The translations under genes were made by a program, and so were the position numbers. DNA of 64,000 nucleotides from a virus, in the UHGV virus genome UHGV-1384413. The stretch is one strand, 5' to 3'. Shown piece after piece: positions 1 to 64,000 of this stretch. The notes beneath the pieces were generated by a model. The model saw only the letters and a list, made by a program, of their open reading frames with translations. It was not told the DNA's origin and did not search any database. How positions within the stretch are numbered: position 1 is the stretch's first letter; each line of letters opens with the position of its first letter.

Positions 1-380
1 ATTGCAAACTCTAACTGATTCTTAGCAGGAATGCAAGCCGGAGAATCATCCACCCATATGTCAGGGTAGATATCAAACTGTGCTAGGTAGGCTGCCTTCT
101 GCACACCGCCTGTGTAGAACACACCTACGTCCAACTCCTTGCGCCAATACTCGATGTCCACGTTGTCTTGAGTGATGAATCGGGAAGTCACAAGGTATAC
201 TGTCCACCCTTCCTTTTTCAAGTCCTTAATCAGGCGGGAGAAGATGAAAGGACTCGCATTAAATGTTCCATCAAAGTCAATGGCAATGATGTGTGTGCCG
301 TGGCGAGTCTCATATGGGTTGCTCGTGGTGAGATTGCTGTAGTTAAAAGGGACTTCTTCCCCGCAGTAGCTGTAGTCCAT
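1..380 (-). CDS. HAD-superfamily phosphatase (nucleotidase-like), partial; continues beyond window start
   Basis: Minus-strand reading frame open from ATG at about 378-380 to position 1; N-terminal IAIDFDGTF matches HAD motif I (DxDGT); GGAG upstream of start. Confidence 0.55.
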   Translation of the reverse strand, partial: MDYSYCGEEVPFNYSNLTTSNPYETRHGTHIIAIDFDGTFNASPFIFSRLIKDLKKEGWTVYLVTSRFITQDNVDIEYWRKELDVGVFYTGGVQKAAYLAQFDIYPDIWVDDSPACIPAKNQLEFA

Positions 381-382
381 AT

Positions 383-658
383 TCACACCTTCTCGTTGAT
401 AAATTTACGGGCGGTTTGGTGAGTTGTTTCTGCTGTCTTCAGAATGATATTAATTTTATCGTCAAGATCATTCATCTCAGCAGTTAATTCAGGGATCTCT
501 CCGGCATGCATGGTGAAATCATACATAGACATACCCAGGATCTCATTGATTCGGCGGTTGCATTCTGCAGCACGCTGATTCATTTTCCAAGCTAACACCA
601 GAGCCTCTTGCGTAGCCTCCAGCGCAAAGTCTAATACGTCAGCTTCTTCTTTCGTCAT
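383..658 (-). CDS. hypothetical protein (91 aa)
   Basis: ORF in tightly packed minus-strand operon; no recognised motif. Confidence 0.5.
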   Translation of the reverse strand: MTKEEADVLDFALEATQEALVLAWKMNQRAAECNRRINEILGMSMYDFTMHAGEIPELTAEMNDLDDKINIILKTAETTHQTARKFINEKV

Positions 659-713
659 CTCAGTCTCTCTTGTTGTATTGTTGGTAGGTGCATGAACACC
701 TTATAGCTCACTT

Positions 714-1280
714 TTATTCAAACTGCAATAGCAAGTCCACCACCGCACTAGGTCTGTCAACAAATTCCCCAGGCCCACATGCCCATAGAGGATATCCGTC
801 AACATACCGCCATATCCAACCTGCAGTGTGGAGCTCAAGTAGGGCAGTGCCGTCCTTACTGTCAACCACTCTTTCCCATAGTGTTGGGCAGCGAAGCTTG
901 AGAATCGGGTCCCCACCCTTATACCCGTCCATGTAGATACTCATTGCAAAGTTAAGCATCATCTTTTTGTGCACCGATCTTTTACTGAGGGTGCTCATCA
1001 CTTCCTCTTTGTGAATGTTTGTAAGCTTCTCTTTGGCTATCCGTAGATCGTTGCAACCATTGTTCAGCAGATCTTCCAGGCACTTGATCCGAAGGTCATG
1101 AATGTCTTTGTCGTGTACCGTTGGTACAGGGTCGTAGCGATAGAGCACCGTTGATACAAGGTTGCTCGGGTGTGGGTCTGACAGCAACCCATAACCCCAA
1201 TACTCCTCTGTATCTGAAAGGACAAGACACCCAATGTCTCTGTCAAGCTTTCCTGTGTTGTAAGCCACATTGACCGCCAT
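714..1280 (-). CDS. hypothetical protein (188 aa)
   Basis: ORF with GGAG-type RBS upstream of ATG; abuts neighbouring genes. Confidence 0.55.
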   Translation of the reverse strand: MAVNVAYNTGKLDRDIGCLVLSDTEEYWGYGLLSDPHPSNLVSTVLYRYDPVPTVHDKDIHDLRIKCLEDLLNNGCNDLRIAKEKLTNIHKEEVMSTLSKRSVHKKMMLNFAMSIYMDGYKGGDPILKLRCPTLWERVVDSKDGTALLELHTAGWIWRYVDGYPLWACGPGEFVDRPSAVVDLLLQFE

Positions 1281-1282
1281 AA

Positions 1283-1528
1283 TTATAGCTCCACTAGCAA
1301 AGTGCTCTCAAAATGCCTCTCATGCAGACCACTATAAGGAACCACTTCCACAACACCGTCGCGGATGTATGGAGTCATCATGGTGACATAATCACCGAAC
1401 GGGTTGGCATTATCACTAACCACGACTACATGCTGCCCCTCCTTGGCAGAGTGCCAGATAGATCTGCACTTCATCATGTGTTCGAGAGCGCCAGGTAAAA
1501 TCTTGTTACGTTCTTTACGGGTCTTCAT
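1283..1528 (-). CDS. hypothetical protein (81 aa)
   Basis: ORF, 4-nt overlap with upstream gene in same operon. Confidence 0.45.
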   Translation of the reverse strand: MKTRKERNKILPGALEHMMKCRSIWHSAKEGQHVVVVSDNANPFGDYVTMMTPYIRDGVVEVVPYSGLHERHFESTLLVEL

Positions 1529-1974
1529 AACAGATATAGCTCCTTATGAAAGTGGGCTTTCAATTTCTCACCGAGAAACTTCTTGATACCTTCCTCTAAA
1601 GTGTTTTCGATGTAGTCCAGCTTAACTGCTTCAATAGACATATCATAGATCGCCAGCTCTAAGCTGTCAAGTCCCATCATAGCATGAACCATAAGATTTT
1701 CATCTTCAGATACATTCAGGGGACTTCCTATAACATCGGGAGGTAGAATAGTTTCCCAATTATTCTGGGCGGTAGATCTCCCGCCATCCACCTTACGTCT
1801 CAGCTCGAATGTATTCTTAGTGTAGAACACTTCATAAGAGACGATACGACTGTCACTTTCATAATAGACGAAGTTCAAGTAGGAGCCTAGCCGCAGTCGG
1901 CAAACTTCTACCCCAAACCATTGTTTCTTATAGGAATTTAGGCTAATGCTGTCGCATTCACGTTTGCTCAACAC
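1525..1974 (-). CDS. hypothetical protein (149 aa)
   Basis: ORF in minus-strand operon; no recognised motif. Confidence 0.5.
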   Translation of the reverse strand: MLSKRECDSISLNSYKKQWFGVEVCRLRLGSYLNFVYYESDSRIVSYEVFYTKNTFELRRKVDGGRSTAQNNWETILPPDVIGSPLNVSEDENLMVHAMMGLDSLELAIYDMSIEAVKLDYIENTLEEGIKKFLGEKLKAHFHKELYLL

Positions 1975-1990
1975 GGCTCTCTCCTTTTTG

Positions 1991-2224
1991 TCAATCTTCG
2001 TAAATAATGATTTCTGCTTTAGGTTTTCGTGCTTTCAGGTCCAGCTCTATCCAGTGTACCATAGCTGTTTCAAGAAAAACAGCCTGGATGCATCCGTCTT
2101 CAGCGTGCCCTACCAGCATAACAAGATCTTCACCTTCATCATCTGCATCACGAACATACAGAATCTCTCCAGATTCAAAGTCTTTCACAACCTGATTGCT
2201 GGATAATTTACGAATTTTTGCCAT
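1991..2224 (-). CDS. hypothetical protein (77 aa)
   Basis: Short ORF packed between neighbours. Confidence 0.45.
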   Translation of the reverse strand: MAKIRKLSSNQVVKDFESGEILYVRDADDEGEDLVMLVGHAEDGCIQAVFLETAMVHWIELDLKARKPKAEIIIYED

Positions 2225-2225
2225 A

Positions 2226-2489
2226 TCAGAAACCCTCTAAAAAGCTCTTGTAGAAAATAATCTCAGTATCCACACCAGTCACGATCTTGTCGTTCCTGAT
2301 TTCATCTGTAAGATAGGTGTCAAAACGCAGCACCTGTGTGGTATTGTCACACATCCACTCGGCTGTTACCATGGCAAAAATCTTAGCATCTTCATTATCT
2401 GGTGTAAATGTTACCACCTCACCGCATTTAAACTTTTCGATAGGTTGCGTGTTAGCTTTCGGTTCTGCAATAGTGATTTTTGTAGTCAT
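2226..2489 (-). CDS. hypothetical protein (87 aa)
   Basis: Short ORF, 1-nt spacing to neighbours. Confidence 0.45.
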   Translation of the reverse strand: MTTKITIAEPKANTQPIEKFKCGEVVTFTPDNEDAKIFAMVTAEWMCDNTTQVLRFDTYLTDEIRNDKIVTGVDTEIIFYKSFLEGF

Positions 2490-2755
2490 TACTCTTCCTT
2501 CATAGTTTCACCAAATACTTCGATACGAGCGTCAAGCTCTGTTGCTTTCAGCTCCCCAACAAAATCTTTCAGTTCTTTCTCGTCAAGATCGTATGCCCAC
2601 ACACAAGATGAGCATGCAGATTTCACGATTAGCAGTGTAGATACACGGCCTGACTCTGTAATCATGCTCACAATGGTTCCTACAGGGAACGTGTTGATAG
2701 CTTTTTTAACTGGGCGTTCAGCTTTAATTACTACCTCTGTTGCCATAAATACCAT
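2489..2755 (-). CDS. hypothetical protein (88 aa)
   Basis: Short ORF packed between neighbours. Confidence 0.45.
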   Translation of the reverse strand: MVFMATEVVIKAERPVKKAINTFPVGTIVSMITESGRVSTLLIVKSACSSCVWAYDLDEKELKDFVGELKATELDARIEVFGETMKEE

Positions 2756-2761
2756 CCTCTC

Positions 2762-4243
2762 TTACTTAGCGTACTCGATTAATTCCACAGTTTTCCCAAA
2801 GCTCGGGATATAATTTTTATTATACCCTTCGGTGAGAACCCATAAAGTATCGTACTTTTTCCACTTGTTGTCAACAGCCTTTTGTTCAAAGTTATGCTCA
2901 AAGTATAGGTCGGTCAGGACGATGACATCTTTTGCATTCGGTATATTGGCATCCAGATACTTGAACACGCAAGCAGCTGTTGTGCCCCATGTTGAGTGGA
3001 TCTCATAGTTGATCATCTCATCTATGTTACCGCGAGTGTATACTTTAACCTCTCCAACCTCAGTTGACCAACAGAACATTGTAACCTTAAACTCTTTATA
3101 CAGATTGCACAATCCGGTGATTTCATTGAACATTTTCTTTAAAGTTCTTTGAGAGATCGAGCCAGAAACGTCTAAAGCCACAACAATATCTATAGTGTTT
3201 TCCGGATTACGACCAGGAACAATAACGTGCTGGTTCTTGTTTATGGCCCCAACTTTTCGCATTGTGCTGGTCAAAGACCCAGATCGGCGACCAGGTTTTC
3301 TGTAGGTCAGTTCAGCCTTTCGTTTAGACAACATGCGTTGCTTAATAATGTCTATATAGTTGATTACAGGCTTACCTCTGTTCTTGACGAACTCACGCAC
3401 CGCCTCGGGGCAACGACCTCCGGAAGCTTGCATTGCTGCCTCCAGCATGTCACCAGAGTCCTGCATGGCCTGATCTTTATCAGATTGGCTGATTACAGGT
3501 TGTGGCTGATCATACCCCATAGCCTTTCCAAGATCATCACTGGTGCCACCGTTCCCGCTCATGTGATCATCGGTTTGTCGTTTATCTCCTTGAGAGTTCT
3601 CACCTTTACCGTTCTTACTTTTACCGTTATTCTGATCTCTTTGTTTATCGAGAACTGCATAGACGTTTTCAGCAATCCATCCATGAAACTTCATGTCGCA
3701 GTAGCAATTAGCTAAGAAGCCAAAAGGCTTACCTTTTACGAACGTAGTGCTTTTCCCCTTCGGGAAGAAAACACAAGGAGGCTTGCTAAAGTCAACCACA
3801 AGGCCTGTGTTGATAACGTGATCACAGGCAATATTGAACAGCTCCGGCTCAAAGCTTTTACCACGGACCAAATGATCGCAGATAATATGCCCCACCTCAT
3901 GTGACAGAAGAAAGGCCACCTCTTTCACAGATTTTGGAGAATAGAAAACCTCAGCCATCTCAAACTGCTCGTCAGTTAGAGAGGCTTTAAGAATGGTTTT
4001 GCGCTCATCTGCCAACCCCATAATAAACTCAGGGCTGTAATAGATGCGTTTATGGTCTGTTGCCATAGTGGAGCACCATGTGTGGTTTTCTACGAACTGC
4101 AACCCTGATAACAGTGTGCCATAAAACGGCAGCTTTTCAAGGAGATACATACGTGCAGCCTGCAACATTCTCAGGGCATCATCTTTTTGCGAGGCAATGA
4201 TTTCTGAACTTCTGCTATCCATTAAAACTCCAGAAGGGGCCAT
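2762..4243 (-). CDS. VWA-domain protein with N-terminal HExxH metallopeptidase-like motif
   Basis: 493 aa; HEVGH motif in N-terminal half; C-terminal VVALDVSGSIS matches VWA MIDAS motif (DxSxS); Gly/Asp-rich low-complexity linker. Confidence 0.7.
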   Translation of the reverse strand: MAPSGVLMDSRSSEIIASQKDDALRMLQAARMYLLEKLPFYGTLLSGLQFVENHTWCSTMATDHKRIYYSPEFIMGLADERKTILKASLTDEQFEMAEVFYSPKSVKEVAFLLSHEVGHIICDHLVRGKSFEPELFNIACDHVINTGLVVDFSKPPCVFFPKGKSTTFVKGKPFGFLANCYCDMKFHGWIAENVYAVLDKQRDQNNGKSKNGKGENSQGDKRQTDDHMSGNGGTSDDLGKAMGYDQPQPVISQSDKDQAMQDSGDMLEAAMQASGGRCPEAVREFVKNRGKPVINYIDIIKQRMLSKRKAELTYRKPGRRSGSLTSTMRKVGAINKNQHVIVPGRNPENTIDIVVALDVSGSISQRTLKKMFNEITGLCNLYKEFKVTMFCWSTEVGEVKVYTRGNIDEMINYEIHSTWGTTAACVFKYLDANIPNAKDVIVLTDLYFEHNFEQKAVDNKWKKYDTLWVLTEGYNKNYIPSFGKTVELIEYAK

Positions 4244-4255
4244 TGGCCCCTGTCA

Positions 4256-5242
4256 TTATTTAACGTGTTTGAAAATACTCGCCAACTCGGTCATCGTCAT
4301 GCGGGTGGTCTTCATAAGGTCTGTCATAGCTTTTTCCATAATCGGTGATACTACCATGAAGTTACCTTTAGTGAAACCTTTGTTCCAATCGGTTACCAAC
4401 AGAGGTTTGATTCCTGCCCCAAGACGCTCACCAGTTAAAGCACAGCATTTGCGGATGTACGCACTCTTAAATTGGCTGAAGGACAGATCAACTTTCATAC
4501 CTGCATCGTAGAACGTTTGGCAATAGAAAGTGTAAGCCTTGGCAATCTCAACATCATCAGGCAGTGCAGGAACCTCTTCTGCAACCTCCTCTTCGACCTC
4601 CTGAGGCTCTTTTTCCTCTTCAAAGGGCTGTTGCACCATTTCTTCAATTTCTTCTGTCACAGGCTCGTTTACGATGTCTGAAATGTGTTTGTTGGCTGCA
4701 CGCTCTGCCATGAAATTCTTAAAGTCCTGCATTGGTGACATATCTTCCTCCTCTTCGTCAAATAGTGCTAGTTTATCTTCTTCTGTCCCGTATTGCAAGA
4801 TGAAATCTTCAAAAGTATATTCATCTTTTAATTCCTCCATCCTCTCTTCGCTCAGGTGGAGCATCATTTGTTGGACAATTTTTCGATCAGTTTTGTCCTT
4901 AATCAAGATTGCGGTCGTTTTATCTACCAGACAATCCTTGAGAGAGTTGCACCGAAGTCCCACCACACAACAGTTATCAATTGCGTAAGGACCTTCATCG
5001 TTTATCCGCTCCAAAGATGGGTAGAACGGATTCCCCAGCCCGTTTTCATCTGTGTGCATGTCAAAAGGAATAAGGGTGTAGTCGCATACCCCCTCTCCTA
5101 AAAGTTTTTTACCGAATAGGAGGTATTCTTCCCACGACAGGTCGAACACTATACCTCGTTTTCGGGCATTATTCTGTTTGCGTCTGTATTTTTTGAGCAG
5201 GCGTTCTAGCTCTTCTGGTGTATAATATTTTTCAAGATTCAT
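4256..5242 (-). CDS. hypothetical protein with internal duplication and acidic linker
   Basis: Start moved to internal ATG (M66 of track ORF) because the longer ORF overlaps the divergent plus gene; two related segments (FDLSWEEY / VDLSFSQF) flank a Glu-rich linker. Confidence 0.5.
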   Translation of the reverse strand: MNLEKYYTPEELERLLKKYRRKQNNARKRGIVFDLSWEEYLLFGKKLLGEGVCDYTLIPFDMHTDENGLGNPFYPSLERINDEGPYAIDNCCVVGLRCNSLKDCLVDKTTAILIKDKTDRKIVQQMMLHLSEERMEELKDEYTFEDFILQYGTEEDKLALFDEEEEDMSPMQDFKNFMAERAANKHISDIVNEPVTEEIEEMVQQPFEEEKEPQEVEEEVAEEVPALPDDVEIAKAYTFYCQTFYDAGMKVDLSFSQFKSAYIRKCCALTGERLGAGIKPLLVTDWNKGFTKGNFMVVSPIMEKAMTDLMKTTRMTMTELASIFKHVK

Positions 5243-5315
5243 GAGTTGTCTCTTGTGCTCTGTAGGTGAAGAAATCTTATCAAGTGCCTCGACAGATGTC
5301 AACCTCAAAAACGTA

Positions 5316-5344
5316 TTGACTTTACTATAAATCCACGATATAGT
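5316..5344 (+). promoter_or_regulatory. sigma70-type promoter in divergent intergenic region
   Basis: TTGACT, 17-bp spacer, TATAGT about 40 bp upstream of ATG 5385; approximate coordinates. Confidence 0.5.
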
Positions 5345-5384
5345 GCACCCATTCGAAAGAAAACGAACACAGGAGCACTTAATC

Positions 5385-6284
5385 ATGGCAAATCTTAACA
5401 GCTTTAGCACTCGGTGGAAACAAGATATCACAACCAATCTCTCAGCAGGTGATATCCTTTCTGCAATTTACGAGGCTTTGGATGATAAAGCTACTTCAAA
5501 ATCGGTTTGTACCAACCCGCTAATTCCTATAGTAATGAAGGTTATTGAGCGTAGGCTGGTATCCGGATCTGATAAGTGGACATATCTGGATAATGGAGGC
5601 CACACTTACTCCAATGGCTATGTCGATATAAAAGTAGAATATGCGGTATCATATCGCCGGAGCGGCTCTGTAACTTTCAACTTCTCTGGTGGTTTCCGAT
5701 CTCTGGCAACTTCACCTTTTGTTTCCTCAGAGGAGAAGTTTGAACTTCCGTTCCTTTGGATGATGGCTAACGCGACAGGCAAAACCCCCGTAAGCATTCG
5801 CGTAAAATACAACTACAACGGATCTAGTAAGATCTATGCCGAGAGTGTCTCAGCAAGTTTTTATTTTGTGATGGGGGATGGAATCCTCAAACATATAAAG
5901 ATGTGCGATATGCATGATGTTATAAATGAAGTGACTGATAAGAATGTTCTGGTGAAGGATCTCAACAATTTTTATACACCTGGAGACTATTACGTCAACC
6001 GTCCACTGTGTATCTTTAATGCCGCACACCCTTTAGGTGAGTATCTGATCGCCAATAGCGATATTGCCAATAACCGCTTCGAGGTAGCAAGAGTGCAGAA
6101 TGAGGTGTTGACATCTTGCAAGAGCGGTGATAAGTTTACCGAAGAAGAGATGGGTGTTTTAGAAATGATGGGATATAAGTGTAGCCTTTGGGTGGATGAG
6201 GTGTTTAATGACGGCATCTACGGACAGGGTATTTACCCGTTAAAGAAGTATACTGATTCCAGTCTAATTTACGCGGAGATTTGA
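5385..6284 (+). CDS. hypothetical protein (299 aa)
   Basis: ATG at M15 of track ORF preceded by AGGAG; first gene of plus-strand operon. Confidence 0.55.
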   Translation: MANLNSFSTRWKQDITTNLSAGDILSAIYEALDDKATSKSVCTNPLIPIVMKVIERRLVSGSDKWTYLDNGGHTYSNGYVDIKVEYAVSYRRSGSVTFNFSGGFRSLATSPFVSSEEKFELPFLWMMANATGKTPVSIRVKYNYNGSSKIYAESVSASFYFVMGDGILKHIKMCDMHDVINEVTDKNVLVKDLNNFYTPGDYYVNRPLCIFNAAHPLGEYLIANSDIANNRFEVARVQNEVLTSCKSGDKFTEEEMGVLEMMGYKCSLWVDEVFNDGIYGQGIYPLKKYTDSSLIYAEI

Positions 6285-6286
6285 CT

Positions 6287-6559
6287 ATGATGAAGTCATG
6301 TGGTAGTGTATATTATGTTGGTGAGAATGTTCAGGCAGACAATGTGTGGAAATCCATTAAGTCCACCACCGACGATGCCTTCTTGAGTGGGTTATGTTTC
6401 CCAAATCCAGGAGACATTCTCCCCCACTCCGGAGATTTTGTTGTCAACAAGACGGACGGTTATACCGTGTGCCTGATGGTTGAAAAAATCTTTTTAGACA
6501 CTAGACACAATCACCGCCTTGTGTTAAAATTTCAAGAATGTAAAATGACAGTTGCCTAA
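6287..6559 (+). CDS. hypothetical protein
   Basis: ATG at M3 of track ORF, GGAG 8 nt upstream. Confidence 0.5.
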   Translation: MMKSCGSVYYVGENVQADNVWKSIKSTTDDAFLSGLCFPNPGDILPHSGDFVVNKTDGYTVCLMVEKIFLDTRHNHRLVLKFQECKMTVA

Positions 6560-6571
6560 GGAGGCCTACCA

Positions 6572-6928
6572 ATGTCTAAAGTTACTTATCGTGCAGCTAT
6601 TTACTGCAATGAGCAACCAATCAACAGTGATGGTCACTGCTTTTTTAAAGAAAATCAGTTGGGCTGTATTGCCCTCCTTGATGAAGGGGAAGGGTATATG
6701 ATTGCATTGACAGGGTTTGAGCCTGAAGCCTTGGAAGCCAATCTGGACTACCTGGTAGAGAAGGGTGCTGCAGACTTGGTTGCCAATGGCCTCTCTATAG
6801 GCCTTGAAGAAGTGGAGCGCTTCATGGGCAATTACCGTGTAGTGCGTGAGTTTACTATCGAGGTGGAAACTCCAGAGTGGGGTAGCACTGAAACTAATGC
6901 TGAAGAAAAAGAAGAGGGGGTAGAATAA
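6572..6928 (+). CDS. hypothetical protein (118 aa)
   Basis: ORF with AAGGAGG RBS. Confidence 0.55.
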   Translation: MSKVTYRAAIYCNEQPINSDGHCFFKENQLGCIALLDEGEGYMIALTGFEPEALEANLDYLVEKGAADLVANGLSIGLEEVERFMGNYRVVREFTIEVETPEWGSTETNAEEKEEGVE

Positions 6929-7185
6929 TGAAAGTACAGATCTTGACCAATGCCGAGAAGATGTTTATTGAAGATACGCCTTTTGAAACTGGTGAGCTAC
7001 AGTTTGTATATTTTGTTGACTTAGATAAGGTTTTTCCTGCGCTGAATTTAGGCTTGGAGAAAGTACCTTATAAAACCCTGTGCCAGGTTGTCCGTGCCTT
7101 AGCGGCAGATGGGGAGTTCCACACCCTTGAAGATATTCAGACCTATGGGTATCTTGAACTGCAACGAGAAGAAGAGGTGGATTGA
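6928..7185 (+). CDS. hypothetical protein (85 aa)
   Basis: ORF coupled to upstream stop (TAATG). Confidence 0.5.
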   Translation: MKVQILTNAEKMFIEDTPFETGELQFVYFVDLDKVFPALNLGLEKVPYKTLCQVVRALAADGEFHTLEDIQTYGYLELQREEEVD

Positions 7186-7187
7186 TA

Positions 7188-7568
7188 ATGGCCCAGTGGA
7201 AGACAACAGTTGACCTTCATGATCAGTGGTTAGGACGCATAGCTGAAGACGGGAAACTGGTAGAGTGGGACAACAAGCATGTTAGCGAGTTGGCAAGTAT
7301 TGTGGCTGGCAAGTTACGCTCCAAGTTCCCTGAACAACTGGATCCTGATAGTTCAAAGTTCGATCCTGAGTTGGAGGATGTTGTATACTACTTCGATACC
7401 GTTGATGACTACGACGCGTGGTTTGCAGCACTGGAGCTTTACCCACAAGGCTCTGCTATGCGCCAGATGGAAGAAGATTATCCTCCGTGTGAGCAATTCA
7501 ATAGTGCAATGACTTGCCTCTATGATTGGGCAGATAAGAACCTTGTCTGGATTCGGACTGCATTCTAG
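7188..7568 (+). CDS. hypothetical protein
   Basis: ATG at M3 of track ORF with GAGGTGG RBS. Confidence 0.5.
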   Translation: MAQWKTTVDLHDQWLGRIAEDGKLVEWDNKHVSELASIVAGKLRSKFPEQLDPDSSKFDPELEDVVYYFDTVDDYDAWFAALELYPQGSAMRQMEEDYPPCEQFNSAMTCLYDWADKNLVWIRTAF

Positions 7569-7612
7569 TGGGCAGGAATGGCGGCAAGGATGCTGCTTAA
7601 GGAGCAGTAGAT

Positions 7613-7882
7613 ATGTTATACCAGCAGTACGAACTTCATGCAGAAAAAGAATTAAATTTTGACAGAGATATTCACAGATATTATTATGGGAAAGTTAGAG
7701 GTCAAGCAAGAAAGTGTACTCCAACACTCTTTTATGCCAGCAGACGACTAGCGCCAGAAGAGGCAACAGCAGAAAGGGTTGCGTACAACTGGAGAGTCAC
7801 GTATGATATTGACAGATCCGATGTGATATCTGTTTTGGAAAACTTTGAAAACACTTACACACAAGTAGAGGACTTTTACTAA
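7613..7882 (+). CDS. hypothetical protein (89 aa)
   Basis: ORF with GGAG RBS. Confidence 0.5.
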   Translation: MLYQQYELHAEKELNFDRDIHRYYYGKVRGQARKCTPTLFYASRRLAPEEATAERVAYNWRVTYDIDRSDVISVLENFENTYTQVEDFY

Positions 7883-9066
7883 TGTCAAGAAATGTATTCG
7901 AAAGTGGTCAAATCACTGTCCGCGAGTTGCCAGCTATTATTCAATTTGCCCAGCGTCATAACCGATCTGTCCTGATTTTAGGACCGATGGGTGTGGGAAA
8001 GAGCCAGGTGATGAAGCAGATTGCTGATAATATGTTCGGTGAGCGAGATGACAACCTGGTTGACGTGCGGCTGTCAGATAAAGATCCTGCTGACTTATCC
8101 GGACTGCCTATCCCTGTAGAGTCAGATGGAACTACACGTACAGTGTTTGCAATTCCAGAATTTTGGCCTGCAGATCCGAACTGGAGCGGAATTATCTTTC
8201 TGGATGAGCTTACTCATGCAGATAACTACCTGCAGAAGGTTGCAATGCAAATTATGCTCGACAACAAGTGCGGCACCTATGCATTTCCTAAGGGCTCTGT
8301 TTTTGTAGCTGCAGGTAACCGTGCTACAGATGGTGCTGTTCTTTCAGCGCTCGAAGCCCCTCTGGCTAACCGCTTTATCATTGTAGAAGTTACAAGCAGT
8401 GCAGAGGTATTTATTGAGGACTACGCATTCCTTAATGGTGTACACTCCTCTGTAATTGGATATCTGAAAAGAGTTCCATCAGCTATCGATAATTATGAGG
8501 CTATGGCTGAGATTAATTGTCCATCTTTTGCCACACCGCGATCTTGGGTTGCTGCATCTGACATCTTGCACGATTTTGACAGCGGTATTATTTCTGACGC
8601 TATGGCTCGTGTTCTTCTGCAAGGTGCTATTGGTCACACTGCAGCGGTGGAAATCTGGACCTACCACACTAAGAAACGAAACTTGCCAGAAATCGGTCGG
8701 ATTATGGCAGGGGGTTGCAAAGAATATGTAGGTCCTAAGCAGCCAGATATCTTGTGGATTCTTGGGTCTGAAGGTTGTATTGCTATTCGGAATATGATGG
8801 AAAATGCAAGTGTCTCGGACGAAGACCTTGTTAGCTGCGTGGCAAACTTCCTCGATTTCCTTTGGGAAAATTTCAAAGATGAAAACCGAGACTTTGTATT
8901 CTCAGTCTTTATGGCGATGATGAAACCAAACGCTCTAGGAAATGCCTTGCTTATTGGTAAAGGCAGGGACAAGATCGTTGCTCAGCTGATCAAAGCATAC
9001 CCAAACCTGATGAAGATTGTAAAAGAGTTTGGTGAAGAGTTTAGCGCCATTTTAGCTAAAGCTTGA
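7882..9066 (+). CDS. MoxR-type AAA+ ATPase
   Basis: Walker A LILGPMGVGKSQ; Walker B region IIFLDELTHAD resembling the MoxR DEhNRa motif; 394 aa. Confidence 0.7.
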   Translation: MSRNVFESGQITVRELPAIIQFAQRHNRSVLILGPMGVGKSQVMKQIADNMFGERDDNLVDVRLSDKDPADLSGLPIPVESDGTTRTVFAIPEFWPADPNWSGIIFLDELTHADNYLQKVAMQIMLDNKCGTYAFPKGSVFVAAGNRATDGAVLSALEAPLANRFIIVEVTSSAEVFIEDYAFLNGVHSSVIGYLKRVPSAIDNYEAMAEINCPSFATPRSWVAASDILHDFDSGIISDAMARVLLQGAIGHTAAVEIWTYHTKKRNLPEIGRIMAGGCKEYVGPKQPDILWILGSEGCIAIRNMMENASVSDEDLVSCVANFLDFLWENFKDENRDFVFSVFMAMMKPNALGNALLIGKGRDKIVAQLIKAYPNLMKIVKEFGEEFSAILAKA

Positions 9067-9075
9067 GGAGGTTGT

Positions 9076-9456
9076 ATGGCTAAAGCAGGTAAGAGGGGAA
9101 ACTACCTGGTGATATTGACCGAGGAGCCGGAGAAGGAGTACGAATGCAGCTCCACTTGCGTGATCGATATCCGAGAAAAAGATGTAGATGAAATCTGGTT
9201 TAAAATATTGGACGCTTGCGACAGCAGTGACTATTTCTTCATCTATGTCAACGATAAAGCGGGGTTCTTCCATGACGATGGTGAGTTACCGTATGAAATC
9301 TATGAACTTGTAGAGGCTTGCCATCGTGGAGATGCGGAGTTGTTTGGTCTACGGCTGAAAAGCGGTAAATTCTTCTATCAAGATGAATGCATGAATCTTC
9401 ACAACTTCGTAGAGGGGACTTGCAACGATGGAGAGATTTTGGCACACTACGATTAA
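9076..9456 (+). CDS. hypothetical protein (126 aa)
   Basis: ORF with GAGGAGG RBS; followed by terminator. Confidence 0.55.
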   Translation: MAKAGKRGNYLVILTEEPEKEYECSSTCVIDIREKDVDEIWFKILDACDSSDYFFIYVNDKAGFFHDDGELPYEIYELVEACHRGDAELFGLRLKSGKFFYQDECMNLHNFVEGTCNDGEILAHYD

Positions 9457-9469
9457 TTTCTAAGACACA

Positions 9470-9490
9470 CCCCGCTTCGGCGGGGATTTT
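9470..9490 (+). terminator. intrinsic terminator
   Basis: CCCCGC-ttcg-GCGGGG hairpin followed by T-run; approximate coordinates. Confidence 0.6.
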
Positions 9491-9505
9491 CTATTTGGAG
9501 TTATT

Positions 9506-10006
9506 GTGAAAATTAAGATCTTTGCTATTATTTTGAGCGCATTTTTATCGCTGCCTGTTGTTGCAGCACCAAAACAAAAAGTGTATCACACCTGCAAGCC
9601 GTCTGATACTAAGGAAAACATTCTGGCATGCAATATCTACAGGGAGGCTAGAGGGGATGGCACGATGGGTATGCTGGCATCTGGGTTTGCCACACTAAAC
9701 AGGAAATCTCACCCCAAATACCCAGACACTATAAGAAAGATTGTCTACCAACCTAACCAGTTTTCGTGGACAAACCACGGCAAAACTTTTAAGGTGACAG
9801 AAAAAGATTCATGGGATCACGCTAAAAGTCTTGCAAAGATGCTTCTAAAGGTCTATAATAACAACCATGTTGCATACATGGCTATGGATATAACAGGTGG
9901 AGCAACACACTACCATACAACAAAAGTACGACCGAAATGGGCAAAAAAGATGCAGAGGACAGCTCAATTCGGGAGTCATATCTACTACAAGGAGCGCAAT
10001 AAATGA
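9506..10006 (+). CDS. SleB/CwlJ-type cell-wall hydrolase with N-terminal signal peptide
   Basis: GTG start; hydrophobic N-terminus ending AAP; NIYREARGD...NRKSHPKYP...QFSWTN collinear with Hydrolase_2 family motifs. Confidence 0.6.
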   Translation: MKIKIFAIILSAFLSLPVVAAPKQKVYHTCKPSDTKENILACNIYREARGDGTMGMLASGFATLNRKSHPKYPDTIRKIVYQPNQFSWTNHGKTFKVTEKDSWDHAKSLAKMLLKVYNNNHVAYMAMDITGGATHYHTTKVRPKWAKKMQRTAQFGSHIYYKERNK

Positions 10007-11985
10007 TTGTAAACAGCAATGAAACTAAAGCGGTGCTAACTGGGAATATGGAGGTAACCAGGGGATCAATTTCTCTGAACAAAGAGACTTTTGGGCTAAT
10101 CATCAAAGGGATTTATGAAGATAAGGTACTGGCAAGCTGCCGTGAACCGATCTTCAATGCTGTGGACTCCCATGTTGAGTCTGGACGGGGTGATGTTCCG
10201 ATCATCATTCACTCCCCTACAGACCTTGAACCATACTTCTTTGTGCAGGACGTTGGATTAGGCATGTCAGAAGAGATGGTCCGCAACACCTTCATGAACC
10301 TCGGAGAGTCAACCAAGCGCAACAGCAACGCTCTGGTAGGCAATAAAGGTGTTGGTTCAAAGGCCCCGTTCAGTATGGTGGACACTTTCGATGTAATCAG
10401 TGTGCACAACGGTGTGGAAAGCACATACCTATTGTTCTTGGACCAGGGTATCCCAAATGTCACCAAGATCCGTGAGCGGAAGACTGAAGAGCACAATGGG
10501 GTAAAAGTTCAGTTTCATGTTAAGAAAGAGCATGTTCTGAAATATCGCACCGCTATTGCATCATGCCTGCGCTATGCAAAATTTCCGTTCACTGTCACCG
10601 ATCCGATGACGAGCAAGATGCTGGAGGGGGACAAAGTAGAGGCGCAGTATTATTATGAAAAAGATGGTTGGAAGATGACCATCCTGAAGGGCTACACCAG
10701 CTCTGACGAGAGTCGTGTGGTAATGGGTCACCAACCTTATCGTTCTAAGTTCCTGGAGACACTAACAGATTATCCTGCAATTTGTGTAGAGATCCCTATC
10801 GGAGATTGCAATATTAACCCAGGGCGTGAATGGACCATAGAAGGTCACGACGATGGTGGATTCCAAGAGCGTTTGGAAGCTTTTGTCAAAGAAGGCATTC
10901 GCCTTCGTGGAGCAGAAGTTGTTGCAGAATTGGAGACAGCAAAAACATCCTCAGAAGCACGCGAGATGATGAAGAACAGCGGAGTGTTCGGGCACATCTT
11001 CGGTAAGAATTTTATGTATGACCGCTGGGAAGAAACAGGGCTAGGGAATTTGGGAGACTGCGAGATCTTCGCAGGTGGCTTAAACAAAGGCCGCATAGGC
11101 TACTCTTGTTACGGAAAGGTAGAATTCCTACGGGGAATCTATTTAGTATTTAACGACGGAGACGGAAAATACAACCGGAATAAATGTAACTACTTAAGCG
11201 AGATTACCGGACGCAACGTTTTCTATTGCCGTAACACGGATCTGGTGAAAGAGTTTAAAGAGGCGGCACACCATCCGTTTTTTGCAGATACGGTCAAATT
11301 GTTATCGGAGCTTCCACGCCGACCTACGAAGAAAGGTGAAACCAAAACCCGTTATGAGCCCGGTTATTGGGTTAAAAAACTTGAGAAGGATGGTTACTTC
11401 CGCCGTGAGCGTATTACTAAGGCAGAGTTCAGGAAGATTAAGCACTGCATTCCTTATGAGGGAGATATTCAACGTGGAAGTTGTTGGCTGGGACAAATGA
11501 GTAACATCTACCAGCAAGATTATGACCGTGTTCGTGCGGCACTCCAGATTCCTGAAGGGGAAGACCTATACCTAGTATCGGAATCTCGCCTGCTTTGGAC
11601 TGATCCTGATTGCCAGTATGTTACAGAGAAAAATGTGGAACATTTGTTGAAAGAGGATGCTTGGAAATTCTTACTAACTCGCGCAGCAAATGAAACTTCA
11701 TATGACAGCCTGTACAGACAGTTAGGTAAAATTATCCCCATGCAGGATTTTGGAAATTATCGGCCACATTTCCACAAGTGGGAAGGTAGCACCACGTGGA
11801 AGTACGGTGAGCTAAATCATCGTGCCAAAATCTTAATCGCCAACCGGGTTAAGTGCGGGAAGGCCTATATTGCAAGATTGGAAAAGAAATATCCACTTTT
11901 GAAGCATGTAGGCTTGAAATATTGGGACACTCCTGCTATGATTGAATACCGTGAACTGATTGATACAAAGAATAACATCAAATAA
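10003..11985 (+). CDS. GHKL-type ATPase, rIIA-like
   Basis: 660 aa; N-terminal GHKL boxes (EPIFNAVDSH, DVGLGMSEEMV, GNKGVGSKAPF); size and position fit phage rIIA. Confidence 0.5.
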   Translation: MIVNSNETKAVLTGNMEVTRGSISLNKETFGLIIKGIYEDKVLASCREPIFNAVDSHVESGRGDVPIIIHSPTDLEPYFFVQDVGLGMSEEMVRNTFMNLGESTKRNSNALVGNKGVGSKAPFSMVDTFDVISVHNGVESTYLLFLDQGIPNVTKIRERKTEEHNGVKVQFHVKKEHVLKYRTAIASCLRYAKFPFTVTDPMTSKMLEGDKVEAQYYYEKDGWKMTILKGYTSSDESRVVMGHQPYRSKFLETLTDYPAICVEIPIGDCNINPGREWTIEGHDDGGFQERLEAFVKEGIRLRGAEVVAELETAKTSSEAREMMKNSGVFGHIFGKNFMYDRWEETGLGNLGDCEIFAGGLNKGRIGYSCYGKVEFLRGIYLVFNDGDGKYNRNKCNYLSEITGRNVFYCRNTDLVKEFKEAAHHPFFADTVKLLSELPRRPTKKGETKTRYEPGYWVKKLEKDGYFRRERITKAEFRKIKHCIPYEGDIQRGSCWLGQMSNIYQQDYDRVRAALQIPEGEDLYLVSESRLLWTDPDCQYVTEKNVEHLLKEDAWKFLLTRAANETSYDSLYRQLGKIIPMQDFGNYRPHFHKWEGSTTWKYGELNHRAKILIANRVKCGKAYIARLEKKYPLLKHVGLKYWDTPAMIEYRELIDTKNNIK

Positions 11986-11995
11986 GGAGACCAAG

Positions 11996-13201
11996 ATGAT
12001 TTTCATCTACGAACATTTCAAAACTCGTAAAGAAGCACGTGACCGCCGTGCAGAGCTTGAGAAGAAGGGTTTCACATGCGCTATTGAGAAAGGTAACACA
12101 ACCTGGACACTGGCAGTGGGTGCCCCAGAGTTGTTCGATCCTGACCGTGACAGCGTCTGCTACACCCGTGAGGATTTTGAAACCCGTGAAGAGGCCCGTT
12201 TATTTCGATATGGGCTGGAAGATAACGGTAAGTACGCCATGATCTTAGACTTAGGAGAAGGTTCCGTTAAACGTTGGAGCGTGGTATATCCACTGTGTGT
12301 TGTTCACGGTGTAGGGTTCACCGGGGTAGCAATCAAATCAGAAGAGCCTTCGGTAGAAGTCAAAGATCCGGTGCTGGAGGTGGTGAGTAGTGTGTCTCAA
12401 CAACAGACCCGAAGCATCGAGCCTTTGGTGGTTATTTGCGGGGAACTCCTCCAGATCACCTGCAACGAAGGTATTTTTGAAATTCGCCGCAGTGAAAGTG
12501 AGGAAGTTTACCAGAAAGTCTTCGACCATATCTCTGTTCAGGAATATGACGAGGCAATTGGTGAAATCCTTGTCTGGTTGGAACGCAAGAATGAGTTCAC
12601 TACACTTGCAGACAACCTAATCATGAAAGATGGTAAGCTCTACTACTACGGTGTAGAGATGCGATCCACCATTGCAAAGAAAATTGAGAAAGATTATGCA
12701 GACGGAACACTGGATGACCGCTATGTGAAATTCCTCGTTCGCCTGCTACGCAATCCTTCTGCAAAATCTGTAAACATGCTCTACGATTTTATGCAGGCAA
12801 ACGACATTCAGATTGCAGAAGATGGTCGAATCATTTGCTACAAAGGGGTTCAGTTTAACGGCGACAAGTGGGTGGATTGGCACAGTGGTAAAGTCCCACA
12901 ATACCAGGGAGCTTTTGTATCCATGCCTCGTAACTTTGTAGAGGATGATCCGGAAGCTGCATGCTCTTATGGTCTGCACTGTGCCAGCAAAGAGTATGCA
13001 AAGAGCTACGGCACTGTGATGACGGTTATGGTTGACCCTGCCGATGTAGTCAGTGTACCTTACCAACACAACAGCGCTAAGTGCCGTGCATGCCGCTACG
13101 AAATCGTAGTAGCTCCAGAATCGCGCAAAGATGGAGACCCAATCGAGTACGTGGTTGACCGCGACGGTAACACTATCGACATTATCTACGAGGAGGCGTA
13201 A
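11996..13201 (+). CDS. hypothetical protein, possible rIIB-like partner
   Basis: ATG at M13 of track ORF with AAGGAGA RBS; lies directly downstream of the rIIA-like gene; assignment is positional only. Confidence 0.4.
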   Translation: MIFIYEHFKTRKEARDRRAELEKKGFTCAIEKGNTTWTLAVGAPELFDPDRDSVCYTREDFETREEARLFRYGLEDNGKYAMILDLGEGSVKRWSVVYPLCVVHGVGFTGVAIKSEEPSVEVKDPVLEVVSSVSQQQTRSIEPLVVICGELLQITCNEGIFEIRRSESEEVYQKVFDHISVQEYDEAIGEILVWLERKNEFTTLADNLIMKDGKLYYYGVEMRSTIAKKIEKDYADGTLDDRYVKFLVRLLRNPSAKSVNMLYDFMQANDIQIAEDGRIICYKGVQFNGDKWVDWHSGKVPQYQGAFVSMPRNFVEDDPEAACSYGLHCASKEYAKSYGTVMTVMVDPADVVSVPYQHNSAKCRACRYEIVVAPESRKDGDPIEYVVDRDGNTIDIIYEEA

Positions 13202-14571
13202 TGGAAAAAGGGCAGTACGATGTAGGCACAGATGCTGCCCTTGTTGCAATCATGAGTGGTGAGAATGTCTTCGTAAGCGGACCTGGTGGGACCGGGAAGA
13301 CATATCTTATCAACATGATCCAGTCCATGTATGGAGACTCTTGCATAACGGTTGCCCCGACAGGGGTAGCCGCTTTAAACGTTAATGGAGCAACAGCTCA
13401 CCGAACTTTCGATCTTGCCGCAGGTGTGAGCATGGAGTCAGACTGGACAGCGATAAGGGCAAAAACAGCAAAGCCTCTGAAAAGCAAGGCATTTACCATT
13501 CTAATTATCGATGAAATCTCTATGATCCGTGCTGACAAGTTCATAGAGATGGATAGAAAACTCCGCTTTCTTCGGAAAAATGACAAACCTTTCGGAGGCA
13601 TTCAGGTGCTATTGTTTGGAGATTTCTACCAAGCACCTCCAGTTGTCTCTTCCATGGAGAAGGAAGCCTACTTCAACTTCTACCACACAGACCTGTGTTG
13701 CTATACAGAATCCTGGGAGGATCTTAATCTTCACAACATAGCCTTAGTAGACCAGTTCCGTCAGGAATCTGTTCGCTTCGCCACAATGTTGAACTGTGTT
13801 CGTGAAGGCCGTCGCATAAAAGAGGTTGTGGCAGAGCTTAACACCCGTTGCTATCATGGTGGTGTCCCAACAGATGCCTTGACCATCTGTGCCACCAATA
13901 AGCAAGCAGAGGAGGTGAACAGACGTTTCTATGATGCCATCAAGGCCCCAGAGAGGACCTACATTGGTAAAATGAAAGGTAAGTTCCCTTCCACACTGCC
14001 TGTGGAGCAGGAAATGAGGCTGAAGATAGGTATGAAGGTTATGATAACCTCAAACGATGTTGACCCTACTCATAAAGTTCCGTATTATGTCAACGGGACA
14101 CGTGCCACAGTGGTAAAATTCAAGACCAAATCCGTGGTAGTTGAGCTAGAAGACGGAACACAGGTTGAAATTGAGCCGAGATTGTGGGAGAATAACGAGT
14201 ACAAACCTTCCCAGAGGTACAATATTGCCGAAAGGAAGATGGAGAAGTTTATAGAGAGGGTTGTGATCGGATCTTATGAGCAACTTCCTTTGAAATCTGG
14301 GTACGCAGTAACATCGCATAAAAGTCAAGGACTTACGTTAGATTGTTACAACCTAGACCTCGGAAAGAACGGAGCTTTCTCTCCCGGAATGACGTATGTT
14401 GCCTTGAGTCGGGTTAAGACGATACAAGGAATAAACTTGTTGCGTCCATTAAGAGAGGTGGATATTATTGTTGACCCGAGAGTCGTAGAGTTTTATAATA
14501 CAACTTTCCCTGGCTTAGACGAGAAAGTCAGGAAAGATTTTGAAACTAGAGCAGAAAAGGGGGACGTATGA
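13201..14571 (+). CDS. SF1 DNA helicase, Dda/RecD-like
   Basis: Walker A VSGPGGTGKT; DEISM Walker B; 456 aa. Confidence 0.7.
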   Translation: MEKGQYDVGTDAALVAIMSGENVFVSGPGGTGKTYLINMIQSMYGDSCITVAPTGVAALNVNGATAHRTFDLAAGVSMESDWTAIRAKTAKPLKSKAFTILIIDEISMIRADKFIEMDRKLRFLRKNDKPFGGIQVLLFGDFYQAPPVVSSMEKEAYFNFYHTDLCCYTESWEDLNLHNIALVDQFRQESVRFATMLNCVREGRRIKEVVAELNTRCYHGGVPTDALTICATNKQAEEVNRRFYDAIKAPERTYIGKMKGKFPSTLPVEQEMRLKIGMKVMITSNDVDPTHKVPYYVNGTRATVVKFKTKSVVVELEDGTQVEIEPRLWENNEYKPSQRYNIAERKMEKFIERVVIGSYEQLPLKSGYAVTSHKSQGLTLDCYNLDLGKNGAFSPGMTYVALSRVKTIQGINLLRPLREVDIIVDPRVVEFYNTTFPGLDEKVRKDFETRAEKGDV

Positions 14572-14906
14572 GTTTGTGGAGAAATATAGTTAACTACGTG
14601 TGCGGTAATCCAAATCCTGAAGAGAAGGATGTTGTGATTCACGATTTTACTAAAAGATCTCGTGAAAAAGACCTCCTGCTAACAAAGGTGATCGATAAAG
14701 ACCCTATAGGGGACTGGGCAGGGTTTGCGTTTACATCTGACAAATACACCTTTAACAAAGGTGACTACCTTGTTGTGGATTTTAACGAAGACATCGAGGG
14801 TGCTGAACCTTACTATCAGACCCTTATCGTTGCAGAGTGTGTTGAGCTCTCTGCAAACATGCATAGTTTGATTCTTTTTGAGCTTGACTCTGAAGACCTT
14901 GAGTAG
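14568..14906 (+). CDS. hypothetical protein (112 aa)
   Basis: ORF with 4-nt overlap to helicase gene. Confidence 0.5.
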   Translation: MSLWRNIVNYVCGNPNPEEKDVVIHDFTKRSREKDLLLTKVIDKDPIGDWAGFAFTSDKYTFNKGDYLVVDFNEDIEGAEPYYQTLIVAECVELSANMHSLILFELDSEDLE

Positions 14907-14966
14907 TAAGATGTGAGTCTAAAGGGGAGGAGTTCCTCCCCACAAAAACTAAGGAAGCACTAAACG

Positions 14967-15269
14967 ATGAAACGTTATAAACCATACACTTTTGAAATCG
15001 ATTTCGAACTTGACGATATGCTTACTGTGGAGGCTCAGGCAGTTGTCCAGTTGCCAGACCCGGAGTGCCGTGATTCTGATGTTGATTATTACGGATTTAG
15101 ACAAATTACCGATGTGCATGTTTACCACAACGGTGAAGAGGTGGACTTCCACCAACTGCCAAACGATATGCGCCACTCGATTTACAAACGGGCAGCACGT
15201 GAACTAGAGTCCTATCTGGATGCAGCAACAACAGCGGCTGCATTTGCTGAAGAGACAGGAGGTTTCTAA
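14967..15269 (+). CDS. hypothetical protein (100 aa)
   Basis: ORF with AAGGAAG RBS. Confidence 0.5.
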   Translation: MKRYKPYTFEIDFELDDMLTVEAQAVVQLPDPECRDSDVDYYGFRQITDVHVYHNGEEVDFHQLPNDMRHSIYKRAARELESYLDAATTAAAFAEETGGF

Positions 15270-15664
15270 TGATTACAGATGTGAAGATTATCCAATACCA
15301 CCTAACCAAATTAGAAGATGCTGAAAAAGAGCTTTCAGAAGTTCTGAACAGTGGGTATACTTTACTGACATGCTCCTGTTCAGACACATACATTGTGTGG
15401 ACACTTGCTAAGAAGGAAGAACCAGCCGGAATCTTGGTGCCAAACCCTAAGATTATTAGTGAGGTGGACTACTACTCTCAAGATGGCCTGCCAGAAGGCT
15501 GGGAAGCATGGGAAGGTGGTGAAAACCCTGCACCAGGTAAGTGGGTAAAATACAAACTACGTAGCGGTGCACAGTATGCTGACTACTCTGATGACCTAGA
15601 CTGGAGTCACTCTTCACCAGGATCATCTGCAAGTGCATATGATATTGTTGCTTTTCAGGAATAA
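15269..15664 (+). CDS. hypothetical protein (131 aa)
   Basis: ORF with AGGAGG RBS. Confidence 0.5.
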   Translation: MITDVKIIQYHLTKLEDAEKELSEVLNSGYTLLTCSCSDTYIVWTLAKKEEPAGILVPNPKIISEVDYYSQDGLPEGWEAWEGGENPAPGKWVKYKLRSGAQYADYSDDLDWSHSSPGSSASAYDIVAFQE

Positions 15665-15676
15665 GGAGAGAGTGTT

Positions 15677-16159
15677 ATGTCAGATTTTATGTGGAAGGTA
15701 GGTTATGCCTCTCCTGAAATGTGTGAGGCTTGCTTTGTGAAAATAGGCCGCGAGGATATTGACAAAGTGATCCTTAAGTTTCGTGATGTGTCTGTAATCG
15801 GCAACCGAGTTCTTAAGCACTTAAAGAATCTGAAGCTCACCAAGAAGAAGTTCTTCGGACTTTTCGAAGAGAAAGTTGATGCTTGGACCCATTGCATTCA
15901 GGAAGCTAAATCTCACTACAGTGCTATCGTTACTCCGGAACGGGTAGCCAAGATGGAAGGATTCATCAACAGCACGGAGTTTGAGTGCCTAAAGGCTGCC
16001 CTTGATAGCTATCCAAAGTGCCTCAAACACCTTGACAAGTATGTAGAAAAGGATGGTGAAATGTATCTCACCCTAGACGCATACTATGAGATGCAAGAAA
16101 TTTTAAATTTAGATTTGACATTGGTATCTACCGAGTATACAATAGGTATCCGGGTTTAA
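15677..16159 (+). CDS. hypothetical protein (160 aa)
   Basis: ORF with AAGGAGAG RBS; followed by terminator. Confidence 0.5.
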   Translation: MSDFMWKVGYASPEMCEACFVKIGREDIDKVILKFRDVSVIGNRVLKHLKNLKLTKKKFFGLFEEKVDAWTHCIQEAKSHYSAIVTPERVAKMEGFINSTEFECLKAALDSYPKCLKHLDKYVEKDGEMYLTLDAYYEMQEILNLDLTLVSTEYTIGIRV

Positions 16160-16165
16160 CACTAG

Positions 16166-16192
16166 GCCCTGCCCGAAAGGGTGGGGCTTTTT
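16166..16192 (+). terminator. intrinsic terminator (copy 1 of duplicated hairpin)
   Basis: GCCCTGCCC-gaaa-GGGTGGGGC hairpin plus TTTTT; identical hairpin recurs near 26325. Confidence 0.65.
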
Positions 16193-16210
16193 GCATTAGG
16201 AGACAGCAAA

Positions 16211-16975
16211 TTGAAATTTATCTACAAAGAACACTACCACAAAGGTGTTGTGTGGAGTCTATTTGACGGGTCTGGTGGTGCAGTTATTGACTGGGCAAAA
16301 GCTGGGTACCTGTGCCTGTGCTTTAATGCAGAAGGTGCTGACCACGGTAGTTATGCAGAGGTGATAACCGATCATCCTAACATTCACTATGTGGATTATT
16401 GGATTGATCCATGGTTCCCTCAAGAAACTTTTTGCATGTATCCAGCTCCAGACTTTATTCTTGCATTTCCTCCGTGCACGCATTTAGCAGTATCCGGAGC
16501 TGCACACTTTAAGAAAAAGCTGGCTAAGGATCCTCTGATCCAAATTAATGCTGTGAAAGATGCTCGGGTTGCAGAAGAGTTGGGAGAGATTTACGATTGC
16601 CCGTGGCATGTAGAGAACCCTGTAGGAGTTATGTCAACACTGTGGCGAAAACCTGATTACCGTTTTCATCCTTCGGATTATGGCGGGTATTTACCAGAGG
16701 ATGATGTAAACCCATGGTTTCCTGAATTTATAGCTCCACGTGATGCCTACCCAAAAATAACTTGCGGTTGGATAGGTAATGGATTTATAATCCCCGCCAC
16801 AAAACCTGTCCCGCAAATAGTTGATGCGGTTAGCGGTTATTCCATGCAACACGCTAAGCTAGGTGGAAAGAGTGCAAGGACGAAGATGATTCGAAGCCTT
16901 ACACCACGTGGCTGGGCAAGAGCTGTATTCTTAGCAAACGAGCCTGCAGTAAGGAGAAGAATTAATGGGCAGTAA
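16211..16975 (+). CDS. C5-cytosine methyltransferase-like protein
   Basis: Motifs in canonical order: I LFDGSGG (FxGxGG), IV FPPCTHLAVSG (PC catalytic Cys), VI HVENPVG (ENV); no in-frame ATG before motif I, so TTG start with AGGAG RBS chosen; track GTG start lies inside the terminator hairpin. Confidence 0.5.
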   Translation: MKFIYKEHYHKGVVWSLFDGSGGAVIDWAKAGYLCLCFNAEGADHGSYAEVITDHPNIHYVDYWIDPWFPQETFCMYPAPDFILAFPPCTHLAVSGAAHFKKKLAKDPLIQINAVKDARVAEELGEIYDCPWHVENPVGVMSTLWRKPDYRFHPSDYGGYLPEDDVNPWFPEFIAPRDAYPKITCGWIGNGFIIPATKPVPQIVDAVSGYSMQHAKLGGKSARTKMIRSLTPRGWARAVFLANEPAVRRRINGQ

Positions 16976-19043
16976 ATTCATGGCATCTGCATACAACCGT
17001 TTCGGTGAGCCAAACCCGAAAGCAACTAAGTATAAAAGTGGGGGAAGTGTGAAACGAGACTATCGTGATGAAAAAGAAGTTGAAACTGTAGAGACTGTTT
17101 TAGAAAATACTAAAATTGTCCCTGTTCCACAACAAAATATTGGACTGATGGCTGCACAATATTTTGGTGTACGATCATCGCTATCTCAAGAGGATGGTGT
17201 AACTGTTACTGCCACCTACTTCCCGTATTATGACCGCTACGGTAATCTATCCGGCTTTAAAAAGCGGGACTGGACAATCCCTAAAGAGCAAAGGGGCCAT
17301 TTCTCGGTTGTTGGCATAGTAAAGGCCAACTCCCAAATGTTTGGTCAAAAGCTGTGTGCATCCTCCAACAACCGTAAGCAGATTAACGTTTGTGAGGGAG
17401 AAGGTGATGTTATTGCAGCATGGCAGGCTGCATATCAGGTGCAAGTAAAAGGAATTCTCACCAATGCTAAAGCCCCAGCGAAGGTGAAGCAGTGGGCTAA
17501 AGAGGTCCAGGATGGGATCGATGCAGTTATCAACGGCGGCGATCTTGCAGGAAAACCCTGCCTACCTTTTGTTGGAATTAACTGCGGGTGTGCAAACGCA
17601 GTAGACACTTTTGCGAACAATGAGAAATTTATCCGTAGCTACGGAACAGTGGTCCTTGCAATGGACAACGATGCAGCTAACGAGGTAGAGAAGCAAAAAC
17701 ACGTTATCAAAGGTGTTGAAGCCACACATAATATCGCAGCATTTTTGATGGCTGATAACGTTTACCACGTGGAATACCCAGGTGAGGTAAACGACCCTGA
17801 TGGTGTAAAAGATATTCGTGACATGCTGAAGGCTAAAAAGCTGGAAGATATTGTCAACATGTTCCGTCACCCAGTCAAATATGTGCCTGATGCTGTATCT
17901 GATTTAGAAGACTTCTCCATTGAATCTCTTCGTAAGAAGACTTCCAATGGCGTGGATATTAGTGCAGAGTTCCCTAAACTGCAGAAGATGCTGAAAGGAC
18001 TCCACAAAGGCACCTTGATGATGCTGACAGGCCCGTCTGGCGGTGGTAAAACAACTGTAGCCAAGAAGCTGGAACATTGCATTGCAAGATACTTGATGGA
18101 TCCAACATGCCCTAAAGCTGATGATTATGAAGAGGATGATCGCCTGTGCCTGATTCACCTTGAAGAGGATCCTGAGGAAGCAATCAACTCTCTGTACGCT
18201 AACCAGCTGGGGTTTGATGTTAAAGAGTTTGTTGAAGACCCCAGTCAGTTCCTGACCGATCAGGAGCACGCTGAGATTCATCAATCTTGGGCCAAGGCCG
18301 GAAAAATCAAAGTGTTCAAGCATTTCGGCTCCATCCCTGTAGATGAGCTGATCACTAAGCTTAAACAAATGGTGTGCCTGTATCACTGCCGTTACATTGT
18401 GCTGGATCACTTGTCTATGGTGATTTCAGGGCTTAATGTTAAGGATGAGCGTAAAGAGCTTGACATGGCTATGACTCAACTAGCCGCGTTCTGTAAGCAG
18501 TTTAATGTGTTTATCTTGGTGATTGCTCACCTGAAGCGCACAGAGATTGTACCTCCGAAGGATAAGGATGGAAATCCGTTACCTTTCTGGTACCCTGTAC
18601 GAAAAGAGAACCTTCGTGGTAGTGCCGGATTGGAGCAACTTAGCTGGGTGGTTGTCGGGGTAGAGGCAGAGGAGATGGTGGATCGTTCCCGTGGACGTGT
18701 CCGACTGGTAGGTCTTAAAAACCGCCCAGCAAAAACCTTAGGTATTGCAGACACTCTAGTTATGGATCCCCACACAGGCAAGTTCCATGATGCCAGCAAC
18801 TGGTACTGGGACAAAGAAATGCAGATGTTTACAGACGGGGAAGGTGGGGAGGTTGTTTGGAGACCTCAGGCTATGTTTGAGGATCAGGAGCATGCAGTTG
18901 TAGAAACACCTGTAGGCAAGGTTGTGGCTGATAAGGTTATAACCCCTGCTGTTAACCCTGTTGACACACAGGAAGATCTTCAGTATGATGATCCGTCCTC
19001 TAACCACGTTCCTGGTTTTGAAGACGACGAAACACCTTTTTAA
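16965..19043 (+). CDS. primase-helicase (Toprim primase plus DnaB-like helicase)
   Basis: 692 aa; N-terminal acidic Toprim-like motifs (CEGEGDV, LAMDNDAANE); Walker A LTGPSGGGKTT in C-terminal half. Confidence 0.75.
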   Translation: MGSKFMASAYNRFGEPNPKATKYKSGGSVKRDYRDEKEVETVETVLENTKIVPVPQQNIGLMAAQYFGVRSSLSQEDGVTVTATYFPYYDRYGNLSGFKKRDWTIPKEQRGHFSVVGIVKANSQMFGQKLCASSNNRKQINVCEGEGDVIAAWQAAYQVQVKGILTNAKAPAKVKQWAKEVQDGIDAVINGGDLAGKPCLPFVGINCGCANAVDTFANNEKFIRSYGTVVLAMDNDAANEVEKQKHVIKGVEATHNIAAFLMADNVYHVEYPGEVNDPDGVKDIRDMLKAKKLEDIVNMFRHPVKYVPDAVSDLEDFSIESLRKKTSNGVDISAEFPKLQKMLKGLHKGTLMMLTGPSGGGKTTVAKKLEHCIARYLMDPTCPKADDYEEDDRLCLIHLEEDPEEAINSLYANQLGFDVKEFVEDPSQFLTDQEHAEIHQSWAKAGKIKVFKHFGSIPVDELITKLKQMVCLYHCRYIVLDHLSMVISGLNVKDERKELDMAMTQLAAFCKQFNVFILVIAHLKRTEIVPPKDKDGNPLPFWYPVRKENLRGSAGLEQLSWVVVGVEAEEMVDRSRGRVRLVGLKNRPAKTLGIADTLVMDPHTGKFHDASNWYWDKEMQMFTDGEGGEVVWRPQAMFEDQEHAVVETPVGKVVADKVITPAVNPVDTQEDLQYDDPSSNHVPGFEDDETPF

Positions 19044-19101
19044 TGTTTAACCAAGAGTGGGAGGGGTAGTACAACCGCCTCCCCTTTAAGGAGAACTGTA
19101 T

Positions 19102-21879
19102 ATGAGTATGTGGTCTTTCGATTTTGAGGCCTCTGGCCTGCTGGAAGATCCAGATCTTTATTATCACTGCGGTTTGTTTAAAGAGTTGAATAAGAACCGT
19201 TTTATGCTGTTCCTTCCTCTAAATGACCGCACACACTACTCTGAAGAGGATGTGGAGAAAGCTAAGAACTTCATTCTGGCAAAGAAGACCCTTTATACAG
19301 ATTTTGATGTTCGCATAGCAGATTTTTCAGAGTTGGAGGGTTGGCTTACAGGTAACTCAGACTGGTCACCTACAGCTTTGAACTGTCATAACTGCTACAG
19401 CTACGACTTTATGCTGATGGAGAGATTATCCGGTATTCATTTTGATATGTTCCGTGATCCTAAATGCATGGGAACTATCAACGACCACCAGGTTAATCTG
19501 TTTGATACGTTAGCGATGAGTCGAATCTTGTGGCCTGACCGCCCTTTGCCAAAAGGTTGTCCGGACGCAGTATTCAATCCAGTTACCAAGAAAATGCAGC
19601 CTGTTGGACCTCATGGTCTTATGGCATGGGGCTATGCCCTTGGTAACCAGAAAGTTCAAATCGATGACTGGCGTGAGCTTCCGCTGTGGAAGTATGTGGA
19701 TCGTGTGTTCGAGGACGTTATCATTCAGGAGTTGCTCTGGAAGGAGTTGGTAGCGGAATCAAAAGGTGTATTCTACGGCAAATCTGACATGCAGAACTTT
19801 ATGTACGATCCTGCCAAAGAGAAGCCGAAAGGCTTCAAGAAGATCACCTGGAAGAACGCATTACGCCGAGGCATGTTACAGCACTTCCTGATGGAGCTGC
19901 AGGCTCGACAGGGGGTGTATTTCGACATAGATGGGGCTATTGCTTTACGTGACCGTTGCGATGCGTGGATGAAAGAGATCGCTGATCGTGTTGAACCACA
20001 ACTTCCTTTAAAAGAGCTATCAATGTCTCAGCGGCCTAAGTTTCCTGAAAAGCCGTTTAACCAGGATGGGACAATCTCCAATAATGGTTGGAAATGGTTA
20101 AAAGACAAGCTTGGCTACCCTGTAGACATGAGTGCTTTAGAGTTCAAAGCTCCTCCTAAGCGAGCATTTACCTCCACAGGGGATGTAAGTAAGATGGGGA
20201 TAAAATGGTGTGAAGAGATGGGCTGTAAAGACCCCGATAAGATGGCTGATTTCTTAAGGGGGTATATCAAAGGAACTTCTACACCACACCCTTTACCTAA
20301 AGAGCTGATGGATCAGGCGATAAGTGACCTACAGCAGAAGCGAATGCCTGACTGCAAGATACCTATGAAAATCAGCAATCAGGACGACATCAAGCGATAC
20401 CTGATCAGTGCTGGTTGGCTCCCAACAATGTGGAGAACTAAGGATGTAACTAAGGACAGCAAGAAGAAAGCTTTACCTGATGCAGATGTTGATGCACGAG
20501 TATATGCATATATGGACGAGCTTTTGGAGTCAGAGTATTGTGACCTAATTATCAACTTCTGGAACAAAACTGATGCTAAGTTTCAGACAACTGTACATAA
20601 GTTCAGAAGCTTCCCTAACTCTGAAAGAATTAAAAAGGAAGTGTTCGGGAAAATACGTAGAAAAGCCAGAGCGCTTATTACTTCTCCGCAACTGAAAGAT
20701 ACGTTTGGACACCTATGTCCGAATCTTGAAAAATTGAACGGAGAGATGGCTAAAGATATCGTTTTGTGGTTATCATTGCGAAACCGCAGATCGGTCCTTG
20801 ATCCAATCAAGGAAGATAAGGTCGATACTGGTCTTCTTAATCATCCACGTTTGAAGATTGACCACAAGCTTCCTGCTAAAAGTTCTGGATTAACAAACAC
20901 TTCCAGACAGAAACATAGTATTTGTGCAAACATGCCTAAACCATCTCCTAAAGTGGTTATGGGTAAAGAGATGCGTAGTCTGTGGGGTGTTCCTCCGGGA
21001 TACTTTGAGATCGGTATTGACGGATCCAACTTAGAGCAACTCATCGGGGCCTGGGGTGCCTTTGAGTTTGACAACGGTCTGTATTATGATGTTGTAAGTA
21101 ACGGGGACGCGCACCAAAACAATGCTGAGGCATATACAAAAGTAGCAGGTAGAGAGGTGTCTCGTAACGATGGTAAACCTATCACGTATGGGGTTATGTA
21201 TGGGGCACAAAAAGATAAAGTTGCAGATATGCTGGATATCTCTCCAGAACTGGGGCAGAGAGTAATTGATGCTCTCTGGGATGCCAACCCAGGTCTTAAG
21301 GGGCGCAAAGAGGATCTGGAGAAATTCTGGGAAGCAACAGGTAAGAAATTTATCTACTCTTTTGACGGGCATGCCATTTGGACCCGCTCTAAACACTCTT
21401 TGCTTAATGCATATCAGCAAAATGGCGGTGCATCGTTGTGCGACTTGGTCGGAATCCTCATGCACCACCAAATGGTGAAGCGTGGATGGTATGATGAAGG
21501 TGTTCGTCGTATTATTTATTACCATGACGAATATCAGCTTCAAGTGCCTGACACCCCTAAGTATAAAACTGTATACACCTTCGACACAATTGAAGAGCTG
21601 GAAACATTTAAGGCCAAGCAGGAGGCTAAACTTCATGTGTTCGACGGTCATAAGTACAAAAAGGCACGCAAGGATGAGGATGGAAACGAAGTGGTTGACA
21701 AGGACGGAAATACGGTATATGATCCTATCTTGAATGATGACGGAAAGCTTGAACTTATCTGGAGCCCTGTGGGCGAAATGGTGGTGCATTGCTTCTGGCA
21801 GGCTTCTAAAATGATGGGCGTTCCGTTCCAGATCACAGGTGAATACTTGTGCGGTCGTAACTGGGGCGATTGTCACTAA
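19102..21879 (+). CDS. DNA polymerase, family A, with 3-prime-5-prime exonuclease domain
   Basis: 925 aa; Exo I-like FDFEASGL; motif B-like KPITYGVMYGAQ; motif C YYHDEYQLQV. Confidence 0.85.
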   Translation: MSMWSFDFEASGLLEDPDLYYHCGLFKELNKNRFMLFLPLNDRTHYSEEDVEKAKNFILAKKTLYTDFDVRIADFSELEGWLTGNSDWSPTALNCHNCYSYDFMLMERLSGIHFDMFRDPKCMGTINDHQVNLFDTLAMSRILWPDRPLPKGCPDAVFNPVTKKMQPVGPHGLMAWGYALGNQKVQIDDWRELPLWKYVDRVFEDVIIQELLWKELVAESKGVFYGKSDMQNFMYDPAKEKPKGFKKITWKNALRRGMLQHFLMELQARQGVYFDIDGAIALRDRCDAWMKEIADRVEPQLPLKELSMSQRPKFPEKPFNQDGTISNNGWKWLKDKLGYPVDMSALEFKAPPKRAFTSTGDVSKMGIKWCEEMGCKDPDKMADFLRGYIKGTSTPHPLPKELMDQAISDLQQKRMPDCKIPMKISNQDDIKRYLISAGWLPTMWRTKDVTKDSKKKALPDADVDARVYAYMDELLESEYCDLIINFWNKTDAKFQTTVHKFRSFPNSERIKKEVFGKIRRKARALITSPQLKDTFGHLCPNLEKLNGEMAKDIVLWLSLRNRRSVLDPIKEDKVDTGLLNHPRLKIDHKLPAKSSGLTNTSRQKHSICANMPKPSPKVVMGKEMRSLWGVPPGYFEIGIDGSNLEQLIGAWGAFEFDNGLYYDVVSNGDAHQNNAEAYTKVAGREVSRNDGKPITYGVMYGAQKDKVADMLDISPELGQRVIDALWDANPGLKGRKEDLEKFWEATGKKFIYSFDGHAIWTRSKHSLLNAYQQNGGASLCDLVGILMHHQMVKRGWYDEGVRRIIYYHDEYQLQVPDTPKYKTVYTFDTIEELETFKAKQEAKLHVFDGHKYKKARKDEDGNEVVDKDGNTVYDPILNDDGKLELIWSPVGEMVVHCFWQASKMMGVPFQITGEYLCGRNWGDCH

Positions 21880-21930
21880 TGTAAACTATCAACACACGGA
21901 AGTGTTGTTAGACAAAGAGAGGAGACTTTT

Positions 21931-22215
21931 ATGGTAGTAGAACCAACAAAAACATTTACCTCCATGACTATCCCTGTCATTATGCAGGTAGAGTGCGTTC
22001 AGGTGTCCCAAGTGTGGCCCGGTACTAAAATTCCAACAGGGCCTGATTTCTTTCAGGTCGGCAAAGTGTATAATGTCTGGAAGGCACCGGATTGTTACCC
22101 TTTCATTAAAGATGACCGTGGAATGTTATGGTATCTGGGGAATGATTTGACACTGCATCTTGGAAATGCTATTATTGCAGTGTTCCGGCTCAACAAGAAG
22201 GAGACAGATCAATGA
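21931..22215 (+). CDS. hypothetical protein, paralog 1 of 3
   Basis: 94 aa; shares GKVY..W....D..G..WY motif with next two genes. Confidence 0.5.
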   Translation: MVVEPTKTFTSMTIPVIMQVECVQVSQVWPGTKIPTGPDFFQVGKVYNVWKAPDCYPFIKDDRGMLWYLGNDLTLHLGNAIIAVFRLNKKETDQ

Positions 22216-22439
22216 CAACTTTGGTTAAAGCTACGTTTGTAGAAGAAAAGATGACAGACCTGTCATTCTTTGAAGAAGGTAAGGTCTACAAGGTTTATTA
22301 CGATAAGGATCGCAGGAACAATATGATCGAAGACGAGGACGGTATCTCCTGGTATATCTCCCATCTGGCAAATGGTGAGTATCATATCTATGGGACCACC
22401 CTACTTGCCAAGTTTGTAGTTGTTGAAGAGGATCTATGA
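22212..22439 (+). CDS. hypothetical protein, paralog 2 of 3
   Basis: 75 aa; EGKVYKVYYD...GISWY motif; 4-nt overlap with neighbours. Confidence 0.5.
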   Translation: MTTLVKATFVEEKMTDLSFFEEGKVYKVYYDKDRRNNMIEDEDGISWYISHLANGEYHIYGTTLLAKFVVVEEDL

Positions 22440-22630
22440 AAGTAAAGTATCTGGCTGAAGGTATGAGTAGGTATTTTACCCTTGGGGAAGAGTATTGGCC
22501 CTTCACGGAAAATGGAGATGTATACGTGAAGGATGACCAAGGTGTGCCGTGGTTTCTGCACCATAATGGGTTGGGATATTCCATCTACTGCGGTGCGGTG
22601 AACAACACAACCCTTGCAGAGTTTGTATAG
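22436..22630 (+). CDS. hypothetical protein, paralog 3 of 3
   Basis: 64 aa; GDVYVKDDQGVPWF motif. Confidence 0.5.
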   Translation: MKVKYLAEGMSRYFTLGEEYWPFTENGDVYVKDDQGVPWFLHHNGLGYSIYCGAVNNTTLAEFV

Positions 22631-22640
22631 AGGAGGTAGA

Positions 22641-23012
22641 ATGTTAGTAAAAGGTACCCACACAGTCAAGCAACGTATTGAAGTTGAGATTGATGACTGC
22701 GAGCTGAAGCATATTTTACAGTCATGCTCCAACGTTTTGCTCCTCAGTATTCTCCAGGAGCGAGCGGAGAACGAGTTCTTAAATGCACTGGCAGGCCGCC
22801 CCGGTGACTTCTGTGTGCGTAAGCGTGGTGACAACAAGTCATGGTTGTGGGAAATCGATGCCGACTGGGATTACCACAAAAATGAGGGTATAGATGAGCC
22901 TATTCGTGAATTGACAGACAAAGAGATTCAGATGTACAATGAAGTTTGTCATTGGGCAAAACGCCAACAAATTTACCTCGACCCTGTGTGGCTGATTGAA
23001 AATAGCCATTGA
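22641..23012 (+). CDS. hypothetical protein
   Basis: ATG at M10 of track ORF with AGGAGG RBS. Confidence 0.5.
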   Translation: MLVKGTHTVKQRIEVEIDDCELKHILQSCSNVLLLSILQERAENEFLNALAGRPGDFCVRKRGDNKSWLWEIDADWDYHKNEGIDEPIRELTDKEIQMYNEVCHWAKRQQIYLDPVWLIENSH

Positions 23013-23087
23013 CAAGAAGTAAGATTAGATATAAGATGCTTCACACAAACAGAGCGTTGATTTCAAATAATTAAGGAGACCTCCAAG

Positions 23088-23342
23088 ATGAAAATCACTT
23101 TGAAGCCAGAATGCGTTGCAAATGACCGAGCTTTTAAAGATTGCACAGTCGGTGCAATTTATGAAGCAGAGTTTTGTGAGAATCCCCTGGTAAAAGCCCT
23201 TCTGGAAGAAGGGGCCCCTTTATCACAAGAAGAGATTGATGAGCTGGAAAACTCAGCACAGTGCCTTACCTTTAAAGATGATGAAGGAGACTCTGTCTGG
23301 TGCACTGTTAATGAAGTAGTTTTTGTAAAACCTGAACATTAA
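23088..23342 (+). CDS. hypothetical protein (84 aa), paralog pair with 23406..23678
   Basis: AAGGAGA RBS; DCTVGAIY...DDEGD motif shared with next gene. Confidence 0.5.
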   Translation: MKITLKPECVANDRAFKDCTVGAIYEAEFCENPLVKALLEEGAPLSQEEIDELENSAQCLTFKDDEGDSVWCTVNEVVFVKPEH

Positions 23343-23345
23343 TAC

Positions 23346-23374
23346 TTGACAACAGTGATGGGGCCTAATATAAT
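23346..23374 (+). promoter_or_regulatory. sigma70-type promoter
   Basis: TTGACA, 17-bp spacer, TATAAT; approximate coordinates. Confidence 0.5.
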
Positions 23375-23405
23375 GGCCCTATCAAAACGAAAGGAGACCA
23401 CAGCA

Positions 23406-23678
23406 ATGACCAAACAATATCAACGAATTAAAGCCAAGGTTAAGCCAGACTATCTGGAGAAGGACTCTGCTTTTCGGGACTGCACAGCAGACAAAATTTA
23501 CACAGGGGCCGTCCTGCTAAACGATGAATTTGAAGTGGATGTGCTAGGTAAGGAGGCTACTATCAAGGATGACCAGGGAGATTATGTTTGCTGCACCACA
23601 CGTGAGCTAGAAATCTTAGAATACTTCGGTGAAATCTTCACCTCTCTTGATGATTACTTAGATGACGAGGCAGAGTGA
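23406..23678 (+). CDS. hypothetical protein, paralog of 23088..23342
   Basis: ATG at M21 of track ORF with AAGGAGA RBS; DCTADKIY...DDQGD motif. Confidence 0.5.
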   Translation: MTKQYQRIKAKVKPDYLEKDSAFRDCTADKIYTGAVLLNDEFEVDVLGKEATIKDDQGDYVCCTTRELEILEYFGEIFTSLDDYLDDEAE

Positions 23679-24079
23679 TGAAAAACATTTGGGATATTAA
23701 TATCTTTGAAGCCTCTGAGCTTGACGGTGCCGATGGGGTTATTATAGTTTCTGATGGAAAGGCAACACTGACCTCTGGACTGACCTATGAGGACACTACC
23801 TACGCACTGGGAGATCTTGCCTTGTTGAAATCAACAGGTGACTCTCTGGAAGAACGTCTGCAAGGATTTGCCTTTAAAGAAGGCACAAGCACCACACTGA
23901 TGTGCACTACACGCACTGTTCAGTTGGGCAACGGGGTCTATATGGTCATTGCAGTGTGCCCCAAATTTAGCAACATCAATAAAGATGATGCTGACGCTGT
24001 CAACGACGTGGTTGTCCTCTTCGTTGGTGACGCTATGGCAGATCTGATGAATGCAGGAGAAGCAGCAAATGAAGACTGA
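23678..24079 (+). CDS. hypothetical protein
   Basis: ATG overlapping upstream stop (TGATG). Confidence 0.5.
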   Translation: MKNIWDINIFEASELDGADGVIIVSDGKATLTSGLTYEDTTYALGDLALLKSTGDSLEERLQGFAFKEGTSTTLMCTTRTVQLGNGVYMVIAVCPKFSNINKDDADAVNDVVVLFVGDAMADLMNAGEAANED

Positions 24080-24371
24080 AAACATCAACCCAACAGGATT
24101 CTTGAAAGTATACCGTGAACTGCTGTATACTACAGAAGATAGTGTTCTAGAGTATCCAGAATATCTTTTGCTGTATAAGTATCTACAGGAAGCTGGTGAA
24201 AATCTACCAGTTAGTGCAGAAGGCGGTCCGAACTGGATATACAGCGCATGGAGAAAGGTTGACATTCTCCCAGATCCAGGAAAAGATATGGTAGTTTGGC
24301 AGCTTATCAACAACATCGGGATTCCAATCTTTGATGAGGCTGTTAAAATCTATTTTGAACTTGACGATTAA
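24069..24371 (+). CDS. hypothetical protein
   Basis: ATG at M7 of track ORF with AGGAGA RBS. Confidence 0.45.
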   Translation: MKTENINPTGFLKVYRELLYTTEDSVLEYPEYLLLYKYLQEAGENLPVSAEGGPNWIYSAWRKVDILPDPGKDMVVWQLINNIGIPIFDEAVKIYFELDD

Positions 24372-24388
24372 TATCAGGAGACCTTAAG

Positions 24389-24634
24389 ATGGCTGAAGTA
24401 GTTGCTCGCGCAGGACAGAAAGTACGTTGTGTTGAAGTTGGTTTCGGCGGCAAAGGTTGCCAGAACCTAACACAAGGTAAGGAATACGCTGTTATTTCTG
24501 GTGGTGGCGATAAGAGCATTGTGTTCGATGACCATATTCTGGATGTTGAAAACTTTGAAATAATTGACGATGATGGTGATCCGATCACCTGCCTGCTGAA
24601 CGGGAGTTGGGGTACTTTCGAAGTAATTGGCTAA
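24389..24634 (+). CDS. hypothetical protein (81 aa)
   Basis: ORF with AGGAGA RBS. Confidence 0.5.
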   Translation: MAEVVARAGQKVRCVEVGFGGKGCQNLTQGKEYAVISGGGDKSIVFDDHILDVENFEIIDDDGDPITCLLNGSWGTFEVIG

Positions 24635-24717
24635 CAAATACCTGTTGTAATTTGCAGAAGGAGATGCTAAAATGGTGTCTCCTTCTATGTTGTTCAAATA
24701 AAATCGGAGATTCCATA

Positions 24718-25083
24718 ATGGAACAAATGAACGATCAAGCGTCGGTTGCGATGAACGAGCAAGAACAACCTCAAGAATTTTTCTTAGGGTTAAGTAAAGA
24801 TCAAGTGTCTCTTCTGCTAGTGCTTTCTTCTTTCATGGGAAGACTTCAGGAGCTTACACAACAGCCAGAGGCTGAACAATTATTCCAGGCTCTGCGTGAA
24901 GAAGAAAAATATCGTCGTTTGGACTATGCCTTAGGTTGGGTAGCTCAACAACGAGATATGCTGATGGCCCTCTCTGGGACCACAAGTTTTGCAATGGGCC
25001 TGTTGGCTCAAGTTCAGGACAAATTAATTCAAGCAGGGTTTGCACACACGGCAAACACTAACGAAGAACAAGGAGATAAATAA
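24718..25083 (+). CDS. hypothetical protein
   Basis: ATG at M38 of track ORF with GGAGA RBS; upstream part of track ORF is Cys/Leu-rich and lacks an RBS. Confidence 0.45.
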   Translation: MEQMNDQASVAMNEQEQPQEFFLGLSKDQVSLLLVLSSFMGRLQELTQQPEAEQLFQALREEEKYRRLDYALGWVAQQRDMLMALSGTTSFAMGLLAQVQDKLIQAGFAHTANTNEEQGDK

Positions 25084-26309
25084 TGAGCGTTATTCAACAA
25101 TTCGCTAACCCGATGAATCCGCGTGAAACTGTTTTACTGGCTCACGGCATGATTAAACGTGTCAGCATCAAGCCTATCAAAGGTGCTGATCCTACAACAG
25201 GTATTAAAACCACTGTGTGGCAAGGTAAGAAAATTGAATCCAGCCACACCATCTCTTTACTGATTTCTGAACTGGATTCCTCTGATAACCTGCTTCAAGG
25301 TGGTGAAGAAGTTTGGATCAGTATGGGTGATAAGCTGCTTAAACCGGGTCATCAAGACTCTGTCTCTGTTAAAATTGATGACAAGTGGGAAACTGTAACG
25401 CCAGGATGGATCGTAAATATCCCTTTGAAGGCAAACGAGCATAACGGTAAGACCTATTACAAAGGCTCCCTGGCTAAGATGGTCAAGCTGGGTGCAGGAG
25501 AGGCTCCAGCAGCGACTCAGCAGCAAAAACAGCAACAAGGTGCACAATCACAAGGCCAGAAGCAGAAACCTCAGCAGAATGCCAATCAGGACGTTTTACG
25601 CATCTATGGCGATGTGACTCAGATTGTTGGCAACGTGGTTACTGTCAATGATCACAAGATTGGTGAAGGTGCTATGGTTGTCTCTGATGAGCAGCTTAAA
25701 GACCTGGTGGTAGGTGGTCGTGTTGCAGCTATTGTTGACAAAGACACCGGGAATATTATCAGCGGTTTTAAAGCCTACCCCCCAAAGGCAGAGAACAGCA
25801 CTCAAGGCTCTGGTGGTAAGCGTAAATCTTCTTATGATCCTATCGGTGTAGAAACAGGGCATAGCATCAATGCGTTGCAAATCATCCTGGATCGCGGGTT
25901 TAAGGTAGACAATCCTTTAGACGTGGCTAAAACACTACACGTTGTCACCATTGAGCTTAAGAAAGAGTACGCTCAAGCCACCAACCGAACTGAAGATGAA
26001 GTAGGTGCCAGTGTTGGTAATGCGGTATTGAACGCTTGTCGCCGTATTGACAAGAAAACGAAAGTTGACGATTTTGCAGTAGCAATTACTGCAGAAGCAA
26101 AAGATGTCTTGACTAATCTTGCTGAACCGTTGTATGATTGGATCAAGAACGGTGCTGGGGCCACTGACCATCAAGAACCTCAAGCTGCCAAACAGGAGGC
26201 CGCTCCACAGCAAAACACTGTAGACGCTCCTCCTGTAGATGATGGGGAAGACGACCCTATGGATCAGAATCCAGCACAGTACGCCTTTGATGATGACATT
26301 CCTTTTTAA
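25083..26309 (+). CDS. SSB-like protein with E. coli SSB-type C-terminal tip
   Basis: 408 aa; ends in DDDIPF, the E. coli SSB C-terminal tip as I recall it; Gln-rich linker; N-terminal domain not recognisably OB-fold by eye. Confidence 0.5.
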   Translation: MSVIQQFANPMNPRETVLLAHGMIKRVSIKPIKGADPTTGIKTTVWQGKKIESSHTISLLISELDSSDNLLQGGEEVWISMGDKLLKPGHQDSVSVKIDDKWETVTPGWIVNIPLKANEHNGKTYYKGSLAKMVKLGAGEAPAATQQQKQQQGAQSQGQKQKPQQNANQDVLRIYGDVTQIVGNVVTVNDHKIGEGAMVVSDEQLKDLVVGGRVAAIVDKDTGNIISGFKAYPPKAENSTQGSGGKRKSSYDPIGVETGHSINALQIILDRGFKVDNPLDVAKTLHVVTIELKKEYAQATNRTEDEVGASVGNAVLNACRRIDKKTKVDDFAVAITAEAKDVLTNLAEPLYDWIKNGAGATDHQEPQAAKQEAAPQQNTVDAPPVDDGEDDPMDQNPAQYAFDDDIPF

Positions 26310-26324
26310 CATCTAGTTAACATA

Positions 26325-26353
26325 GCCCTGCCCGAAAGGGTGGGGCATTTTTG
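26325..26353 (+). terminator. intrinsic terminator (copy 2 of duplicated hairpin)
   Basis: Same GCCCTGCCC-gaaa-GGGTGGGGC hairpin as near 16166, followed by T-run. Confidence 0.65.
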
Positions 26354-26371
26354 TATAAGGAGGCCTGAAAA

Positions 26372-26788
26372 ATGACATTAGAAGATATCATTGTTAAACC
26401 TGAGAACTATGACCAATACAATCTATCAACTCAATCTGTGGACCTTGGATGCGCCACTGTCAGTGCGTGGCTGGTTAACGGAAAAGAGCTGGATAAATGC
26501 TTAGAAGCTCACATAACTGTTAACAAGTTCCTTGATGAAAATACTCACTGGCTTGAGGGTGCAGGTGTATACGCTTCGTGGCTAGAGAGTATGGGATTTG
26601 ACTACCAATCTGAAGAGGGGTGGTGGAGCTATCTGGCTATCTGTCCGGAGACGTTGCAATGCTTCATGAAATATTCTGAGGATTTGGAGTACCGGGCGGT
26701 GGTTGACAGTGCTATTGCCCGTTATAGCCGCAAACCTTTTTCCCACGACATTAAAACTGTGGGAGAATTTGTTGAAGTTTTCTGTTGA
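26372..26788 (+). CDS. hypothetical protein (138 aa)
   Basis: ORF with AAGGAGG RBS. Confidence 0.5.
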   Translation: MTLEDIIVKPENYDQYNLSTQSVDLGCATVSAWLVNGKELDKCLEAHITVNKFLDENTHWLEGAGVYASWLESMGFDYQSEEGWWSYLAICPETLQCFMKYSEDLEYRAVVDSAIARYSRKPFSHDIKTVGEFVEVFC

Positions 26789-26884
26789 CACAGGTTGTAA
26801 GGTGTGCAATTATAACCTTGTTGAGCTGGAGGATGTGATGAACGAAGAAAACTGGGATGTGTAACTAACAGGAGGCCACTGCCC

Positions 26885-27082
26885 ATGATTTATCGAATCC
26901 GTGTGAGAGAAGATGCACCAGGTTGTTACTTTGACTGGCGTGGGTGGTGGTTTCTCCACCCAATGGATGGACTCACAGATAGAATGCTAGATGCTGCCCT
27001 TTACACAGATACTGACATAGAGTATAATCTTTACTTGAAGGATGGTATCGATAACGGCCTGTTTGAAGCAATTCCTGCGTAA
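26885..27082 (+). CDS. hypothetical protein (65 aa)
   Basis: ORF with AGGAGG RBS. Confidence 0.45.
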   Translation: MIYRIRVREDAPGCYFDWRGWWFLHPMDGLTDRMLDAALYTDTDIEYNLYLKDGIDNGLFEAIPA

Positions 27083-27147
27083 GAGAATGTGATCGCCATG
27101 TTTTATGATCTTCCTGTAGCACCACCTATTGATCCTGGAGAACTACG

Positions 27148-27573
27148 ATGATTTATGAAATGCCAAAACTGATTCGTGACGATGCACGAAACGCCCACAC
27201 CTTTATTATGGGCAAGCGCATGGATATTATTTGTCACAAAGACTTCTGGGAAGGGAGCTACTTCACAGAATATTTTGGAAAAATGGATGATGGCCTACTG
27301 ATCCAGTTTTACACCGATGCGGAAAACAACATTAGTTGGGAGTTCGAGACCGAAGATATCCATAAACTTTTCACCTTCCTAGACATTAAGGTTAAGGCCA
27401 AGTTTGAAGAAGGTGAGTGCGACGATTGTGGATTTTATGAGGTAACAGATTTCTATCTTCCGAGCGGTAAAAACCTTTACTATGAAAGCCACTTCGGTAA
27501 CTCCAATATGCCACAGTGCTGGACTGAGTTTTTTGAAATTGTGGAAGAGGAGCTGGAATATCGTGATTATTGA
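27148..27573 (+). CDS. hypothetical protein (141 aa)
   Basis: ORF with GGAG RBS; immediately upstream of macro-domain gene. Confidence 0.5.
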   Translation: MIYEMPKLIRDDARNAHTFIMGKRMDIICHKDFWEGSYFTEYFGKMDDGLLIQFYTDAENNISWEFETEDIHKLFTFLDIKVKAKFEEGECDDCGFYEVTDFYLPSGKNLYYESHFGNSNMPQCWTEFFEIVEEELEYRDY

Positions 27574-28021
27574 TACTGTGGAGGGAGATTTAATCTCCCT
27601 TTTTAAGAGCGGTGCTGGTCACCTGATCCACGGTTGTAACTGCTTCCACACAATGGGTAAGGGTGTAGCGAAACAGATTGCCCGTGAGTTCCCTCAAGCA
27701 TTGGAAGCTGATAAAATGACTATGCACGGTTGCCTAAGTAAACTGGGCGCGTTCTCCCGCTGGGAGCACTTATCTCCGAGAGGTATTGTCTACGGAATAA
27801 ATCTGTATACTCAGTTCTACCCAGGGCCTAATGCTGAATATTTCTCAATACTGAAAGGCTTTGAGCGAGTCAATGAAGTATTTGAGGGGTCGATTTTACC
27901 ATTCTACATCCCTAAGATCGGGTGCGGCATAGGTGGTTTGAAGTGGGAACATGTAGAGGACATTATTAACCTTGCCACTTTTGATATAGATATTATCGTG
28001 GTGGAGTACAAAGAGTGTTGA
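27563..28021 (+). CDS. macro-domain protein, TARG1/DarG-like
   Basis: GDLISLF...HLIHGCNCFHTMGKGVAKQI and IPKIGCGIGGLKWEHV collinear with TARG1/OARD1-type macro motifs as I recall them; start set at in-frame GTG (V28 of track ORF) overlapping upstream stop. Confidence 0.6.
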   Translation: MIIDTVEGDLISLFKSGAGHLIHGCNCFHTMGKGVAKQIAREFPQALEADKMTMHGCLSKLGAFSRWEHLSPRGIVYGINLYTQFYPGPNAEYFSILKGFERVNEVFEGSILPFYIPKIGCGIGGLKWEHVEDIINLATFDIDIIVVEYKEC

Positions 28022-28046
28022 CAGCTATATTTTAAGGTGGTATAGT
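28018..28046 (+). promoter_or_regulatory. sigma70-type promoter
   Basis: TTGACA, 17-bp spacer, TATAGT; approximate coordinates. Confidence 0.5.
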
Positions 28047-28075
28047 CACCACAACGATTAAGACAGAGGAGCACT

Positions 28076-28276
28076 ATGGAGACTAAAATCTTAATTCTAG
28101 CTGTGATAGATACAACAGAAGGAGCCATGTTTGAATCTGCAGGAGGGTATTTCTACCTGCCCTACGGAAAAAGAACTTCCGAGCCGAGTAAAGATTCAAT
28201 CCTCAAAGTGTTCCCGTGTGCTTTCTGGCTGGAGATCCTGGTAGAAGATTGCAGAGGATTGGGGAGAGAATTATGA
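28076..28276 (+). CDS. hypothetical protein (66 aa)
   Basis: ORF with GAGGAG RBS. Confidence 0.45.
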   Translation: METKILILAVIDTTEGAMFESAGGYFYLPYGKRTSEPSKDSILKVFPCAFWLEILVEDCRGLGREL

Positions 28277-28467
28277 GAAACAAGAAAGAGCTTTACTCTG
28301 GTGAGTGGATAAACGATCAACAGGTAGGAGAGGTAACCTGCTTCCGGTGCTTTACTCGGTACAATCTTAAAACTGCACCAAAAAGTGTTCCAAAGACTGA
28401 TGGTTATTACATAAAAGAACCTCATTGCCCAAAATGCAAATGCCGAGTATACTGGAGTAACCTGTAA
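28273..28467 (+). CDS. small zinc-ribbon protein
   Basis: ATG at M20 of track ORF with GGGAGAG RBS; CxxC...CxxC pairs (CFRC, CPKC). Confidence 0.45.
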   Translation: MRNKKELYSGEWINDQQVGEVTCFRCFTRYNLKTAPKSVPKTDGYYIKEPHCPKCKCRVYWSNL

Positions 28468-28471
28468 AAGG

Positions 28472-28499
28472 TTGACATCTGAAAACTGCGGTGTATAAT
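28472..28499 (+). promoter_or_regulatory. sigma70-type promoter
   Basis: TTGACA, 16-bp spacer, TATAAT; approximate coordinates. Confidence 0.55.
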
Positions 28500-28530
28500 A
28501 TAAACATAAACTAGCAGAGAGGGATAAATT

Positions 28531-28722
28531 ATGGTAATTTTTAATCGAGACGGTATCATAGTTAGACAGCACCCATTCCTTGAATACTATCAAGTTGAGC
28601 AATGGTGTTACGGGGATTGCAGTCATTCCTATGGGCAAAGTTGGGGATATCGAACAGTTTTTGAATCAACAAATCTTGATAAAGTAAAACAGAAAGTCTT
28701 AGAACTTCTTAACAACAAGTGA
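28531..28722 (+). CDS. hypothetical protein (63 aa)
   Basis: ORF with GAGAGGG RBS. Confidence 0.45.
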   Translation: MVIFNRDGIIVRQHPFLEYYQVEQWCYGDCSHSYGQSWGYRTVFESTNLDKVKQKVLELLNNK

Positions 28723-28732
28723 GTATTATACT

Positions 28733-29065
28733 ATGGTAACATTAGAAAGACGTAAAGCTATCGCCGCCACACTGGCAGATATCTTTTGGGATTGCAATTT
28801 AAAAGATACTCGAAATTGTGGCGCATCTGTAGATGTATTATTTCCACGACCTACCATTATTGCGATGGGTAACCTGCTGGATACAGTTACAGGTGCATGG
28901 GATAAGGAGGGCGGTTTCTATATCTGGCAACCTGTCTACGGAGCCTGGAAAGAGGTAAGAGGCGCTGATGACTTTGGGCCTACAGCCGCTAAGATGGATG
29001 GTTGGAAAATTTATGTTGGGAACGATATGAAGCTGAAAGGTGAGATTGTTTACTGGTTACCTTAA
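28733..29065 (+). CDS. hypothetical protein (110 aa)
   Basis: ORF; weak RBS. Confidence 0.45.
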   Translation: MVTLERRKAIAATLADIFWDCNLKDTRNCGASVDVLFPRPTIIAMGNLLDTVTGAWDKEGGFYIWQPVYGAWKEVRGADDFGPTAAKMDGWKIYVGNDMKLKGEIVYWLP

Positions 29066-29085
29066 TAAAACGCAGGAGATAAAGT

Positions 29086-29331
29086 ATGAACAAAGGGTGG
29101 ACATTTGTAGACGGCGTTAAAAACATGCCTCTCGGAAAGTATATCGTAGCCATGGCTGACGAGAATGGTAATGTGGATTTCGGAGTTTGCGAGATTGTTC
29201 TTGCAGGATCTGGTGACTATGCCCACAAAACTGGGATAATTAACGGTCATTTCTACTTTGATTACAACCCTGTTGTGGCGTATATGGCTATGCCAGAGTT
29301 AGAGCTCCCAAAGGAGGGTGCAGATGTTTAA
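29086..29331 (+). CDS. hypothetical protein (81 aa)
   Basis: ORF with AGGAGA RBS. Confidence 0.5.
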   Translation: MNKGWTFVDGVKNMPLGKYIVAMADENGNVDFGVCEIVLAGSGDYAHKTGIINGHFYFDYNPVVAYMAMPELELPKEGADV

Positions 29332-29521
29332 GCTTAAATCTGCATGGAACATTGCTGTGGGTGATGAGATCCGCATTCCGGGTGGGAAGACCGTTATGAA
29401 GATATCCCGTATTGAATACGAAGGCGACCGTGTATTCCACATCTTTGCAGAAGATGGTCGGGAAATTTATGTACAAGCAGGCTCTCACATCTATATCCGT
29501 AAGAAAGGGGGTGACAAATGA
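29324..29521 (+). CDS. hypothetical protein
   Basis: ATG at M3 of track ORF with AAGGAGG RBS. Confidence 0.5.
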   Translation: MFKLKSAWNIAVGDEIRIPGGKTVMKISRIEYEGDRVFHIFAEDGREIYVQAGSHIYIRKKGGDK

Positions 29522-29847
29522 CAGAGATCATTATTTCAACTGCAGGGTATGTATTCCTGACAATCATTGCTCTGACCATTTTGGTGGCGGTATATGGATT
29601 TGTTATTCTACCTATTCTTGAGACAATTAGTTTGTGTCGGTGTTGGAGAAAGGCTTACGGTCCACAGCCGTGGAGGGACTGGCCCCACCTGGTTCGCATA
29701 GCGTTCTCTTATGCTTATGATCACGCCAGCAGTGCATGCATAACCGGGTATCACGCTCACAATTGGAACTGGGAAGGGTTGGGTAGATGGAATGTTATAA
29801 AGACCATACCTCTACGTATGCACAAGCCTAAAAACAAAGACAGTTGA
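29518..29847 (+). CDS. predicted membrane protein (109 aa)
   Basis: N-terminal hydrophobic helix (YVFLTIIALTILVAVYGFVILPIL); GGGGTGA RBS. Confidence 0.5.
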   Translation: MTEIIISTAGYVFLTIIALTILVAVYGFVILPILETISLCRCWRKAYGPQPWRDWPHLVRIAFSYAYDHASSACITGYHAHNWNWEGLGRWNVIKTIPLRMHKPKNKDS

Positions 29848-29878
29848 TACTTGAAAATCCCTGGCACATCAAGTATAA

Positions 29879-29905
29879 GGAGGATTTCTAAAATGGATTT
29901 CCTCC
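29879..29905 (+). promoter_or_regulatory. hairpin pairing the RBS with an anti-RBS across the start codon
   Basis: GGAGGA ... TCCTCC inverted repeat enclosing the ATG of the 35-codon ORF; approximate coordinates. Confidence 0.35.
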
Positions 29906-30000
29906 TTTTGATATTTTACCTGGCCGGATATTTTAAAATCCTTAGAAAATCAGAAAATGGATCGAAAACTAAAATGGATTTTTCAAGACAGGCGCGATAA
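29893..30000 (+). CDS. small hydrophobic peptide (35 aa), tentative
   Basis: ATG with AGGAGG 7-8 nt upstream; MDFLLLIFYLAGYF...; not in ORF track (below 60 aa); approximate coordinates. Confidence 0.3.
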   Translation: MDFLLLIFYLAGYFKILRKSENGSKTKMDFSRQAR

Positions 30001-30156
30001 GATGTGCTGCTCATTCTATCGTTCGCACCGTACTTTAAGTCACTATTCCAGATTTTCCGCACATACTCTCACCCTTCTACCAGAACTTTCCCAGCTTACC
30101 TCTGACCTTTTATAACAATAAGTCCATTATTATCAGAAAGTTTCGGCACATCTCTC

Positions 30157-30340
30157 TCGGTACTCGATCTGTTTTTCATTTCAAAGACCTGATTTTCTGA
30201 AAATTTTTCTCGATAAATTTCTTAGTACTCGATCTGTTTTTCGTTTTCTGAATCAGATTTTCTGGAAATCGTTCCGGCGCTCGACCTAAAATTTTTGGGG
30301 ACGAAATCGATTTTTCGTTTTCAGAAATGGATTTTTAAAA
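30157..30340. repeat. tandem imperfect direct repeats (about 66-bp units) in AT-rich non-coding region
   Basis: GTACTCGATCTGTTTTTC(A/G)TTT...ATTTTCTG(A/G)AAAT occurs twice in tandem, with further degenerate copies (TCGATTTTTCGTTTTC); approximate coordinates. Confidence 0.5.
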
Positions 30341-30487
30341 TTTATATATGGGAATATTTTATTGGATATTGTTTTATAGGAAATTGTTACGGAGGGTAAT
30401 TAGCATGCTAATTAAATTTATTAAATGCGAGGAGTTCTCATTTAGAATTTTGAATGATAATCATTCTCGTTTGCAGAATAACGGGCA

Positions 30488-30522
30488 CCCCCGGTGATTG
30501 TCTCCCGGCCCCTGTTGCCCCG
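30488..30522. repeat. GC-rich element, copy A
   Basis: CCGGTGATTGTCTCCC core shared with 30623-30659 and, inverted, 39596-39640. Confidence 0.5.
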
Positions 30523-30622
30523 GCTTGTTATTATAGTATCACACAGGACAAAGAAAGCAAGGATTTTTTGCATGAATTTTTAAACGATAATGATAACAGT
30601 TCTCATCTCATGCAACGCCCAT

Positions 30623-30659
30623 CCCCGGTGGTTGTCTCCCCCGTCACCGGTGCCTGCCG
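30623..30659. repeat. GC-rich element, copy B
   Basis: CCGGTGGTTGTCTCCCCCGTCACCGGTGCCTGCC; about 90 percent identical to the reverse complement of 39596-39640. Confidence 0.5.
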
Positions 30660-30868
30660 TCCTTCCGATAAGTATATTGTGCCACCTAGCGGGGCCGCTG
30701 TCAACACCTTTTCAAAAAATTTTCTAACCTGGTTCGTCCACCGCCGCAACCTGGCGGGGCCAACCATGCCGGGGGGCAAAATTATAAAAGTGGTTGCGCC
30801 TGGTCCTGAAAGGCAGTATAAAAGAATCAGGAAAGAGAGATACCCAACAAGGCGAGGAGGAAAATAAA

Positions 30869-31039
30869 ATGAAAGGTAAAAATAAAAAAGATATCTCAAT
30901 GAACTGCAAGGATATTAATGCAAAACGTGAAAAAGCGGCCCGTGATGCCCTGGTCAACTGGTTGGACTATGAAAAAAGGATGGTTGAAGCTGCAGGAGCT
31001 GCCGCCGGAGCTTTTTACCCTAAAAATAATTTAAGATAG
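30869..31039 (+). CDS. small basic protein (56 aa), tentative
   Basis: ATG at M26 of track ORF with GAGGAGG RBS. Confidence 0.35.
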   Translation: MKGKNKKDISMNCKDINAKREKAARDALVNWLDYEKRMVEAAGAAAGAFYPKNNLR

Positions 31040-31128
31040 CTATTGACAACGTGGCGAGTAACCTGGTATTCTTATCCACAAGATGAACAACACCGCTACA
31101 CCATGCAGCTAACAGAGAGGAAAACAGC

Positions 31129-31326
31129 ATGAACGCATACGGCATTAAAGTACGTCGCAATATTCGCCAGGTGGTCACCGATCAAATGGTTTGCCGGGTG
31201 GATGTAACCATCAACAATGGGCAAGGTCTTTATAAATTCCGTCGCGGTCAGAGCTATACCCGGCAACAGCTTAATCGTTGCGCCCTGACAAAAGGACAGA
31301 TCAACCACTGGTTTAATAAAAAATAA
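31129..31326 (+). CDS. hypothetical protein (65 aa)
   Basis: ORF with GAGAGGA RBS. Confidence 0.5.
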   Translation: MNAYGIKVRRNIRQVVTDQMVCRVDVTINNGQGLYKFRRGQSYTRQQLNRCALTKGQINHWFNKK

Positions 31327-31329
31327 GTA

Positions 31330-31358
31330 TTGACATATAGTCCGACACCAAATACACT
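31330..31358 (+). promoter_or_regulatory. sigma70-type promoter
   Basis: TTGACA, 17-bp spacer, TACACT; approximate coordinates. Confidence 0.45.
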
Positions 31359-31390
31359 AAAAGCACAAAAGACACTGAGAGGATAAAATC

Positions 31391-31789
31391 ATGAAAACCA
31401 CTACCTTTAATTTTGATAATGCGGACTTTTCTTTTTCTGATGTCAAGAACTGCCGTCGTGATCGTGGATTTTACAAGGCTTATAATCTGGTGGGCCTGGA
31501 CGATGACAATAATTTGCACGAAGTAGCTGAGATCCGGTATTATGCCGCCGCCAGCGGGAACACTCAATACTGCGTTTTTTGGATTCACGACAACAAGAAC
31601 AATAAGTACGGTTATACTGGCGGGAAGGCGAGCGGTCACGGTTACGATAAAGCTAATGCAGCACTTGAGAGCGCATTAAATGCTATGGGGATCACTGCCA
31701 ACGGCTGGATCTATGAAGAAGAGTTTTTGTCGGCACTTGCTAACCACCTGGGCTATAAAAAGCACATTGTAACATGCGCCCACGAATAA
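31391..31789 (+). CDS. hypothetical protein (132 aa)
   Basis: ORF with GAGAGGA RBS. Confidence 0.5.
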   Translation: MKTTTFNFDNADFSFSDVKNCRRDRGFYKAYNLVGLDDDNNLHEVAEIRYYAAASGNTQYCVFWIHDNKNNKYGYTGGKASGHGYDKANAALESALNAMGITANGWIYEEEFLSALANHLGYKKHIVTCAHE

Positions 31790-31871
31790 AAATTGTTGAC
31801 ACGCTGCAAAATTCAAGTAAACTAATCACAAAAGGCGGGAAACATTCCCGCCAACACAAAGGAAAAAGATC

Positions 31872-32276
31872 ATGAATAAGAACGTACGCCGCATCATGAA
31901 CGAGCTGGCAAACGATGAAAAAATTATTGACATGCATTTGATCAACATTTGCCGCCGTTGTGTAACATATAACAACCGCGCCGCAAAAGCGCGTGAGATG
32001 AACGCAAAAGGCACCTTAAAGCCCTTCCAGGTGGTGGTAAAGGCCATTAAAGATGTAACTAATACGGCAAACCAGGTACAGGGGAACACCAACGAGAGTA
32101 CCAGTATTGATCCGGCTTACATCATGAAACGGATCCGGACCTGCAAGAACAAAGAGCAAGTGTATAACGTCATAGACTGGTTGGATTCCATGGGCGACGT
32201 GGTGTACAATAGGTTTTCTGCAGCTATCGAGATCCAGCTTGACAGGTTGGACGGGAAAGTACTGAAAACTTACTAA
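31872..32276 (+). CDS. hypothetical protein (134 aa)
   Basis: ORF with AAAGGAAAAAG RBS; TTGACA promoter-like hexamer about 75 bp upstream. Confidence 0.5.
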   Translation: MNKNVRRIMNELANDEKIIDMHLINICRRCVTYNNRAAKAREMNAKGTLKPFQVVVKAIKDVTNTANQVQGNTNESTSIDPAYIMKRIRTCKNKEQVYNVIDWLDSMGDVVYNRFSAAIEIQLDRLDGKVLKTY

Positions 32277-32277
32277 G

Positions 32278-32322
32278 TTTATTTTTAGATGGCCTTGACT
32301 CCAGGGCCATCAATAAAGTAAA
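32278..32322. repeat. conserved 45-bp hairpin element, copy 1
   Basis: TTATTTTTAGATGGCC-ttgactccag-GGCCATCAATAAAGTAAAC directly after stop codon; 7-bp stem GATGGCC/GGCCATC. Confidence 0.55.
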
Positions 32323-32356
32323 CTAATCTCAGTTAAGCGAAAAAGGGGGCTTTAAG

Positions 32357-32476
32357 ATGAGCACTACACGCCAATACACAAAGGTAACTATTATCGTTTG
32401 CGTTGTCGGTTACATCCTGGCGCAAATGTTAATGAGTAGCGCTAACAGTTTTGCAAAATTTTTCTTAAATTTTTAA
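32357..32476 (+). CDS. small hydrophobic peptide (39 aa), tentative
   Basis: ATG after GGGGG RBS; TM-like KVTIIVCVVGYILAQMLM; not in ORF track; approximate coordinates. Confidence 0.3.
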   Translation: MSTTRQYTKVTIIVCVVGYILAQMLMSSANSFAKFFLNF

Positions 32477-32504
32477 TTGACAAGCTAACTTAGATTGATA
32501 TACT
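32477..32504 (+). promoter_or_regulatory. sigma70-type promoter
   Basis: TTGACA, 16-bp spacer, TATACT; approximate coordinates. Confidence 0.55.
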
Positions 32505-32555
32505 TAAACACGTAAACGGGAAAACTTCCCAGAACACACAAAAGGAGAAAACATT

Positions 32556-32906
32556 ATGAATACTTCCATCACTATGACCGCCGAAGAAAAAGCCCTGCAG
32601 ATCGCCGCTCTGAAAAAACAGATTGCAGAACTTGAAGACAAGATCGACAATTTTGAAATCGACGAAGACAAATACGACGATAAATATGATGAATGGCTAG
32701 ACGAAATCTATGGCGAAATTATGATCGGTTGTATCTCTTTTCTTCCGTCGCATATCCTCAAAGAGCTAGATCCTATCGCTTACCGCTGTGGCTTTAGTGA
32801 TTATATTGATAGCCTAGATATTGAAGATGACGAAGACTATCAGGAATTGCAAGCGGAGCTTGAAGAAGTGAAAGAAGAGCTTGCAGAACTGGAAGAAAAC
32901 GAGTAA
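32556..32906 (+). CDS. hypothetical acidic coiled-coil protein (116 aa)
   Basis: ORF with AAGGAGA RBS; Glu/Asp-rich with heptad-like repeats. Confidence 0.5.
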   Translation: MNTSITMTAEEKALQIAALKKQIAELEDKIDNFEIDEDKYDDKYDEWLDEIYGEIMIGCISFLPSHILKELDPIAYRCGFSDYIDSLDIEDDEDYQELQAELEEVKEELAELEENE

Positions 32907-32907
32907 G

Positions 32908-32952
32908 CTTATTTTTAGATGGCCTTGATTCCAGGGCCATCAATAAAGTAAA
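32908..32952. repeat. conserved 45-bp hairpin element, copy 2
   Basis: Near-identical to copy 1, directly after stop codon. Confidence 0.55.
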
Positions 32953-32995
32953 CTTTACACTGTTAACACTGAACTAATACAGAGGAGTTAAAACC

Positions 32996-33241
32996 ATGGC
33001 CGCACTAATTACCAAATATTATGCCCCTACCAACACCAAAAGCGCCCGTATCATGGTAAAAGGCTTCGGACGTAAAAAGGTTTACACCTGGGATTATTCC
33101 CTAGACATGGAAGACAACTACACCAACGCAATGACCGATTTTATTAATGATCTGAATAAACAGATCTTGACCGACTACAAAGTGACCGATATTGCCTACG
33201 TCGGGGAAGGCGGGATCTGTTTTGTAGGCATTGTGAAATAG
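32996..33241 (+). CDS. hypothetical protein (81 aa)
   Basis: ORF with GAGGAG RBS. Confidence 0.5.
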   Translation: MAALITKYYAPTNTKSARIMVKGFGRKKVYTWDYSLDMEDNYTNAMTDFINDLNKQILTDYKVTDIAYVGEGGICFVGIVK

Positions 33242-33287
33242 TTATTTTTTCGGTGGTCCTGGCTGCAGGGCCATCTATAAAGATAAT
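33242..33287. repeat. conserved hairpin element, diverged copy 3
   Basis: TTATTTTTTCGGTGGTCCTGGCTGCAGGGCCATCTATAAAGATAAT; same position relative to stop codon. Confidence 0.4.
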
Positions 33288-33316
33288 TTATTAACACCAT
33301 GAAAGGAGAAAGTAAC

Positions 33317-33670
33317 ATGATCAGCGGTGCAAGTTTTATCATTGGCGCTATTGCTACGGCTTTAATTGTAAACAAGATCCAATCCAAAAACGAAAAAGAG
33401 AGCAACGCCTTTACAGAATACCCATTTTGGGTATTCAACGACAACGAAGACTATATAATCAAGTACAAGGATGAGAAGGGCGACCAGGTAACACCACGAC
33501 CGATCCCGGCTTACAAGATGCAAGAAACACTATACCGCCTAAAGGCTGGAGGCGCAAAAATCGTAGACTTTTGGGGATATGATTGCAAGGATCAGGAGGT
33601 TATAAAACGGCGTATCCGTGCGATTCAGGCAAATATTGAAATCAGTAAAGGGGGAAGTTATGAAAATTAA
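33317..33670 (+). CDS. predicted membrane-anchored protein
   Basis: ATG at M7 of track ORF with AAGGAGA RBS; N-terminal hydrophobic helix. Confidence 0.5.
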   Translation: MISGASFIIGAIATALIVNKIQSKNEKESNAFTEYPFWVFNDNEDYIIKYKDEKGDQVTPRPIPAYKMQETLYRLKAGGAKIVDFWGYDCKDQEVIKRRIRAIQANIEISKGGSYEN

Positions 33671-33857
33671 TTTCGAAAAAATTGTAAAGCGCCCTCATGA
33701 TTCCGAAGAGTTGCCGAAACGCCGCCAGCGTAACAATAAACTGAATAAGCCAAAAAGGTTTGGGAAGATCTGGCGGAATCACTATGATCGCAAATTACCG
33801 GGCCTGCTTTTGGAACGTGAACGACAGGCAGAACGATACCGCCATAAAGACAAATAA
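33660..33857 (+). CDS. small basic protein
   Basis: ATG at M15 of track ORF with GGGGGAAG RBS; Lys/Arg-rich. Confidence 0.4.
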   Translation: MKINFEKIVKRPHDSEELPKRRQRNNKLNKPKRFGKIWRNHYDRKLPGLLLERERQAERYRHKDK

Positions 33858-33868
33858 CAACCAACGCC

Positions 33869-33893
33869 CCGCCATTGTGCGGGGCTTTTTATT
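33869..33893 (+). terminator. intrinsic terminator
   Basis: GCCCCGC-cattgt-GCGGGGC hairpin plus TTTTT; approximate coordinates. Confidence 0.6.
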
Positions 33894-34038
33894 TCTATCC
33901 CGCCGATAGCGCCCCTGGTTGGCCCCACAAGCCCCCTAAAAGCCCCTACCTATGCAATCCCCTTTCTTAACCTGAAAACAGCGCCCAGGGCCGTTTTATG
34001 GCGTTAAAAATATTATTGACAGTGATTTTATTTAAAGC

Positions 34039-34066
34039 TTGACATCTTAAACAGGTTAGATATACT
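34039..34066 (+). promoter_or_regulatory. sigma70-type promoter (second TTGACA 23 bp upstream)
   Basis: TTGACA, 16-bp spacer, TATACT; approximate coordinates. Confidence 0.55.
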
Positions 34067-34098
34067 AACCACATCAAAGAGAGAAAGGAGTAAACGCC

Positions 34099-34359
34099 AT
34101 GCGTAAATTAAAAAATTTTGATAAGGTTGATGTTGTCCTGAATAATTTTTACTACTGCAACAACAAGGCCATTTGGTGGCGTGATAGTTCCACCGATAAA
34201 GTCAAGGCGCGCTTTCTCCAGGGGCACTGGCAAGGCCGCCCAGTGATTAAAATCATGGGGCAATTGGCAGCGTTTAAAAATTGCCGCCGTGTTGATGACG
34301 TTGAAGAGATTTTAAACATTTTGCGCCACAATAATTTAAAAAATAGCGTTGACAAGTAA
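34099..34359 (+). CDS. hypothetical protein (86 aa)
   Basis: ORF with AAAGGAG RBS. Confidence 0.5.
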   Translation: MRKLKNFDKVDVVLNNFYYCNNKAIWWRDSSTDKVKARFLQGHWQGRPVIKIMGQLAAFKNCRRVDDVEEILNILRHNNLKNSVDK

Positions 34360-34375
34360 ATCTAGATAAGTATAC
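34348..34375 (+). promoter_or_regulatory. sigma70-type promoter overlapping the 3-prime end of the upstream gene
   Basis: TTGACA, 16-bp spacer, TATACT; approximate coordinates. Confidence 0.5.
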
Positions 34376-34433
34376 TTAAACACACAGGCGGGAAAACTTC
34401 CCGCCACTAACAAAGAAAATAGGAGAAAATATC

Positions 34434-35057
34434 ATGACCACCGTTAACATTACCACAGGTTACAATTTATCTTTCGACGTGCTGACCGATGAACAAAAAG
34501 AAAAAGCTATTGAAATGGTCCGCGAAAGAGAAGAACACAGCGGGGATAACTTTTTTGCAGAAAGTGTAATTGAAGACTATAAAGAATATATCTTTCCAGA
34601 GTATGGCCTTGAAGATACCAAGGTACATTGGTCCGGCTTTTGGTGCCAGGGTGACGGCGCGTCAATCAGTGCGGAAAACGTGGATTTAGAAAAATTCTTG
34701 CGTAAAGTCAAGTCTCTGACTAAATTCCGCTCAATTCGTCACTTGTTCGGCACAATGCACGATGGCGAGCTATCCGCAAGTGTTGAGCGTGATCCATATA
34801 GCCGCTATAGTCACGAAAACACTGTAAGCGGGTACATCGATACTACATGGCTAGACCTGACAGCCAAGCAAGAAAGTAAGGTTGAAGAGCTGGAAGAGTT
34901 GATCACCGAGACGGTGCGGGAGCTATCCCGCAAGGTTTACGTAGACCTGGAGCAAGCTTATCTTGAACAATTTACTACCGAAAACCTGATCGGCCTTATC
35001 GAGGCCAATGATTGGCGGTTTGATGTGGATGAATATGGCGAGATGACTTTTTCATAA
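34434..35057 (+). CDS. hypothetical protein (207 aa)
   Basis: ORF with AGGAGA RBS; HWSGFWCQGDGASI motif not assigned to a family. Confidence 0.5.
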   Translation: MTTVNITTGYNLSFDVLTDEQKEKAIEMVREREEHSGDNFFAESVIEDYKEYIFPEYGLEDTKVHWSGFWCQGDGASISAENVDLEKFLRKVKSLTKFRSIRHLFGTMHDGELSASVERDPYSRYSHENTVSGYIDTTWLDLTAKQESKVEELEELITETVRELSRKVYVDLEQAYLEQFTTENLIGLIEANDWRFDVDEYGEMTFS

Positions 35058-35065
35058 ATAAAGTG

Positions 35066-35093
35066 TTGCAATAACCTAAAAACCTGCTATATT
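35066..35093 (+). promoter_or_regulatory. sigma70-type promoter
   Basis: TTGCAA, 16-bp spacer, TATATT; approximate coordinates. Confidence 0.45.
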
Positions 35094-35145
35094 AAAACTC
35101 AAGGGGCAAGACGTTTGCCCCACACAAAACAAAGAGGAAAACATT

Positions 35146-35526
35146 ATGAAAAGCACCACTAAAGCCATTGACACCGTTATGTTTAACCTGGTTACCTTTC
35201 GTGAGGATATGAAAGATCTTCCACGTGAAACAGTGTGCGATCACATCGAAAACTATCGCAAACTGATCAAACAACTGCCTTTAAAACGTGACCAATATGC
35301 GGCTAACGCTATGCTTAACGCCATGATCAAAAAGATGATCCAGTGTGATTTAACTCTGGCCTATGATTATGCAGGCGGTCGTTTTGCAGTATACAATCAG
35401 CCCGTGCCCGGTATGAGCACCACTGAAGAATTGCACGCGTTAAATCTAAAACAAGATGTATGGGATAGCATGCCCCGCGTGGTGGTGTGGGCAGAAAGCG
35501 GAAAGATTTACGGCGATAATTTTTAA
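35146..35526 (+). CDS. hypothetical protein (126 aa)
   Basis: ORF with AAGAGGA RBS. Confidence 0.5.
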   Translation: MKSTTKAIDTVMFNLVTFREDMKDLPRETVCDHIENYRKLIKQLPLKRDQYAANAMLNAMIKKMIQCDLTLAYDYAGGRFAVYNQPVPGMSTTEELHALNLKQDVWDSMPRVVVWAESGKIYGDNF

Positions 35527-35593
35527 TCAGGTAACAGGCGGCGGCATATTTGCCGCCTTATTGTTAAGCAGAATTGTAAGAGAGGTACACAGA

Positions 35594-35965
35594 ATGGAAT
35601 TTATTATTTTGGCTGTATTAGTTGCCTTGTTCAACGCCTGGATAGCTGGCAAAACAGGTAGATCCGCTTTTCTATGGTTTGTTATATCTATTTTCCTGGG
35701 AGTGGTTGCAACCATTGTATTAGTTATCCTTGCAATTGTTGACAAGGATAATAATAAGAAAGGTAAAGTATTTTCCGACCTGTATGACGCTCAAACTTTT
35801 GTTAACGCCTATTATAGTGATCTTCCGGTCTCCTTGCGCTGCAGCCTAGCGCAACAAGTTTTCGATGAAGCTAAAACCAGAGAACAGGCCCATGAAATAT
35901 GTCTAACCGAGGCAGATCGCCTATTCGAGAGGAATAGAAAATATGTGGACCAGCCGTTTAAATAA
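35594..35965 (+). CDS. predicted membrane protein (two TM helices)
   Basis: ATG at M47 of track ORF with AGAGAGG RBS; two hydrophobic stretches. Confidence 0.5.
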   Translation: MEFIILAVLVALFNAWIAGKTGRSAFLWFVISIFLGVVATIVLVILAIVDKDNNKKGKVFSDLYDAQTFVNAYYSDLPVSLRCSLAQQVFDEAKTREQAHEICLTEADRLFERNRKYVDQPFK

Positions 35966-36184
35966 TGCCACGTTAATTAATCCCTTTAGTGAAGATTTGA
36001 AGCCAGCGGCCTGGCGTGAGGGATTCAACACAGAAAGATTTATTTTCAGGCCTGACCTTGAGGAATTTTATAACAATGGATCGAACAACGACAGAGATAA
36101 TTTTTCTTGTAATGTGCGTGGTGATAATACTCCTGGGGGCCATTACAAACCACGTCACTGCTAACAGGAGGAAAGGGGGAGACG

Positions 36185-36304
36185 ATGACAACCAAGGATA
36201 AGCCCCGCACCGATAAGGTGCGCCGTGTTATGGTATGGCTTGAGATCATCGCCCTTGAAATATTGTTAGGCGTAGGGATGTACTTTATCGCTGTAAGTAA
36301 CTGA
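36185..36304 (+). CDS. small membrane peptide (39 aa), tentative
   Basis: ATG with AGGAGG/GGGGGAG RBS; hydrophobic C-terminal half; followed by terminator hairpin; not in ORF track; approximate coordinates. Confidence 0.35.
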   Translation: MTTKDKPRTDKVRRVMVWLEIIALEILLGVGMYFIAVSN

Positions 36305-36308
36305 TAAC

Positions 36309-36338
36309 GGCCCCCAATCCCTGGGGGCTTAACTTTTT
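36309..36338 (+). terminator. intrinsic terminator
   Basis: GCCCCCA-atccc-TGGGGGC hairpin then T-run; approximate coordinates. Confidence 0.5.
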
Positions 36339-36360
36339 CAAAAATTTTTCTTCTAGGGTG

Positions 36361-36389
36361 TTGCAATCCGGTCCGGAATATGGATAATA
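36361..36389 (+). promoter_or_regulatory. sigma70-type promoter, extended -10
   Basis: TTGCAA, 17-bp spacer, TGgATAATA; same ATATGGATAATAA box as promoter near 37170. Confidence 0.5.
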
Positions 36390-36440
36390 ACAATCAACGG
36401 GGAGCAATCCCCACCACAAAGACTAGAAAGGAGAAACAAA

Positions 36441-36641
36441 ATGAGTAACAATATCCGCGTTATTAACTTCAAAAAAGAAGAAAAAATTGCCGTGCTGATT
36501 GACGGTCAAGAAATCTTTAAAGGTGATTATGAAGATCATCAAACGGCGATTAGTATCACTCGCGTGATTGGTTACCATAATTTTTACCCTCAAGGCGCTG
36601 AGGCAGCAGTAAAACGAATTAAAGAGATTGTAGGCCTGTAA
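36441..36641 (+). CDS. hypothetical protein (66 aa)
   Basis: ORF with AAAGGAGA RBS. Confidence 0.5.
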   Translation: MSNNIRVINFKKEEKIAVLIDGQEIFKGDYEDHQTAISITRVIGYHNFYPQGAEAAVKRIKEIVGL

Positions 36642-36643
36642 AA

Positions 36644-36688
36644 TTTATTTTTAGATGGCCTTGATTCCAGGGCCATCAATAAAGTAAA
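36644..36688. repeat. conserved 45-bp hairpin element, copy 4
   Basis: Near-identical to copies 1 and 2, directly after stop codon. Confidence 0.55.
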
Positions 36689-36726
36689 TTTAAACCCTGT
36701 TAAAATAATCAGTGCAAAAAGGAGTA

Positions 36727-37044
36727 ATGATCATGTTTATCCAGGCTAATAATCTTTATTTCTTTGATGGTCAGATCGTAGACGGCGTGGAGGTGGAAAT
36801 CACTGGGTGCCCTGGCGGTCAGGTTATGACTTTTCGGAATAATGCCTTTGATGATTCTCATATCGTTATGAGAATGGAAGTTAGTAAGCTGGATGATAAG
36901 AAAACATTGATTGACTATTCCGTCAAAGATCATCCAGACTACCACATGATCTATGGTGATTTGTGCATTGTTGACCGTGACAAGGTGAACGGCATTGTTA
37001 TAGCCATTGTGAACGATGTTTTCTCTGAGTATTCCGGCAAATGA
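36727..37044 (+). CDS. hypothetical protein
   Basis: ATG at M6 of track ORF with AAGGAG RBS. Confidence 0.5.
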   Translation: MIMFIQANNLYFFDGQIVDGVEVEITGCPGGQVMTFRNNAFDDSHIVMRMEVSKLDDKKTLIDYSVKDHPDYHMIYGDLCIVDRDKVNGIVIAIVNDVFSEYSGK

Positions 37045-37089
37045 TGCAAAATAAGGCCCCTGGCAGGGCCTGCAGCGATATAATCACAT

Positions 37090-37123
37090 AAAGGCTATGC
37101 GGTTGCATGGCCTTTATTATTTT
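37090..37123 (+). terminator. intrinsic terminator
   Basis: AAAGGC ... GCCTTT hairpin followed by ATTATTTT; approximate coordinates. Confidence 0.45.
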
Positions 37124-37169
37124 AGCGTTACAGCTGCCCCCAAGGCGCTTAAAAAATTTTTAAAGAAGT

Positions 37170-37198
37170 ACTTGCATCAAGCCCCACAATATGGATAA
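37170..37198 (+). promoter_or_regulatory. sigma70-type promoter, extended -10
   Basis: TTGCAT, 17-bp spacer, TGgATAATA. Confidence 0.5.
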
Positions 37199-37255
37199 TA
37201 AGAGTTGTCGAGGGGGCTATGCCTCCAATCATTAACAGAAACAGGAGTTAAAACT

Positions 37256-37540
37256 ATGGCTATTGTTACCGCTGGCGATGTAGTAGAAATGGAAGCAAAA
37301 TACTTAAAAGCGGGTATGCATATCCTACGGAATGATCAAGAGTTATTATTAACGATGGTCGACTATAATCCCGGCCAGGATTATCCAAGCATCGACTACT
37401 TTTTTGAGTATGTTGATGAAGAGTTGAAAGAGGATGAGGCCTATTGCGGTGAGTTCTGCAACTTCTTTTGTCCTGATGAGGTTGTAAAGGTTATTTATCA
37501 ACCTGGCGTAGCTTTCCCGCTGCACGCTATCAATAAATAA
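37256..37540 (+). CDS. hypothetical protein
   Basis: ATG at M18 of track ORF with AGGAG RBS. Confidence 0.5.
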   Translation: MAIVTAGDVVEMEAKYLKAGMHILRNDQELLLTMVDYNPGQDYPSIDYFFEYVDEELKEDEAYCGEFCNFFCPDEVVKVIYQPGVAFPLHAINK

Positions 37541-37595
37541 ACCTGGCGGGGCCGAAAAGGCCCCCAATTATGAAAATAAAGATAGGTTAATCATC

Positions 37596-37829
37596 ATGAT
37601 GGAACAAATTAAACGCGCCGAGGCTATTAATGGCAATGTGATCTATTCTGTCAGCAAAAACGAAAAAGGCGTACCATATGCGGCGGTAATAGTACAGCCT
37701 GACGGCGATTATTGGCTTACTGTGTACGGCGCGTATTCTTTCGGTCGTCCAGTGCATGATAAAATTTTGAAAGTAGCTAACCCTACGGGGAAGAATATCA
37801 CGGCAGAAAAATTTTTTGAAAATAATTGA
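37596..37829 (+). CDS. hypothetical protein (77 aa)
   Basis: ORF; weak RBS. Confidence 0.45.
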   Translation: MMEQIKRAEAINGNVIYSVSKNEKGVPYAAVIVQPDGDYWLTVYGAYSFGRPVHDKILKVANPTGKNITAEKFFENN

Positions 37830-37854
37830 CATGACCGCCTGAAAGTGTAGTATA
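37827..37854 (+). promoter_or_regulatory. sigma70-type promoter
   Basis: TTGACA, 16-bp spacer, TAGTAT; approximate coordinates. Confidence 0.5.
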
Positions 37855-37901
37855 TAAATCAAAGGGCAAGCCCCGCCAACCACAAAGAGGATAAAAAAAT
37901 C

Positions 37902-38081
37902 ATGGCTATTATTGCAAAGACCGAGATTGCAGGTTTAGATTCTATTCTCCTGGCATATGAGGAAGCTATAGAAATGTATGTGGTTTCCTATGGTGAGTAT
38001 ATCCGTGAATATACATCTATTGATCTGGCTTTTGAATGTTATATCCGCCAGGTAAATAAAGCATATGATGATTATCGTTAA
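37902..38081 (+). CDS. hypothetical protein (59 aa)
   Basis: ATG after AAAGAGGA RBS, downstream of the promoter above; not in ORF track; approximate coordinates. Confidence 0.4.
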   Translation: MAIIAKTEIAGLDSILLAYEEAIEMYVVSYGEYIREYTSIDLAFECYIRQVNKAYDDYR

Positions 38082-38172
38082 AATAGTTTGACAACAAACA
38101 ACTATCTAACAAAGCATAATACATAAGGTGGTAGAATGATCCGCCACCTGGAACAAAGAAGAGGTAAACACC

Positions 38173-38418
38173 ATGAAAAGCAATAAAGGTTATAACGGTC
38201 ACAAAAACAAAACTCATTGGAATGTAAGCCTTTGGATTAATAACGATGAATCATTATACTTATACGCTGTAGGCTTAATAAATGAGTGCGGCAATAAAGA
38301 TAAAGCGGCGGATCTAATGTGCTACAGATTAAAACAGGACGGAATCACTCATACACCTGATGGTTTCAAGTATAGTAAAACTGCAATCCGTGCCGCTATG
38401 GTAGGAATGAAACACTAA
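38173..38418 (+). CDS. hypothetical protein (81 aa)
   Basis: ORF with AGAGGTAA RBS. Confidence 0.5.
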   Translation: MKSNKGYNGHKNKTHWNVSLWINNDESLYLYAVGLINECGNKDKAADLMCYRLKQDGITHTPDGFKYSKTAIRAAMVGMKH

Positions 38419-38492
38419 AAGCACATAGCCGCCTTACCCTGGGGCTGTGGTAGCGGCCCCATGAATAAGGTTACTAACAAAGAATAGAAAAC

Positions 38493-38597
38493 ATGAAACA
38501 GAAATTAATTGATGCGGTAATCCTGGTTATTGCCCTGGGTATTGGCCTGATTGCAACCATGGCTAATATGATCTTGTCTTCCAACGGTATCGGATAA
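38493..38597 (+). CDS. small hydrophobic peptide (34 aa), tentative
   Basis: ATG followed by a single TM-like helix; weak RBS; not in ORF track; approximate coordinates. Confidence 0.25.
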   Translation: MKQKLIDAVILVIALGIGLIATMANMILSSNGIG

Positions 38598-38606
38598 GGT
38601 GGGCAA

Positions 38607-38822
38607 ATGATCACCAACAAAACAGGCAAAACAGAATTTTTACGCAACTTGCAGATCGGCAAGCCCGAGATCTGGTATTGCACTAAAACACCACGTGACG
38701 AAATGAAAGACTTCACCGCCACGCTGCAACGGGTAAAGATATCTATCACGCAGAAAAAAGCCTTGATAGTGGTTGAAGGTGAGATCCCTCAAGCCGTTGT
38801 TATAATTGAGCGTACAGCATAG
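38607..38822 (+). CDS. hypothetical protein (71 aa)
   Basis: ORF with AAGGTGGG RBS. Confidence 0.5.
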   Translation: MITNKTGKTEFLRNLQIGKPEIWYCTKTPRDEMKDFTATLQRVKISITQKKALIVVEGEIPQAVVIIERTA

Positions 38823-38913
38823 TTTAATTTATACAGATACCCGAAAATTAACCAACAAAGCATAAACAGGCGGTTACCGCCGCCTTAAACGTAGCAGAAA
38901 GAGGATAGACAAC

Positions 38914-39198
38914 ATGAAAAAGATGATCGCAGTGGTTGCCCTGGTTGTTGGACTTAATGCGCCTGTAATGGCTAAAGAGCTGGCAAAAGAGGTTGATCTA
39001 ACGGATATCCATGCCGTCAATCAAATCGGGGTTACTTATCGCTTATGCCTTGCCGCTAAAACTTTTAATGACGGTACAACAGAGTACTACGGATTCGAGG
39101 GTATCCGGTGCGGTGAGCTTGCTCGCGACCTTAAGGAAGATCCAGACCTGGAGGATCTGCCCATCACCGTAAACGGTAAAGCTTACGTAAACCGTTAA
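38914..39198 (+). CDS. predicted secreted protein (signal peptide)
   Basis: N-terminus MKKMIAVVALVVGLNAPVMA resembles a Sec signal peptide; AGAGGA RBS. Confidence 0.5.
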   Translation: MKKMIAVVALVVGLNAPVMAKELAKEVDLTDIHAVNQIGVTYRLCLAAKTFNDGTTEYYGFEGIRCGELARDLKEDPDLEDLPITVNGKAYVNR

Positions 39199-39343
39199 CC
39201 ATGAGAAAGATGATCATCACCTTGGGGATTGTGGCGGGATTGCTGGCGCTCTTTCCCCTTATGGTTAGGTATGTGCTGATCAGTGTTGTCCTGGTAGTCA
39301 GCGATCTAATGTTATATATTAACTCATTGTTTTAGGTGGAATA

Positions 39344-39535
39344 ATGACAGCAGAAGAAGTTAAAAAAGTACTGGCAGTACTACGTTACCATAATCATTGT
39401 AAGGTGAAGAATGATCCTGATTATCTCGATTCATCCCTTGAAGAGGATACACTACAAGCCATAAGTAACATGCAAGAATTGCTAAAGCGCATGACAGAGA
39501 AAAACCGACCGGACTACATAGGCGAAAAAATATAA
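39344..39535 (+). CDS. hypothetical protein (63 aa)
   Basis: ORF with GGTGGA RBS; followed by terminator. Confidence 0.45.
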   Translation: MTAEEVKKVLAVLRYHNHCKVKNDPDYLDSSLEEDTLQAISNMQELLKRMTEKNRPDYIGEKI

Positions 39536-39550
39536 TCCTTATTGACTAGA

Positions 39551-39579
39551 AAACAGGGCTTGCAATGGTCCTGTTTTTT
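39551..39579 (+). terminator. intrinsic terminator
   Basis: AACAGGGC...GTCCTGTT hairpin followed by TTTTTT; approximate coordinates. Confidence 0.55.
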
Positions 39580-39595
39580 GTTATACTTATTCCAC

Positions 39596-39640
39596 GGCAG
39601 GCACCTGGCGACGGGGGGAGACAATCACCGGGCCTGCCTG
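39596..39640. repeat. GC-rich element, copy C (inverted relative to copies A and B)
   Basis: Reverse complement matches 30623-30659 over about 35 bp; flanked by GGCAGGC/GCCTGCC inverted repeat. Confidence 0.5.
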
Positions 39641-39663
39641 TCATATAAGAACTATAAAAACCG

Positions 39664-39692
39664 TTGACATCTGCCAGGGGGTGGGGTAACAT
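39664..39692 (+). promoter_or_regulatory. sigma70-type promoter
   Basis: TTGACA, 17-bp spacer, TAACAT; approximate coordinates. Confidence 0.45.
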
Positions 39693-39746
39693 TTATCTTG
39701 AAGGGGCAAAAGTGCCCACACAACAACCAGAAGAGAGGAAAACATT

Positions 39747-40019
39747 ATGTCAAGCTGGATTAATCAAGAAGTCGAATCACGTTTTAATGCTATCTGGGAT
39801 CTCGTAGAAAAAGAGGACGGAACATCAAGCCCCTACCTCAACAATTTGGAATTCCATTTTGTGGAAGCGATGAACGCAGAACATGATCACGAAGGTGGCG
39901 CGGATGAGTTCGCTAAAGGTTATGGCTTTAACAATGCCAACGAAATGATCGAGTCGGTTGTACTCCAAGCCGAGGAAGATTATCAATTAAAAACGCTTGA
40001 ATTCTGCCGCCGCAAGTAA
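39747..40019 (+). CDS. hypothetical protein (90 aa)
   Basis: ORF with AGAGAGGA RBS. Confidence 0.5.
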   Translation: MSSWINQEVESRFNAIWDLVEKEDGTSSPYLNNLEFHFVEAMNAEHDHEGGADEFAKGYGFNNANEMIESVVLQAEEDYQLKTLEFCRRK

Positions 40020-40079
40020 TAAGATAATGACAAGGGCCGAAAGGCCCACTAATCAGAACCGCACAAAGAGGAAAACATC

Positions 40080-40343
40080 ATGAAACGTCTTGATCAGCTC
40101 AAATTAGTTCAATATATGGCTTATCGTGTTCTTGAAGTACAGAAAGGCAGCAAAAAAGAAGTTTGCGAGAAAGCGTACAAGATCTTTACTCGCAAAAAAG
40201 ACGATTGGATGTTACGCCAGACTAAAAAGGCTGACATCTTGGGGTACCTGGAAGAAGAGATCCGGCTTGAAGAACAAGAAGAGATCCGCCGTAGTGAGGC
40301 AGATTATCAGGCAGCTTGGGAAAACTGGATGAGCAACAAATAA
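40080..40343 (+). CDS. hypothetical protein (87 aa)
   Basis: ORF with AAGAGGA RBS. Confidence 0.5.
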   Translation: MKRLDQLKLVQYMAYRVLEVQKGSKKEVCEKAYKIFTRKKDDWMLRQTKKADILGYLEEEIRLEEQEEIRRSEADYQAAWENWMSNK

Positions 40344-40406
40344 TACAACAAGTTACATGGTCAGGGGCAATAAAGCCCCTTGATCACACAAAAATTATGC
40401 TATCCT

Positions 40407-40435
40407 TGTTGACAGAGATCGGCAGTTTTGCTATA
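40407..40435 (+). promoter_or_regulatory. sigma70-type promoter
   Basis: TTGACA, 17-bp spacer, TATATT; approximate coordinates. Confidence 0.55.
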
Positions 40436-40485
40436 TTCTTTTTGAAGGGCAGTTGTAAGAAAATTAACTAAGAGGTAAAAACACC

Positions 40486-40905
40486 ATGAACATTAAATCT
40501 GATAATCCGGCATATAGCTTTGATAACGCTTTTTGTCACGGTCCGGCGGCGAAAGGATTCGAAATCGATGGTAAACTAATTATTGTCAATGTTGACGGGG
40601 AAGAGGTTGCAGTATATCCGGTGGCAGACGTTAAAAGCCGTCTACAATGCCGCATCGATGTTACCGCCTACCAGCTTGATCCGGTCCGGGTAGTTGCCCT
40701 GGTCCTGGAAGAAGAAATTAAAGCAATGCACCACAGCAACAAGTTTATTGGTGACGCTCAAGATAATATGCAGGTATGCCGCTATAAAGTTAATGAAGTG
40801 CTTAAAGAGTACGGCTATAAGGATTTAATGATCAAGCGTGATGAAAAATTCCGCTACCGTAACGACCTGGCAAATCGGATTTTTGAAATATACGAATCAT
40901 TATAA
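40486..40905 (+). CDS. hypothetical protein (139 aa); last gene of plus-strand block
   Basis: ORF with AGAGGTAA RBS; followed by strong terminator. Confidence 0.55.
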   Translation: MNIKSDNPAYSFDNAFCHGPAAKGFEIDGKLIIVNVDGEEVAVYPVADVKSRLQCRIDVTAYQLDPVRVVALVLEEEIKAMHHSNKFIGDAQDNMQVCRYKVNEVLKEYGYKDLMIKRDEKFRYRNDLANRIFEIYESL

Positions 40906-40923
40906 TTTCTTAACTGAATTATC

Positions 40924-40950
40924 AAGGGGCTTAAAGGCCCCTTTCTTTTT
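40924..40950 (+). terminator. intrinsic terminator closing the plus-strand block
   Basis: AAGGGGC-ttaaag-GCCCCTT hairpin plus TCTTTTT; approximate coordinates. Confidence 0.6.
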
Positions 40951-41539
40951 GTCTGCTCTTCTCCTACCATAAACGGCCCTACCTGGCAAGTGGAATAATT
41001 GACTAGCCATCAATCCCACACACTGTATAAATATACATGGAAAATAACTATTGCATAATTTTTCATTGTGTGGTAGCAAGGCCATTTTTACCCGTTTTCT
41101 CTCCCAAAATTGCACGTAATGCCGCTATTGCACAAAATTTAACCTGATGCACATCTTCAACATCTTGTCAATAACTAAAAATCTTTATAAGTCATACACT
41201 TACACAACCATAAAGCCGTGTTCTACGTGAAAAATCGAGTATAACTATAGCCGCCAGATCTCAGAATTTACGTACGTTCACCATTCTATAGCCTGCAAAG
41301 TATTTATTCCAACCACAGAATAACGGAATAGTCAATACCTGCATAAAATAATTATTCGTGTAAACTGCATAACATAAATCAGCTCAGGTGTCAACATTTT
41401 TCGTAAGCAGTTCGAAATTGTCACGATAAGTTATTATACACAAAGAAATCTTTAGTCGTCTAATGGTTACTATACATTACTAATCTGACTGGAATCATTA
41501 GATGACTAAGAGAAAGATAAGAAATAATTAATAATGTAA

Positions 41540-41850
41540 TTGTTTTACCTGTAACAATAAGGCAACTATGCAAACGAATGGCATGGCGCGACGGAGTCGC
41601 GACATAATATAAAAGCAGTAACCATCACCCCCGTGATAGTTTTTCTGCAATCTATTACTCAGATCATAGTTGCCTTGTATTTAGTTAATCATGACATAAC
41701 AAGCAAGGCAACTATAGATCTTCTAATAGTTGCCCTGCTTTTATATTATGTCATAGAAACGCCCGAAGGGGTGACCTAGTCACCTGGCATAGCCAGCGAA
41801 AGATTATTATCTTGTTAATTGTTTTCATGCAAACGAATGTCATGGCTTAT
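41540..41850. repeat. iteron / inverted-repeat cluster (candidate origin or regulatory hub)
   Basis: 9-mer GGCAACTAT in alternating orientation near 41560, 41667, 41707, 41726; 18-bp perfect inverted repeat GACATAATATAAAAGCAG near 41601 and 41735; flanking direct repeats ATGCAAACGAATG(G/T)CATGGC near 41568 and 41826; small palindromes GCGACggaGTCGC, GGTGACctaGTCACC. Confidence 0.6.
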
Positions 41851-42596
41851 CATCTATGCGTGAACTATCCAGGCGTAAACAGTCTATGCGGGAACAATCT
41901 ATACGGGAACAGTGAGGCATGCAATAGTAACAACTGTTATTGTATCCGGTGTGTTGAGTATGCCCGGTGTGTCACTATTATGTCACATTATGTCAGACAA
42001 GTTTTTCTCCTCTTTGTCAAGTGCTGCATGAAAAATTTACAAACTGGTATGGTAGCATTTTTGCGGCCCTGTTTACATTCAGAAATGTATGTATAATCCT
42101 TGGTGTGTGGGCGTTTAGACGTCTGGACGGTCAGAAGTCCGCAGGTCAATATCTAATCTATTGGTTGCTAACTATATCCCACACAAATAGTAAGAAATAT
42201 AATTGTTATGTGCGTAAACAGTAACCCATGTTATCAATCCCTGTATGTATCGCCAGTGGTGCGCATAATGGGTATTATGTTAAATTGCCCGTAATGATAA
42301 CTATTCTCACAATGATAGGTATTCTCATTCATCCCCACAAGATAGATTGCAAATGTTGTGCCACTGTGTGAACGGCCTGGTCTATTAATTTGCCTCACTG
42401 CCTCGATATTTGAGAATTATTATAAAAATGAGAAGTATTCCCATTCCGTCCGCCTGGCAGCACTCCTGTAGGACAAGCACAAAATCGGGGCATAACTGAC
42501 CTGTTCAGATATTTCTGGCTGACTCTTCAGGTCTGTGTGGGAAAAGCCAACCTCTCCGGCGGCGGGGTAGGGGTCAATTAAAAAATTTATGCGGTG

Positions 42597-42652
42597 TATG
42601 AAACCCTCTTCAGGCAAGGTGTGTATTATGGTATGAAACCCTCTTCAGGCAA
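42597..42652. repeat. two perfect 21-bp direct repeats
   Basis: TATGAAACCCTCTTCAGGCAA twice, 35 bp apart; related CTCTTCAGG and CGGCGGGGTAGGGGT motifs recur nearby; approximate coordinates. Confidence 0.55.
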
Positions 42653-43411
42653 TGATATTTGTGGGTGTGATATTTGCTGGAAAGCCAGATATGACGGGAC
42701 TCCCGGCGGGGCAGGGGTAGTACAGACAGGGAAAATGTGGGGATGTAGTTGGGGAAATTGATCAGACAGGTAGAGTATGGAATATGTTATGAATATGTTA
42801 AATATGGAGGGTGAATATCTGTAGGATTTGTGTGTAAAATCAAAGACTTAAGTGGTGTTGTGGTATTTTCTATAAATAATTCAAGTTTAATAGGTAATAT
42901 TTGTCTCTATCCACTTTGTGTGGTAAACAGATTTAGATGAAATTGGTTTACAAGTGTATACATAATATACAAATTAAAGATACAAGAAACCCCCCTCCCC
43001 CTTCGGCTACCATTCACCTTTTCCTCTGACTGGTACTTAAACACTTATTCAGACTCTTCAGGTTATCACCCATATACTATATGGCAGTGACTGGTGTCCT
43101 CCGGCCCCTCTTTCGTCACCCGTCCGCTTCGCCAAGCTAATGCCATAGCCAAATGTTCGGTTGTTCACCCTGTTCACTCAGGTGTATCTCCATACCCCTT
43201 CAAACCGAAGAGAACAGAAAACCCGAATTACTCGGTAAAAGAAAAGAGAAGAACTTAATTTTATCAAGATAGGCAAGAATGTCAAGGGATGACTGCTCAC
43301 TAAACAAGCAAACAGTCATGTGTGGTAGGTAAGTGATTGTAGTGGTGGAAAATTTAGTTGAAAGATGTGTTATAGTGCTCCCAGCACTTTAGCCGGGCAG
43401 CTAATTGTGTG

Positions 43412-43627
43412 TCAGTCCAGAGGTTCATCCTCCACTTCACTGAAATCAATGTTCATGGTCTCTTCCCAACCATCGATCTCAGCACAAGAGTGAAGTTCTT
43501 TAGGGTTTACTCCCAAAGCCTCAGCAACAGAGTCTATATTTAACACCTCTGGCAGGTATGATTCATCAAATTCAAGGTAAATCAGGCCACGAGTGTTGTC
43601 AGCCCCACCAAATATTTCTATTTTCAT
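43412..43627 (-). CDS. hypothetical acidic protein (71 aa)
   Basis: ORF with GAGGAG RBS; last gene of minus-strand block. Confidence 0.5.
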   Translation of the reverse strand: MKIEIFGGADNTRGLIYLEFDESYLPEVLNIDSVAEALGVNPKELHSCAEIDGWEETMNIDFSEVEDEPLD

Positions 43628-43746
43628 GAAATCTCCTCTGGAAATGAGAGTGTGAACAGGGTTATACGTTCCAATATGATGGAATTATGCACGTTTGCCT
43701 CTTCAGGCCATGCTTTAGCATGATAAACTTATGTGGGCTCGGTGCT

Positions 43747-43959
43747 TCATAGTCTCCCACCTCTGAACTCTTCGTGCTCAGGCATAATAGAGAACCAGAT
43801 ATCTACGATGTCTTCCCACGTTAGGTCATCAGCCTCAGGATCTACCTGGAGCGAAGATGGAGAATCTTCAGAATCGAAGTTTTCCTCTTTCACTGGCTCA
43901 GCCAAGGGACATATGGTCACTCCTTTGGATGTCTCTTCAGATGCATGTGTGTTGATCAT
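43747..43959 (-). CDS. hypothetical acidic protein (70 aa)
   Basis: Minus ORF preferred over overlapping plus ORF on composition and operon direction. Confidence 0.4.
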   Translation of the reverse strand: MINTHASEETSKGVTICPLAEPVKEENFDSEDSPSSLQVDPEADDLTWEDIVDIWFSIMPEHEEFRGGRL

Positions 43960-44265
43960 GTTCCACCCGTGAGTATTCCGGCAACAGCTGCTATGGACGT
44001 GATGATCATCAGGATCACCACTAAAACCTCTGACAATGTTTTCATTGTGTATTCCATATTATCCAAACAATGTGTGGATATTATCACAGGAGCGGTAATG
44101 TGTCAACAGAAGCGCCGCGAGGGTTTGGTTAAAATCCGAGCGTATGGTGATTTGGGTCAAAACGGACGTGCGTTCTCGCTACGCTCGAAATAGAGAGTTG
44201 TTTACAGGCCGTCCTTAAACGCTCTGTAATAAGATTATCCATCTAAGGTATGCAATCGTGCACCA

Positions 44266-44295
44266 GATAAAGAAAAGGACGCCACAGAGCGTCCT
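44266..44295 (-). terminator. intrinsic terminator (minus strand)
   Basis: GGACGC-cacaga-GCGTCC hairpin followed on the minus strand by a T-run; approximate coordinates. Confidence 0.45.
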
Positions 44296-44319
44296 AGGTG
44301 CCTTAAATTTGATATTTTG

Positions 44320-44631
44320 CTATACCCATGAGGGCTTGTCCAGGTTGGAGTAACTGAAAGGGGTCAAAAGGTGACTGTCAAAATCTTTCAAACTGTCCAG
44401 ATCTTTTTCCTCGTCCTGACACCATCTGTGTCTACATTTATTGTTGTAGTGCATGGAATGCATAGCGTTCTGCAACTTAATAGGCACAAGTGATTCAGGA
44501 GTAGATAGAATTGTTGGGTATGCCAGGACTATCTCAAACAATGGAAACACATCGAAACTGAAGTCTATTTCTGCTGAGGTTGCTGGCATATAGGAGTATT
44601 TAGCTGTCGTTGTAGACATAATCCACCTCAC
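44320..44631 (-). CDS. hypothetical protein (103 aa)
   Basis: ORF, 4-nt overlap with upstream gene. Confidence 0.5.
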   Translation of the reverse strand: MRWIMSTTTAKYSYMPATSAEIDFSFDVFPLFEIVLAYPTILSTPESLVPIKLQNAMHSMHYNNKCRHRWCQDEEKDLDSLKDFDSHLLTPFSYSNLDKPSWV

Positions 44632-44960
44632 ACAGGCTTGATAATACCTTCACCGAATAACTCTTTATATTTAATCTTATCAGGATCCCACTCCTGGATA
44701 ATTTCGAAGACAATATCCAGCCCGGGGATAATCACTTCTCCAGTATCAAGTCTGGCAAGAACAAAACCGGAAGGTTGAATGGTTTCCCAGTTACGGCGAT
44801 CAGAATAGAATACTTCGAAAATATCACCAACCTCAATCCGTTTCTGTTGCTCAAGATGATCCAGGTTCTCTTTCATGCGGATGCAGCGTATTTTACGTGC
44901 AGGCCACAGGCCACCTGCATCACGTTCATTTAGCTCTTTTACAGTAATCGGCATTAACAT
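44628..44960 (-). CDS. hypothetical protein (110 aa)
   Basis: ORF in minus-strand operon. Confidence 0.5.
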   Translation of the reverse strand: MLMPITVKELNERDAGGLWPARKIRCIRMKENLDHLEQQKRIEVGDIFEVFYSDRRNWETIQPSGFVLARLDTGEVIIPGLDIVFEIIQEWDPDKIKYKELFGEGIIKPV

Positions 44961-45014
44961 CTCTGATCTCCTTCATAGGTAGTAAAAAGAGGGGCTTTGA
45001 GCCCCTCTTTGTCA

Positions 45015-45320
45015 TTATTCTACAGAGCGTTTGAACAGAATGTCTGCTTCAGACATGTGCTCAACCTCCTCTTCGATTTTAGCTCGACGTTTTTCAGCTT
45101 CGTAGCGGATATCGAACTCGGTAGCCACCAATGACTTGATAAACTTAGGAGAATACAAGTGATCCTGTTTCTCGACAAGAATAATATCCTTGATAGCGTC
45201 TTTCAGATCTTTAATCTGAAGCTGAAGTTCCACCAGCTCTTCAATTGTTTTACGGAGGCGATCACGCTCTGCAATGTCAGAAGGAAGAGAGGTGAACAGT
45301 TCAACTTTAGATTTAGCCAT
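45015..45320 (-). CDS. hypothetical coiled-coil protein (101 aa)
   Basis: ORF with AAGGAG RBS; charged heptad-like sequence. Confidence 0.5.
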   Translation of the reverse strand: MAKSKVELFTSLPSDIAERDRLRKTIEELVELQLQIKDLKDAIKDIILVEKQDHLYSPKFIKSLVATEFDIRYEAEKRRAKIEEEVEHMSEADILFKRSVE

Positions 45321-45348
45321 AGTAAGAGTCTCCTTATATTGTTTTAAA

Positions 45349-45600
45349 TTAGCGTTCTACAAAAATACCGTTCAGTTCGATAACCAGGAATTTCTGGTCT
45401 TCACTATCGTCACGTGCCAGCACCTCACAGACGTAACGGTCATCTCCGTCATCATCGCAGTCAAATACAAGGCTGAGGACTTTATCATGATAAACCTTCG
45501 CCACTACCGCCTCGTAAGTGTTGCCGATTGTGAATCCAAGATAGTCCCCGATGCATTTGACAACAACATGGTCGCCAGCATTTAAGTCAATCTTCGCCAT
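45349..45600 (-). CDS. hypothetical acidic protein
   Basis: Start moved to internal ATG (M23 of track ORF) with AAGGAG RBS. Confidence 0.45.
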   Translation of the reverse strand: MAKIDLNAGDHVVVKCIGDYLGFTIGNTYEAVVAKVYHDKVLSLVFDCDDDGDDRYVCEVLARDDSEDQKFLVIELNGIFVER

Positions 45601-45755
45601 TACTGTGCTCCTTGGGTGATAATATGGTATGTAAAACTTTAACCAGAGATGTGAATAACGCCCCAAAACACACAGATAGCGCTAAAACGGATAAGGCCAT
45701 CATTAAAGCTTCAGTAAAATCAGTCATTCCTCACCTCTTGTTAGTAACTATACTA

Positions 45756-46019
45756 TCATTTATCTTTGCCGTCAAGAACTTTTTTAAATCTCTCAGGAAT
45801 ATCTCCTGTTCTTAGATAGTTCATGACCTCACAAGGTTCCCACTTAAACTTCTTACACAGCAGGGCGGCTGAGATTGTCTCATTGCGAAAAGAAAGGATA
45901 TCAATATCCCACTCTGAGAACCCTAATTTCCGAAGAGTGGCTATAGAAATCCTCACAGCAACCCAACAAGAGAGGCACGCAACAAACGCTACTGCTACAA
46001 CCCACACCAAGATGTTCAT
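45756..46019 (-). CDS. predicted membrane protein (87 aa)
   Basis: N-terminal hydrophobic helix; AAGGGGG RBS. Confidence 0.5.
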   Translation of the reverse strand: MNILVWVVAVAFVACLSCWVAVRISIATLRKLGFSEWDIDILSFRNETISAALLCKKFKWEPCEVMNYLRTGDIPERFKKVLDGKDK

Positions 46020-46108
46020 ACAGCCCCCTTAATGAAATACAAGACATAGTGCCAAGGTCACTATCCCGCAAATAATTAACAGTGTCGTTGCAACCTTGGC
46101 AAGATTTA

Positions 46109-46396
46109 TCATAGCGTCTCTAAAATTTCATACCCTTCGGGTCGGAAAACAAGCCACTCAGGTGCTCCATTTGGTCGATACGCTTTATACAGAACAACCT
46201 GATCTCGGCACATACACATTGCTACATAGTTTTCATCCACACCTGCAGCCTGCATTGCATCTTCTTCTCCGGCAACCGCTTTGCTTACAACTTCCTTGGT
46301 AGGCAGGTGGGCGATCAGCTCGTCACCATCGTTAATTCCAAAATGGCTGAGTTCTCCATTGGTGTCTTTAATCTTGATCTTAACCAAATCTTTCAT
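46109..46396 (-). CDS. hypothetical protein (95 aa), small-paralog cluster
   Basis: ORF abutting neighbour; MK..VKIKIKD N-terminus. Confidence 0.5.
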   Translation of the reverse strand: MKDLVKIKIKDTNGELSHFGINDGDELIAHLPTKEVVSKAVAGEEDAMQAAGVDENYVAMCMCRDQVVLYKAYRPNGAPEWLVFRPEGYEILETL

Positions 46397-46725
46397 TAGT
46401 CTTCCCCCAAGTTCAAAGGTCCTAAGATCTCATATGCCAGATTAGAAGTTACCAGAGGATCTTCTGCATCTTTAGTATTATACCACCCGTGAATAACCAG
46501 AGTCCCACTTTGCTTCATGTCTAACTGGAACTGTTCTGCCGTTTCCTCATCCATCTCCAAGATCTCCATGAGGTATTTGATGTTAGGAAGGTATGCAGCT
46601 GTTACAGTCCCCTCTACTAGGCCTTCAGGCCAACCTACATCCGGATGACAAGTAGGGACCAGAGAGGTCAGCTTGATAGTGTATGCTTTTTCTGCACGAG
46701 CCTTCAGTAACGGATCAATTTTCAT
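46396..46725 (-). CDS. hypothetical protein (109 aa)
   Basis: ORF, 1-nt overlaps both sides. Confidence 0.5.
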   Translation of the reverse strand: MKIDPLLKARAEKAYTIKLTSLVPTCHPDVGWPEGLVEGTVTAAYLPNIKYLMEILEMDEETAEQFQLDMKQSGTLVIHGWYNTKDAEDPLVTSNLAYEILGPLNLGED

Positions 46726-47075
46726 TATTCTTCCTCCTCTTCGGTGCCTGCTTCCAGTAGTAAGTTAAGAACATCTTCAGCAGAAGGTTCGTAGAACTCT
46801 TGGCCTTCGTTGTCGATGATACGATAGTCATCACCACGAATAATCAGAGGATCGTTATCAAAACCTTCAAGACCTTTAACAACGACAACACGGTCGATTG
46901 CCATCATTGTAAGAACTTTATCAACATCTTCCTCTGCCACACCATACTGCAGCAGGATGTCTTTGGTAGGAGGAACAGCATCAACCACAACACCGTTACC
47001 AAAACCTTCCGGAAGTTTAGCTAAAATATCTTCCGGAACCGCATTCATATCAAAACCTGTGATCTCTACTTTCAT
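46725..47075 (-). CDS. hypothetical acidic protein (116 aa), small-paralog cluster
   Basis: MKVEITG N-terminus, poly-Glu C-terminus. Confidence 0.5.
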   Translation of the reverse strand: MKVEITGFDMNAVPEDILAKLPEGFGNGVVVDAVPPTKDILLQYGVAEEDVDKVLTMMAIDRVVVVKGLEGFDNDPLIIRGDDYRIIDNEGQEFYEPSAEDVLNLLLEAGTEEEEE

Positions 47076-47336
47076 TTACAGCACCTCTTCGTCAACTACT
47101 TCATAAAAATGGCTTGGGATTGCAATGGCGTTCTCGCCTTCACCTAAGAACACTGTCCCACTAACGATTAACATTAGAAGAACGTCTGCGATACCTTCCT
47201 CGGGTACGTTGCCAAAACCTTTAATCAGCTCGTAGGTTGGAAGATTTACCTCTAAGATGTCACCATCCTTAGAACGGAAATCAACACCGTCCTGAATCTC
47301 TGCCGTTTCAAGGTTTTTCAATTTAATCTTCATCAA
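47076..47336 (-). CDS. hypothetical protein (86 aa), paralog family B
   Basis: MKIKL N-terminus and C-terminal G.GE..I..P..YEVVDEE shared with 48500..48769. Confidence 0.5.
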   Translation of the reverse strand: MMKIKLKNLETAEIQDGVDFRSKDGDILEVNLPTYELIKGFGNVPEEGIADVLLMLIVSGTVFLGEGENAIAIPSHFYEVVDEEVL

Positions 47337-47412
47337 TCAGTCTCCTGTCTTGTTAAGATGGAGGTATTATTGCACACAGGGTTGGTGTTGTCAACACCTG
47401 TGTGGCATAAAA

Positions 47413-47808
47413 TTACTGAAATAGTGCAGATAAATTACCTTCTGGTGGGAACTTATCTGCCAGGAATGGGGTTAGAACAGTGGCCTTCTGAATATCAGGG
47501 GTCCACTCATTGTTCAGAACATCCCAGTAGTACGCAATGTTACTGTGTGGGTGCCGCATTACGAACTTTTTCCCTTCGTAGTCAGTTGAAACCTCTACAG
47601 AAGAAATAACAACAGAGTCTTCAAGGGTTTCTTCATAGAAAGATCCACCCTCAAATTTCCAACGAGATGCAAGAGCTCCTGCCTTGAACGCTGCAGATAA
47701 CGGACTGTCTGCAAGAACATACATTTCTTGCACTCTGTCACTGCGATCTTTGCTTCTTACATTGTATACAGTATCCGAGCTATACTCAACACGGTATAGA
47801 CTTACCAT
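47413..47808 (-). CDS. hypothetical protein (131 aa), paralog family C
   Basis: HPHSNIAYYWD...EWTP motif shared with 49615..50013. Confidence 0.5.
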   Translation of the reverse strand: MVSLYRVEYSSDTVYNVRSKDRSDRVQEMYVLADSPLSAAFKAGALASRWKFEGGSFYEETLEDSVVISSVEVSTDYEGKKFVMRHPHSNIAYYWDVLNNEWTPDIQKATVLTPFLADKFPPEGNLSALFQ

Positions 47809-48140
47809 TACCTAACCTCCTCAATAACTTCCACATCTGAACCCACCACAAATGCAAAAGGGCAGGTTTCATGAAAGATATCCGGATCTCCACCAAGCTT
47901 GCTAACTATCTCTCCACCACTAATAAACACAAGCTCACCAATATTCATCAGATTGCTAAAATAGTAGCCATAATGATTGAAGAATGCAGCTGGGTCAGGT
48001 AGACTGGTGGCCTCAAGCTCTACATTGCTTGAGATCACTTTCTTATCATACCCTCTCGCCTTTTGAGATGCAAGATCTGCAGAGTCTTCAGGAGACCGGA
48101 GATGCACAGGAATTGTTTCACCAATAAAGCGTACTTTCAT
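47808..48140 (-). CDS. hypothetical protein, paralog family A-like
   Basis: Start at ATG (M6 of track ORF, which begins TTG) with GGGGTGAGA RBS; C-terminal FVVGSDVEVIEEV. Confidence 0.45.
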   Translation of the reverse strand: MKVRFIGETIPVHLRSPEDSADLASQKARGYDKKVISSNVELEATSLPDPAAFFNHYGYYFSNLMNIGELVFISGGEIVSKLGGDPDIFHETCPFAFVVGSDVEVIEEVR

Positions 48141-48144
48141 ATTC

Positions 48145-48408
48145 TCACCCCACAATCATAGCTTCAAAAGGTGTCATAAACGAATAAACAGCATCATCAT
48201 CTGCTTCAGGGAATGCCCCCAAAGACTTTATGTCTGATCCCTTGACAAATACAAGGTTTTGATCAAAAGCTTCTTGGGGATCAATCCGATACATATCTCG
48301 TAGGATATTGCTTACCTCCTCATCAAGAGGTGAGTATGCTGTGCACGTTTTTCCAATCAAGCTTTGAGAATCAGGGTATCCACCTGAAGTTTTAAAATAA
48401 ACAATCAT
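48145..48408 (-). CDS. hypothetical protein (87 aa), paralog family A-like
   Basis: VFVKGSDIKSLGAF motif; GAGGTGA RBS. Confidence 0.5.
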   Translation of the reverse strand: MIVYFKTSGGYPDSQSLIGKTCTAYSPLDEEVSNILRDMYRIDPQEAFDQNLVFVKGSDIKSLGAFPEADDDAVYSFMTPFEAMIVG

Positions 48409-48499
48409 ATAGTATCACCTCTGGCAAGAGATGGGGATTCCTTTCCCACAAATAATTACAAACCTTCCTTATCGAGGAAGCATGCTAATCCAAGCAGGA

Positions 48500-48769
48500 T
48501 TATTCCTCTACAATCTCATACACATCAGGAGTTACAATCAACTCTTCTCCGTTACCCGGTGCAACAAACACCACCAAGCCTTCAGGTGTGTGCTTTTTAG
48601 CCATCTCGATAACATCTTCTCGCAGAGCTGGCTCCATCAGATCAAAGCCTTCACCCAGGGCATCACGAACCACCTTCATATAGTCCACTGGTTGTGCTTC
48701 AACAATCATGCCTTCAACCAGTCCACAGTTTTTGTCTGCCAGCTCAGTTTTGAATAATTTAATTTTCAT
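48500..48769 (-). CDS. hypothetical protein (89 aa), paralog family B
   Basis: MKIKLFK N-terminus; C-terminal LIVTPDVYEIVEE; GAGGAG RBS. Confidence 0.5.
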   Translation of the reverse strand: MKIKLFKTELADKNCGLVEGMIVEAQPVDYMKVVRDALGEGFDLMEPALREDVIEMAKKHTPEGLVVFVAPGNGEELIVTPDVYEIVEE

Positions 48770-48906
48770 TTAGAGGTCTCCTCAATTATTTGATATTAAT
48801 AGCCGTAACCTAACACATTAACTACAACTACGATTGCAAACATAATTTCAAAGCATGCAATCTCTACATTTGGGACTAATTTCTTAATCATACCCATTGT
48901 AGCACC

Positions 48907-49224
48907 TCATTCTCCAAAGTCAATCTTTACTTTGCCTTTCCCCTTACCTTTCTTTCCACCACATTTAGCCAACTGACGTGCTGCAACATCTACCATACGG
49001 TCAGTTGCCTCGTAAGCATCACTGCCTTTAGCTTTGGCAATAACTTCTTTTCCGGAAGTGTCAAAAATGAACGCCATAACTTCCTGGTGATCATTTTCAA
49101 CTTTTACACTCACACGTGCATAGTTGGCAGAGGGGTGCAAACGCTCCAGCTTAGACATTTTGTGGGAAATGAAAGACACCATACCTTCAGTGATTTCTAC
49201 GTTGCCAGTGATTTCAATTTGCAT
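48907..49224 (-). CDS. ribosome hibernation factor homolog (HPF/RaiA, S30AE family)
   Basis: 105 aa; MQIEITGNVEITEGM...KLERL...VSVKVEN and ...ARQLAK collinear with E. coli HPF as I recall it (MQLNITGNNVEITEAL...KLEQY...VLKVEK...LARQLTK); Lys/Gly-rich C-terminal tail. Confidence 0.65.
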   Translation of the reverse strand: MQIEITGNVEITEGMVSFISHKMSKLERLHPSANYARVSVKVENDHQEVMAFIFDTSGKEVIAKAKGSDAYEATDRMVDVAARQLAKCGGKKGKGKGKVKIDFGE

Positions 49225-49306
49225 AACGTGTTCCTTTTAAAGAAGAGGGAACCAAACCCTCTTTGAAAACAATGATACTAAATCTGAAGCGTTGTGTCAA
49301 CAGTTT

Positions 49307-49597
49307 TTACAGCTTGTCGTCGATAGTTTTTAAAATATCCACAGCAAGATCTGCCATTTTTCGAACATACTCTGCAAACTCAACAGGATCCTTGATCAAA
49401 GAATTCACAGGGTCGTACCCTAGAGCGTTCAAAATGGCTGCAGCATCTACAACCTTCTCATCATTTGCGAAGATCTCTCCATCAAACTTGTAGGTCCATT
49501 TTGAGTCAATCTTGGCAGAGAAGGATTGGTCAACGCTTGTTACACCATCCTTTTTAAACTCTCCAGTGTTATCAGTGTCCAGAACTAAATCCATCAT
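49307..49597 (-). CDS. hypothetical protein (96 aa)
   Basis: ORF with GTGAGGT RBS. Confidence 0.5.
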   Translation of the reverse strand: MMDLVLDTDNTGEFKKDGVTSVDQSFSAKIDSKWTYKFDGEIFANDEKVVDAAAILNALGYDPVNSLIKDPVEFAEYVRKMADLAVDILKTIDDKL

Positions 49598-49614
49598 GTT
49601 AGTACCTCACTGTT

Positions 49615-50013
49615 TCAGTCTAGCTTTTCTTCAACAACCCCATAACTTGGGGCAGAGTCAAGAGCTTTCTGGTTTAAAAGTGGCGTAGCAGAATCTGCAA
49701 ACGGTGTCCAAGTTTTTGTTCTGGCATTCCAGTAATGCTTCACTCTGGAATCTGGATGCACTATAACAAAAACTTTTTCACTTGTCAACACATTAATTTC
49801 TTCTACACCCTTGCTGATAATTTCTCCGTCATAGCCACCAGTCTGGTATCCTTCGTACCAGGTTCTTGCATATGCATAGCCAGCCTGCCAGCATGCAGCC
49901 TCCTCCGAGGTGGAGACTACGTAGAAGTCTTTCTCAAATTCTGGGATACGCCCTTGCTTTACGCTCCAAGACCCGCGAATTTTCATTGTAACTTTGAACA
50001 GTTTATTTTTCAC
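49615..50013 (-). CDS. hypothetical protein (132 aa), paralog family C
   Basis: HPDSRVKHYWN...TWTP motif shared with 47413..47808. Confidence 0.5.
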   Translation of the reverse strand: MKNKLFKVTMKIRGSWSVKQGRIPEFEKDFYVVSTSEEAACWQAGYAYARTWYEGYQTGGYDGEIISKGVEEINVLTSEKVFVIVHPDSRVKHYWNARTKTWTPFADSATPLLNQKALDSAPSYGVVEEKLD

Positions 50014-50025
50014 AACGGTTACCCC

Positions 50026-50280
50026 TCACAGCTCTACAATCTCTGCATCTGACCCTGCCCCAAAGGCATAATAGGATTCTTCCCCGAAATAATATTCCGG
50101 TGCACCAGCAGCGATCAGGTCTGATCCCAAGATAAACACCACGTTGTGGCCTACATAACTGTGATGTTGCCGCACAGGATCATCCCACGGCAACCCTTCA
50201 AAGTATACCGCAGGAACGACCTTTCCATTCAGGAAGGATTGTCCCAAGTAGACGTTAGAATCAAGAATTTTAACCTTCAT
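50026..50280 (-). CDS. hypothetical protein (84 aa), paralog family A
   Basis: MKVKILDSNVYLGQ ... SDLIAAGAPEYYF ... AEIVEL. Confidence 0.55.
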   Translation of the reverse strand: MKVKILDSNVYLGQSFLNGKVVPAVYFEGLPWDDPVRQHHSYVGHNVVFILGSDLIAAGAPEYYFGEESYYAFGAGSDAEIVEL

Positions 50281-50497
50281 TCTCGTCCTCCACTATCTCT
50301 ACATCCTCACCAAGGGCAAAGTTGTAGGTCCACTGACTGTCAAAGCAGTCCTGAGATGCACCAGCGGCAATAAGATCTGCACCTTTTATTTTTAAAAGGT
50401 CAGGATAATCTTCGTTAGGGATAGCGGTAAACACTTTCCCCACTAAGGGCTCCTGACCAATATAGAAGCTTGAATCTAAAACTTTAACTTTCATCAA
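50270..50497 (-). CDS. hypothetical protein (75 aa), paralog family A
   Basis: MMKVKVLDSSFYIGQ ... ADLIAAGASQDCF ... VEIVEDE. Confidence 0.55.
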   Translation of the reverse strand: MMKVKVLDSSFYIGQEPLVGKVFTAIPNEDYPDLLKIKGADLIAAGASQDCFDSQWTYNFALGEDVEIVEDENEG

Positions 50498-50778
50498 CGG
50501 TCTCCCTCAGGCGGTTGTGGAACGTAAACACTGTTACGAATCTCGTCAGCAGTGTAGTAACAAGTTTTCCCCTCTCTGCCCCTGGCAGCAATGTATTCAG
50601 CTATACCAATAAGTGCCATAGCCTTGGTGGCGTATCTCTTAAGCTCGTTAGCTCCCCAGCAAAATCTCTGCCAAAACGGTATGAAACCGAATAGGTACAC
50701 CTTCTGTTTCACTATCCAATAAGTTCCTTTACAGATCACTTTAAACTCTGCAGCACTATTGCTAACACCATTGCTCAT
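50494..50778 (-). CDS. hypothetical protein (94 aa)
   Basis: ORF, 4-nt overlap with downstream gene. Confidence 0.5.
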   Translation of the reverse strand: MSNGVSNSAAEFKVICKGTYWIVKQKVYLFGFIPFWQRFCWGANELKRYATKAMALIGIAEYIAARGREGKTCYYTADEIRNSVYVPQPPEGDR

Positions 50779-50790
50779 TATCTTCTCCTT

Positions 50791-51075
50791 TTATTTTTCT
50801 GGGTTTGGCAGATATTGCACATTGGCAGGAGGAACACCGGATAGCTCCCAAACAACCATAGTGCTGTACCCTGGCACACTTCTAACATTTAAAAGAGTAG
50901 GAGCACCAACACATTTAAACTTCCTTTTCCCAAATCCGTTCTCCATCATAACCCAGTATCCGGTATCCTGATCACCGGGAATTTGTGTTCCATCATCGTC
51001 CACCCAGCGGACGGTCCATTTCGATACAGCAACGGCTCGGTATTTAAACTTTTTAAACCACTCAAACAGTTTCAT
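50791..51075 (-). CDS. hypothetical protein
   Basis: Start moved to internal ATG (M13 of track ORF) to reduce overlap. Confidence 0.45.
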   Translation of the reverse strand: MKLFEWFKKFKYRAVAVSKWTVRWVDDDGTQIPGDQDTGYWVMMENGFGKRKFKCVGAPTLLNVRSVPGYSTMVVWELSGVPPANVQYLPNPEK

Positions 51076-51259
51076 CTTCAGCCTCGCTTGGCAGCCCTTC
51101 CATTTTGACATACCGGAAAGTGTTGCCGTAATAGTTGATCCATGACATCAGCTCACTTTCTTGCTCTTCCTCTGGGATGGACTCTCTAACGCTGACAAGT
51201 TTTAAGAAAACCCAATCACAATCCACCCCCATCCTACCAGACAGACAATAGTGCTTCAT
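51062..51259 (-). CDS. hypothetical protein (65 aa)
   Basis: ORF in operon. Confidence 0.4.
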   Translation of the reverse strand: MKHYCLSGRMGVDCDWVFLKLVSVRESIPEEEQESELMSWINYYGNTFRYVKMEGLPSEAEDETV

Positions 51260-51277
51260 AAAACCCTCCCGCCTGGT

Positions 51278-51472
51278 TTAGAATATTGCTTCTTCCATTG
51301 CACCTGAGAGCAACAAAGAGGTAATCTGGCTAACATTCATCTCAGACTCCACTTCCTCTCCTTTGAAAGGTTCGCGGCAGAATAGGACTGTTTCAGGATT
51401 TTTACTTCGAACAATATAATACAAATCATTCAAAGTGTTGTAGTAATAAGTGTTAAAATGTAAGTTTTTCAT
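51278..51472 (-). CDS. hypothetical protein (64 aa)
   Basis: ORF, 4-nt overlap with upstream gene. Confidence 0.45.
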   Translation of the reverse strand: MKNLHFNTYYYNTLNDLYYIVRSKNPETVLFCREPFKGEEVESEMNVSQITSLLLSGAMEEAIF

Positions 51473-51756
51473 TTTCTAGTCCCCTTTTTAGATTTTTGTG
51501 CAGAAACGCTTTCTGCAATACGAGACAGGCGTTCTTCTGAAGCTTTACCTACCCCAGGTTTCTTGAGCGGGTTATCTTTATGACCGCAATCCAATTGGAT
51601 GCTAGATACATCCCCAACCTTGTAAGTCAATTCTAGCAAAAGGTTGTCGTCCTTGTCAAATGTTTTTACGATAAATTTTTTATCGTCCTCCTTAACTTCA
51701 TATCTAGTACCTGCAGTATACAGCATGGTGCCATCAGCGTAGGATATCCAGATCAT
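51469..51756 (-). CDS. hypothetical protein (95 aa)
   Basis: ORF, 4-nt overlaps both sides. Confidence 0.5.
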   Translation of the reverse strand: MIWISYADGTMLYTAGTRYEVKEDDKKFIVKTFDKDDNLLLELTYKVGDVSSIQLDCGHKDNPLKKPGVGKASEERLSRIAESVSAQKSKKGTRK

Positions 51757-52100
51757 TGCACCTCCTTCTGCTGCAACAGCATCAACTCTTTGTTGGAAAT
51801 CTTTACTGCTGTCTTTATTGTCCCATCTTCACGGAACCACGACCAGAATTCTACAGTATCACCACTATCAAGCAAGGCATGACCATGGTAAAAATCTTTG
51901 TCCTTAGACAGTTTCTCATCTATATCTGCATCGACACATTCGTGATCCATAGCATTCTGCCTGAATGCATCGGTTATGCCAATGCACGCCTTACTCTCAA
52001 GGCTGGTATACCCAATATCTTTTAATTCAGTTTCCCAAGTCCAGTATCCTACAAAAGCTACAACAGCCACCCACATTAATATAGATTTAATCTTTGACAT
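51753..52100 (-). CDS. predicted membrane-anchored protein (115 aa)
   Basis: N-terminal hydrophobic segment ILMWVAVVAFVGYW. Confidence 0.5.
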   Translation of the reverse strand: MSKIKSILMWVAVVAFVGYWTWETELKDIGYTSLESKACIGITDAFRQNAMDHECVDADIDEKLSKDKDFYHGHALLDSGDTVEFWSWFREDGTIKTAVKISNKELMLLQQKEVQ

Positions 52101-52160
52101 TCTCTCTACCTCTTTCTTAGTTTATTTAGTTATGGCACATCCTTTGTGCCATAATGCACA

Positions 52161-52622
52161 TTACTTAAACAACAGTTCAAAATAGTGCAAAATTAACAGA
52201 AGTTGAATTACGCCTAGCACAACTGCAAGTATGTTGATCTTAGAATCAAAAAACTTCTTAACTTTTACCCTAAAAGGCTCCTTAATGTCCTTTACGATCC
52301 TATTTATAGATGATTTCATATCCCTGATTACCATCCTAAACATTAGAGACGGATCTTCCTTCTCTGTAACGGAATCGAAAACATACTCTCTTCGGTCATA
52401 AGGACCTCCAGATCTGCGTATTAACCTCTCCACAGATACCTCGTACGACACACCTGTAACGTAATCATCTATGACAAGTAGTGACGGGTCTTTATCGTCC
52501 AAAGGTATCAAAGTTATCTTTCCAGATTTTGTTAAAATTTCTCCTTTTTCAAGCAGTGTGTACCAATGCTCTCTACCAAGGTTGTTGAGGCACGTTTTTA
52601 CATATTTAACAAACATCGTCAC
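52161..52622 (-). CDS. predicted C-terminally membrane-anchored protein (153 aa)
   Basis: C-terminal hydrophobic segment ILAVVLGVIQLLLIL. Confidence 0.5.
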   Translation of the reverse strand: MTMFVKYVKTCLNNLGREHWYTLLEKGEILTKSGKITLIPLDDKDPSLLVIDDYVTGVSYEVSVERLIRRSGGPYDRREYVFDSVTEKEDPSLMFRMVIRDMKSSINRIVKDIKEPFRVKVKKFFDSKINILAVVLGVIQLLLILHYFELLFK

Positions 52623-52822
52623 CCCTCATCGCACGTCTGATATAGCCATTCTATGAAATCTTGATACCACTCTCCCTCTGAGCGCTCCGTAGGCCAATAA
52701 TCTTCCCCCTCTCTTGCATTAAAATCTGAGTATTCAACTTTCCACTCCTTTACCAGCTCGTGGAGAAGGTTTTCAGCCTGTTCTAAGGATTTATTTTTTG
52801 TCATTACTGTCCCCTTTTTCAA
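52619..52822 (-). CDS. hypothetical protein (67 aa)
   Basis: ORF, 4-nt overlap with downstream gene. Confidence 0.45.
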   Translation of the reverse strand: MKKGTVMTKNKSLEQAENLLHELVKEWKVEYSDFNAREGEDYWPTERSEGEWYQDFIEWLYQTCDEG

Positions 52823-53039
52823 GATAATTATACATCAGCGCCGCGCCACCTAAAATGGCTACCAGCAGTAATACCCCAGAGAGCATTTCAATAAACATGG
52901 CTTGAAACATTAGAAGGCCCCCTAATTTCACGCACCATTTTAAATACATATTCTTTTCCCATAAAGGTGCCCGGCTAAGATCTGCGTAGAATGCAATCTC
53001 TTTAAGAACAGTATAAACAGTTTTAGGTGCGGTATCCAT
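52791..53039 (-). CDS. predicted membrane protein
   Basis: Start moved to internal ATG (M16 of track ORF); hydrophobic helix. Confidence 0.45.
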   Translation of the reverse strand: MDTAPKTVYTVLKEIAFYADLSRAPLWEKNMYLKWCVKLGGLLMFQAMFIEMLSGVLLLVAILGGAALMYNYLEKGDSNDKK

Positions 53040-53259
53040 CCCTACTCTCCTTTTTCCCCTTACGGATATTCTTGTGGTAATCAACTAGGCACATTATTAC
53101 GATGAAGATAACAACAGGCCAAAAGGGCGCAGCAGTGATGATGGTGATAAAATCATCAAACTTCACCCTTCGTGTAGACACGATGCATATACCTGCCAAG
53201 ATTACTGCTGTTAGAACAGCTACTACCAGGTAACCTATCAGCACAGCATCTATACTCAT
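53023..53259 (-). CDS. predicted membrane protein (78 aa, two TM helices)
   Basis: Two long hydrophobic stretches. Confidence 0.5.
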   Translation of the reverse strand: MSIDAVLIGYLVVAVLTAVILAGICIVSTRRVKFDDFITIITAAPFWPVVIFIVIMCLVDYHKNIRKGKKESRDGYRT

Positions 53260-53277
53260 TGGCTCCTCCTTTGTAGG

Positions 53278-53823
53278 TTAAATTGTACACTGCAGGTGGT
53301 TGCCGAGGGTGTCAAGAAAATTATCCCGTTCTTTCTCAGAGTTTTCATGGGTGTAGCTGAAAAACATATCTAGAATAACCTTATTGATATATTCCAGCTC
53401 CTCTGTGTTCAGGTACTTAGCAGGATCTACAATGACATCCCAAATATCATACAAACCGCACTCATGATACCCCCAACGCCGCTCAATTGTCAAACTGAGC
53501 GGCAAATCTTTACCATCACAAACAACCTTCCATCTGCAGATGTTGGTATCTGGACGTACCTGTGTACGGTATACCTGTACAAAATCCAATTTGAATTGGA
53601 GGTACTCGTCATACAATTTAAGTACAAAACTCTCGATTTGTGGAGATACTTTTGCAGCAAACTGTGCGTATTTGTACTTGCACTGGATGATCTTTCTGCG
53701 TTTTGCAGTTAAATTTTTTGCAGCCAGTTGTTCTTCAGTGTACCTCCACCTACGATCAACAAACGCAACAGGGTCTTTGTCCCCATAGAGGTCTTCCCAG
53801 TTAATCAGAAGCATACCTGCCAC
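53278..53823 (-). CDS. hypothetical protein (181 aa)
   Basis: ORF in operon; several Cys/His. Confidence 0.5.
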   Translation of the reverse strand: MAGMLLINWEDLYGDKDPVAFVDRRWRYTEEQLAAKNLTAKRRKIIQCKYKYAQFAAKVSPQIESFVLKLYDEYLQFKLDFVQVYRTQVRPDTNICRWKVVCDGKDLPLSLTIERRWGYHECGLYDIWDVIVDPAKYLNTEELEYINKVILDMFFSYTHENSEKERDNFLDTLGNHLQCTI

Positions 53824-54053
53824 TCCTCCACAACTTCAAGGCCTTTGCCGCCTCGTTCTGGTAGATTACTTAAAGACAGGTAATACGTATAGTCAGGAGA
53901 GATCCTGCCAGACTCTGCACCTGCAGCTAGTAAATCTTTTCCCTTAACCATGACAACATTATCGTTTGCAGATAGCCGTTTTGCTTCCACAATTTTACCA
54001 ACGCAGTCAACCAAGGAAGGGTACCCTAAATCTGTAAGAAATTTAACTTTCAT
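53805..54053 (-). CDS. hypothetical protein (82 aa), paralog family A
   Basis: MKVKFLTDLGYPSL ... KDLLAAGAESG. Confidence 0.55.
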   Translation of the reverse strand: MKVKFLTDLGYPSLVDCVGKIVEAKRLSANDNVVMVKGKDLLAAGAESGRISPDYTYYLSLSNLPERGGKGLEVVEEWQVCF

Positions 54054-54092
54054 GCTACCTCCTGCTTTTACCGTCCCTGGTAAGATAAATTA

Positions 54093-54491
54093 TTACTGAA
54101 CAGATCGCGGAGCTGGGAAGGATAACTCTTCTAAAGAGAAGATTTCATTTCCCACAATCCATGTTGCCGGATCATCCGGGTTGACTGGATAGATAATCAT
54201 CACCTCGTCCGTGTTACATACTCGCTTTTTACCTGTGGAGTTATCAGCAACTAGCATGCGAGGCTCTTCAGAGATACACAAGTATCCACCACGTCCAACT
54301 GTCCCTTCTACAGGATCCTGGCCTTTTATCACGATGAATATCTTCTCTCCTGAGGTGATATTACCTTGCACACTCACCGTTTGACCAACCTTGGATGTGC
54401 CAATCTTAGTGACTTCGAACATTACATCACGGATAACTGTTGCATAGTTACCAGAGACTTTCTTACCTTCTTCAGTAATCTCAATCTTCAT
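54093..54491 (-). CDS. hypothetical protein (132 aa)
   Basis: ORF in operon. Confidence 0.5.
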   Translation of the reverse strand: MKIEITEEGKKVSGNYATVIRDVMFEVTKIGTSKVGQTVSVQGNITSGEKIFIVIKGQDPVEGTVGRGGYLCISEEPRMLVADNSTGKKRVCNTDEVMIIYPVNPDDPATWIVGNEIFSLEELSFPAPRSVQ

Positions 54492-54760
54492 AATCTAGGC
54501 TCCTTAAATGAATCTATATAGTCAATTAAATCCCAAGCATCCCTATGACCTGTCAGAGGGTATACTTCTCCAAGAGGGATCATAGCAATAAGCCTATCAA
54601 AAACCCAGTCTGGACGCAACATTTTATGATGATATTCCCACTCACCTTCCACAGATTTTTTCTGAGTGATCAGAATCTCTGTGTAGTGTTTTGCCTGTCT
54701 TGAGTAAATTGAAAATGACTTATACATAGATGACCCCCTCTTGTTGAAAACAAAATACAC
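54488..54760 (-). CDS. hypothetical protein (90 aa)
   Basis: ORF, 4-nt overlap with downstream gene. Confidence 0.5.
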   Translation of the reverse strand: MYFVFNKRGSSMYKSFSIYSRQAKHYTEILITQKKSVEGEWEYHHKMLRPDWVFDRLIAMIPLGEVYPLTGHRDAWDLIDYIDSFKEPRL

Positions 54761-54762
54761 TA

Positions 54763-55047
54763 CTACCAGGTCACTGTCAAGTAGGCAACTGTGTTATTTT
54801 TCTCCGGGGAGATGCCAACAACATCCACCTGCAGACCTCCTGCCCTCAAATCCCCAACGATGTGTGGGAAGTAGTCTGAGAGGTGTGATGGAAGATTTAT
54901 CGAAAATCCGCATCCCAGAAAGCCTGCTAACGCCTTATTTTGTATCTCCCCTACAATCGCATCATAAATGGAGTTAAGCTCGTCAGGGAGAGTTACAGGA
55001 CGTTTTAGCGCTAACTGGTGCAACTTGTCCTTAGCACTCATTTTCAT
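54763..55047 (-). CDS. hypothetical protein
   Basis: Start at internal ATG (M24 of track ORF), giving ATGA overlap with the Dam stop; GGAGG RBS. Confidence 0.45.
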   Translation of the reverse strand: MKMSAKDKLHQLALKRPVTLPDELNSIYDAIVGEIQNKALAGFLGCGFSINLPSHLSDYFPHIVGDLRAGGLQVDVVGISPEKNNTVAYLTVTW

Positions 55048-55577
55048 TTCAAGTCTGCCTCCGGAGGTGCCAACCACATAAATGGTGGTAGGTCTAAACG
55101 GTTCTTCTTGTCCCACACAAAATATGCATATGCTTGCCCGTCAGTTCTGCCATTCGATTGGAATGATGGACGCTTAGATATTGTGATCACAGTGGTAGGG
55201 GCATTATCAAGCCACCATTCAAATCTGGCCTTGCTTTCCAGAAAATTAAGACGCAAAAGCATAATAACTACGTCGGCATCTTTCAACGCCTTGTCCACAA
55301 ACTCACGAGCCAGGCTGTACGGCGGGTTGGTGATAATACAGTCAACATGGTTGTATTCTGTATTCAGATAGTCAACACCTTCTTGGATTTCTCCCCATGC
55401 AGATCCTAACGGCATACGGGAGTAGAACACACCTGAGGCGCTATTCCTGCAAGGCTCCAAATAGGTCCAATCTTCTGGGAACGGAATGAGGTCATACAAC
55501 CCTTCTGCACACCACTCTGGTGTCACATATTCATCATAGGCGTTACGTTGTTCGTCAGGTTTTCTAGCACAAGTCAT
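55044..55577 (-). CDS. DNA N6-adenine methyltransferase, small phage Dam type
   Basis: 177 aa; DCIITNPPY (motif IV NPPY); size fits small phage Dam-type enzymes. Confidence 0.6.
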   Translation of the reverse strand: MTCARKPDEQRNAYDEYVTPEWCAEGLYDLIPFPEDWTYLEPCRNSASGVFYSRMPLGSAWGEIQEGVDYLNTEYNHVDCIITNPPYSLAREFVDKALKDADVVIMLLRLNFLESKARFEWWLDNAPTTVITISKRPSFQSNGRTDGQAYAYFVWDKKNRLDLPPFMWLAPPEADLK

Positions 55578-55591
55578 GCAAATCTCCAGAT

Positions 55592-55617
55592 CATAAAAGC
55601 CCTCCGAAGAGGGCTTT
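55592..55617 (-). terminator. intrinsic terminator (minus strand) downstream of the protease gene
   Basis: AAGCCCTC-cgaa-GAGGGCTT hairpin followed on the minus strand by TTTTAT; approximate coordinates. Confidence 0.5.
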
Positions 55618-55628
55618 AAGATTAATGT

Positions 55629-56678
55629 TTAAGCTTCTTCGATAATTCCTGCGCCCAGGATTTTTTCATTGAGCTCTTTTGCTGTTTTAATAATATTGTC
55701 CACCAGACGCTTGCGGGTCTTATCTTTAACCTGAACTTCTTCACCTCCGTTCAGGGTGGTTTTCAATTGGGACAAAATGTCCTGAAGCTCTACCACAGAG
55801 AATCGCTGCAGATCTTCCGAGGTAATCTCACTCAGTGCAATCTTAACGGTCTCACCACTCTCCATCTGCAGATTCAGGAACACAGTGTGAACATCACCTT
55901 TCATACCATTTGCTTTTGCAGACTCAACAGCGTGAACCAGCTCGTCCAGAGATGTGCATTGGTGAATCTCTGGCAGGCCTGCTTCGCCTAGCACACCTTC
56001 TTCATCACTTTTTGCCAAAAGCTTTTTCGGTTTCTGCCCATTCTGAATGCGCTGAATGTTTTCATCGTCCAGAATGATAGCACCAGTTCGAGCTGCCAGC
56101 TCTTCTCCATCCAACCACACTTCTCCACCAGCCGTGATGGATGCGATCTCATCTTCTGTCAGAACCCCACCGTAGTATTTTTCGATCAGGCGTTCAAAAC
56201 GTTTCTTCCAGTAGTTGACCTGAGTATTCATGTTCACACCGTTGCCATAGGTGCCACCTTGATAGTAGTGGAACATAAACTCTGTGTCCGGAGCCACAGT
56301 TCGTTCTTTGCAACCCAGCCATAAGATTGTTCCTGCTGAGCAGCACATCCCTTCAGCGTGTACAACAACGCTTGCCTGAGACTCGCGGAATGCCTGCAAA
56401 TACGCCATGGCAATGTGGACGCAACCACCAGGGCTGTTAACAATTACACGGATACTTTCTTCCGGCTGTGCCATACGAATTGTTTGCAAACGGGACATAT
56501 GATCCTGCAAATCATCAAGATCGTCAATATAAAGCACGTGGTCAACAACTGGCGTTGGGTAGCTGTATGTTTCCATAATACCACCAGGCATACCAAACAT
56601 TTTATTACTCATCGGTTCGAAGCCGTTCTGTTTTTCTTTCATGCCGTGTACCATGGTGCTGCGAGGTGTTAAATTCAT
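55629..56678 (-). CDS. ClpP-fold serine protease with C-terminal extension
   Basis: 349 aa; RVIVNSPGGCVHIAMAYLQAF, GMCCSAGTIL and FMFHYYQGG collinear with ClpP motifs as I recall them; about 180 aa of extra C-terminal sequence. Confidence 0.6.
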   Translation of the reverse strand: MNLTPRSTMVHGMKEKQNGFEPMSNKMFGMPGGIMETYSYPTPVVDHVLYIDDLDDLQDHMSRLQTIRMAQPEESIRVIVNSPGGCVHIAMAYLQAFRESQASVVVHAEGMCCSAGTILWLGCKERTVAPDTEFMFHYYQGGTYGNGVNMNTQVNYWKKRFERLIEKYYGGVLTEDEIASITAGGEVWLDGEELAARTGAIILDDENIQRIQNGQKPKKLLAKSDEEGVLGEAGLPEIHQCTSLDELVHAVESAKANGMKGDVHTVFLNLQMESGETVKIALSEITSEDLQRFSVVELQDILSQLKTTLNGGEEVQVKDKTRKRLVDNIIKTAKELNEKILGAGIIEEA

Positions 56679-56738
56679 GTGAGGTCCTTAATGTTGGAAA
56701 GTTAAAAGCGATCTATTTAAACCTGATTCTCATTTACT

Positions 56739-57050
56739 TTATTTAGCAATTACCATGGAATACTTACAATTGTCAGAAGCATCACAGGTCAACGATTGCC
56801 AGTCTACCACATACCACGTGTCATTGTCAACAATTACTTTATCCCCTGTTCTGTAAAATGTGTTGCTTTCAATAACACGGGACTCAGTGAAGAATCGGTG
56901 TCTTCGCTCACGTAGTAGCGCCAAGTTGATTATGTTACCACCGCTGTCCTTAATCCACACATTCTTGTATCCTTTGTTTGCCAAAATTGTCTCACCGTTA
57001 TAGACAAATAGGCAGTATATCTTATTCAGTCTCTCTTGTATTGTAGCCAT
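56739..57050 (-). CDS. hypothetical protein (103 aa)
   Basis: ORF in operon. Confidence 0.5.
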   Translation of the reverse strand: MATIQERLNKIYCLFVYNGETILANKGYKNVWIKDSGGNIINLALLRERRHRFFTESRVIESNTFYRTGDKVIVDNDTWYVVDWQSLTCDASDNCKYSMVIAK

Positions 57051-57149
57051 ACTGTCATTCTCCTTGTTTTGTTCGATAATACCTAAAACTTATCTGTTTG
57101 TCAATAATTGTTTTAGATATTTAAGGGTGGAATAACCACCCTTTTTGTA

Positions 57150-57938
57150 TTACTCGGAAACAGGCGTCCAAATATGATTTGCACGATCCTTAATAAGATT
57201 GAGTGCAATCTGACGACCCAACCCGGAACGAACGACATCATCTGGGCTATCAAAGCTAATCATCCCAACCTCAGGATCTGGATGACGAGTAAAGAAATCC
57301 GTTACCCATGCAAGCCCAGACTTACCAGGGATGTCACGTTGGCTATTATCACCCATGATTACAAGTGTGGCCTGATCAGAGATCCTTGTGATAATTGACA
57401 ACATCTCTTCAGGGTTAGTTTGCTGTGCCTCGTCAATTAGGACAAAGCATCGCTCATCGAAACTACGACCACGAATGCTTTCAACTTCACAGATCTCGAT
57501 ACGACTGTTCTGACCATCTCCCAGCATTGCGGCAAAAGCACCTTTGCCAACACGACGACAAATCGTGTCCATCATGCTTCGGAGATAGGGCCACAGTTTC
57601 TGCATTGCGTTTCCAGGTTTAAACCCTGAAGTCTTTCCTGTCTGAACGTAAGGGCGTGCAACAATGATCTTATCAATCTCGTTCTTACGCAAAAGATCAC
57701 CTGCATATGCGGATGCCATGAATGTCTTACCGGATCCAAACACACCGTTTACAATAATAATCTTACGCGATCCTAGATAATCAAGATACTTTTGCTGCTT
57801 TTTGTTCATTGGTCTGAGAGCTGGAGCTGTGTGCTCTCGTTCGTCAGCAAATTTCTCAGCAGCCTTACGCAGACGATCAGATTTGCGAGCCTCTTTGGCT
57901 TCATCACGCATGCGTTTTGTTTCTTTAGCTCGACCCAT
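57150..57938 (-). CDS. phoH: PhoH-like ATPase
   Basis: Walker A GVFGSGKTF; VLIDEAQQ Walker B; 262 aa. Confidence 0.75.
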   Translation of the reverse strand: MGRAKETKRMRDEAKEARKSDRLRKAAEKFADEREHTAPALRPMNKKQQKYLDYLGSRKIIIVNGVFGSGKTFMASAYAGDLLRKNEIDKIIVARPYVQTGKTSGFKPGNAMQKLWPYLRSMMDTICRRVGKGAFAAMLGDGQNSRIEICEVESIRGRSFDERCFVLIDEAQQTNPEEMLSIITRISDQATLVIMGDNSQRDIPGKSGLAWVTDFFTRHPDPEVGMISFDSPDDVVRSGLGRQIALNLIKDRANHIWTPVSE

Positions 57939-57976
57939 GTTGGGACTCCTTTCAGATTGAGATGTGTCAAGAACTT

Positions 57977-58327
57977 CTACTGCAACAGTTTTTCAATAGC
58001 CGCTTCCATGCTGCTTGCAACAGCCTGAACTCGGATATTCATCTCTTCTTGGCGGATCAGCTCCTTAAGCTCTTTAACGGTGAATTCTTTGGAGAAACCT
58101 TCCACCATAATCTTGTGCAAGGCTTCTTGCGTGTCTACTTGCAAGAACTTTTCCAGTTTGTTGGCAGAGGCCTCTAAATCGGCCCGAATACGTGGGTCAT
58201 CTGTTCGGTTCAGCATTAGGCGTAAGCCATCAAGATTGGTAGAAATAGCGTCTGCATGTTGAGTAACCAACCGTGGCAAAATGAGATCTACAAACTTACT
58301 GGCTAAATCAATACGCTCTTGTGTCAC
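57977..58327 (-). CDS. hypothetical protein (116 aa)
   Basis: GTG start overlapping stop of the upstream small peptide. Confidence 0.45.
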   Translation of the reverse strand: MTQERIDLASKFVDLILPRLVTQHADAISTNLDGLRLMLNRTDDPRIRADLEASANKLEKFLQVDTQEALHKIMVEGFSKEFTVKELKELIRQEEMNIRVQAVASSMEAAIEKLLQ

Positions 58328-58437
58328 TGTTGCACCCCCTCTTCATCTCCATGATATTTCTTTTCACGCTTGTGTTTTTTCTTAAGCTCAAGCGCAATCT
58401 CTTTCTTGTACGCCTTCTTCAAGGCTTTTTTAGCCAT
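58324..58437 (-). CDS. small lysine-rich peptide (37 aa), tentative
   Basis: ATG to TGA read on minus strand; MAKKALKKAYKKEIALELKKKHKREKK...; not in ORF track. Confidence 0.3.
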   Translation of the reverse strand: MAKKALKKAYKKEIALELKKKHKREKKYHGDEEGVQQ

Positions 58438-58499
58438 TTGGCACCTCCTCTGCTTTCATTACGATAATTATAACCAACTTACCAAAGCTTTGTCAACGA

Positions 58500-58973
58500 T
58501 TAGTCAACCTGAACCCAACCGCCTGCTACCTTTTTAAACATTCTTTGGTTATCGCTGCCTCGGAATGGTTTCTTTGTTGGTAAATCTTTTACATACTTGC
58601 CATCAATGATGATATCAGCCAGCTCAAGAACATCACTAGAGATATGCTCAAATGTGAACCCAGTATACACAAGAATAGTTTTCTTGTCACCAAACTTTTC
58701 CTTAATTCTCCTCATAAGTTTAATAATACCGGGCTCATTATACGTAGCCAAAGGCTCTCCACCAAGCAAAGAAATACCGCATATAGATTCATTGTCTAAA
58801 TCTGACAAAATTCTCTGCAAATCTTCTTCGGTGAATTCTCTTCCCTTATCTTTTGACCAAAATGCTTGATTAAAGCAACCAGGACAAGCGTGTGGGCACC
58901 CAGATACCCACAAGGCCGTCCTGAGACCTGGCCCTTCGGTGTAGGATATTTCTGTGTATCCGACAATATTCAT
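58500..58973 (-). CDS. nrdG: anaerobic ribonucleotide reductase activating protein (radical SAM)
   Basis: CPHACPGC (CxxxCxxC); 157 aa; adjacent to nrdD. Confidence 0.8.
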   Translation of the reverse strand: MNIVGYTEISYTEGPGLRTALWVSGCPHACPGCFNQAFWSKDKGREFTEEDLQRILSDLDNESICGISLLGGEPLATYNEPGIIKLMRRIKEKFGDKKTILVYTGFTFEHISSDVLELADIIIDGKYVKDLPTKKPFRGSDNQRMFKKVAGGWVQVD

Positions 58974-59086
58974 AAGTACTCCGCATCACATTTAGGACAA
59001 TGCCAAATAAAATCGTCCAGTGCCTTGCACCAACGAAGATTGCAATGACAACCACACTTGCAAATTTTATAAATACCTGACGACAT
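58970..59086 (-). CDS. small cysteine-rich zinc-ribbon peptide (38 aa), tentative
   Basis: AGGAGGTG RBS; MSSGIYKICKCGCHCNLRWCKALDDFIWHCPKCDAEYL; stop overlaps nrdG ATG; not in ORF track. Confidence 0.4.
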   Translation of the reverse strand: MSSGIYKICKCGCHCNLRWCKALDDFIWHCPKCDAEYL

Positions 59087-59149
59087 ACTGCACCTCCTAG
59101 TTTACTGTGTAACAACAATATGCCACATCCTTGTGGCTTTTGTCAAGTA

Positions 59150-61273
59150 TCAGCAACCACAGCTTCCGTAGTGCTTAACCCGTTCTATAACTTCCGCTTG
59201 CTTACCTTTGTTGTAAGGTCGGGAGTTTGGACTGGACAGATACCCAGATACACGTCTAATCACACTGATCGTTCCATCTTCATGGTTTCCGCACTCTGGG
59301 CATACAAAGCCTTTAGCTGTTGCACTGAACTCACCAGAGAATCCACACTTAAGACATTTATCCACAGGTTGGTTAATACCAAAATACATAATGTGTTTAT
59401 ACCCGAAATCGACAAGGGATTCCAAAGCATCCAGGTTGTTTTTCAGGTTAGGTGTTTCTATGTATCCAATGTTGCCGCCAGAAGAGATCATAGCAAAACC
59501 TTCCTCATACTTCCACTTGTCAAAAGGTGAGCTATTGATCCACACGGGTTGGTGGAAACTGTTGGTAAGGTATTCGTGCTCGTGCTTCAACACTTCAGGA
59601 TATTCACGATCTAGACATGTTGCAGCCTTATAGCACAAGCTCTCTGAAGGAGTGCCGTACAAGCTGAATGCCAGACCACTTTCTTTTTTGTACCGATCAC
59701 AAGCGTCTTTCATGTGTTGAAGGATCCCAAGAGCTAAGGACTTGTCTCCCTCTCTGCCTAAAATCTGGCAGGTTTCATACACACCAATATACCCAATACT
59801 TATGGAAGCATACCCGTCATAGAAGAGTTTATCAATACTCTCTTCAGGATCCAGGCGAGCAAGGGCCCCTTCACACCACATGATGGGGTTCTGCCCTGCC
59901 TTTGTTCCTTTTAGACGGTTAACCCTTACAAGGTGAGCCTCGTATGCCAGATCCAAGTACTCGTCAAGAACTGCAAAGAAATCAACACCTTCCGTTTTAG
60001 CTTTTGCCGCAATCATTGGTAGGTTAAGGCTAACAACACCTAAGTTGAATCTGCCAAGGTATTTCTCCTCTCCTGTTTCCAAGTCATTGTATTTGCTAAG
60101 AAAACTCCGGCAACCCATGCTTGTGACATTACCTTCTGTTGAACCTGTCACTTTTCTATTTAGTGGTACAGATACGAAGTCAGGATAAATCCGCTCTGCA
60201 GAGCATTCCAGAGCTAATCGTTTCAAATCATAGTTAGGATCCCCGGGGTTCATGTTGATACCCTCCTCCAGGAAGAACAGCACCTTAGGGAACACAGGTG
60301 TGATACGTTCTTCACCAAGACCCATTTTGTGGACTTTCAGGTAGTTTTTGGTAATCATTCTACCAAAGATTGAGGTATCCAGTCCTAAACTTAATGTGAT
60401 GAATGGGGTTTGCCCGTTGACAGAAGTTAACGTATTGATTTGGTATAGCAAAGTTTGCATACTATCAAACACGTCTTTATCCGTCATTTGCATTGCAACA
60501 GTCTCAGCATCAGGCAACCATTGTTCCTGACAAAATTTAAGATTCTTCTCATAGGTTGCTTCAGCATACTGCGCCAGATAATGATCAATATGGCTCATGG
60601 TCTGACCACCATATTGAGCACTAGCTACTGCACTAGAGATTTGGCTGAGGATTGTTGTTGCAACCCCTATTGACTTCGGCTTACTGACATGGGCGTTGCC
60701 AATGTTGAATCCGTTTTCCAGCATATCCGGATAATTCACCAAACAACAGTTTGTTAACGGACTGATCAGATAGTCAAGATCATGCACATGGATGAATCCC
60801 TTGTTGTGCTCTTCGGAGACACGATCTGGCAGTATCTGTGTTGATGCAAGGTGTTTGCTAAGGATACCTGCAAGCAGGTCACGATGAGTATGTACATGAT
60901 TAGTGGGCTTATTTGCGTTTTCTTTTGTAAATTCATCACAAGTTCGATCCAAGAAGCCACTAATATCTGCAAGCAGTTTTCCACCTGCCTCTCTGTTATT
61001 ATCTCTTGTCTGTCTATACTGGATATATTCTCTGGCTGCACATTTTAAACCCATATCCATAAGAGCATCTTCAACAAGGATATGGATATTTTTTACAGAG
61101 ATCGTGCACTGGTCGGTTGGTAGATTGTTGGCAACAACTTCATTAACCGCACAAGCGATCCGGTAAGCTTCTTCTTCAGTATGCCCAGATTCAAGTAAGG
61201 CGGACTCTGCCGCCTTGATTACCTTAACTCCGTTATAGACCTCTTCTCTACCGTCCCGTTTTACAACTTTCAC
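59150..61273 (-). CDS. nrdD: anaerobic ribonucleoside-triphosphate reductase (class III)
   Basis: 707 aa; C-terminal RRVSGY glycyl-radical motif; CLKCG...CPECG zinc ribbon; adjacent nrdG. Confidence 0.85.
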   Translation of the reverse strand: MKVVKRDGREEVYNGVKVIKAAESALLESGHTEEEAYRIACAVNEVVANNLPTDQCTISVKNIHILVEDALMDMGLKCAAREYIQYRQTRDNNREAGGKLLADISGFLDRTCDEFTKENANKPTNHVHTHRDLLAGILSKHLASTQILPDRVSEEHNKGFIHVHDLDYLISPLTNCCLVNYPDMLENGFNIGNAHVSKPKSIGVATTILSQISSAVASAQYGGQTMSHIDHYLAQYAEATYEKNLKFCQEQWLPDAETVAMQMTDKDVFDSMQTLLYQINTLTSVNGQTPFITLSLGLDTSIFGRMITKNYLKVHKMGLGEERITPVFPKVLFFLEEGINMNPGDPNYDLKRLALECSAERIYPDFVSVPLNRKVTGSTEGNVTSMGCRSFLSKYNDLETGEEKYLGRFNLGVVSLNLPMIAAKAKTEGVDFFAVLDEYLDLAYEAHLVRVNRLKGTKAGQNPIMWCEGALARLDPEESIDKLFYDGYASISIGYIGVYETCQILGREGDKSLALGILQHMKDACDRYKKESGLAFSLYGTPSESLCYKAATCLDREYPEVLKHEHEYLTNSFHQPVWINSSPFDKWKYEEGFAMISSGGNIGYIETPNLKNNLDALESLVDFGYKHIMYFGINQPVDKCLKCGFSGEFSATAKGFVCPECGNHEDGTISVIRRVSGYLSSPNSRPYNKGKQAEVIERVKHYGSCGC

Positions 61274-61548
61274 TTTTTCTCTCCAAAACCATTCTTAACA
61301 AAAGAGATGAAATCGTCAGCACCACCTATGTGGACACTATCAAGGTTGCTTTCCAAGAAGATCTGAGGCAACGTTCTGGGAACAAATGGACTACACTTCT
61401 CAATAAGCTCTTCTTTTGTGTATCCTTCACCGAGCGTCTTGTATACGAAAGGTATACCTTTGCTTGCTGCAAATTCTTTTGCTCTTACACAATGTGGGCA
61501 GTTATCCTTACCGTAGATGATAATGAAAAAAGATTTTTCACAGCTCAT
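61270..61548 (-). CDS. glutaredoxin-like redoxin (NrdH/Grx-like)
   Basis: 92 aa; CPHC active site; sits between nrdB and nrdD. Confidence 0.65.
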   Translation of the reverse strand: MSCEKSFFIIIYGKDNCPHCVRAKEFAASKGIPFVYKTLGEGYTKEELIEKCSPFVPRTLPQIFLESNLDSVHIGGADDFISFVKNGFGEKK

Positions 61549-61551
61549 GTA

Positions 61552-62640
61552 TTAAAACTCCCAAATTTCTTCTTCAGCGTCATTAACAGTTGTGTTGACG
61601 CGATAGTCGGTGTTAGACATTTCCTGGTTAGCCGTCTGTTGCAGTGAAGGTTTCATCCACACCTGCATAAACGGTAACGGGTCTTTTGTTGGCGGCACAA
61701 AGTCTTTGTCGATGTTATAGTAATCATAAATCGGTGAACAGTTATAGTCAACCCATTCTTTAAGTAATGGTGAGTTAAGCCCTATAATCGCCCTTCCTTC
61801 GCTGAAAATATAGTCACTCCAACCGTACTCCTTGATCCGTACTTCGTCAAGAATCTCTTTTAACTCTCCCTTAATCTCAAGAAAGCTTTGCTCCCATGTA
61901 GGATCATCAAGCAGGATATCGATGATAGCAAAATCACCTTTCGAATGCAGCATCTCATCAAGCATAATTTTTTGAACGAGTTGTGCAACTTGAACAAAAA
62001 TACCTTGCTCAGCTACTGCGAACGTACATGCAAAACTTGCAATAAACTCAATACTCTCTAGAGCTAAAAGTGCAAAAAGTGCTCTAAGGATACATTTCCG
62101 TACAACATCTTCTTCAACACTGGAAGGATCCAGTCGGTATTTTGCACCAATAACCTCAAGCTCTTGCATATATTTGACAATAACTCCAGACCTGCTTAGC
62201 ACGTTCTGGTTTTCCTGAATCTCTTCTATAATCTCACGAGCATTAGGAAGGCATTGTCTAACAATCTCTGAGTAAGTTAGTGCATGAAGAACCTCGATCT
62301 CAGACTGCTTCATCAACAAGGTGAAAAGTTCACTATTAGTGATAAATGGTGAAAACAGACAAATGATAGATCTTGCTGCAACACTGTCTGCCTCCCATTG
62401 CCACATCAGTGTCTGCACCATTACATCGTAAGTTGACTTTGAGCATGTTACGAAATCCGAAATAGACTGTGACAAATCTACTTCGTCCTCTGCCCAATCT
62501 TGTTCTTTTTGTTTTTTGTATAGTTCAAACAGCTGTGGGTACTTTTTGTTAATAGAGTCGTACATCCCCATCTGCTGTCCTAAAAACAGCGGATAATCAC
62601 CAGTTTTATGAGCAGTGTTCTCAGTATTAAATACAGCCAT
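61552..62640 (-). CDS. nrdB: ribonucleotide reductase class Ia small subunit
   Basis: Start at internal ATG (M31 of track ORF) with AGAGGTAG RBS, about 362 aa; downstream of nrdA; call rests on size and operon context. Confidence 0.7.
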   Translation of the reverse strand: MAVFNTENTAHKTGDYPLFLGQQMGMYDSINKKYPQLFELYKKQKEQDWAEDEVDLSQSISDFVTCSKSTYDVMVQTLMWQWEADSVAARSIICLFSPFITNSELFTLLMKQSEIEVLHALTYSEIVRQCLPNAREIIEEIQENQNVLSRSGVIVKYMQELEVIGAKYRLDPSSVEEDVVRKCILRALFALLALESIEFIASFACTFAVAEQGIFVQVAQLVQKIMLDEMLHSKGDFAIIDILLDDPTWEQSFLEIKGELKEILDEVRIKEYGWSDYIFSEGRAIIGLNSPLLKEWVDYNCSPIYDYYNIDKDFVPPTKDPLPFMQVWMKPSLQQTANQEMSNTDYRVNTTVNDAEEEIWEF

Positions 62641-62680
62641 TATTCTACCTCTAAAATGGGGCCGAAGCCCCTTTTTTAAA

Positions 62681-64000
62681 TTACAGTGCACAACTTTCGC
62701 AATACGGATCTTCAACTGAACTATCTGCAATCAAAGGATAGTTCTTTCTGGTTTCATCTTCAGCCTGTTTCTTCGCGTGAAGCTCCTCTGTCAAAGAGTC
62801 ACCAGCACCAACCCGAGAGTTTAAGTAATACCATGTCTTCATCCCGAATTTAGTAGCACGGATAAGATACCCCAGCTGCTCTTTCATTGAAATTTTACCA
62901 TCTTTCAACTTGGTGTAATCAATATATAGGTCAGCACTGATTGCCTGTCCTGTGAATTTTTGAATCACAGCATACATATCAATCATGTCGTTAGTATCAA
63001 CGTCCCAAGCCGAGGTATAATACTCTTTCAGTTCATCATATTCAGGAACGATAAACAGCACCTGTCCTTGTGGCGACTTTTTAAAGATAATGTGCTCACG
63101 GATAGGATAAACCCCGTTAGTGGTGTTTGTTGCCAGCGAAGAGCTTTCATTAGGCATATATGCTTCAAGAACGCTATTACGTAGCCCACCATTTTCAATG
63201 ATTTCTTTACGTAACCCTTCCCAATCCTGCTTAAGAGAAGGATCTTTCACCACACTATCGACCTCTTTGTTATAGGTGTCGATTGGTAACCAACCCTCCG
63301 GGTATTTTGTTTTATGCATCCACTCACAGACACCACGCTCTTTTGCCAATCGTAAACTTGCCTTATGCAAGCTGTAGCTGTGAAGTTCTGCAAGATCGTG
63401 AACAAGCTGTTTACTTTCAGGAGATCCGTAAGTAACCTTGTGGCTGGCAATAAAATGTGCAACATTAGTAAGGCCAACCCCAATGGATCTGCGTTTTTTA
63501 ACAGTGCTCTCCATATTTTCATACGGATATGTCATGATTTCCATAACATTGTCAATCATAAGCACCGTGTAGTATGCAACATCCTCATACTCCTCTGGGG
63601 TAACCCTTCCAGCTACAAGAGATGACAGGAAGCACAATGCAACTTCGCCATCATCAACATCGTACTTGAAGATATTACGCATATCTGAATAGCCTTTTGT
63701 CGGGAGGGCTATTTCTGCACACAGGTTACTTGAATAGATTACATCTTTAAAAGGTGTATGTCTATTCATCTCATCTGTCCAGTATACGTACAGCCTTCCA
63801 ACCTCGGTACGCTGCGTGATCAGCTCAACAGCAAGATCTCTAGCTCGGATCCATGTTTTAGGAATACTGTCATCTTTAGCGATACGATCAACCTCTGCAT
63901 CAAACTCCTCCATAGACATGGTGAAGATACCCTCATGCAGTTGAGGCGCATGCTTATAAGAAACAAGCATCCAATCTAAATTCTTAGCCACACGGTTGAT
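62681..64000 (-). CDS. nrdA: ribonucleotide reductase class Ia large subunit, C-terminal part; continues beyond window end
   Basis: SNLCAEIALP catalytic-Cys motif; C-terminal CESCAL tail; ATG at 63991 in the track is an internal Met. Confidence 0.8.
   Translation of the reverse strand: MNRVAKNLDWMLVSYKHAPQLHEGIFTMSMEEFDAEVDRIAKDDSIPKTWIRARDLAVELITQRTEVGRLYVYWTDEMNRHTPFKDVIYSSNLCAEIALPTKGYSDMRNIFKYDVDDGEVALCFLSSLVAGRVTPEEYEDVAYYTVLMIDNVMEIMTYPYENMESTVKKRRSIGVGLTNVAHFIASHKVTYGSPESKQLVHDLAELHSYSLHKASLRLAKERGVCEWMHKTKYPEGWLPIDTYNKEVDSVVKDPSLKQDWEGLRKEIIENGGLRNSVLEAYMPNESSSLATNTTNGVYPIREHIIFKKSPQGQVLFIVPEYDELKEYYTSAWDVDTNDMIDMYAVIQKFTGQAISADLYIDYTKLKDGKISMKEQLGYLIRATKFGMKTWYYLNSRVGAGDSLTEELHAKKQAEDETRKNYPLIADSSVEDPYCESCAL

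Follow-up and report, generated by a model that had tools for sequence, protein, structure and literature searches.

A conserved nested-hairpin element beside the direct terminal repeat in the gene-free gap of an rV5-like phage, with a possible role in genome-end processing

The gene-free gap and the genome ends

The 64-kb stretch of DNA analyzed here (the window) belongs to a Vequintavirus (rV5-like) phage. Two convergent gene blocks are separated by a gap of about 2.5 kb (40906-43411), which holds both the element described below and the direct terminal repeat (DTR). An earlier note on this DNA, made from the letters alone, had described the gap as free of genes. The open reading frame (ORF) list agrees, and the gap is also unannotated in the relatives navn, rV5_ev168, V5, FV3, and phita32; the rV5 genome paper draws it as a “non-coding” box (PMC3606486). 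The nearest gene, for a hypothetical protein, ends at 40905, about 635 bp away, and a terminator scan places a strong terminator after the last gene, at 40924-40943. An ARAGORN search of the window found no tRNA or tmRNA. A second conserved block in the gap (42961-43260) was considered as a structured RNA and dropped, with a fold z-score of only -1.0.

The physical ends of the virion DNA can be placed by homology within this gap, at 41996 and 42454, the limits of a 459-bp DTR. The last 459 bp of the HdK5 record are identical to its first 459, with ends corresponding to window positions 42454 and 41996; the Gotham record has an annotated repeat_region at 1..459; and four records begin at the same nucleotide, equivalent to 42454. 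Korf et al. give a terminal redundancy of 458 bp (PMC6563267), and KPP-1 is reported to have a 514-bp DTR, assigned by PhageTerm to the T7-type class (PMC9862379). By homology, rather than from this phage's own reads, its DNA thus has fixed ends and direct terminal repeats that are short and exact. On these sequence comparisons, the phage is a myovirus that packages its DNA with short exact direct terminal repeats. Two PhageTerm-based reports describe Vequintavirus genomes as circularly permuted or headful-packaged (PMC8407724; PMC13211470). The starts of the bov phage records were discounted as independent evidence for the termini because the original report had called those genomes permuted. 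The region singled out in the earlier note ends at 41860, 136 bp to the left of the DTR, which that note had missed.

Repeats and palindromes

The window has four exact copies of GGCAACTAT, counting both strands (about 0.5 expected in 64 kb), at 41561 (+), 41666 (-), 41707 (+), and 41726 (-). These are the alternating 9-bp copies of the earlier note; the last two are the pair that it had placed 10 bp apart around an AGATCT, with the spacer AGATCTTCTA. Its exact 18-bp inverted repeat bracketing about 116 bp is also as described: the left arm, GACATAATATAAAAGCAG (41601-41618), and the right arm, CTGCTTTTATATTATGTC (41735-41752), are 100% complementary and 116 nt apart. A whole-window scan puts the two longest spaced inverted repeats of the 64 kb both within the element.

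The smaller palindromes noted beside these repeats were found as well. One, CGCGAC-GGA-GTCGCG (41587-41601), is GC-rich and abuts the left arm. The other, the GC hairpin GGTGAC-CTA-GTCACC (GGTGACCTAGTCACC, 41770-41784), is optional, present in some genomes and missing from others; it lies in a variable spacer (41753-41826) with large indels, in which 68% of sites vary.

A 20-bp direct repeat, ATGCAAACGAATG[G/T]CATGGC, occurs at 41568 and 41827 (two matches, against 0.02 expected). The left copy, DR1 (ATGCAAACGAATGGCATGGC, 41568-41587, + strand), follows the first copy of GGCAACTAT (41561-41569, + strand), which lies beyond the closing stem and does not vary among 11 genomes, FV3 included; the right copy, DR2 (ATGCAAACGAATGTCATGGC, 41827-41846, + strand), is near-invariant in 11 of 11 aligned genomes, again including FV3. 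The earlier note had these repeats flanking the whole. They are present, but are more than a frame: they are invariant sites, and persist in FV3, which lacks the element.

Two further arrays, which the earlier note had missed, lie between DR2 and the DTR. Tandem Repeats Finder (TRF) reports 4.0 copies of a 15-bp unit containing G[TG][GA]AAC at 41852-41912 (+ strand), differing among genomes in copy number and sequence, and 2.5 copies of a period-10 repeat, (A/T)(T/G)TGTCA, at 41970-41995 (+ strand), differing in copy number and reaching the DTR boundary. The interval from the core to the DTR, 243 bp from the right arm of the closing stem to the boundary at 41996, is mostly made up of such fast-evolving short tandem repeats. 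The motif ATTATGTCA was tried as a dispersed repeat and rejected, having local clusters at the DTR boundary and in the repeat arms but no window-wide enrichment. With repeat counts far above chance, the note's general claim of non-random symmetry in a non-coding region holds.

Nested hairpin structure

The reading of the 9-mers as an iteron array fares less well. An iteron array would have at least three repeats in the same orientation, which are not found here (+,-,+,-); in the predicted folds, the “iterons” are instead stems of a nested hairpin (41601-41752), made up of the 18-bp closing stem, a short hairpin, and a long one. The short hairpin, AACCATCAC-CCCC-GTGATAGTT (41620-41641), was found both in the folds and in the terminator scan. 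It has an A-run on one side and a T-run on the other, like a bidirectional terminator; the scan flagged it on the - strand (41641-41620), with a weaker stem when read on the + strand. The arms of the long, imperfect hairpin (41647-41734) are copies 2 (41666-41674), 3 (41707-41715), and 4 (41726-41734) of GGCAACTAT, together with a degenerate copy at 41647-41657, and its apical loop is at about 41678-41703. Folding as RNA gave z-scores of -11.9 and -11.0, and as DNA -10.9, with the identical nested structure each time. The four 9-mers also allow alternative pairings (1:2, 2:3, or 3:4), of which the 3:4 hairpin is followed by CTGCTTTTATATT, a T-rich run. A search of 40000-44500 with Rfam 15 covariance models found no match at E ≤ 1.

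An ORF of 48 aa at 41633-41779 (VIVFLQSITQIIVALYLV...IDLLIVALLLYYVI) raises the question of a small hydrophobic protein, similar to a type I toxin. Its product would indeed be hydrophobic, and a 33-bp insertion in V5 and phita32 preserves the frame, but the IVAL hydrophobic repeats are a by-product of translated ATAGTTGCC, and the GTG start has no Shine-Dalgarno sequence. About seven of eight substitutions are non-synonymous (by manual codon reading of the alignment); HdK5, Gotham, isim, and ECP2309 have a different or shortened C-terminus; and the ORF is missing from the A73, Schickermooser, and KPP-1 elements discussed below. It was rejected on these grounds, and a coding function seems scarcely credible.

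Conservation within Vequintavirus

Conservation averages 92% over the gap, compared to 96-100% for the element and 61-67% for the adjacent arrays. Among 20 Vequintavirus genomes, which are mutually related, 9 of 122 paired sites are variable, vs. 15 of 40 unpaired ones (Fisher p = 2e-5). At the level of sequence, this constraint on paired sites suggests selection for pairing, though conserved repeated protein sites would fit the within-genus test as well. The outer stem has no variation in either arm in any of the 20 genomes, and indels are confined to the apical loop or to positions beyond the stem; the 33-bp insertion, found in LL12 as well as V5 and phita32, is in the apical loop. Outside the stem, just 5% of sites are variable in 41561-41600, and likewise in DR2 (20 genomes). 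The earlier note was prepared to give up its reading if the repeats were not conserved in related phages and no protein binding or signal for replication or packaging mapped there; comparative alignment finds the region conserved, so that ground for discarding it falls away.

Counterparts in other genera

Perfect closing stems are found in four genera: 18 bp in Vequintavirus, 16 bp in Septuagintavirus (A73), 21 bp in Mydovirus (KPP-1), and 15 bp in Phapecoctavirus (Schickermooser). The arms are homologous across all four (GCGACA..., or GCGAGC in Schickermooser), and differ between genera by 3-6 substitutions plus indels, each mirrored in the partner arm. Mirroring was judged by checking complementarity directly in each lineage, because a MAFFT alignment of the four stems misplaced gaps and was set aside. 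The GCGAC motif ahead of the arm in the window recurs in A73 and KPP-1, and in part (GCGAG) in Schickermooser. GGCAACTAT itself is missing from the three other genera examined, in which the closed hairpin is nonetheless retained. The short hairpin has counterparts in Schickermooser (AACCATCGGTGATGGTT) and A73 (ATCGGTGATAACCGAT); Schickermooser keeps the layout of A-run, hairpin, and T-run, while the A73 inner hairpin has no adjoining T-run. A73 also has a homologous direct repeat (TTGCCAGAGTATGG..) in the position of DR1, this diverged counterpart being found ahead of the element and again downstream, as well as an analogous ACA[A]GTTGG array.

The position relative to the genome end is shared as well. 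The Schickermooser element is about 200 bp outside its DTR, which was verified as 329 bp long, and the KPP-1 element is about 310 bp outside its published DTR (PMC9862379). Flanking-gene homology gave no matches by which KPP-1 could be oriented, and the orientation of the DTR was used instead: the KPP-1 and window DTRs align in reverse only (42.5, vs. 16.2 ± 4.6 for shuffles), and the two elements are therefore on the same DTR side. Judging from these comparisons, the element is older than the split of the four genera and has kept its place, on one and the same side of the DTR.

The mirrored arm changes are equally to be expected of an RNA stem, and one alternative is a role at the level of RNA or transcription, either as a structured non-coding RNA of about 150-190 nt or as a bidirectional terminator or attenuator that halts transcription into the genome end. 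We regard this as possible but unlikely. The rV5 authors looked for the bidirectional terminators expected at this junction and found none (PMC3606486), and the element has terminator-like hairpins with T-runs on both strands; however, a strong terminator (40924-40943) already follows the last gene, and there is no downstream gene to regulate. The fold z-scores (-11 to -12), and the retention of a counterpart of the short hairpin in three genera, with its flanking A- and T-runs here, would suit a role of this kind, but there is the lack of an Rfam match at E ≤ 1 to set against them, and the few changes at paired sites have no consistent G-U bias. Perfect stems of 15-21 bp are, moreover, unusual in bacterial small RNAs, and would be substrates for RNase III. 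The sole promoter-like site aimed at the element, on the minus strand in DR2 (41833->41806), was rejected because its -10 box is not conserved between genomes.

Distribution and the FV3 deletion

About 118 of 120 phage records carry the element, each with a single copy. A search of 5,426 E. coli genomes did not find it; in metagenomes, both arms are found together only on three contigs of about 137-138 kb, and a scan of IMG/VR added just two further loci. Matches to a single arm in metagenomes and bacterial genomes are roughly as many as an 18-mer would have by chance (about 17 expected in 596 Gb). With no E. coli match, and single-arm matches at about this level, an origin as a host-derived or mobile element was set aside.

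FV3 is the only genome of about 119 without the element. It is missing exactly the 259 bp of 41568-41826, keeping copy 1 of GGCAACTAT and one direct-repeat site. FV3 is a published isolate, presumed viable, and the element may therefore be dispensable, or at least not strictly essential, unless the FV3 record has a cloning or assembly deletion.

A presence/absence difference bounded exactly by a 20-bp direct repeat, together with inverted repeats, could also point to a selfish or neutral insertion, MITE-like, with terminal inverted repeats and a 20-bp target duplication, that FV3 never acquired. This is very improbable. Where direct repeats flank a strong palindrome, slippage is expected to delete the sequence between them, and a target-site duplication was rejected because the direct repeat is itself invariant, is still there in FV3, and is matched in A73 by a diverged counterpart, before the element and downstream. 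The arms do not abut the direct repeats, being separated from them by 13 and 74 nt; the element is single-copy, with none elsewhere in the window, in E. coli, or in other contexts; only one of about 119 genomes lacks it; and it predates the split of the four genera, in the same place.

Possible roles

The earlier note had proposed a replication origin, a partition or packaging site, or a master operator. A packaging or terminus function fits the context, with the DTR (41996-42454) adjoining. An operator or partition site has no support: no conserved promoter was found, the element is single-copy, and the nearest gene is some 635 bp away.

A palindromic replication origin or single-strand initiation site is another alternative. 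An initiator, primase, or helicase would find its sites exposed in the hairpins, the AT-rich neighboring DNA would melt, and replication would start near the genome end. Comparable cases are the palindromes of herpesvirus oriL and oriS and the ssi sites of plasmids. The dense inverted sites and very stable structure, in a highly conserved, single-copy element, are in keeping with this, and the DNA immediately to its left (41350-41550) is just 27-31% GC, as an iteron-type origin would require, though this is not origin-specific. A T7-like primase-helicase and a family A polymerase are encoded, with the origin unmapped (PMC3606486). However, the repeats alternate in orientation rather than forming a same-orientation array, no initiator gene adjoins, and DnaA boxes are not enriched (TTWTNCACA has seven matches, one of them at 41434, against 8.4 expected). 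Cumulative GC skew does have its maximum at the gap, but this is a terminus-like or transcription effect, not an origin signal; the rV5 paper reads it in the same way (PMC3606486). FV3, again, does without the element, and the fixed place of the element beside the DTR in four genera favors end processing more directly. We therefore consider an origin here doubtful.

Because the element lies beside the DTR that marks the physical ends, it would most likely act in genome-end processing or packaging. By analogy, it may be a cis-acting part of the concatemer junction, with a role in DTR duplication or packaging; this is the reading tentatively preferred here, held at somewhat less than even confidence. 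As in T7, replication would produce concatemers with a single copy of the DTR between genomes, and with only one copy per junction, excision of the genomes would require duplication of the DTR. The inverted repeat just outside it would extrude as a hairpin or cruciform, and this could be an entry, nicking, or self-priming site for terminase-linked processing, which would regenerate the second DTR copy and initiate packaging. Proteins may bind to the invariant 20-bp repeats and to the short arrays, both candidate sites. We infer both that the structure forms in the cell as DNA and not as RNA, and that its role is in end processing.

A bolder proposal, and a rather improbable one, is that a three-branch DNA hairpin is the self-priming or nicking site for duplication of short DTRs in many myoviruses that depend on the host polymerase, or else that the element encodes a structured RNA of the genome end whose closed shape, of stem and hairpins, has a role other than packaging, for example as a decoy for host defenses. 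If the DNA hairpin version is true, it would provide a physical and mutable way into the repeat-duplication step of T7-type packaging.

Few E. coli phages are isolated as often as the rV5-like and phAPEC8-like ones, which are also candidates for therapy. Their 2.5-kb “non-coding” box has been without an assigned role since 2013; the physical genome ends are now placed inside it, and a covarying structured element is found at a fixed place next to the terminal repeat in four genera, which belong to two subfamilies. This element appears to be undescribed in the literature searched. It is a small, concrete target for studying the duplication of short terminal repeats, which is only modeled even in T7; a region for phage engineering to avoid or preserve; and a landmark by which genome records could be given a consistent orientation and start.

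Comparison with known systems

Bidirectional intrinsic terminators share some features with the element: the hairpin at 41620-41641 has an A-run to one side and a T-run to the other, and a T-rich run comes after the 3:4 hairpin. The hairpins here, however, lie within a conserved structure that is much larger and is closed by a perfect 18-bp stem, and are about 700 bp past the strong terminator of the last gene.

Iteron origins (lambda ori, plasmid oriV) also have several exact copies of a short motif in non-coding sequence beside AT-rich DNA. Their repeats are in the same orientation, usually with the initiator encoded nearby, while those here alternate and pair as stems, with no adjacent initiator gene; and the three other genera examined have kept a closed hairpin but not the 9-mer of the element.

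Herpesviruses have palindromic origins, oriL and oriS, and packaging signals, pac1 and pac2, beside the terminal “a” sequence. The likeness is in the long, deletion-prone palindromes with inverted protein sites, the phage-type terminase, and the packaging signals beside terminal repeats. The sequences and proteins are unrelated, and the herpes origins are not beside the termini.

The concatemer junction of phage T7 reportedly has an inverted repeat to the left of the right terminal repeat, along with the SRR and SRL arrays (Dunn & Studier 1983; Chung, Nardone & Hinkle 1990). The order was checked directly in the T7 sequence: an imperfect inverted repeat with 19-nt arms (669-709 of L017) has its center about 190 bp to the left of the right terminal repeat, and is followed by short-repeat arrays and then by the terminal repeat, from 879. 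A hairpin intermediate containing the T7 terminal repeat, and the need for duplication of this repeat, are summarized in PMC4281155. Even in T7 the hairpin has a modeled role only, and any function here is proposed by analogy. T7 differs in having a single imperfect hairpin with a 3-nt loop, where the window has a perfect 18-bp stem closing a three-branch structure of about 150 nt, and in the distance from inverted-repeat center to terminal repeat (about 320 bp here). There is no sequence similarity to the element. T7 couples processing to the phage's own RNA polymerase and to the phiOR promoter; only host-type sigma-70 promoters have been reported for rV5-like phages (PMC3606486). What the two share is the arrangement: a short exact terminal repeat, which must be duplicated when the concatemer is cut; a hairpin-forming inverted repeat on the unique side, at most a few hundred bp outside it (41601-41752 in the window, with the DTR from 41996); and, between the two, short direct-repeat arrays, of CCTAAAG type in T7 and here of 15-bp (41852-41912) and TGTCA (41970-41995) units.

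The gene-free gap

The element lies in a gap without genes of about 2.5 kb (40906-43411), flanked on the left by small + strand genes (block ending at 40905) and on the right by a - strand gene block ending at 43412. A sequence search with 2.5 kb around the element matched more than 100 Vequintavirus (rV5-like) records at 92-94% identity. The gap is left unannotated in the records of related genomes also, and appears as a "non-coding" box in the paper on the rV5 genome (PMC3606486). Those authors ascribed the GC-skew change here to the change in transcription direction (our composition profile agrees, with the cumulative skew maximum at the gap); they expected bidirectional terminators at the gene-block junction, and found none (PMC3606486). 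There is a strong intrinsic terminator at 40924-40943 (AAGGGGCTTAAAGGCCCCTT then TCTTTTTGTC), 3′ of the last + strand gene, and the HdK5 and Schickermooser records annotate terminators at the equivalent position.

About 18 GenBank MG0656xx "Campylobacter phage" records are ~92-94% identical to E. coli Vequintavirus here. Their listed host is C. jejuni, and some are flagged UNVERIFIED; mislabelling, or assembly of a contaminant, is the probable explanation.

Repeats and predicted fold

Every repeat described in the earlier note was found at the locus. The 9-mer GGCAACTAT occurs at 41561 (+), 41666 (-), 41707 (+), and 41726 (-), with no further exact copy in the 64 kb; the 18-bp inverted repeat has no mismatch between its arms (41601-41618 and 41735-41752), which are 116 nt apart; and a 20-bp direct repeat is present at 41568 (DR1) and 41827 (DR2), two matches against 0.02 expected. 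A whole-window scan places both of the longest spaced inverted repeats of the 64 kb within the element.

For 41596-41757, a single structure dominates whichever strand is folded and whether RNA or DNA parameters are used (z = -11.9, -11.0, and -10.9). The 18-bp repeat forms the closing stem, which encloses a short hairpin, AACCATCAC-CCCC-GTGATAGTT, between an A-run and a T-run, and a long imperfect hairpin in which 9-mer copies 2 and 3 form one pair, and copy 4 and a degenerate fifth (41647-41657) another. Because the copies pair with one another in this fold, the alternating "iterons" of the earlier note are instead hairpin arms. The first 9-mer copy and DR1 are immediately outside the closing stem; to the right of its right arm come a variable spacer (41753-41826), DR2, a tandem array of 4 x 15 bp (41852-41912), and TGTCA repeats that reach the boundary of the direct terminal repeat (DTR).

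A palindromic replication origin, adjoined as the element is by AT-rich DNA, is one possible reading, but we consider it unlikely: same-orientation iterons are absent, DnaA boxes are not enriched, and no initiator gene is adjacent. A structured RNA, or a bidirectional terminator or attenuator, seems to us no more probable. Terminator-like hairpins are predicted on both strands, and the four alternating 9-mers (41561-41752) permit three mutually exclusive pairings, 1:2, 2:3, or 3:4, with CTGCTTTTATATT after the 3:4 hairpin. This layout resembles a classical transcription attenuator; here, however, there is no gene downstream on that strand, nor a conserved promoter, and the Rfam (E <= 1) and tRNA searches were both negative. 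No transcriptome paper on these phage groups was found in the literature searched. That the locus instead encodes a small hydrophobic ORF is the least credible reading of all.

Conservation within Vequintavirus

An alignment of 11 genomes shows hardly any variation in 41561-41755 and variable flanks, the spacer and arrays being rich in indels and copy-number changes. A six-genome profile gives 0.96-1.00 for 41561-41760, against a mean of 0.92 for the whole gap and 0.61-0.67 for the tandem arrays (41861-41960). The repeats are kept in related phages, and the lack of conservation that the earlier note named as counting against its reading was not seen.

Among 20 mutually related genomes, 9 of 122 predicted paired positions are variable and 15 of 40 unpaired ones (Fisher p = 2e-5), a test that leaves conserved pairing and conserved repeated sites indistinguishable. 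Both outer-stem arms are invariant in all 20. Indels within the structure fall only in or beside the apical loop: there are single-nucleotide gaps at 41665 and 41716, and V5, phita32, and LL12 (comparison sequences L006, L008, and L027) have a 33-bp insertion, TAAACTCAGGCATAGCCTTCGTCTCGAGGATGT, after 41696 (41696/41697), in the apical loop of the long hairpin, where added sequence would leave the pairing undisturbed.

FV3 lacks exactly 41568-41826 in the 11-genome alignment, that is, one direct-repeat copy and all between both copies. With the FV3 junction as query, only the two FV3 records gave an unbroken match; the other ~118 records carry the element. Deletion between direct repeats flanking a strong palindrome is a classic slippage product, and this one could stem from the phage or from sequencing; if it is real, the element is not strictly essential. 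A selfish insertion is a further reading of the element, and a very improbable one.

Related elements in other genera

In the Septuagintavirus phages A73 and W70 the closing stem (GACACTATAAAACGAG / CTCGTTTTATAGTGTC) is homologous though diverged, is preceded as in the window by a GGCGCGAC motif, and encloses a small ATCGGTGAT...ATCGAT hairpin; these phages' own direct repeat (TTGCCAGAGTATGG...) occurs once before the element and twice downstream, and an array of 15-bp period follows the element. Two Phapecoctavirus phages from another subfamily, Schickermooser and nieznany, carry a perfect stem of 15 bp around AACCATCGGTGATGGTT and further palindromes, and KPP-1 (Mydovirus) a 21-bp perfect stem with several hairpins inside. 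Homology of the arms is still recognisable (GCGACA...; GCGAGC in Schickermooser), with 3-6 substitutions plus indels separating the lineages. Since the stem is perfect in each lineage, every arm change has its counterpart in the opposite arm: as judged from these sequences, genuine covariation for pairing across lineages. The GGCAACTAT hairpin was seen in Vequintavirus only, among the four genera examined.

Genome ends and the terminal repeat

Many independent GenBank records have their first or last base some hundreds of bp from the element. The first 459 bp of HdK5 recur at its right end, its ends mapping to 42454 and 41996; the Gotham record annotates a repeat_region at 1..459; and HdK5, Gotham, ECP2309, and bov11CS3 share an identical first nucleotide, at the ...CCGTCCGCC boundary. 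The DTR is therefore placed, by homology to these relatives, at 41996-42454, its left boundary falling between ...ATGTCA and GACAAGTT and its right between ...CCGTCCGCC and TGGCAGC, both in surroundings conserved in relatives. The bov record start may merely copy a reference, since the original report called the bov genomes circularly permuted (PMC8407724); another PhageTerm report suggested headful packaging (PMC13211470). Earlier papers already describe the DTR as well as the non-coding box.

Relatives in other genera share this layout. KPP-1 has a 514-bp DTR, T7-type by PhageTerm (PMC9862379), within its convergent gap; that of Schickermooser, which we checked, is 329 bp, 928 bp past the homologue of the window's last gene. 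Aligned with that of the window, the DTR of KPP-1 matches only when reversed (score 42.5; shuffles 16.2 +/- 4.6; forward 10.5), which puts the element on one and the same side of the DTR in both.

The motif AATGA[TG]A[AG]NTATTC[TC]CA occurs three times inside the DTR (42293-42327 and 42427-42443), at about the position of a repeat_region annotated in one record, and similar AATGATAATTATTCTCATTC / AATGAGAATAATT motifs lie within the Schickermooser and KPP-1 DTRs; it may be a conserved site. ON286975.1 (I29) and MK962749.1 (CM1) each match a gap or DTR query in two places, which suggests either a duplicate assembly of the DTR/junction or a record that runs across a concatemer junction.

Beyond the DTR there are further repeats. 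CTCTTCAGG occurs eight times in the window (0.56 expected), over 42523-43707 and at 14616, 57405, and 59840. Five same-strand copies cluster at 42523, 42606, 42641, 43054, and 43699, and the corresponding gaps of A73 (L018, ~5200) and KPP-1 (L014, ~2100) contain it too. A perfect 22-bp direct repeat, GTATGAAACCCTCTTCAGGCAA, each copy of which includes CTCTTCAGG, lies ~140 bp past the right DTR boundary (42596-42617 and 42631-42652, 35-bp spacing). G-tracts CGGCGGGG[TC]AGGGGT (twice) and a C-tract CCCCCCTCCCCC are at 42560-42574, 42704-42718, and 42988-43002, with like C-tracts in A73 (~5075) and KPP-1 (~1870). A second highly conserved block, 42961-43260 (0.96-1.00, six genomes), is just downstream of the gap's best sigma-70-like promoter (- strand, TTGACA-16-TAAAAT with a TG motif, 43285 to 43258) and of a small hairpin with a T-run (43235-43223); it has no Rfam match, and a fold z-score of only -1.0.

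A possible role at the concatemer junction

From its position, structure, covariation, and parallel in T7, we infer, tentatively, that this is a structure-forming cis element of the concatemer junction, probably working as DNA in duplicating the DTR or in starting packaging. Candidate protein-binding sites are the 20-bp repeats, which are invariant, and the fast-evolving arrays. No paper in the literature searched ties these phage groups to an inverted repeat, palindrome, or cruciform. The evidence is wholly computational, for an element that is conserved, covarying, and easy to test.

The T7 sequence examined has its right terminal repeat from nt 39,778 onward and, centred near nt 39,588, an imperfect inverted repeat whose arms are 19 nt long; short-repeat arrays of CCTAAAG type occupy the interval between the two. 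The order is the same in T7 and in the window: inverted repeat, short-repeat arrays, terminal repeat. The primary T7 papers are reportedly those of Chung & Hinkle and of Chung, Nardone & Hinkle (1990). T7-type concatemers have one repeat copy per junction, which needs duplication, and a hairpin intermediate with the terminal repeat has been reported (both as summarised in PMC4281155). The element is best classed with the junction-proximal hairpin signals of short-terminal-repeat phages.

What the first reader, a model, noticed from the sequence alone, without database searches (positions are those of the whole stretch)
42519..43410. Direct-repeat family and GT-rich tract in the gap between the convergent blocks
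Two perfect 21-bp direct repeats (TATGAAACCCTCTTCAGGCAA), further CTCTTCAGG copies near 42527, 43050 and 43698, a repeated CGGCGGGGTAGGGGT-like motif, and GTGTGG-rich stretches occupy the right half of the 2.5-kb non-coding gap. The gap could hold a packaging site, a genome terminus or terminal-repeat boundary, or small RNAs.
Basis: seen in the sequence. Interest (0 to 1): 0.45.

Follow-up and report, generated by a model that had tools for sequence, protein, structure and literature searches.

The report
Repeats flanking a phage genome end
The repeats are real and lie just inside the physical left end of an rV5-like phage chromosome, next to a 459-bp terminal repeat, in a conserved gene-free stretch that also holds an unannotated, almost invariant unit with its own promoter; they are most likely DNA-end processing or packaging signals.

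Summary
GTATGAAACCCTCTTCAGGCAA occurs twice perfectly. CTCTTCAGG occurs 8 times in the window against 0.56 expected, five of them on one strand within 1.2 kb. CGGCGGGGYAGGGGT occurs twice, and GC skew reaches +0.6.

The window is a Vequintavirus (rV5-like myophage), and the 2.5-kb gap is the unexplained 'non-coding' box of the 2013 rV5 paper. The gap is the concatemer junction. Five deposited genomes (EdH4, HdK5, Gotham, ECP2309, YN3) carry window 41996-42454 as an identical 459-bp direct terminal repeat at both ends, and Korf 2019 reports 458 bp. The flagged interval therefore starts 65 nt inside the left genome end. A Phapecoctavirus has a 328-bp repeat in the equivalent gap.

The CTCTTCAGG copies resemble the motif at the repeat boundary (CAGCACTCCTGTAGG), which varies in copy number among relatives. 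A different short-repeat array flanks the other boundary.

At 43007-43251 lies a block that is nearly invariant in 23 distinct sequences. A strong minus-strand sigma-70 promoter drives it towards the end, and it stops at G5AG6.

Best reading: cis-acting end-processing or packaging signals plus an end-directed transcription unit. The location is well supported; the function is inferred. This is a new member of a known kind, of moderate interest.

The parts
40906..43411 (.). ORF-free gap between the convergent gene blocks. It is the rV5 'non-coding' box and corresponds to the concatemer junction / terminal region of the genome.
   Evidence: ORF list. No annotation under the match in 122 Vequintavirus records. 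[quoted passage not shown] Record ends map here.
41853..41990 (+). Hypervariable array of short direct repeats (RCGKRAAC, 15-nt period; 4 copies here, many more in L011). It lies immediately outside the left boundary of the terminal repeat, which is the inner flank of the right genome end.
   Evidence: family D1; mean identity 0.34 at 41850-41899, the lowest in the gap; alignment with L011; tandem arrays in L021; motif coordinates.
41996..42454 (.). Direct terminal repeat (DTR), present once in this circularised or concatemer-form assembly. In the virion it would be at both ends. It contains three AATGAnAnnTATTCyCA motifs (42293, 42311, 42427).
   Evidence: In EdH4 and HdK5 the first 459 nt equal the last 459 nt, and both map to window 41996-42454. 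Gotham, ECP2309 and YN3 show the same arrangement, annotated as repeat_region in Gotham. Korf 2019 reports 'short terminal redundancies of 458 bp'. 80-90% of columns are invariant, with variable junctions on both sides.
42455..42475 (+). Boundary motif TGGCAGCACTCCTGTAGGACA immediately after the DTR, and an indel hotspot (0, 37 or 50 nt extra in relatives, made of further CTCC(W)GTMG units).
   Evidence: phAPEC8 has AGCAC(C)TTCT directly after both of its DTR boundaries.
42523..42531 (+). CTCTTCAGG copy 1
42560..42574 (+). CGGCGGGGTAGGGGT: paired G-tract 1. An insertion hotspot follows it in FV3, APCEc02 and L011.
42596..42652 (+). Two 22-nt perfect direct repeats (35-nt period), each containing CTCTTCAGG (copies 2 and 3).
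42654..42676 (+). GATATTTGTGGGTGTGATATTTG. The GATATTTG(T)GGG motif is also found next to the DTR in phAPEC8 and at the Septuagintavirus junction.
42704..42718 (+). CGGCGGGGCAGGGGT: paired G-tract 2
42760..42985 (.). AT-rich spacer (GC 0.28). It contains an invariant 42843-42902 core with TATAAATA (42871-42878). Its right part (about 42905-42980) is replaced by unrelated sequence in LL12, C9 and A147.
42990..43001 (-). G5AG6 on the minus strand (C6TC5 on the plus strand). It marks the left edge of the invariant block, and its length is polymorphic. A related C5TC5TC5 run sits at the Septuagintavirus junction.
43007..43251 (-). Near-invariant block and candidate minus-strand transcript directed towards the genome end. 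It contains CTCTTCAGG copy 4 (43054) and the hairpin CCATAT-NNN-ATATGG (43070-43084), in which only the loop varies.
   Evidence: 13 variable columns in 245 nt among 23 distinct sequences, 7 of them singletons. It is the most conserved 250 nt in 40000-45000. It is at least 96% identical in all 119 genomes, whereas the adjacent CDS falls to 85%. Stops occur in all minus-strand frames.
43258..43285 (-). Sigma-70 promoter: TTGACA (43285-43280), 16-nt spacer, extended TGa-TAAAAT (43263-43258).
   Evidence: 11/12 match with TG. In L011 the hexamers are kept while the spacer is rewritten and lengthened to 18 nt, and invariance begins about 7 nt after the -10. rV5 does not annotate it.
43289..43319 (.). 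Invariant inverted repeat ATGACTG-N17-CAGTCAT directly upstream of the -35.
43375..43387 (-). Hairpin GTGCTGGGAGCAC after the stop of the 71-aa gene (43412-43627); a likely terminator of the rightward gene block.
43699..43707 (+). CTCTTCAGG copy 5, in the intergenic space between two minus-strand genes.
   Evidence: Disrupted in L011.

Best explanation
The gap is the place where the two ends of the linear virion chromosome meet in a concatemer or a circularised assembly. Window 41996-42454 is a short direct terminal repeat. In window orientation the chromosome starts at 41996 and ends, a whole genome later, at 42454.

The flagged interval is therefore the first unique DNA inside the left end. 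Its CTCTTCAGG / CTCC(W)GTAGG repeat family, GATATTTG(T)GGG motifs and paired G-tracts are most likely cis-acting signals. The terminase would use them to recognise the junction and to cut at the two repeat boundaries, with the repeat being duplicated during maturation as in T7-type phages. A second, different short-repeat array (41853-41990) flanks the other boundary.

Further in lies a strong host-type promoter (43285->43258, minus strand). It drives a roughly 245-270-nt, almost invariant unit towards the end, up to a G5AG6 run followed by AT-rich DNA. I read this as an end-directed transcription unit: either a non-coding RNA, or a device that delivers RNA polymerase or an R-loop to the junction.

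Shown: the repeats, the conservation, the promoter signature and the position relative to deposited genome ends.
Inferred: terminase binding, the cutting mechanism, and any role of the transcript.
For: 1. Identity: the window is a Vequintavirus, and the gap equals the rV5 'non-coding' box.

2. Terminal repeat: Korf 2019 reports 458-bp terminal redundancy for EdH4 and HdK5. In both records the first 459 nt equal the last 459 nt and map to window 41996-42454. Gotham (annotated repeat_region), ECP2309 and YN3 have the same repeat with the same boundaries. Pr121LW and ECP2303 start or end exactly at 41996.

3. The repeat boundaries coincide with the only poorly conserved junctions of the gap: 41850-41995, and the indel hotspot at 42457.

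4. Sister genus: Mt1B1_P17 has a 328-bp DTR inside the equivalent ORF-free gap after the homologous 139-aa gene. This matches Korf's 328 bp.

5. Boundary motif: phAPEC8 has AGCAC(C)TTCT after both cuts. The window has CAGCACTCCTGTAGG after the right boundary, with 1-3 copies in relatives. CTCTTCAGG is a close variant of this motif, and all five copies point the same way within 1.7 kb of the end.

6. Motifs shared across genera next to or inside the DTR.

7. Invariant block and promoter signature.

8. Precedent: in T3/T7, packaging specificity lies within 5% of the termini, and RNA polymerase pausing at the concatemer junction starts maturation (PMC3276506).
Against: - The rV5 paper and two PhageTerm-based reports call these genomes circularly permuted with headful packaging. 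However, short-read assemblers collapse DTRs, and PhageTerm is unreliable on transposase libraries.
- I could not examine reads. The termini rest on deposited records and one sentence in a paper, and later submitters may have copied the earlier convention.
- No terminase binding data exist.
- The two flanking arrays use different motifs.
- The G-tracts and the invariant block are not found in Phapecoctavirus, so they are not general requirements of this end type.
- RNA folding energy is unremarkable (z = -1.0), and there is too little variation to test covariation.
- No canonical terminator ends the proposed transcript.
Confidence: 0.5

Rival explanations
1. A stand-alone regulatory or structural non-coding RNA locus. 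The invariant minus-strand unit would be a trans-acting phage RNA unrelated to the genome ends. The CTCTTCAGG copies would be promoter or operator elements: on the minus strand, three copies read T(T/G)GCCTGAAGAG-N9-10-CATAAT, like a -35/-10 pair.
For: Conserved promoter hexamers with a diverged spacer. Near-invariance exceeding that of the adjacent CDS. No ORF on the minus strand. Common polymorphisms fall in predicted loops or are GU<->AU. A promoter-like site at 42652->42625.
Against: No Rfam family matches at E<=1. The fold z-score is only -1.0. Covariation is untestable. There is no intrinsic terminator. This reading does not explain why the motifs cluster at, and resemble, the terminal-repeat boundary.
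Confidence: 0.2
2. An R-loop-primed origin of replication. Host RNA polymerase starts at 43250 and makes a G-rich RNA. At the G5AG6 run (C-rich template) this forms a persistent hybrid or hybrid G-quadruplex, as at ColE1 RNA II or mitochondrial CSB II. The phage Pol A / gp4-like replisome then extends it into the AT-rich 42760-42985 segment.
For: Strong promoter. G5AG6 followed by U-rich sequence and a segment of GC 0.28. Three of the window's four paired G-tracts lie here. The phage encodes a Pol A polymerase and a T7 gp4-like helicase-primase (rV5 paper).
Against: Gene orientation and cumulative GC skew make this a convergence point, not a divergence point. There is no DnaA-box enrichment. 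No initiator gene or iteron set is tied to it. The G-run and block are absent from phAPEC8. No replication data exist.
Confidence: 0.13
3. A DNA-ejection pause or stop signal near the leading end, like the repeat-rich injection stop region of T5 first-step transfer. This comparison is from my own knowledge and was not checked here.
For: Repeat-rich, non-coding and end-proximal.
Against: There is no evidence of two-step transfer in Vequintavirus. It is not known which end enters first. No genes lie between the end and the signal to be expressed first.
Confidence: 0.04
4. Missed small protein-coding genes; some records annotate 40-55-aa ORFs here.
For: APCEc02, HMD-6, phiWec196 and others annotate hypothetical proteins. 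There is a 54-codon GTG ORF at 43094-43258 (+).
Against: Indels of 37, 50, 23 and 1 nt occur among close relatives. There is no Shine-Dalgarno sequence. The variable sites show no third-position bias (my count). The 21-aa minus-strand ORF at 43011->42946 is not conserved in LL12-type genomes and is frameshifted by G-run length variation.
Confidence: 0.05
5. Neutral spacer DNA, with the repeats being slippage products of no function.
For: Copy-number variation and a 540-bp duplication in I29.
Against: The gap is as conserved as the coding DNA around it, or more so, in about 120 genomes. Motif counts are far above chance.
Confidence: 0.03

Closest known systems
T7/T3 concatemer junction (short terminal repeat, end-flanking short-repeat arrays, end-proximal host promoters including leftward A0, RNA polymerase pause at the junction)
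   Same: A short DTR of a few hundred bp, present once per junction. Arrays of short direct repeats lie immediately on both sides of the repeat. A host-type promoter points towards the end. Packaging specificity lies in the terminal few per cent of the genome, and transcription into the junction is needed for maturation (PMC3276506). The T7 SRL/SRR arrays are from my own knowledge (Dunn & Studier 1983) and are not in the held library.
   Different: This is a 136-kb myovirus without its own RNA polymerase. The two flanking arrays use different motifs. There is no sequence similarity. Both adjacent gene blocks are transcribed towards the ends. No functional data exist.
Phapecoctavirus (phAPEC8 / Mt1B1_P17) terminal region
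   Same: The homologous 139-aa gene is followed by an ORF-free gap holding a short DTR (328 bp). The AATGAnAAnTATTCTCA and GATATTTGGG motifs are shared, and an AGCACyyCT-type motif sits at the boundary.
   Different: No CTCTTCAGG copies, no paired G-tracts and no homolog of the invariant block. The genes after the gap run in the same direction.
Lambda cosB / SPP1 pac / P1 pac: arrays of small-terminase binding sites beside the cut site
   Same: Several same-orientation short repeats lie within a few hundred bp of the cleavage position.
   Different: Those systems give cohesive ends or headful series, and the sites lie next to the terminase genes. Here the neighbours are small genes of unknown function. 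This comparison is from my own knowledge.
phi29 pRNA gene
   Same: A small non-coding unit next to the left genome end, transcribed outward towards that end (from my own knowledge).
   Different: No match to Rfam, which holds the pRNA family. rV5-like phages use a conventional terminase. A packaging role for this unit is pure conjecture.
ColE1 RNA II / mitochondrial LSP-CSB II / T4 oriF R-loop origins
   Same: A promoter, then a transcribed conserved segment, then a G-run in the RNA over a C-run in the template, then AT-rich DNA. G5AG6 closely resembles the human CSB II G-run (from my own knowledge).
   Different: No evidence of initiation here. The site is a point of convergent transcription and skew. 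There is no antisense regulator and no RNase H site.

Membership tests
Short direct-terminal-repeat (DTR) genome ends | The same sequence is present at both ends of the linear genome. | tested here: met
   In EdH4 and HdK5 the first 459 nt equal the last 459 nt at 100%. Gotham, ECP2309 and YN3 have two copies at the record ends. Gotham annotates a repeat_region. This was tested on deposited records of relatives, not on this genome's virion DNA.
Short direct-terminal-repeat (DTR) genome ends | Boundaries are fixed and shared by relatives. | tested here: met
   All five records map to window 41996-42454. Pr121LW and ECP2303 start or end exactly at 41996.
Short direct-terminal-repeat (DTR) genome ends | Read-start pile-ups at both boundaries and doubled coverage over the repeat in virion DNA. 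| not testable with these tools
   No read data are available. The published 'circularly permuted' calls used Nextera libraries, on which PhageTerm performs poorly.
T7-type end-flanking short-repeat arrays | Arrays of short direct repeats lie directly adjacent to the terminal repeat on both sides. | tested here: met
   The 41853-41990 array (15-nt period) ends 5 nt before the DTR. The CTCC(W)GTAGG / CTCTTCAGG series starts 9 nt after it.
T7-type end-flanking short-repeat arrays | The same repeat unit is used on both flanks. | tested here: not met
   The left array is RCGKRAAC and the right array is CTCYWnnAGG. No copies of one occur in the other.
Headful pac site (P22/SPP1/P1 type) | The site lies in or beside the small terminase gene. 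| tested here: not met
   Seven flanking genes match only PHROGs of unknown function, plus one transcriptional regulator.
Headful pac site (P22/SPP1/P1 type) | Circularly permuted, terminally redundant virion DNA. | tested here: inconclusive
   The literature is split. Permuted. Defined 458-bp terminal redundancy: plus the records.
R-loop-primed replication origin (ColE1 / T4 oriF / mt CSB II) | A promoter, then a G-run in the RNA over a C-run in the template, then an AT-rich unwinding segment. | tested here: met
   Promoter 43285->43258. G5AG6 at 43001->42990. GC is 0.28 at 42760-42985.
R-loop-primed replication origin (ColE1 / T4 oriF / mt CSB II) | Replication actually initiates there. | not testable with these tools
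   The skew and gene-orientation pattern argues weakly against it.
Any described RNA family (Rfam 15, including phage pRNA, ToxI, ribozymes, 6S, tmRNA) | A match to a covariance model. | tested here: not met
   No match at E<=1 in 40000-45000 on either strand. No tRNA or tmRNA.
Type III toxin-antitoxin antitoxin repeats (ToxI-like) | A tandem array of about 34-36-nt repeats followed by a toxin gene. | tested here: not met
   Only two copies, and the first is diverged in relatives. There is no downstream ORF and no Rfam match.

The most novel reading that the evidence does not exclude
The near-invariant 245-270-nt minus-strand unit (43251->42986) is a new class of phage non-coding RNA or co-transcriptional R-loop that acts in cis at the concatemer junction. 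Host RNA polymerase, launched from a dedicated promoter, would stall at G-tract obstacles about 0.5 kb from the repeat boundary and so license terminase cutting or duplication of the terminal repeat. This would be an RNA- or transcription-dependent end-maturation mechanism in a large myovirus that lacks its own RNA polymerase.
Probability: 0.12. Interest if true: 0.75.

Novelty: new member of a known kind. Interest (0 to 1): 0.4.

Why it matters
Most of the roughly 120 deposited Vequintavirus genomes are opened arbitrarily and described as circularly permuted. The gap has stayed an unexplained 'non-coding' box since 2013. Recognising it as the terminal region, with a conserved 459-bp repeat, gives three things: a rational genome start, a packaging strategy of defined ends (which bears on generalised-transduction risk for these therapy candidates), and a short list of cis elements to test.

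The unannotated promoter-driven invariant unit is the most conserved sequence in the neighbourhood. It can be tested cheaply in EdH4, for which Cas13a-assisted editing already exists.

Tried and rejected
- Rfam at E<=1 and ARAGORN found nothing.
- Single-sequence folding of both strands of both halves gave z-scores from -1.0 to +1.0.
- A consensus fold over 22 sequences was inconclusive. Only about four independent polymorphic events exist, and they are compatible with a fold but not significant.
- blastn (distant mode) and nhmmer profiles of five gap blocks against phAPEC8, A73 and W70 gave no significant homology. Only short motifs are shared.
- Scans of metagenome, viral and genome contigs with an invariant 26-mer gave only 5, 2 and 0 loci, all Vequintavirus. 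No divergent homologs were gained for covariation.
- DnaA boxes are not enriched.
- There are no Chi sites in the region.
- Coding potential was rejected: six-frame stops and frame-breaking indels. The hydrophobic 21-aa ORF MVAEGGGGFLVSLICILCIHL is not conserved.
- The resemblance of CCUGAAGAG to a hammerhead core (CUGANGA) was considered and dropped. The GAAA element is on the opposite strand and Rfam finds no ribozyme.
- A ToxI-like reading of the 35-nt tandem repeat was dropped (see the membership test).
- Literature searches for transcriptomes or any description of RNAs from this gap found nothing.

Full report
**1. What the window is**

The 2.5-kb region matches 122 phage records at 90-99% identity. 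All are Vequintavirus (rV5-like myophages), and almost none has any annotation under the match.

The gap (40906-43411) lies between a plus-strand block ending with a 139-aa gene (40486-40905) and a minus-strand block starting with a 71-aa gene (43412-43627). [quoted passage not shown] The flanking genes match only PHROGs of unknown function.

**2.

- The perfect direct repeat is 22 nt: GTATGAAACCCTCTTCAGGCAA at 42596 and 42631.
- CTCTTCAGG occurs 8 times in 64 kb against 0.56 expected. Five copies are on the plus strand between 42523 and 43707. The other three sit in coding sequence.
- CGGCGGGGYAGGGGT occurs twice, against 0.03 expected.
- TGTGTGG occurs 29 times, against 9.1 expected.
- GC skew reaches +0.60, then flips to -0.35 around 42950.
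- Of the four paired G-tracts (G4+ N1-2 G4+) in the whole window, three lie within 42564-43001. Two are on the plus strand and one is on the minus strand, on either side of a GC-0.28 segment.

**3. Conservation**

I used an alignment of 12 genomes across 40000-45000 and an alignment of 23 distinct sequences across 42900-43420. In both, the gap is as conserved as the surrounding genes or more so.

The extreme is 43007-43251. Only 13 of its 245 columns vary, and 7 of those are singletons. Across all 119 genomes this block is at least 96% identical, while the adjacent CDS segment drops to 85%. In OX460980, for example, the figures are 99.6% and 85.1%.

The left edge of the block is a C6TC5 run (G5AG6 on the minus strand). 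Left of that run, LL12-type genomes carry unrelated sequence.

The right edge is a sigma-70 promoter on the minus strand: TTGACA, 16 nt, TGa-TAAAAT, an 11/12 match. In the most divergent genome (L011) both hexamers are kept, while the spacer is rewritten and is 2 nt longer. Invariance begins about 7 nt after the -10. This is the signature of a real promoter with a transcribed, constrained product on the minus strand.

- The minus strand has stops in every frame.
- No Rfam family or tRNA matches.
- Folding energy is not distinctive (z = -1.0).
- The few polymorphisms are compatible with a fold but too few to test one.

**4. The key to the region: genome ends**

Hit coordinates showed that many independent records begin or end inside this gap. 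Korf et al. [quoted passage not shown]

I fetched both ends of both records. The first 459 nt equal the last 459 nt, and they map to window 41996-42454. A search with that segment found three more records (Gotham, ECP2309, YN3) carrying it at both ends with the same boundaries. Two further records start or end exactly at 41996 (Pr121LW, ECP2303). Gotham annotates the segment as a repeat_region.

The two boundaries coincide with the only poorly conserved junctions in the gap. One is the hypervariable short-repeat array at 41853-41990 (mean identity 0.34). The other is an indel hotspot at 42457 (0, 37 or 50 nt).

The window therefore shows the junction form, with one copy of a direct terminal repeat. 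In window orientation the virion chromosome runs 41996 -> ... -> 42454. The flagged interval is the first unique DNA inside the left end, starting 65 nt from the boundary.

**5. Conflict with the literature**

The rV5 paper and two PhageTerm-based reports call these genomes circularly permuted or headful.

The PhageTerm report used Nextera libraries. [quoted passage not shown]

I weigh the five concordant records more heavily. I could not inspect reads, and later submitters may have followed earlier ones.

**6. Generality**

The 139-aa left-flank gene has 85-89% homologs in Phapecoctavirus and Septuagintavirus. In phAPEC8 it is followed by a 1.5-kb ORF-free gap that is unannotated in 74 records.

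Mt1B1_P17 has a 328-bp DTR that maps inside that gap. This equals the figure Korf gives for a phAPEC8-like phage.

Sequence homology between the gaps is not detectable, but motifs recur:

- AATGAnAAnTATTCTCA occurs inside both DTRs.
- GATATTTG(T)GGG occurs near the right boundary in all three genera.
- phAPEC8 has AGCAC(C)TTCT directly after both cut positions. The window has CAGCACTCCTGTAGG after its right boundary, present in 1-3 copies in relatives.

CTCTTCAGG differs from CTCCTGTAGG by one substitution (C to T at the fourth position) and by TC replacing TGT. All five copies point the same way within 1.7 kb of the end. I therefore read the flagged repeat family as dispersed copies of the boundary motif.

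The Septuagintavirus junction also has a C5TC5TC5 run, one CTCTTCAGG, and an array of CTCTGTGGACAAT-like repeats with a period of about 21 nt.

**7. Mechanism (inferred)**

By analogy with T7/T3, packaging specificity would lie within the terminal 5% of the genome. There, RNA polymerase pausing at the concatemer junction starts maturation. From my own knowledge, short-repeat arrays flank the terminal repeat in T7.

On that basis, the repeats on both flanks are the likeliest recognition signals for terminase. Terminase must cut at 41995/6 and at 42454/5 and regenerate a second repeat copy.

The end-directed promoter and its invariant product, stopping at a G5AG6 run before AT-rich DNA, could be any of three things:

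- a non-coding RNA;
- a way of delivering polymerase or an R-loop to the junction;
- an R-loop origin.

None of these can be separated with the data available. Evidence against an origin is the convergent gene orientation and skew, and the lack of DnaA boxes. Evidence against a general end-maturation requirement is the absence of the block and the G-tracts from phAPEC8.

**8. Verdict**

The finding is real and non-random. Its 'terminus / terminal-repeat boundary' guess is right for the gap but 65 nt off for the interval.

The terminal repeat itself is already on record (one sentence in a paper, and five GenBank entries). The following appear undescribed in the literature I could search:

- the link to the rV5 'non-coding' box;
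- the flanking arrays;
- the cross-genus boundary motifs;
- the invariant promoter-driven unit.

I class it as a new member of a known kind (DTR-type phage ends with flanking cis elements), of moderate interest. There is a minority chance that the invariant unit is something new.

Noticed in passing
L003 (phage I29) 4889-4948 and 4937-5480; window 42238-42779: I29 carries a tandem duplication of window 42238-42779. This covers part of the DTR plus the repeat-rich flank. The junction is a 60-bp inverted copy of 42721-42779. It could be a genuine snap-back rearrangement at the end region or an assembly artefact.
   Followed up: partly
window 41552-41752: The left half of the gap holds a perfect 18-nt inverted repeat (41601-41618 / 41735-41752). 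It encloses four copies of AAGGCAACTAT in alternating orientation. FV3 lacks 41587-41827 entirely.
   Followed up: no
window 41760-41803; L011 3883-3926: A 44-nt segment containing the palindrome GGTGACCTAGTCACC is missing from its place in the most divergent genome (L011). It is present there, 100% identical and inverted, in the intergenic spot corresponding to window ~43710, where it disrupts the fifth CTCTTCAGG copy. It behaves like a tiny mobile hairpin element.
   Followed up: no
window 40486-40905: The 139-aa gene next to the gap is absent from FV3, APCEc02, EdH4 and HdK5. It is nevertheless present at 85-89% aa identity in two other genera, always beside the terminal gap.
   Followed up: partly
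window 41166-41192 (+): A second candidate promoter (TTGTCA ... TATAAG) keeps its hexamers in L011 while three spacer positions change. The left half of the gap may hold its own transcription unit.
   Followed up: no
L015 (phage W70) 6591-7073: W70 has a 160-aa ORF inserted right after the C5TC5TC5 run at the Septuagintavirus junction. A73 lacks it. Its sequence (e.g. 'GEIDHINGDRLDNSPPNL') looks like an HNH homing endonuclease; this was not scanned.
   Followed up: no
L014 (phage A73) 7190-7360: An array of about seven CTCTGTGGACAAT-like repeats, with a period of about 21-22 nt, lies at the Septuagintavirus convergent junction. GATATTTGTGGG ... GATATTTGGG follows it.
   Followed up: partly
whole window: TGTGTGG / CCACACA is three-fold over-represented across the whole 64 kb (29 against 9.1 expected), not only in the gap. 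At 44071 it directly follows the -10 of a strong minus-strand promoter.
   Followed up: no
database records: Nineteen 'Campylobacter phage' records (MG0656xx, UNVERIFIED) are Vequintavirus genomes at 90-95% identity to E. coli phages. One PLSDB 'plasmid' (CP057073.1, 137.6 kb) is also a Vequintavirus genome.
   Followed up: no
window 41996-42018: The very first bases of the proposed left end form an imperfect inverted repeat: GACAAG-N10-CTTTGTC.
   Followed up: no

What the first reader, a model, noticed from the sequence alone, without database searches (positions are those of the whole stretch)
48907..49224. Phage-encoded ribosome hibernation factor (HPF/RaiA) homolog
The 105-aa product aligns by eye along its length with short bacterial HPF (MQIEITGNVEITEGM...KLERL...VKVEN ... 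ARQLAK versus E. coli HPF as I recall it), plus a Lys/Gly-rich tail. Hibernation factors are host stress proteins that stabilise inactive ribosomes. A phage copy in a block of small early-type genes suggests deliberate manipulation of host translation or ribosome preservation.
Basis: partly seen in the sequence, partly recalled or inferred. Interest (0 to 1): 0.7.

Follow-up and report, generated by a model that had tools for sequence, protein, structure and literature searches.

The report
Known phage copy of ribosome-hibernation factor
This rV5-like coliphage carries a real, strongly conserved copy of the bacterial ribosome "hibernation" protein HPF, but the gene was annotated in 2006 and tested in 2019 without showing ribosome binding, so only its function is still open.

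Summary
The ORF exists as described: window 48907-49224, minus strand, 105 aa. It passes the curated cut-offs of Pfam Ribosomal_S30AE (48.2 bits against 23.7) and TIGR00741 HPF/YfiA. It aligns over residues 1-89 with E. coli HPF (E about 1e-11, 42-44% identity). Its predicted fold superposes on solved HPFs at about 1 Å, and it ends in a disordered Lys/Gly tail.

The window is a Vequintavirus (rV5-like coliphage). The gene is present in about 119 of 121 related genomes. It has its own near-consensus sigma-70 promoter, phage-like base composition and dN/dS of about 0.08.

It is not new. It is rV5 ORF144 ("sigma 54 modulation factor"). Mizuno et al. 2019 expressed it in E. coli. They did not find it in salt-washed 70S/100S ribosomes and saw no change in 100S.

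What I add:
- It is a long-diverged, lineage-specific branch and scores below the HPF and RaiA equivalog cut-offs.
- It keeps Arg83, Lys87 and Lys26 but has lost Glu51, Thr53, Lys80 and Lys89.
- The short HPF C-terminus is replaced by a 17-residue basic tail.
- No phage in the collection encodes RMF.

Most likely it is a weak, RaiA-like binder of idle ribosomes. This is untested.

The parts
48907..49224 (-). Complete coding sequence of the phage HPF/YfiA-family protein (105 aa plus stop; orthologue of rV5 ORF144 / ABI79209)
   Evidence: ORF list and sequence. Pfam PF02482 at 48.2 bits and TIGR00741 at 46.7 bits, both above their cut-offs. 99-100% identical to annotated genes in Vequintavirus records. 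dN/dS 0.035-0.16 within the genus.
48961..49224 (-). [quoted passage not shown]
   Evidence: AlphaFold2 model with mean pLDDT 82.7, and 86-94 across the domain. Foldseek against PDB gives TM 0.8-0.9 and rmsd 1.0-1.4 Å to V. cholerae HPF 4hei and E. coli HPF 6h4n/2rql. 18 of 23 family-conserved columns are kept.
48910..48960 (-). C-terminal Lys/Gly-rich tail, residues 89-105 (GGKKGKGKGKVKIDFGE; 6 Lys, 2 acidic), which replaces the KHKDKLKQH end of short HPFs
   Evidence: Predicted disordered, with pLDDT below 50 for residues 90-94 and 97-105. The family alignment shows the replacement. The divergent phage clade has a different sequence with the same charge balance, KYSKSKGIDKRTAKWDY. Shorter frameshifted natural variants occur in APCEc02, Murica and P0003. 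The peptide VKIDFGE was detected by MS in PMC6375957.
49272..49300 (-). Sigma-70-type promoter TTGACA-17 nt-TATCAT (11 of 12 consensus positions), 48 nt upstream of the start codon
   Evidence: Promoter scan. It corresponds to promoter P144 annotated in the rV5 record. The -35 TTGACA is conserved in the divergent clade L002. Such sites are enriched about 16-fold in the window.
49232..49236 (-). Shine-Dalgarno-like AAGGA, 7 nt before the ATG
   Evidence: Read directly from the sequence.
49243..49263 (-). 7-bp stem-loop (AAGAGGG/CCCTCTT) at the predicted 5' end of the transcript. Probably incidental; listed for completeness.
   Evidence: Fold energy is -9.9 kcal/mol with z = -0.71 against shuffles, so it is not significant. 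It is absent from the divergent clade.

Best explanation
This is a functional, phage-adapted member of the HPF/YfiA (S30AE) family of ribosome hibernation factors. It was fixed in the genus Vequintavirus long ago and is transcribed by host RNA polymerase from its own sigma-70 promoter in a block of small early-type genes. These points are shown or strongly supported. What follows is inferred. [quoted passage not shown] Binding is probably weaker and more salt-labile than for host HPF, because part of the interface has been lost. The 17-residue flexible basic tail replaces the short HPF C-terminus. It would make the protein behave more like RaiA/YfiA than like HPF, parking ribosomes as 70S monomers and occupying or obstructing the path toward the RMF site instead of promoting RMF-dependent 100S dimers. 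The likely benefit to the phage is a pool of intact, quickly reusable ribosomes in slow-growing, starved or stressed hosts. The factor would shield the decoding centre and the 16S 3' end from host nucleases and compete with host-imposed hibernation.
For: Family membership:
- Pfam and TIGRFAM scores are above their curated cut-offs.
- E. coli and V. cholerae HPF structures are the best sequence and fold matches.

The gene is functional and ancient in the phage:
- It is present in about 119 of 121 Vequintavirus records that match the region.
- It sits in the same syntenic position in a divergent clade at 64% aa identity.
- Pairwise dN/dS is 0.035-0.16, pooled 0.08.
- GC and GC3 match the neighbouring phage genes.
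- The protein was detected by MS when expressed.

Expression: a near-consensus sigma-70 promoter lies upstream and its -35 is conserved across clades. The window is 16-fold enriched in such promoters.

Binding surface:
- 18 of 23 family-conserved columns are retained.
- Retained contacts include Arg83 (the m4C1402 contact, described as the single essential arginine), Lys87, Lys91, Lys26, Glu60 and a hydrophobic residue at position 62. The contact list comes from bioRxiv 10.1101/2025.10.07.680626 and the mapping.
- These retained positions, plus the extra Lys64 and Lys66, are also conserved between the two phage clades.

Tail logic: the RaiA C-tail overlaps the RMF site and prevents dimerisation (PMC13152769). 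The phage tail is 10 residues longer than that of HPF and keeps a +6/-2 charge in both clades despite different sequences.

Protection logic: E. coli hibernation factors block YbeY and RNase R at 16S sites (PMC7913689).

No phage record encodes an RMF homologue, so HPF-type 100S promotion would depend wholly on host RMF.
Against: - The only experiment (PMC6375957) did not detect the rV5 protein in 70S/100S purified through 500 mM NH4Cl and saw no effect on the 100S peak.
- Part of the canonical interface is changed in both phage clades: Glu51 to Met/Ser and Thr53 to Phe/Arg (the m2G966 patch), Lys80 to Val/Thr and Lys89 to Gly/Ser.
- The protein scores far below the HPF and RaiA equivalog cut-offs.
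- It forms its own PHROG of unknown function.
- The RaiA-like role of the tail is inferred from length and position only. RaiA's tail ends acidic, whereas this one is basic.
- No infection-time expression data or mutant phenotype were found.
Confidence: 0.5

Rival explanations
1. Neofunctionalised fold. The protein keeps the S30AE fold but no longer works on the ribosome decoding channel. Instead it binds another RNA or a host protein, for example by sequestering a hibernation or defence factor, or acting as a general RNA-binding chaperone through its basic tail.
For: No stable ribosome association and no 100S effect were seen in the one experiment. Four strongly conserved family positions and about five contact positions are lost. 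Identity to host HPF is only 42-44%, while enterobacterial HPFs are at least 76% identical to E. coli HPF. The branch is isolated, with a single other 50%-identity cluster among 1.84 billion representatives. There is precedent for an HPF with a second partner: S. aureus HPF binds YwlG (PMC9522360, seen).
Against: The retained and phage-conserved residues are the rRNA-contacting ones (Arg83, Lys87, Lys26, the basic beta4 strand) and not a new surface. The negative experiment used a 500 mM NH4Cl wash, which its authors name as a possible cause. From my own recollection of Maki et al. 2000, not checked here, host HPF and YfiA are found on crude ribosomes and not on high-salt-washed ones.
Confidence: 0.25
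2. Host shut-off factor. An early protein that plugs the A/P sites of host ribosomes to suppress host protein synthesis broadly.
For: The family mechanism is steric occlusion of tRNA and mRNA sites. The gene lies in an early-type gene block with a host-type promoter.
Against: E. coli carrying the gene under 1 mM arabinose from the overnight pre-culture onward still grew to OD600 = 1 with normal 70S profiles. A general ribosome plug would also block phage translation. No feature of the gene suggests selectivity for host mRNAs.
Confidence: 0.1
3. Transcriptional "sigma-54 modulation factor", as the legacy annotation in many GenBank records states.
For: The name is only inherited from Klebsiella ORF95 in the rpoN operon (note in the rV5 record).
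Against: The family is now understood as ribosome hibernation factors, with many ribosome-bound structures. There is no rpoN context in the phage. rV5-type promoters resemble sigma-70 promoters.
Confidence: 0.02
4. Decaying passenger gene picked up from a host, with no function for the phage.
For: None beyond the negative binding assay.
Against: dN/dS is about 0.08. The gene is present across the genus and in a divergent clade at the same position. Its composition matches the phage, and it has its own conserved promoter.
Confidence: 0.01

Closest known systems
E. coli short HPF (YhbH; PDB 2rql, 4v8h, 6h4n)
   Same: Best sequence and fold match, with E about 1e-11, 42-44% identity over residues 1-87 and rmsd about 1.1 Å. 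Same size of S30AE domain. Shares Lys23, Lys26, Asp69, Tyr71, Asp75, Asp79, Arg83, Gln84 and Lys87.
   Different: Scores 55 bits against the 125-bit equivalog cut-off. The C-terminal KHKDKLKQH is replaced by a 17-residue Lys/Gly tail. Glu51, Thr53, Lys80 and Lys89 are changed. It is not in an rpoN operon. No 100S-promoting effect was seen when it was expressed.
E. coli RaiA / YfiA / protein Y
   Same: Same fold and same 30S site for the family. It also has a flexible C-terminal extension beyond helix alpha2. In RaiA that tail overlaps the RMF site and blocks 100S formation.
   Different: Only 18.7 bits against the RaiA equivalog model, cut-off 158. The phage tail is shorter (17 against about 25 residues) and basic, while RaiA's tail ends acidic.
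rV5 ORF144 (ABI79209), the viral HPF of Mizuno et al. 2019 (PMC6375957)
   Same: The same gene at 99% aa identity, differing at one residue, T56N. Already listed there as a virus-encoded Ribosomal_S30AE protein, found in six closely related E. coli phages, and tested experimentally.
   Different: No biological difference. This window is another isolate of the same genus.
S30AE proteins of jumbo phages (Cronobacter GAP32, Escherichia PBECO4, Xanthomonas XaC1; phrog_8990)
   Same: Independent phage-borne members of the same fold and family.
   Different: Only 21-24% identity in structural alignment to GAP32 and PBECO4, and a different PHROG (phrog_8990 at E = 1.9e-6, against the gene's own phrog_12469 at 2.4e-70). 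XaC1 was found only through its 34% tblastn match to E. coli HPF. They lie in genomes of about 350 kb and are separate acquisitions.

Membership tests
HPF/YfiA superfamily (Pfam PF02482 Ribosomal_S30AE; TIGR00741) | Sequence match to the family profile above the curated cut-off | tested here: met
   PF02482 at 48.2 bits against 23.7, covering profile positions 1-83 of 88. TIGR00741 at 46.7 bits against 40.9.
HPF/YfiA superfamily (Pfam PF02482 Ribosomal_S30AE; TIGR00741) | [quoted passage not shown] | tested here: met
   AlphaFold2 model with pLDDT 82.7 and the element order E-H-E-E-E-H. The top 36 PDB matches are all hibernation factors, with TM up to 0.94. Caveat: the input alignment was mostly enterobacterial HPFs.
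HPF/YfiA superfamily (Pfam PF02482 Ribosomal_S30AE; TIGR00741) | Conserved rRNA-contact residues: basic track Lys80/Arg83/Lys87/Lys89/Lys91, the m2G966 patch Glu51/Thr53/residue 62, and Lys26 | tested here: inconclusive
   Arg83, Lys87, Lys91, Lys26, Glu60 and Ile62 are kept. Lys80 to Val, Lys89 to Gly, Glu51 to Met and Thr53 to Phe are changed (contact list). Val at position 80 also occurs in some bacterial members.
HPF/YfiA superfamily (Pfam PF02482 Ribosomal_S30AE; TIGR00741) | Binds the 30S decoding channel of non-translating ribosomes | not testable with these tools
   The published attempt was negative after a 500 mM NH4Cl wash of ribosomes from late-exponential cells. It was not done at low salt.
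Short HPF of gammaproteobacteria (NCBIfam NF007780 equivalog) | Equivalog-level sequence score | tested here: not met
   55 bits against a cut-off of 125. Identity to E. coli HPF is 42-44%, while enterobacterial HPFs are at least 76% identical to E. coli HPF.
Short HPF of gammaproteobacteria (NCBIfam NF007780 equivalog) | Short basic C-terminus K-H-K-D/E-K-L of about 8 residues after helix alpha2 | tested here: not met
   Replaced by CGGKKGKGKGKVKIDFGE.
Short HPF of gammaproteobacteria (NCBIfam NF007780 equivalog) | Converts RMF-induced 90S dimers into 100S | not testable with these tools
   The published ribosome profiles showed no discernible effect on 100S. No RMF homologue was found in any phage record.
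RaiA/YfiA (NCBIfam NF007654 equivalog) | Equivalog-level sequence score | tested here: not met
   18.7 bits against a cut-off of 158.
RaiA/YfiA (NCBIfam NF007654 equivalog) | Extended flexible C-terminal tail that reaches the RMF site and blocks dimerisation | tested here: inconclusive
   A 17-residue disordered tail is present, but it has a different sequence and charge. Whether it reaches the RMF site was not modelled.
Long HPF (most bacteria outside the gamma- and betaproteobacteria, e.g. Firmicutes) | C-terminal dimerisation domain after a linker | tested here: not met
   The protein is 105 aa and has no second Pfam domain.

The most novel reading that the evidence does not exclude
The protein is an anti-hibernation or counter-defence factor. 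It sits in the HPF/RaiA site and its basic tail obstructs the RMF site. In this way the phage would prevent or reverse host-imposed ribosome dimerisation and dormancy, for example the RMF induction reported during DRT2-mediated defence. It would also shield the 16S rRNA from nucleases, so infected or starved cells cannot escape the phage by shutting down their ribosomes. Mizuno et al. already raised the general idea that viral HPF competes with the cellular homologue. The tail-dependent, RaiA-like mechanism is the new part.
Probability: 0.15. Interest if true: 0.7.

Novelty: already known. Interest (0 to 1): 0.3.

Why it matters
Ribosome hibernation governs whether a starved or stressed bacterium can recover. 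It is therefore a plausible point of conflict between phage and host. A lytic coliphage genus that has kept its own diverged hibernation-factor homologue under strong purifying selection is a natural tool for asking whether phages exploit, prevent or reverse host ribosome hibernation. The existence of the gene is not news, because it has been annotated since 2006 and was published in 2019. What remains valuable is the unanswered functional question. This analysis sharpens it with concrete leads: the remodelled m2G966 patch, the retained Arg83 and Lys87, the conserved-charge basic tail, the absence of any phage RMF, and the salt caveat of the single negative assay.

Tried and rejected
1. 5'-leader stem-loop (49243-49263). 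I considered it as a regulatory or mRNA-stabilising element. It folds no better than shuffles (z = -0.71) and is absent from the divergent clade, so I rejected it as a significant feature.

2. Second "sigma 54 modulation factor" under the match in many records. I traced it to the 89-aa gene downstream (window 48500-48769), which is mislabelled in APCEc02 and in records annotated from it. It has no Pfam hit, so this is an annotation error and not a paralogue.

3. Apparent His55-to-Asp charge reversal. The HMMER pairwise alignment suggested it. The MAFFT family alignment does not reproduce it and places the extra residue in the beta3-beta4 loop, so I dropped it.

4. Word-indexed homologue search. 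It returned only five near-identical clusters. The exhaustive HMMER search was needed to show that the branch is isolated.

5. Cluster names for the nearest bacterial hits were mostly absent. The few named ones are Gammaproteobacteria, so no donor could be named.

6. The IMG/VR scan gave only two further Vequintavirus loci.

7. Rfam found no RNA family anywhere in the window. No tRNA genes are in the window.

8. RMF homologue in phages: none found.

9. Literature searches for follow-up work or gene-fitness data (CRISPRi-ART on the Vequintavirus EdH4) found nothing on this gene.

10. Polikanov 2012 could not be read because it is not held.

Full report
**1. The observation**

The window holds a 318-nt ORF at 48907..49224 on the minus strand. 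A Shine-Dalgarno-like AAGGA lies 7 nt before the ATG. The overlapping plus-strand ORFs are short and have no support.

**2. It is an HPF/YfiA-family protein**

- Pfam Ribosomal_S30AE (PF02482) matches residues 3-88 to profile positions 1-83 of 88, with E = 1.9e-12 and 48.2 bits against a gathering score of 23.7.
- TIGR00741 (HPF/YfiA family) scores 46.7 against a cut-off of 40.9.
- Among solved structures, the best sequence matches are E. coli HPF chains 2rql, 4v8h and 6h4n, aligned over residues 1-89 with E about 1e-11.
- An AlphaFold2 model has mean pLDDT 82.7, and 86-94 across the domain. [quoted passage not shown]
- Foldseek places the model on V. cholerae HPF (4hei) and E. coli HPF (6h4n, 2rql) with TM 0.8-0.9 and rmsd 1.0-1.4 Å. 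The first 36 PDB matches are all ribosome hibernation factors. The caveat is that the input alignment was dominated by enterobacterial HPFs.

**3. Which genome, and is it new?**

The region is 95-99% identical in nucleotides to more than 100 Vequintavirus (rV5-like) coliphage genomes. tblastn finds the protein at 95-100% identity in 118 phage records, all of them Vequintavirus. These include 18 "UNVERIFIED Campylobacter phage" records that carry Vequintavirus taxonomy.

In the type phage rV5 the gene is ORF144 (ABI79209), annotated "sigma 54 modulation factor", with its own sigma-70 promoter P144. Other records call it ribosome hibernation factor, RaiA, hpf, hypothetical protein or, wrongly, ATP-dependent protease La.

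Mizuno et al. 2019 (PMC6375957) list this protein among virus-encoded ribosome-associated proteins. They expressed it from pBAD24 in E. coli NM522 and purified ribosomes through a 500 mM NH4Cl sucrose cushion from cells at OD600 = 1. They found no peptides in the 70S/100S fractions, although the protein was detected in crude extract, and they saw no effect on the 100S peak. They name growth phase, true loss of binding and salt stripping as possible reasons. I found no later work on it. The finding is therefore already known. Only the function is open.

**4. What this analysis adds: evolutionary status**

- An exhaustive HMMER search of 1.84 billion representative proteins finds only one other close cluster, P0004 (65% identity, 103 aa). 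Everything else is at most 44% identical with E of 1e-7 or weaker. The one stronger-scoring row, P0006, is a 1160-aa repeat protein that matches only a 47-residue stretch, and I set it aside as spurious.
- P0004 sits at the syntenic position in a divergent Vequintavirus-like genome of about 126-137 kb.
- Identity to E. coli HPF is 42-44%, while enterobacterial HPFs are at least 76% identical to E. coli HPF.
- The protein scores far below the equivalog cut-offs of both HPF (55 against 125) and RaiA (18.7 against 158). It forms its own PHROG, phrog_12469.
- GC (0.428) and GC3 (0.387) match the neighbouring phage genes and not E. coli hpf.

It is thus an old, lineage-specific branch and not a recent host copy. 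This qualifies the "relatively recent" transfer suggested in the 2019 paper.

The gene is under strong purifying selection. Pairwise dN/dS within the genus is 0.035-0.16, about 0.08 pooled. Against the divergent clade, dN is 0.31 and synonymous sites are saturated.

**5. Expression signals**

A TTGACA-17-TATCAT promoter (11 of 12 consensus positions) lies at 49300..49272 on the coding strand. It corresponds to P144 annotated in rV5, and its -35 element is conserved in the divergent clade.

The whole window has 25 sites with at least 11 of 12 consensus positions, against 1.6 +/- 1.2 in shuffles. They are strand-sorted to match gene orientation. This fits transcription by unmodified host RNA polymerase, as the rV5 paper proposed.

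A 7-bp stem-loop lies at the predicted 5' end (49243-49263). It is not statistically notable and is not conserved.

**6. The binding surface**

I took the ribosome-contact residues of enterobacterial HPF and YfiA from recent cryo-EM work (bioRxiv 10.1101/2025.10.07.680626). I mapped them through an alignment with 25 diverse bacterial family members.

- Of 23 columns conserved in at least 70% of bacterial members, the phage keeps 18 identically and one conservatively.
- Retained contacts are Lys26, position 29 (Arg, the family's commonest residue there), Glu60, a hydrophobic residue at 62, Arg83 (which contacts m4C1402 and is described as the single essential arginine), Lys87 and Lys91.
- Changed in both phage clades are Glu51 (to Met/Ser) and Thr53 (to Phe/Arg), both in the patch that recognises m2G966. 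Lys80 (to Val/Thr) and Lys89 (to Gly/Ser) are also changed.
- New lysines at positions 64 and 66 on strand beta4 are conserved in both clades.

Overall the interface is partly kept and partly remodelled. This is compatible with weaker or altered binding, and hence with the negative high-salt assay. It does not suggest that RNA binding has been abandoned.

**7. The tail**

Short HPFs end with K-H-K-D-K-L-K-Q-H. Here helix alpha2 is followed by Gly-Gly and a 17-residue Lys/Gly tail predicted to be disordered. The divergent clade has an unrelated sequence (KYSKSKGIDKRTAKWDY) with the same balance of six basic and two acidic residues.

Natural frameshift variants at A/G runs shorten the tail to 99-101 aa but keep it basic. 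They occur in APCEc02, Murica and an independent assembly, P0003. Charge and flexibility therefore appear to be selected, and not the exact sequence.

In RaiA the flexible C-tail overlaps the RMF site and prevents 100S formation. The phage tail is 10 residues longer than that of HPF. No phage record encodes an RMF homologue. I therefore infer RaiA-like behaviour from a protein of HPF-like descent. This has not been shown.

**8. Mechanism and rivals**

My best explanation (confidence about 0.5) is an early-expressed, salt-labile binder of the decoding channel of idle host ribosomes. It would keep them as protected 70S monomers and compete with host HPF and RMF. The phage would thereby retain usable ribosomes in stressed hosts. 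The protective logic follows Prossliner et al. 2021, who showed that E. coli hibernation factors block YbeY and RNase R at 16S sites.

The rivals are:
- Neofunctionalisation away from the ribosome (0.25). It is supported by the negative assay and the lost residues.
- A general host shut-off plug (0.1). It is disfavoured because cells expressing the protein grew normally with normal 70S profiles.
- The legacy sigma-54 reading (0.02).
- A decaying passenger gene (0.01). It is excluded by the selection data.

**9. Comparison with known systems**

The protein is a member of the HPF/YfiA superfamily. It is not an orthologue-level member of the short-HPF, RaiA or long-HPF subfamilies. Other phages carry independent S30AE genes, namely the jumbo phages GAP32, PBECO4 and XaC1 in phrog_8990. 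GAP32 and PBECO4 are only 21-24% identical to this protein in structural alignment.

**10. Verdict**

The functional interpretation is plausible but untested, and the single published assay was negative under non-ideal conditions. Novelty is "already known". Interest is modest (0.3). It rests on the open functional question and on the testable tail and RMF-site hypothesis.

Noticed in passing
window 41100-43400: A stretch of about 2.3 kb has no ATG-initiated ORF of 70 aa or more on either strand. It lies exactly where the near-consensus sigma-70 promoters switch from the plus strand (7.6-40.4 kb) to the minus strand (43.3-58.5 kb). It corresponds to the "non-coding" region 104013-106618 noted in the rV5 paper. 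It holds short repeats, for example a perfect 18-nt inverted repeat at 41601-41618/41735-41752 and a 22-nt direct repeat at 42596 and 42631. No Rfam family or tRNA is found there.
   Followed up: partly
whole window: There are 25 sites matching the sigma-70 consensus at 11 or more of 12 positions, nearly all with a perfect TTGACA. Block shuffles give 1.6 +/- 1.2. The sites are strand-sorted with gene orientation.
   Followed up: partly
window 47413-47808 and 49615-50013; 50026-50280, 50270-50497 and 48145-48408: Paralogous small genes of unknown function flank the HPF gene. phrog_7379 occurs twice, and phrog_5009 occurs twice plus one weak third copy. This suggests local duplications in the small-gene block. 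The divergent clade L002 appears to lack the upstream phrog_7379 copy.
   Followed up: no
window 48500-48769 (-): This 89-aa neighbour is labelled "sigma 54 modulation factor" in APCEc02 and in records annotated from it. It has no Pfam hit and belongs to phrog_11868 of unknown function. This is an off-by-one annotation error that has propagated. Several other records label the HPF gene itself "ATP-dependent protease La".
   Followed up: yes
window 48796-48897 (-): A 33-aa hydrophobic ORF (MGMIKKLVPNVEIACFEIMFAIVVVVNVLGYGY, phrog_15151) starts 9 nt after the HPF stop codon. It is annotated in rV5 as ORF145. The 84-nt gap at that position in the divergent clade L002 appears to hold no counterpart.
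   Followed up: partly
L007 (APCEc02) 401-706; L008 (Murica) 401-700; P0003: Single-base indels in the A/G runs that encode the Lys/Gly tail give shorter alternative basic tails of 101 and 99 aa. The APCEc02-type tail recurs in an independent metagenome assembly, so it is probably a real natural variant and not a sequencing error.
   Followed up: partly
phage collection hits H30, H44, H58, H76-H79: Eighteen "UNVERIFIED Campylobacter phage" GenBank records, with host given as C. jejuni, are near-identical Vequintavirus genomes. The host label is probably unreliable.
   Followed up: no
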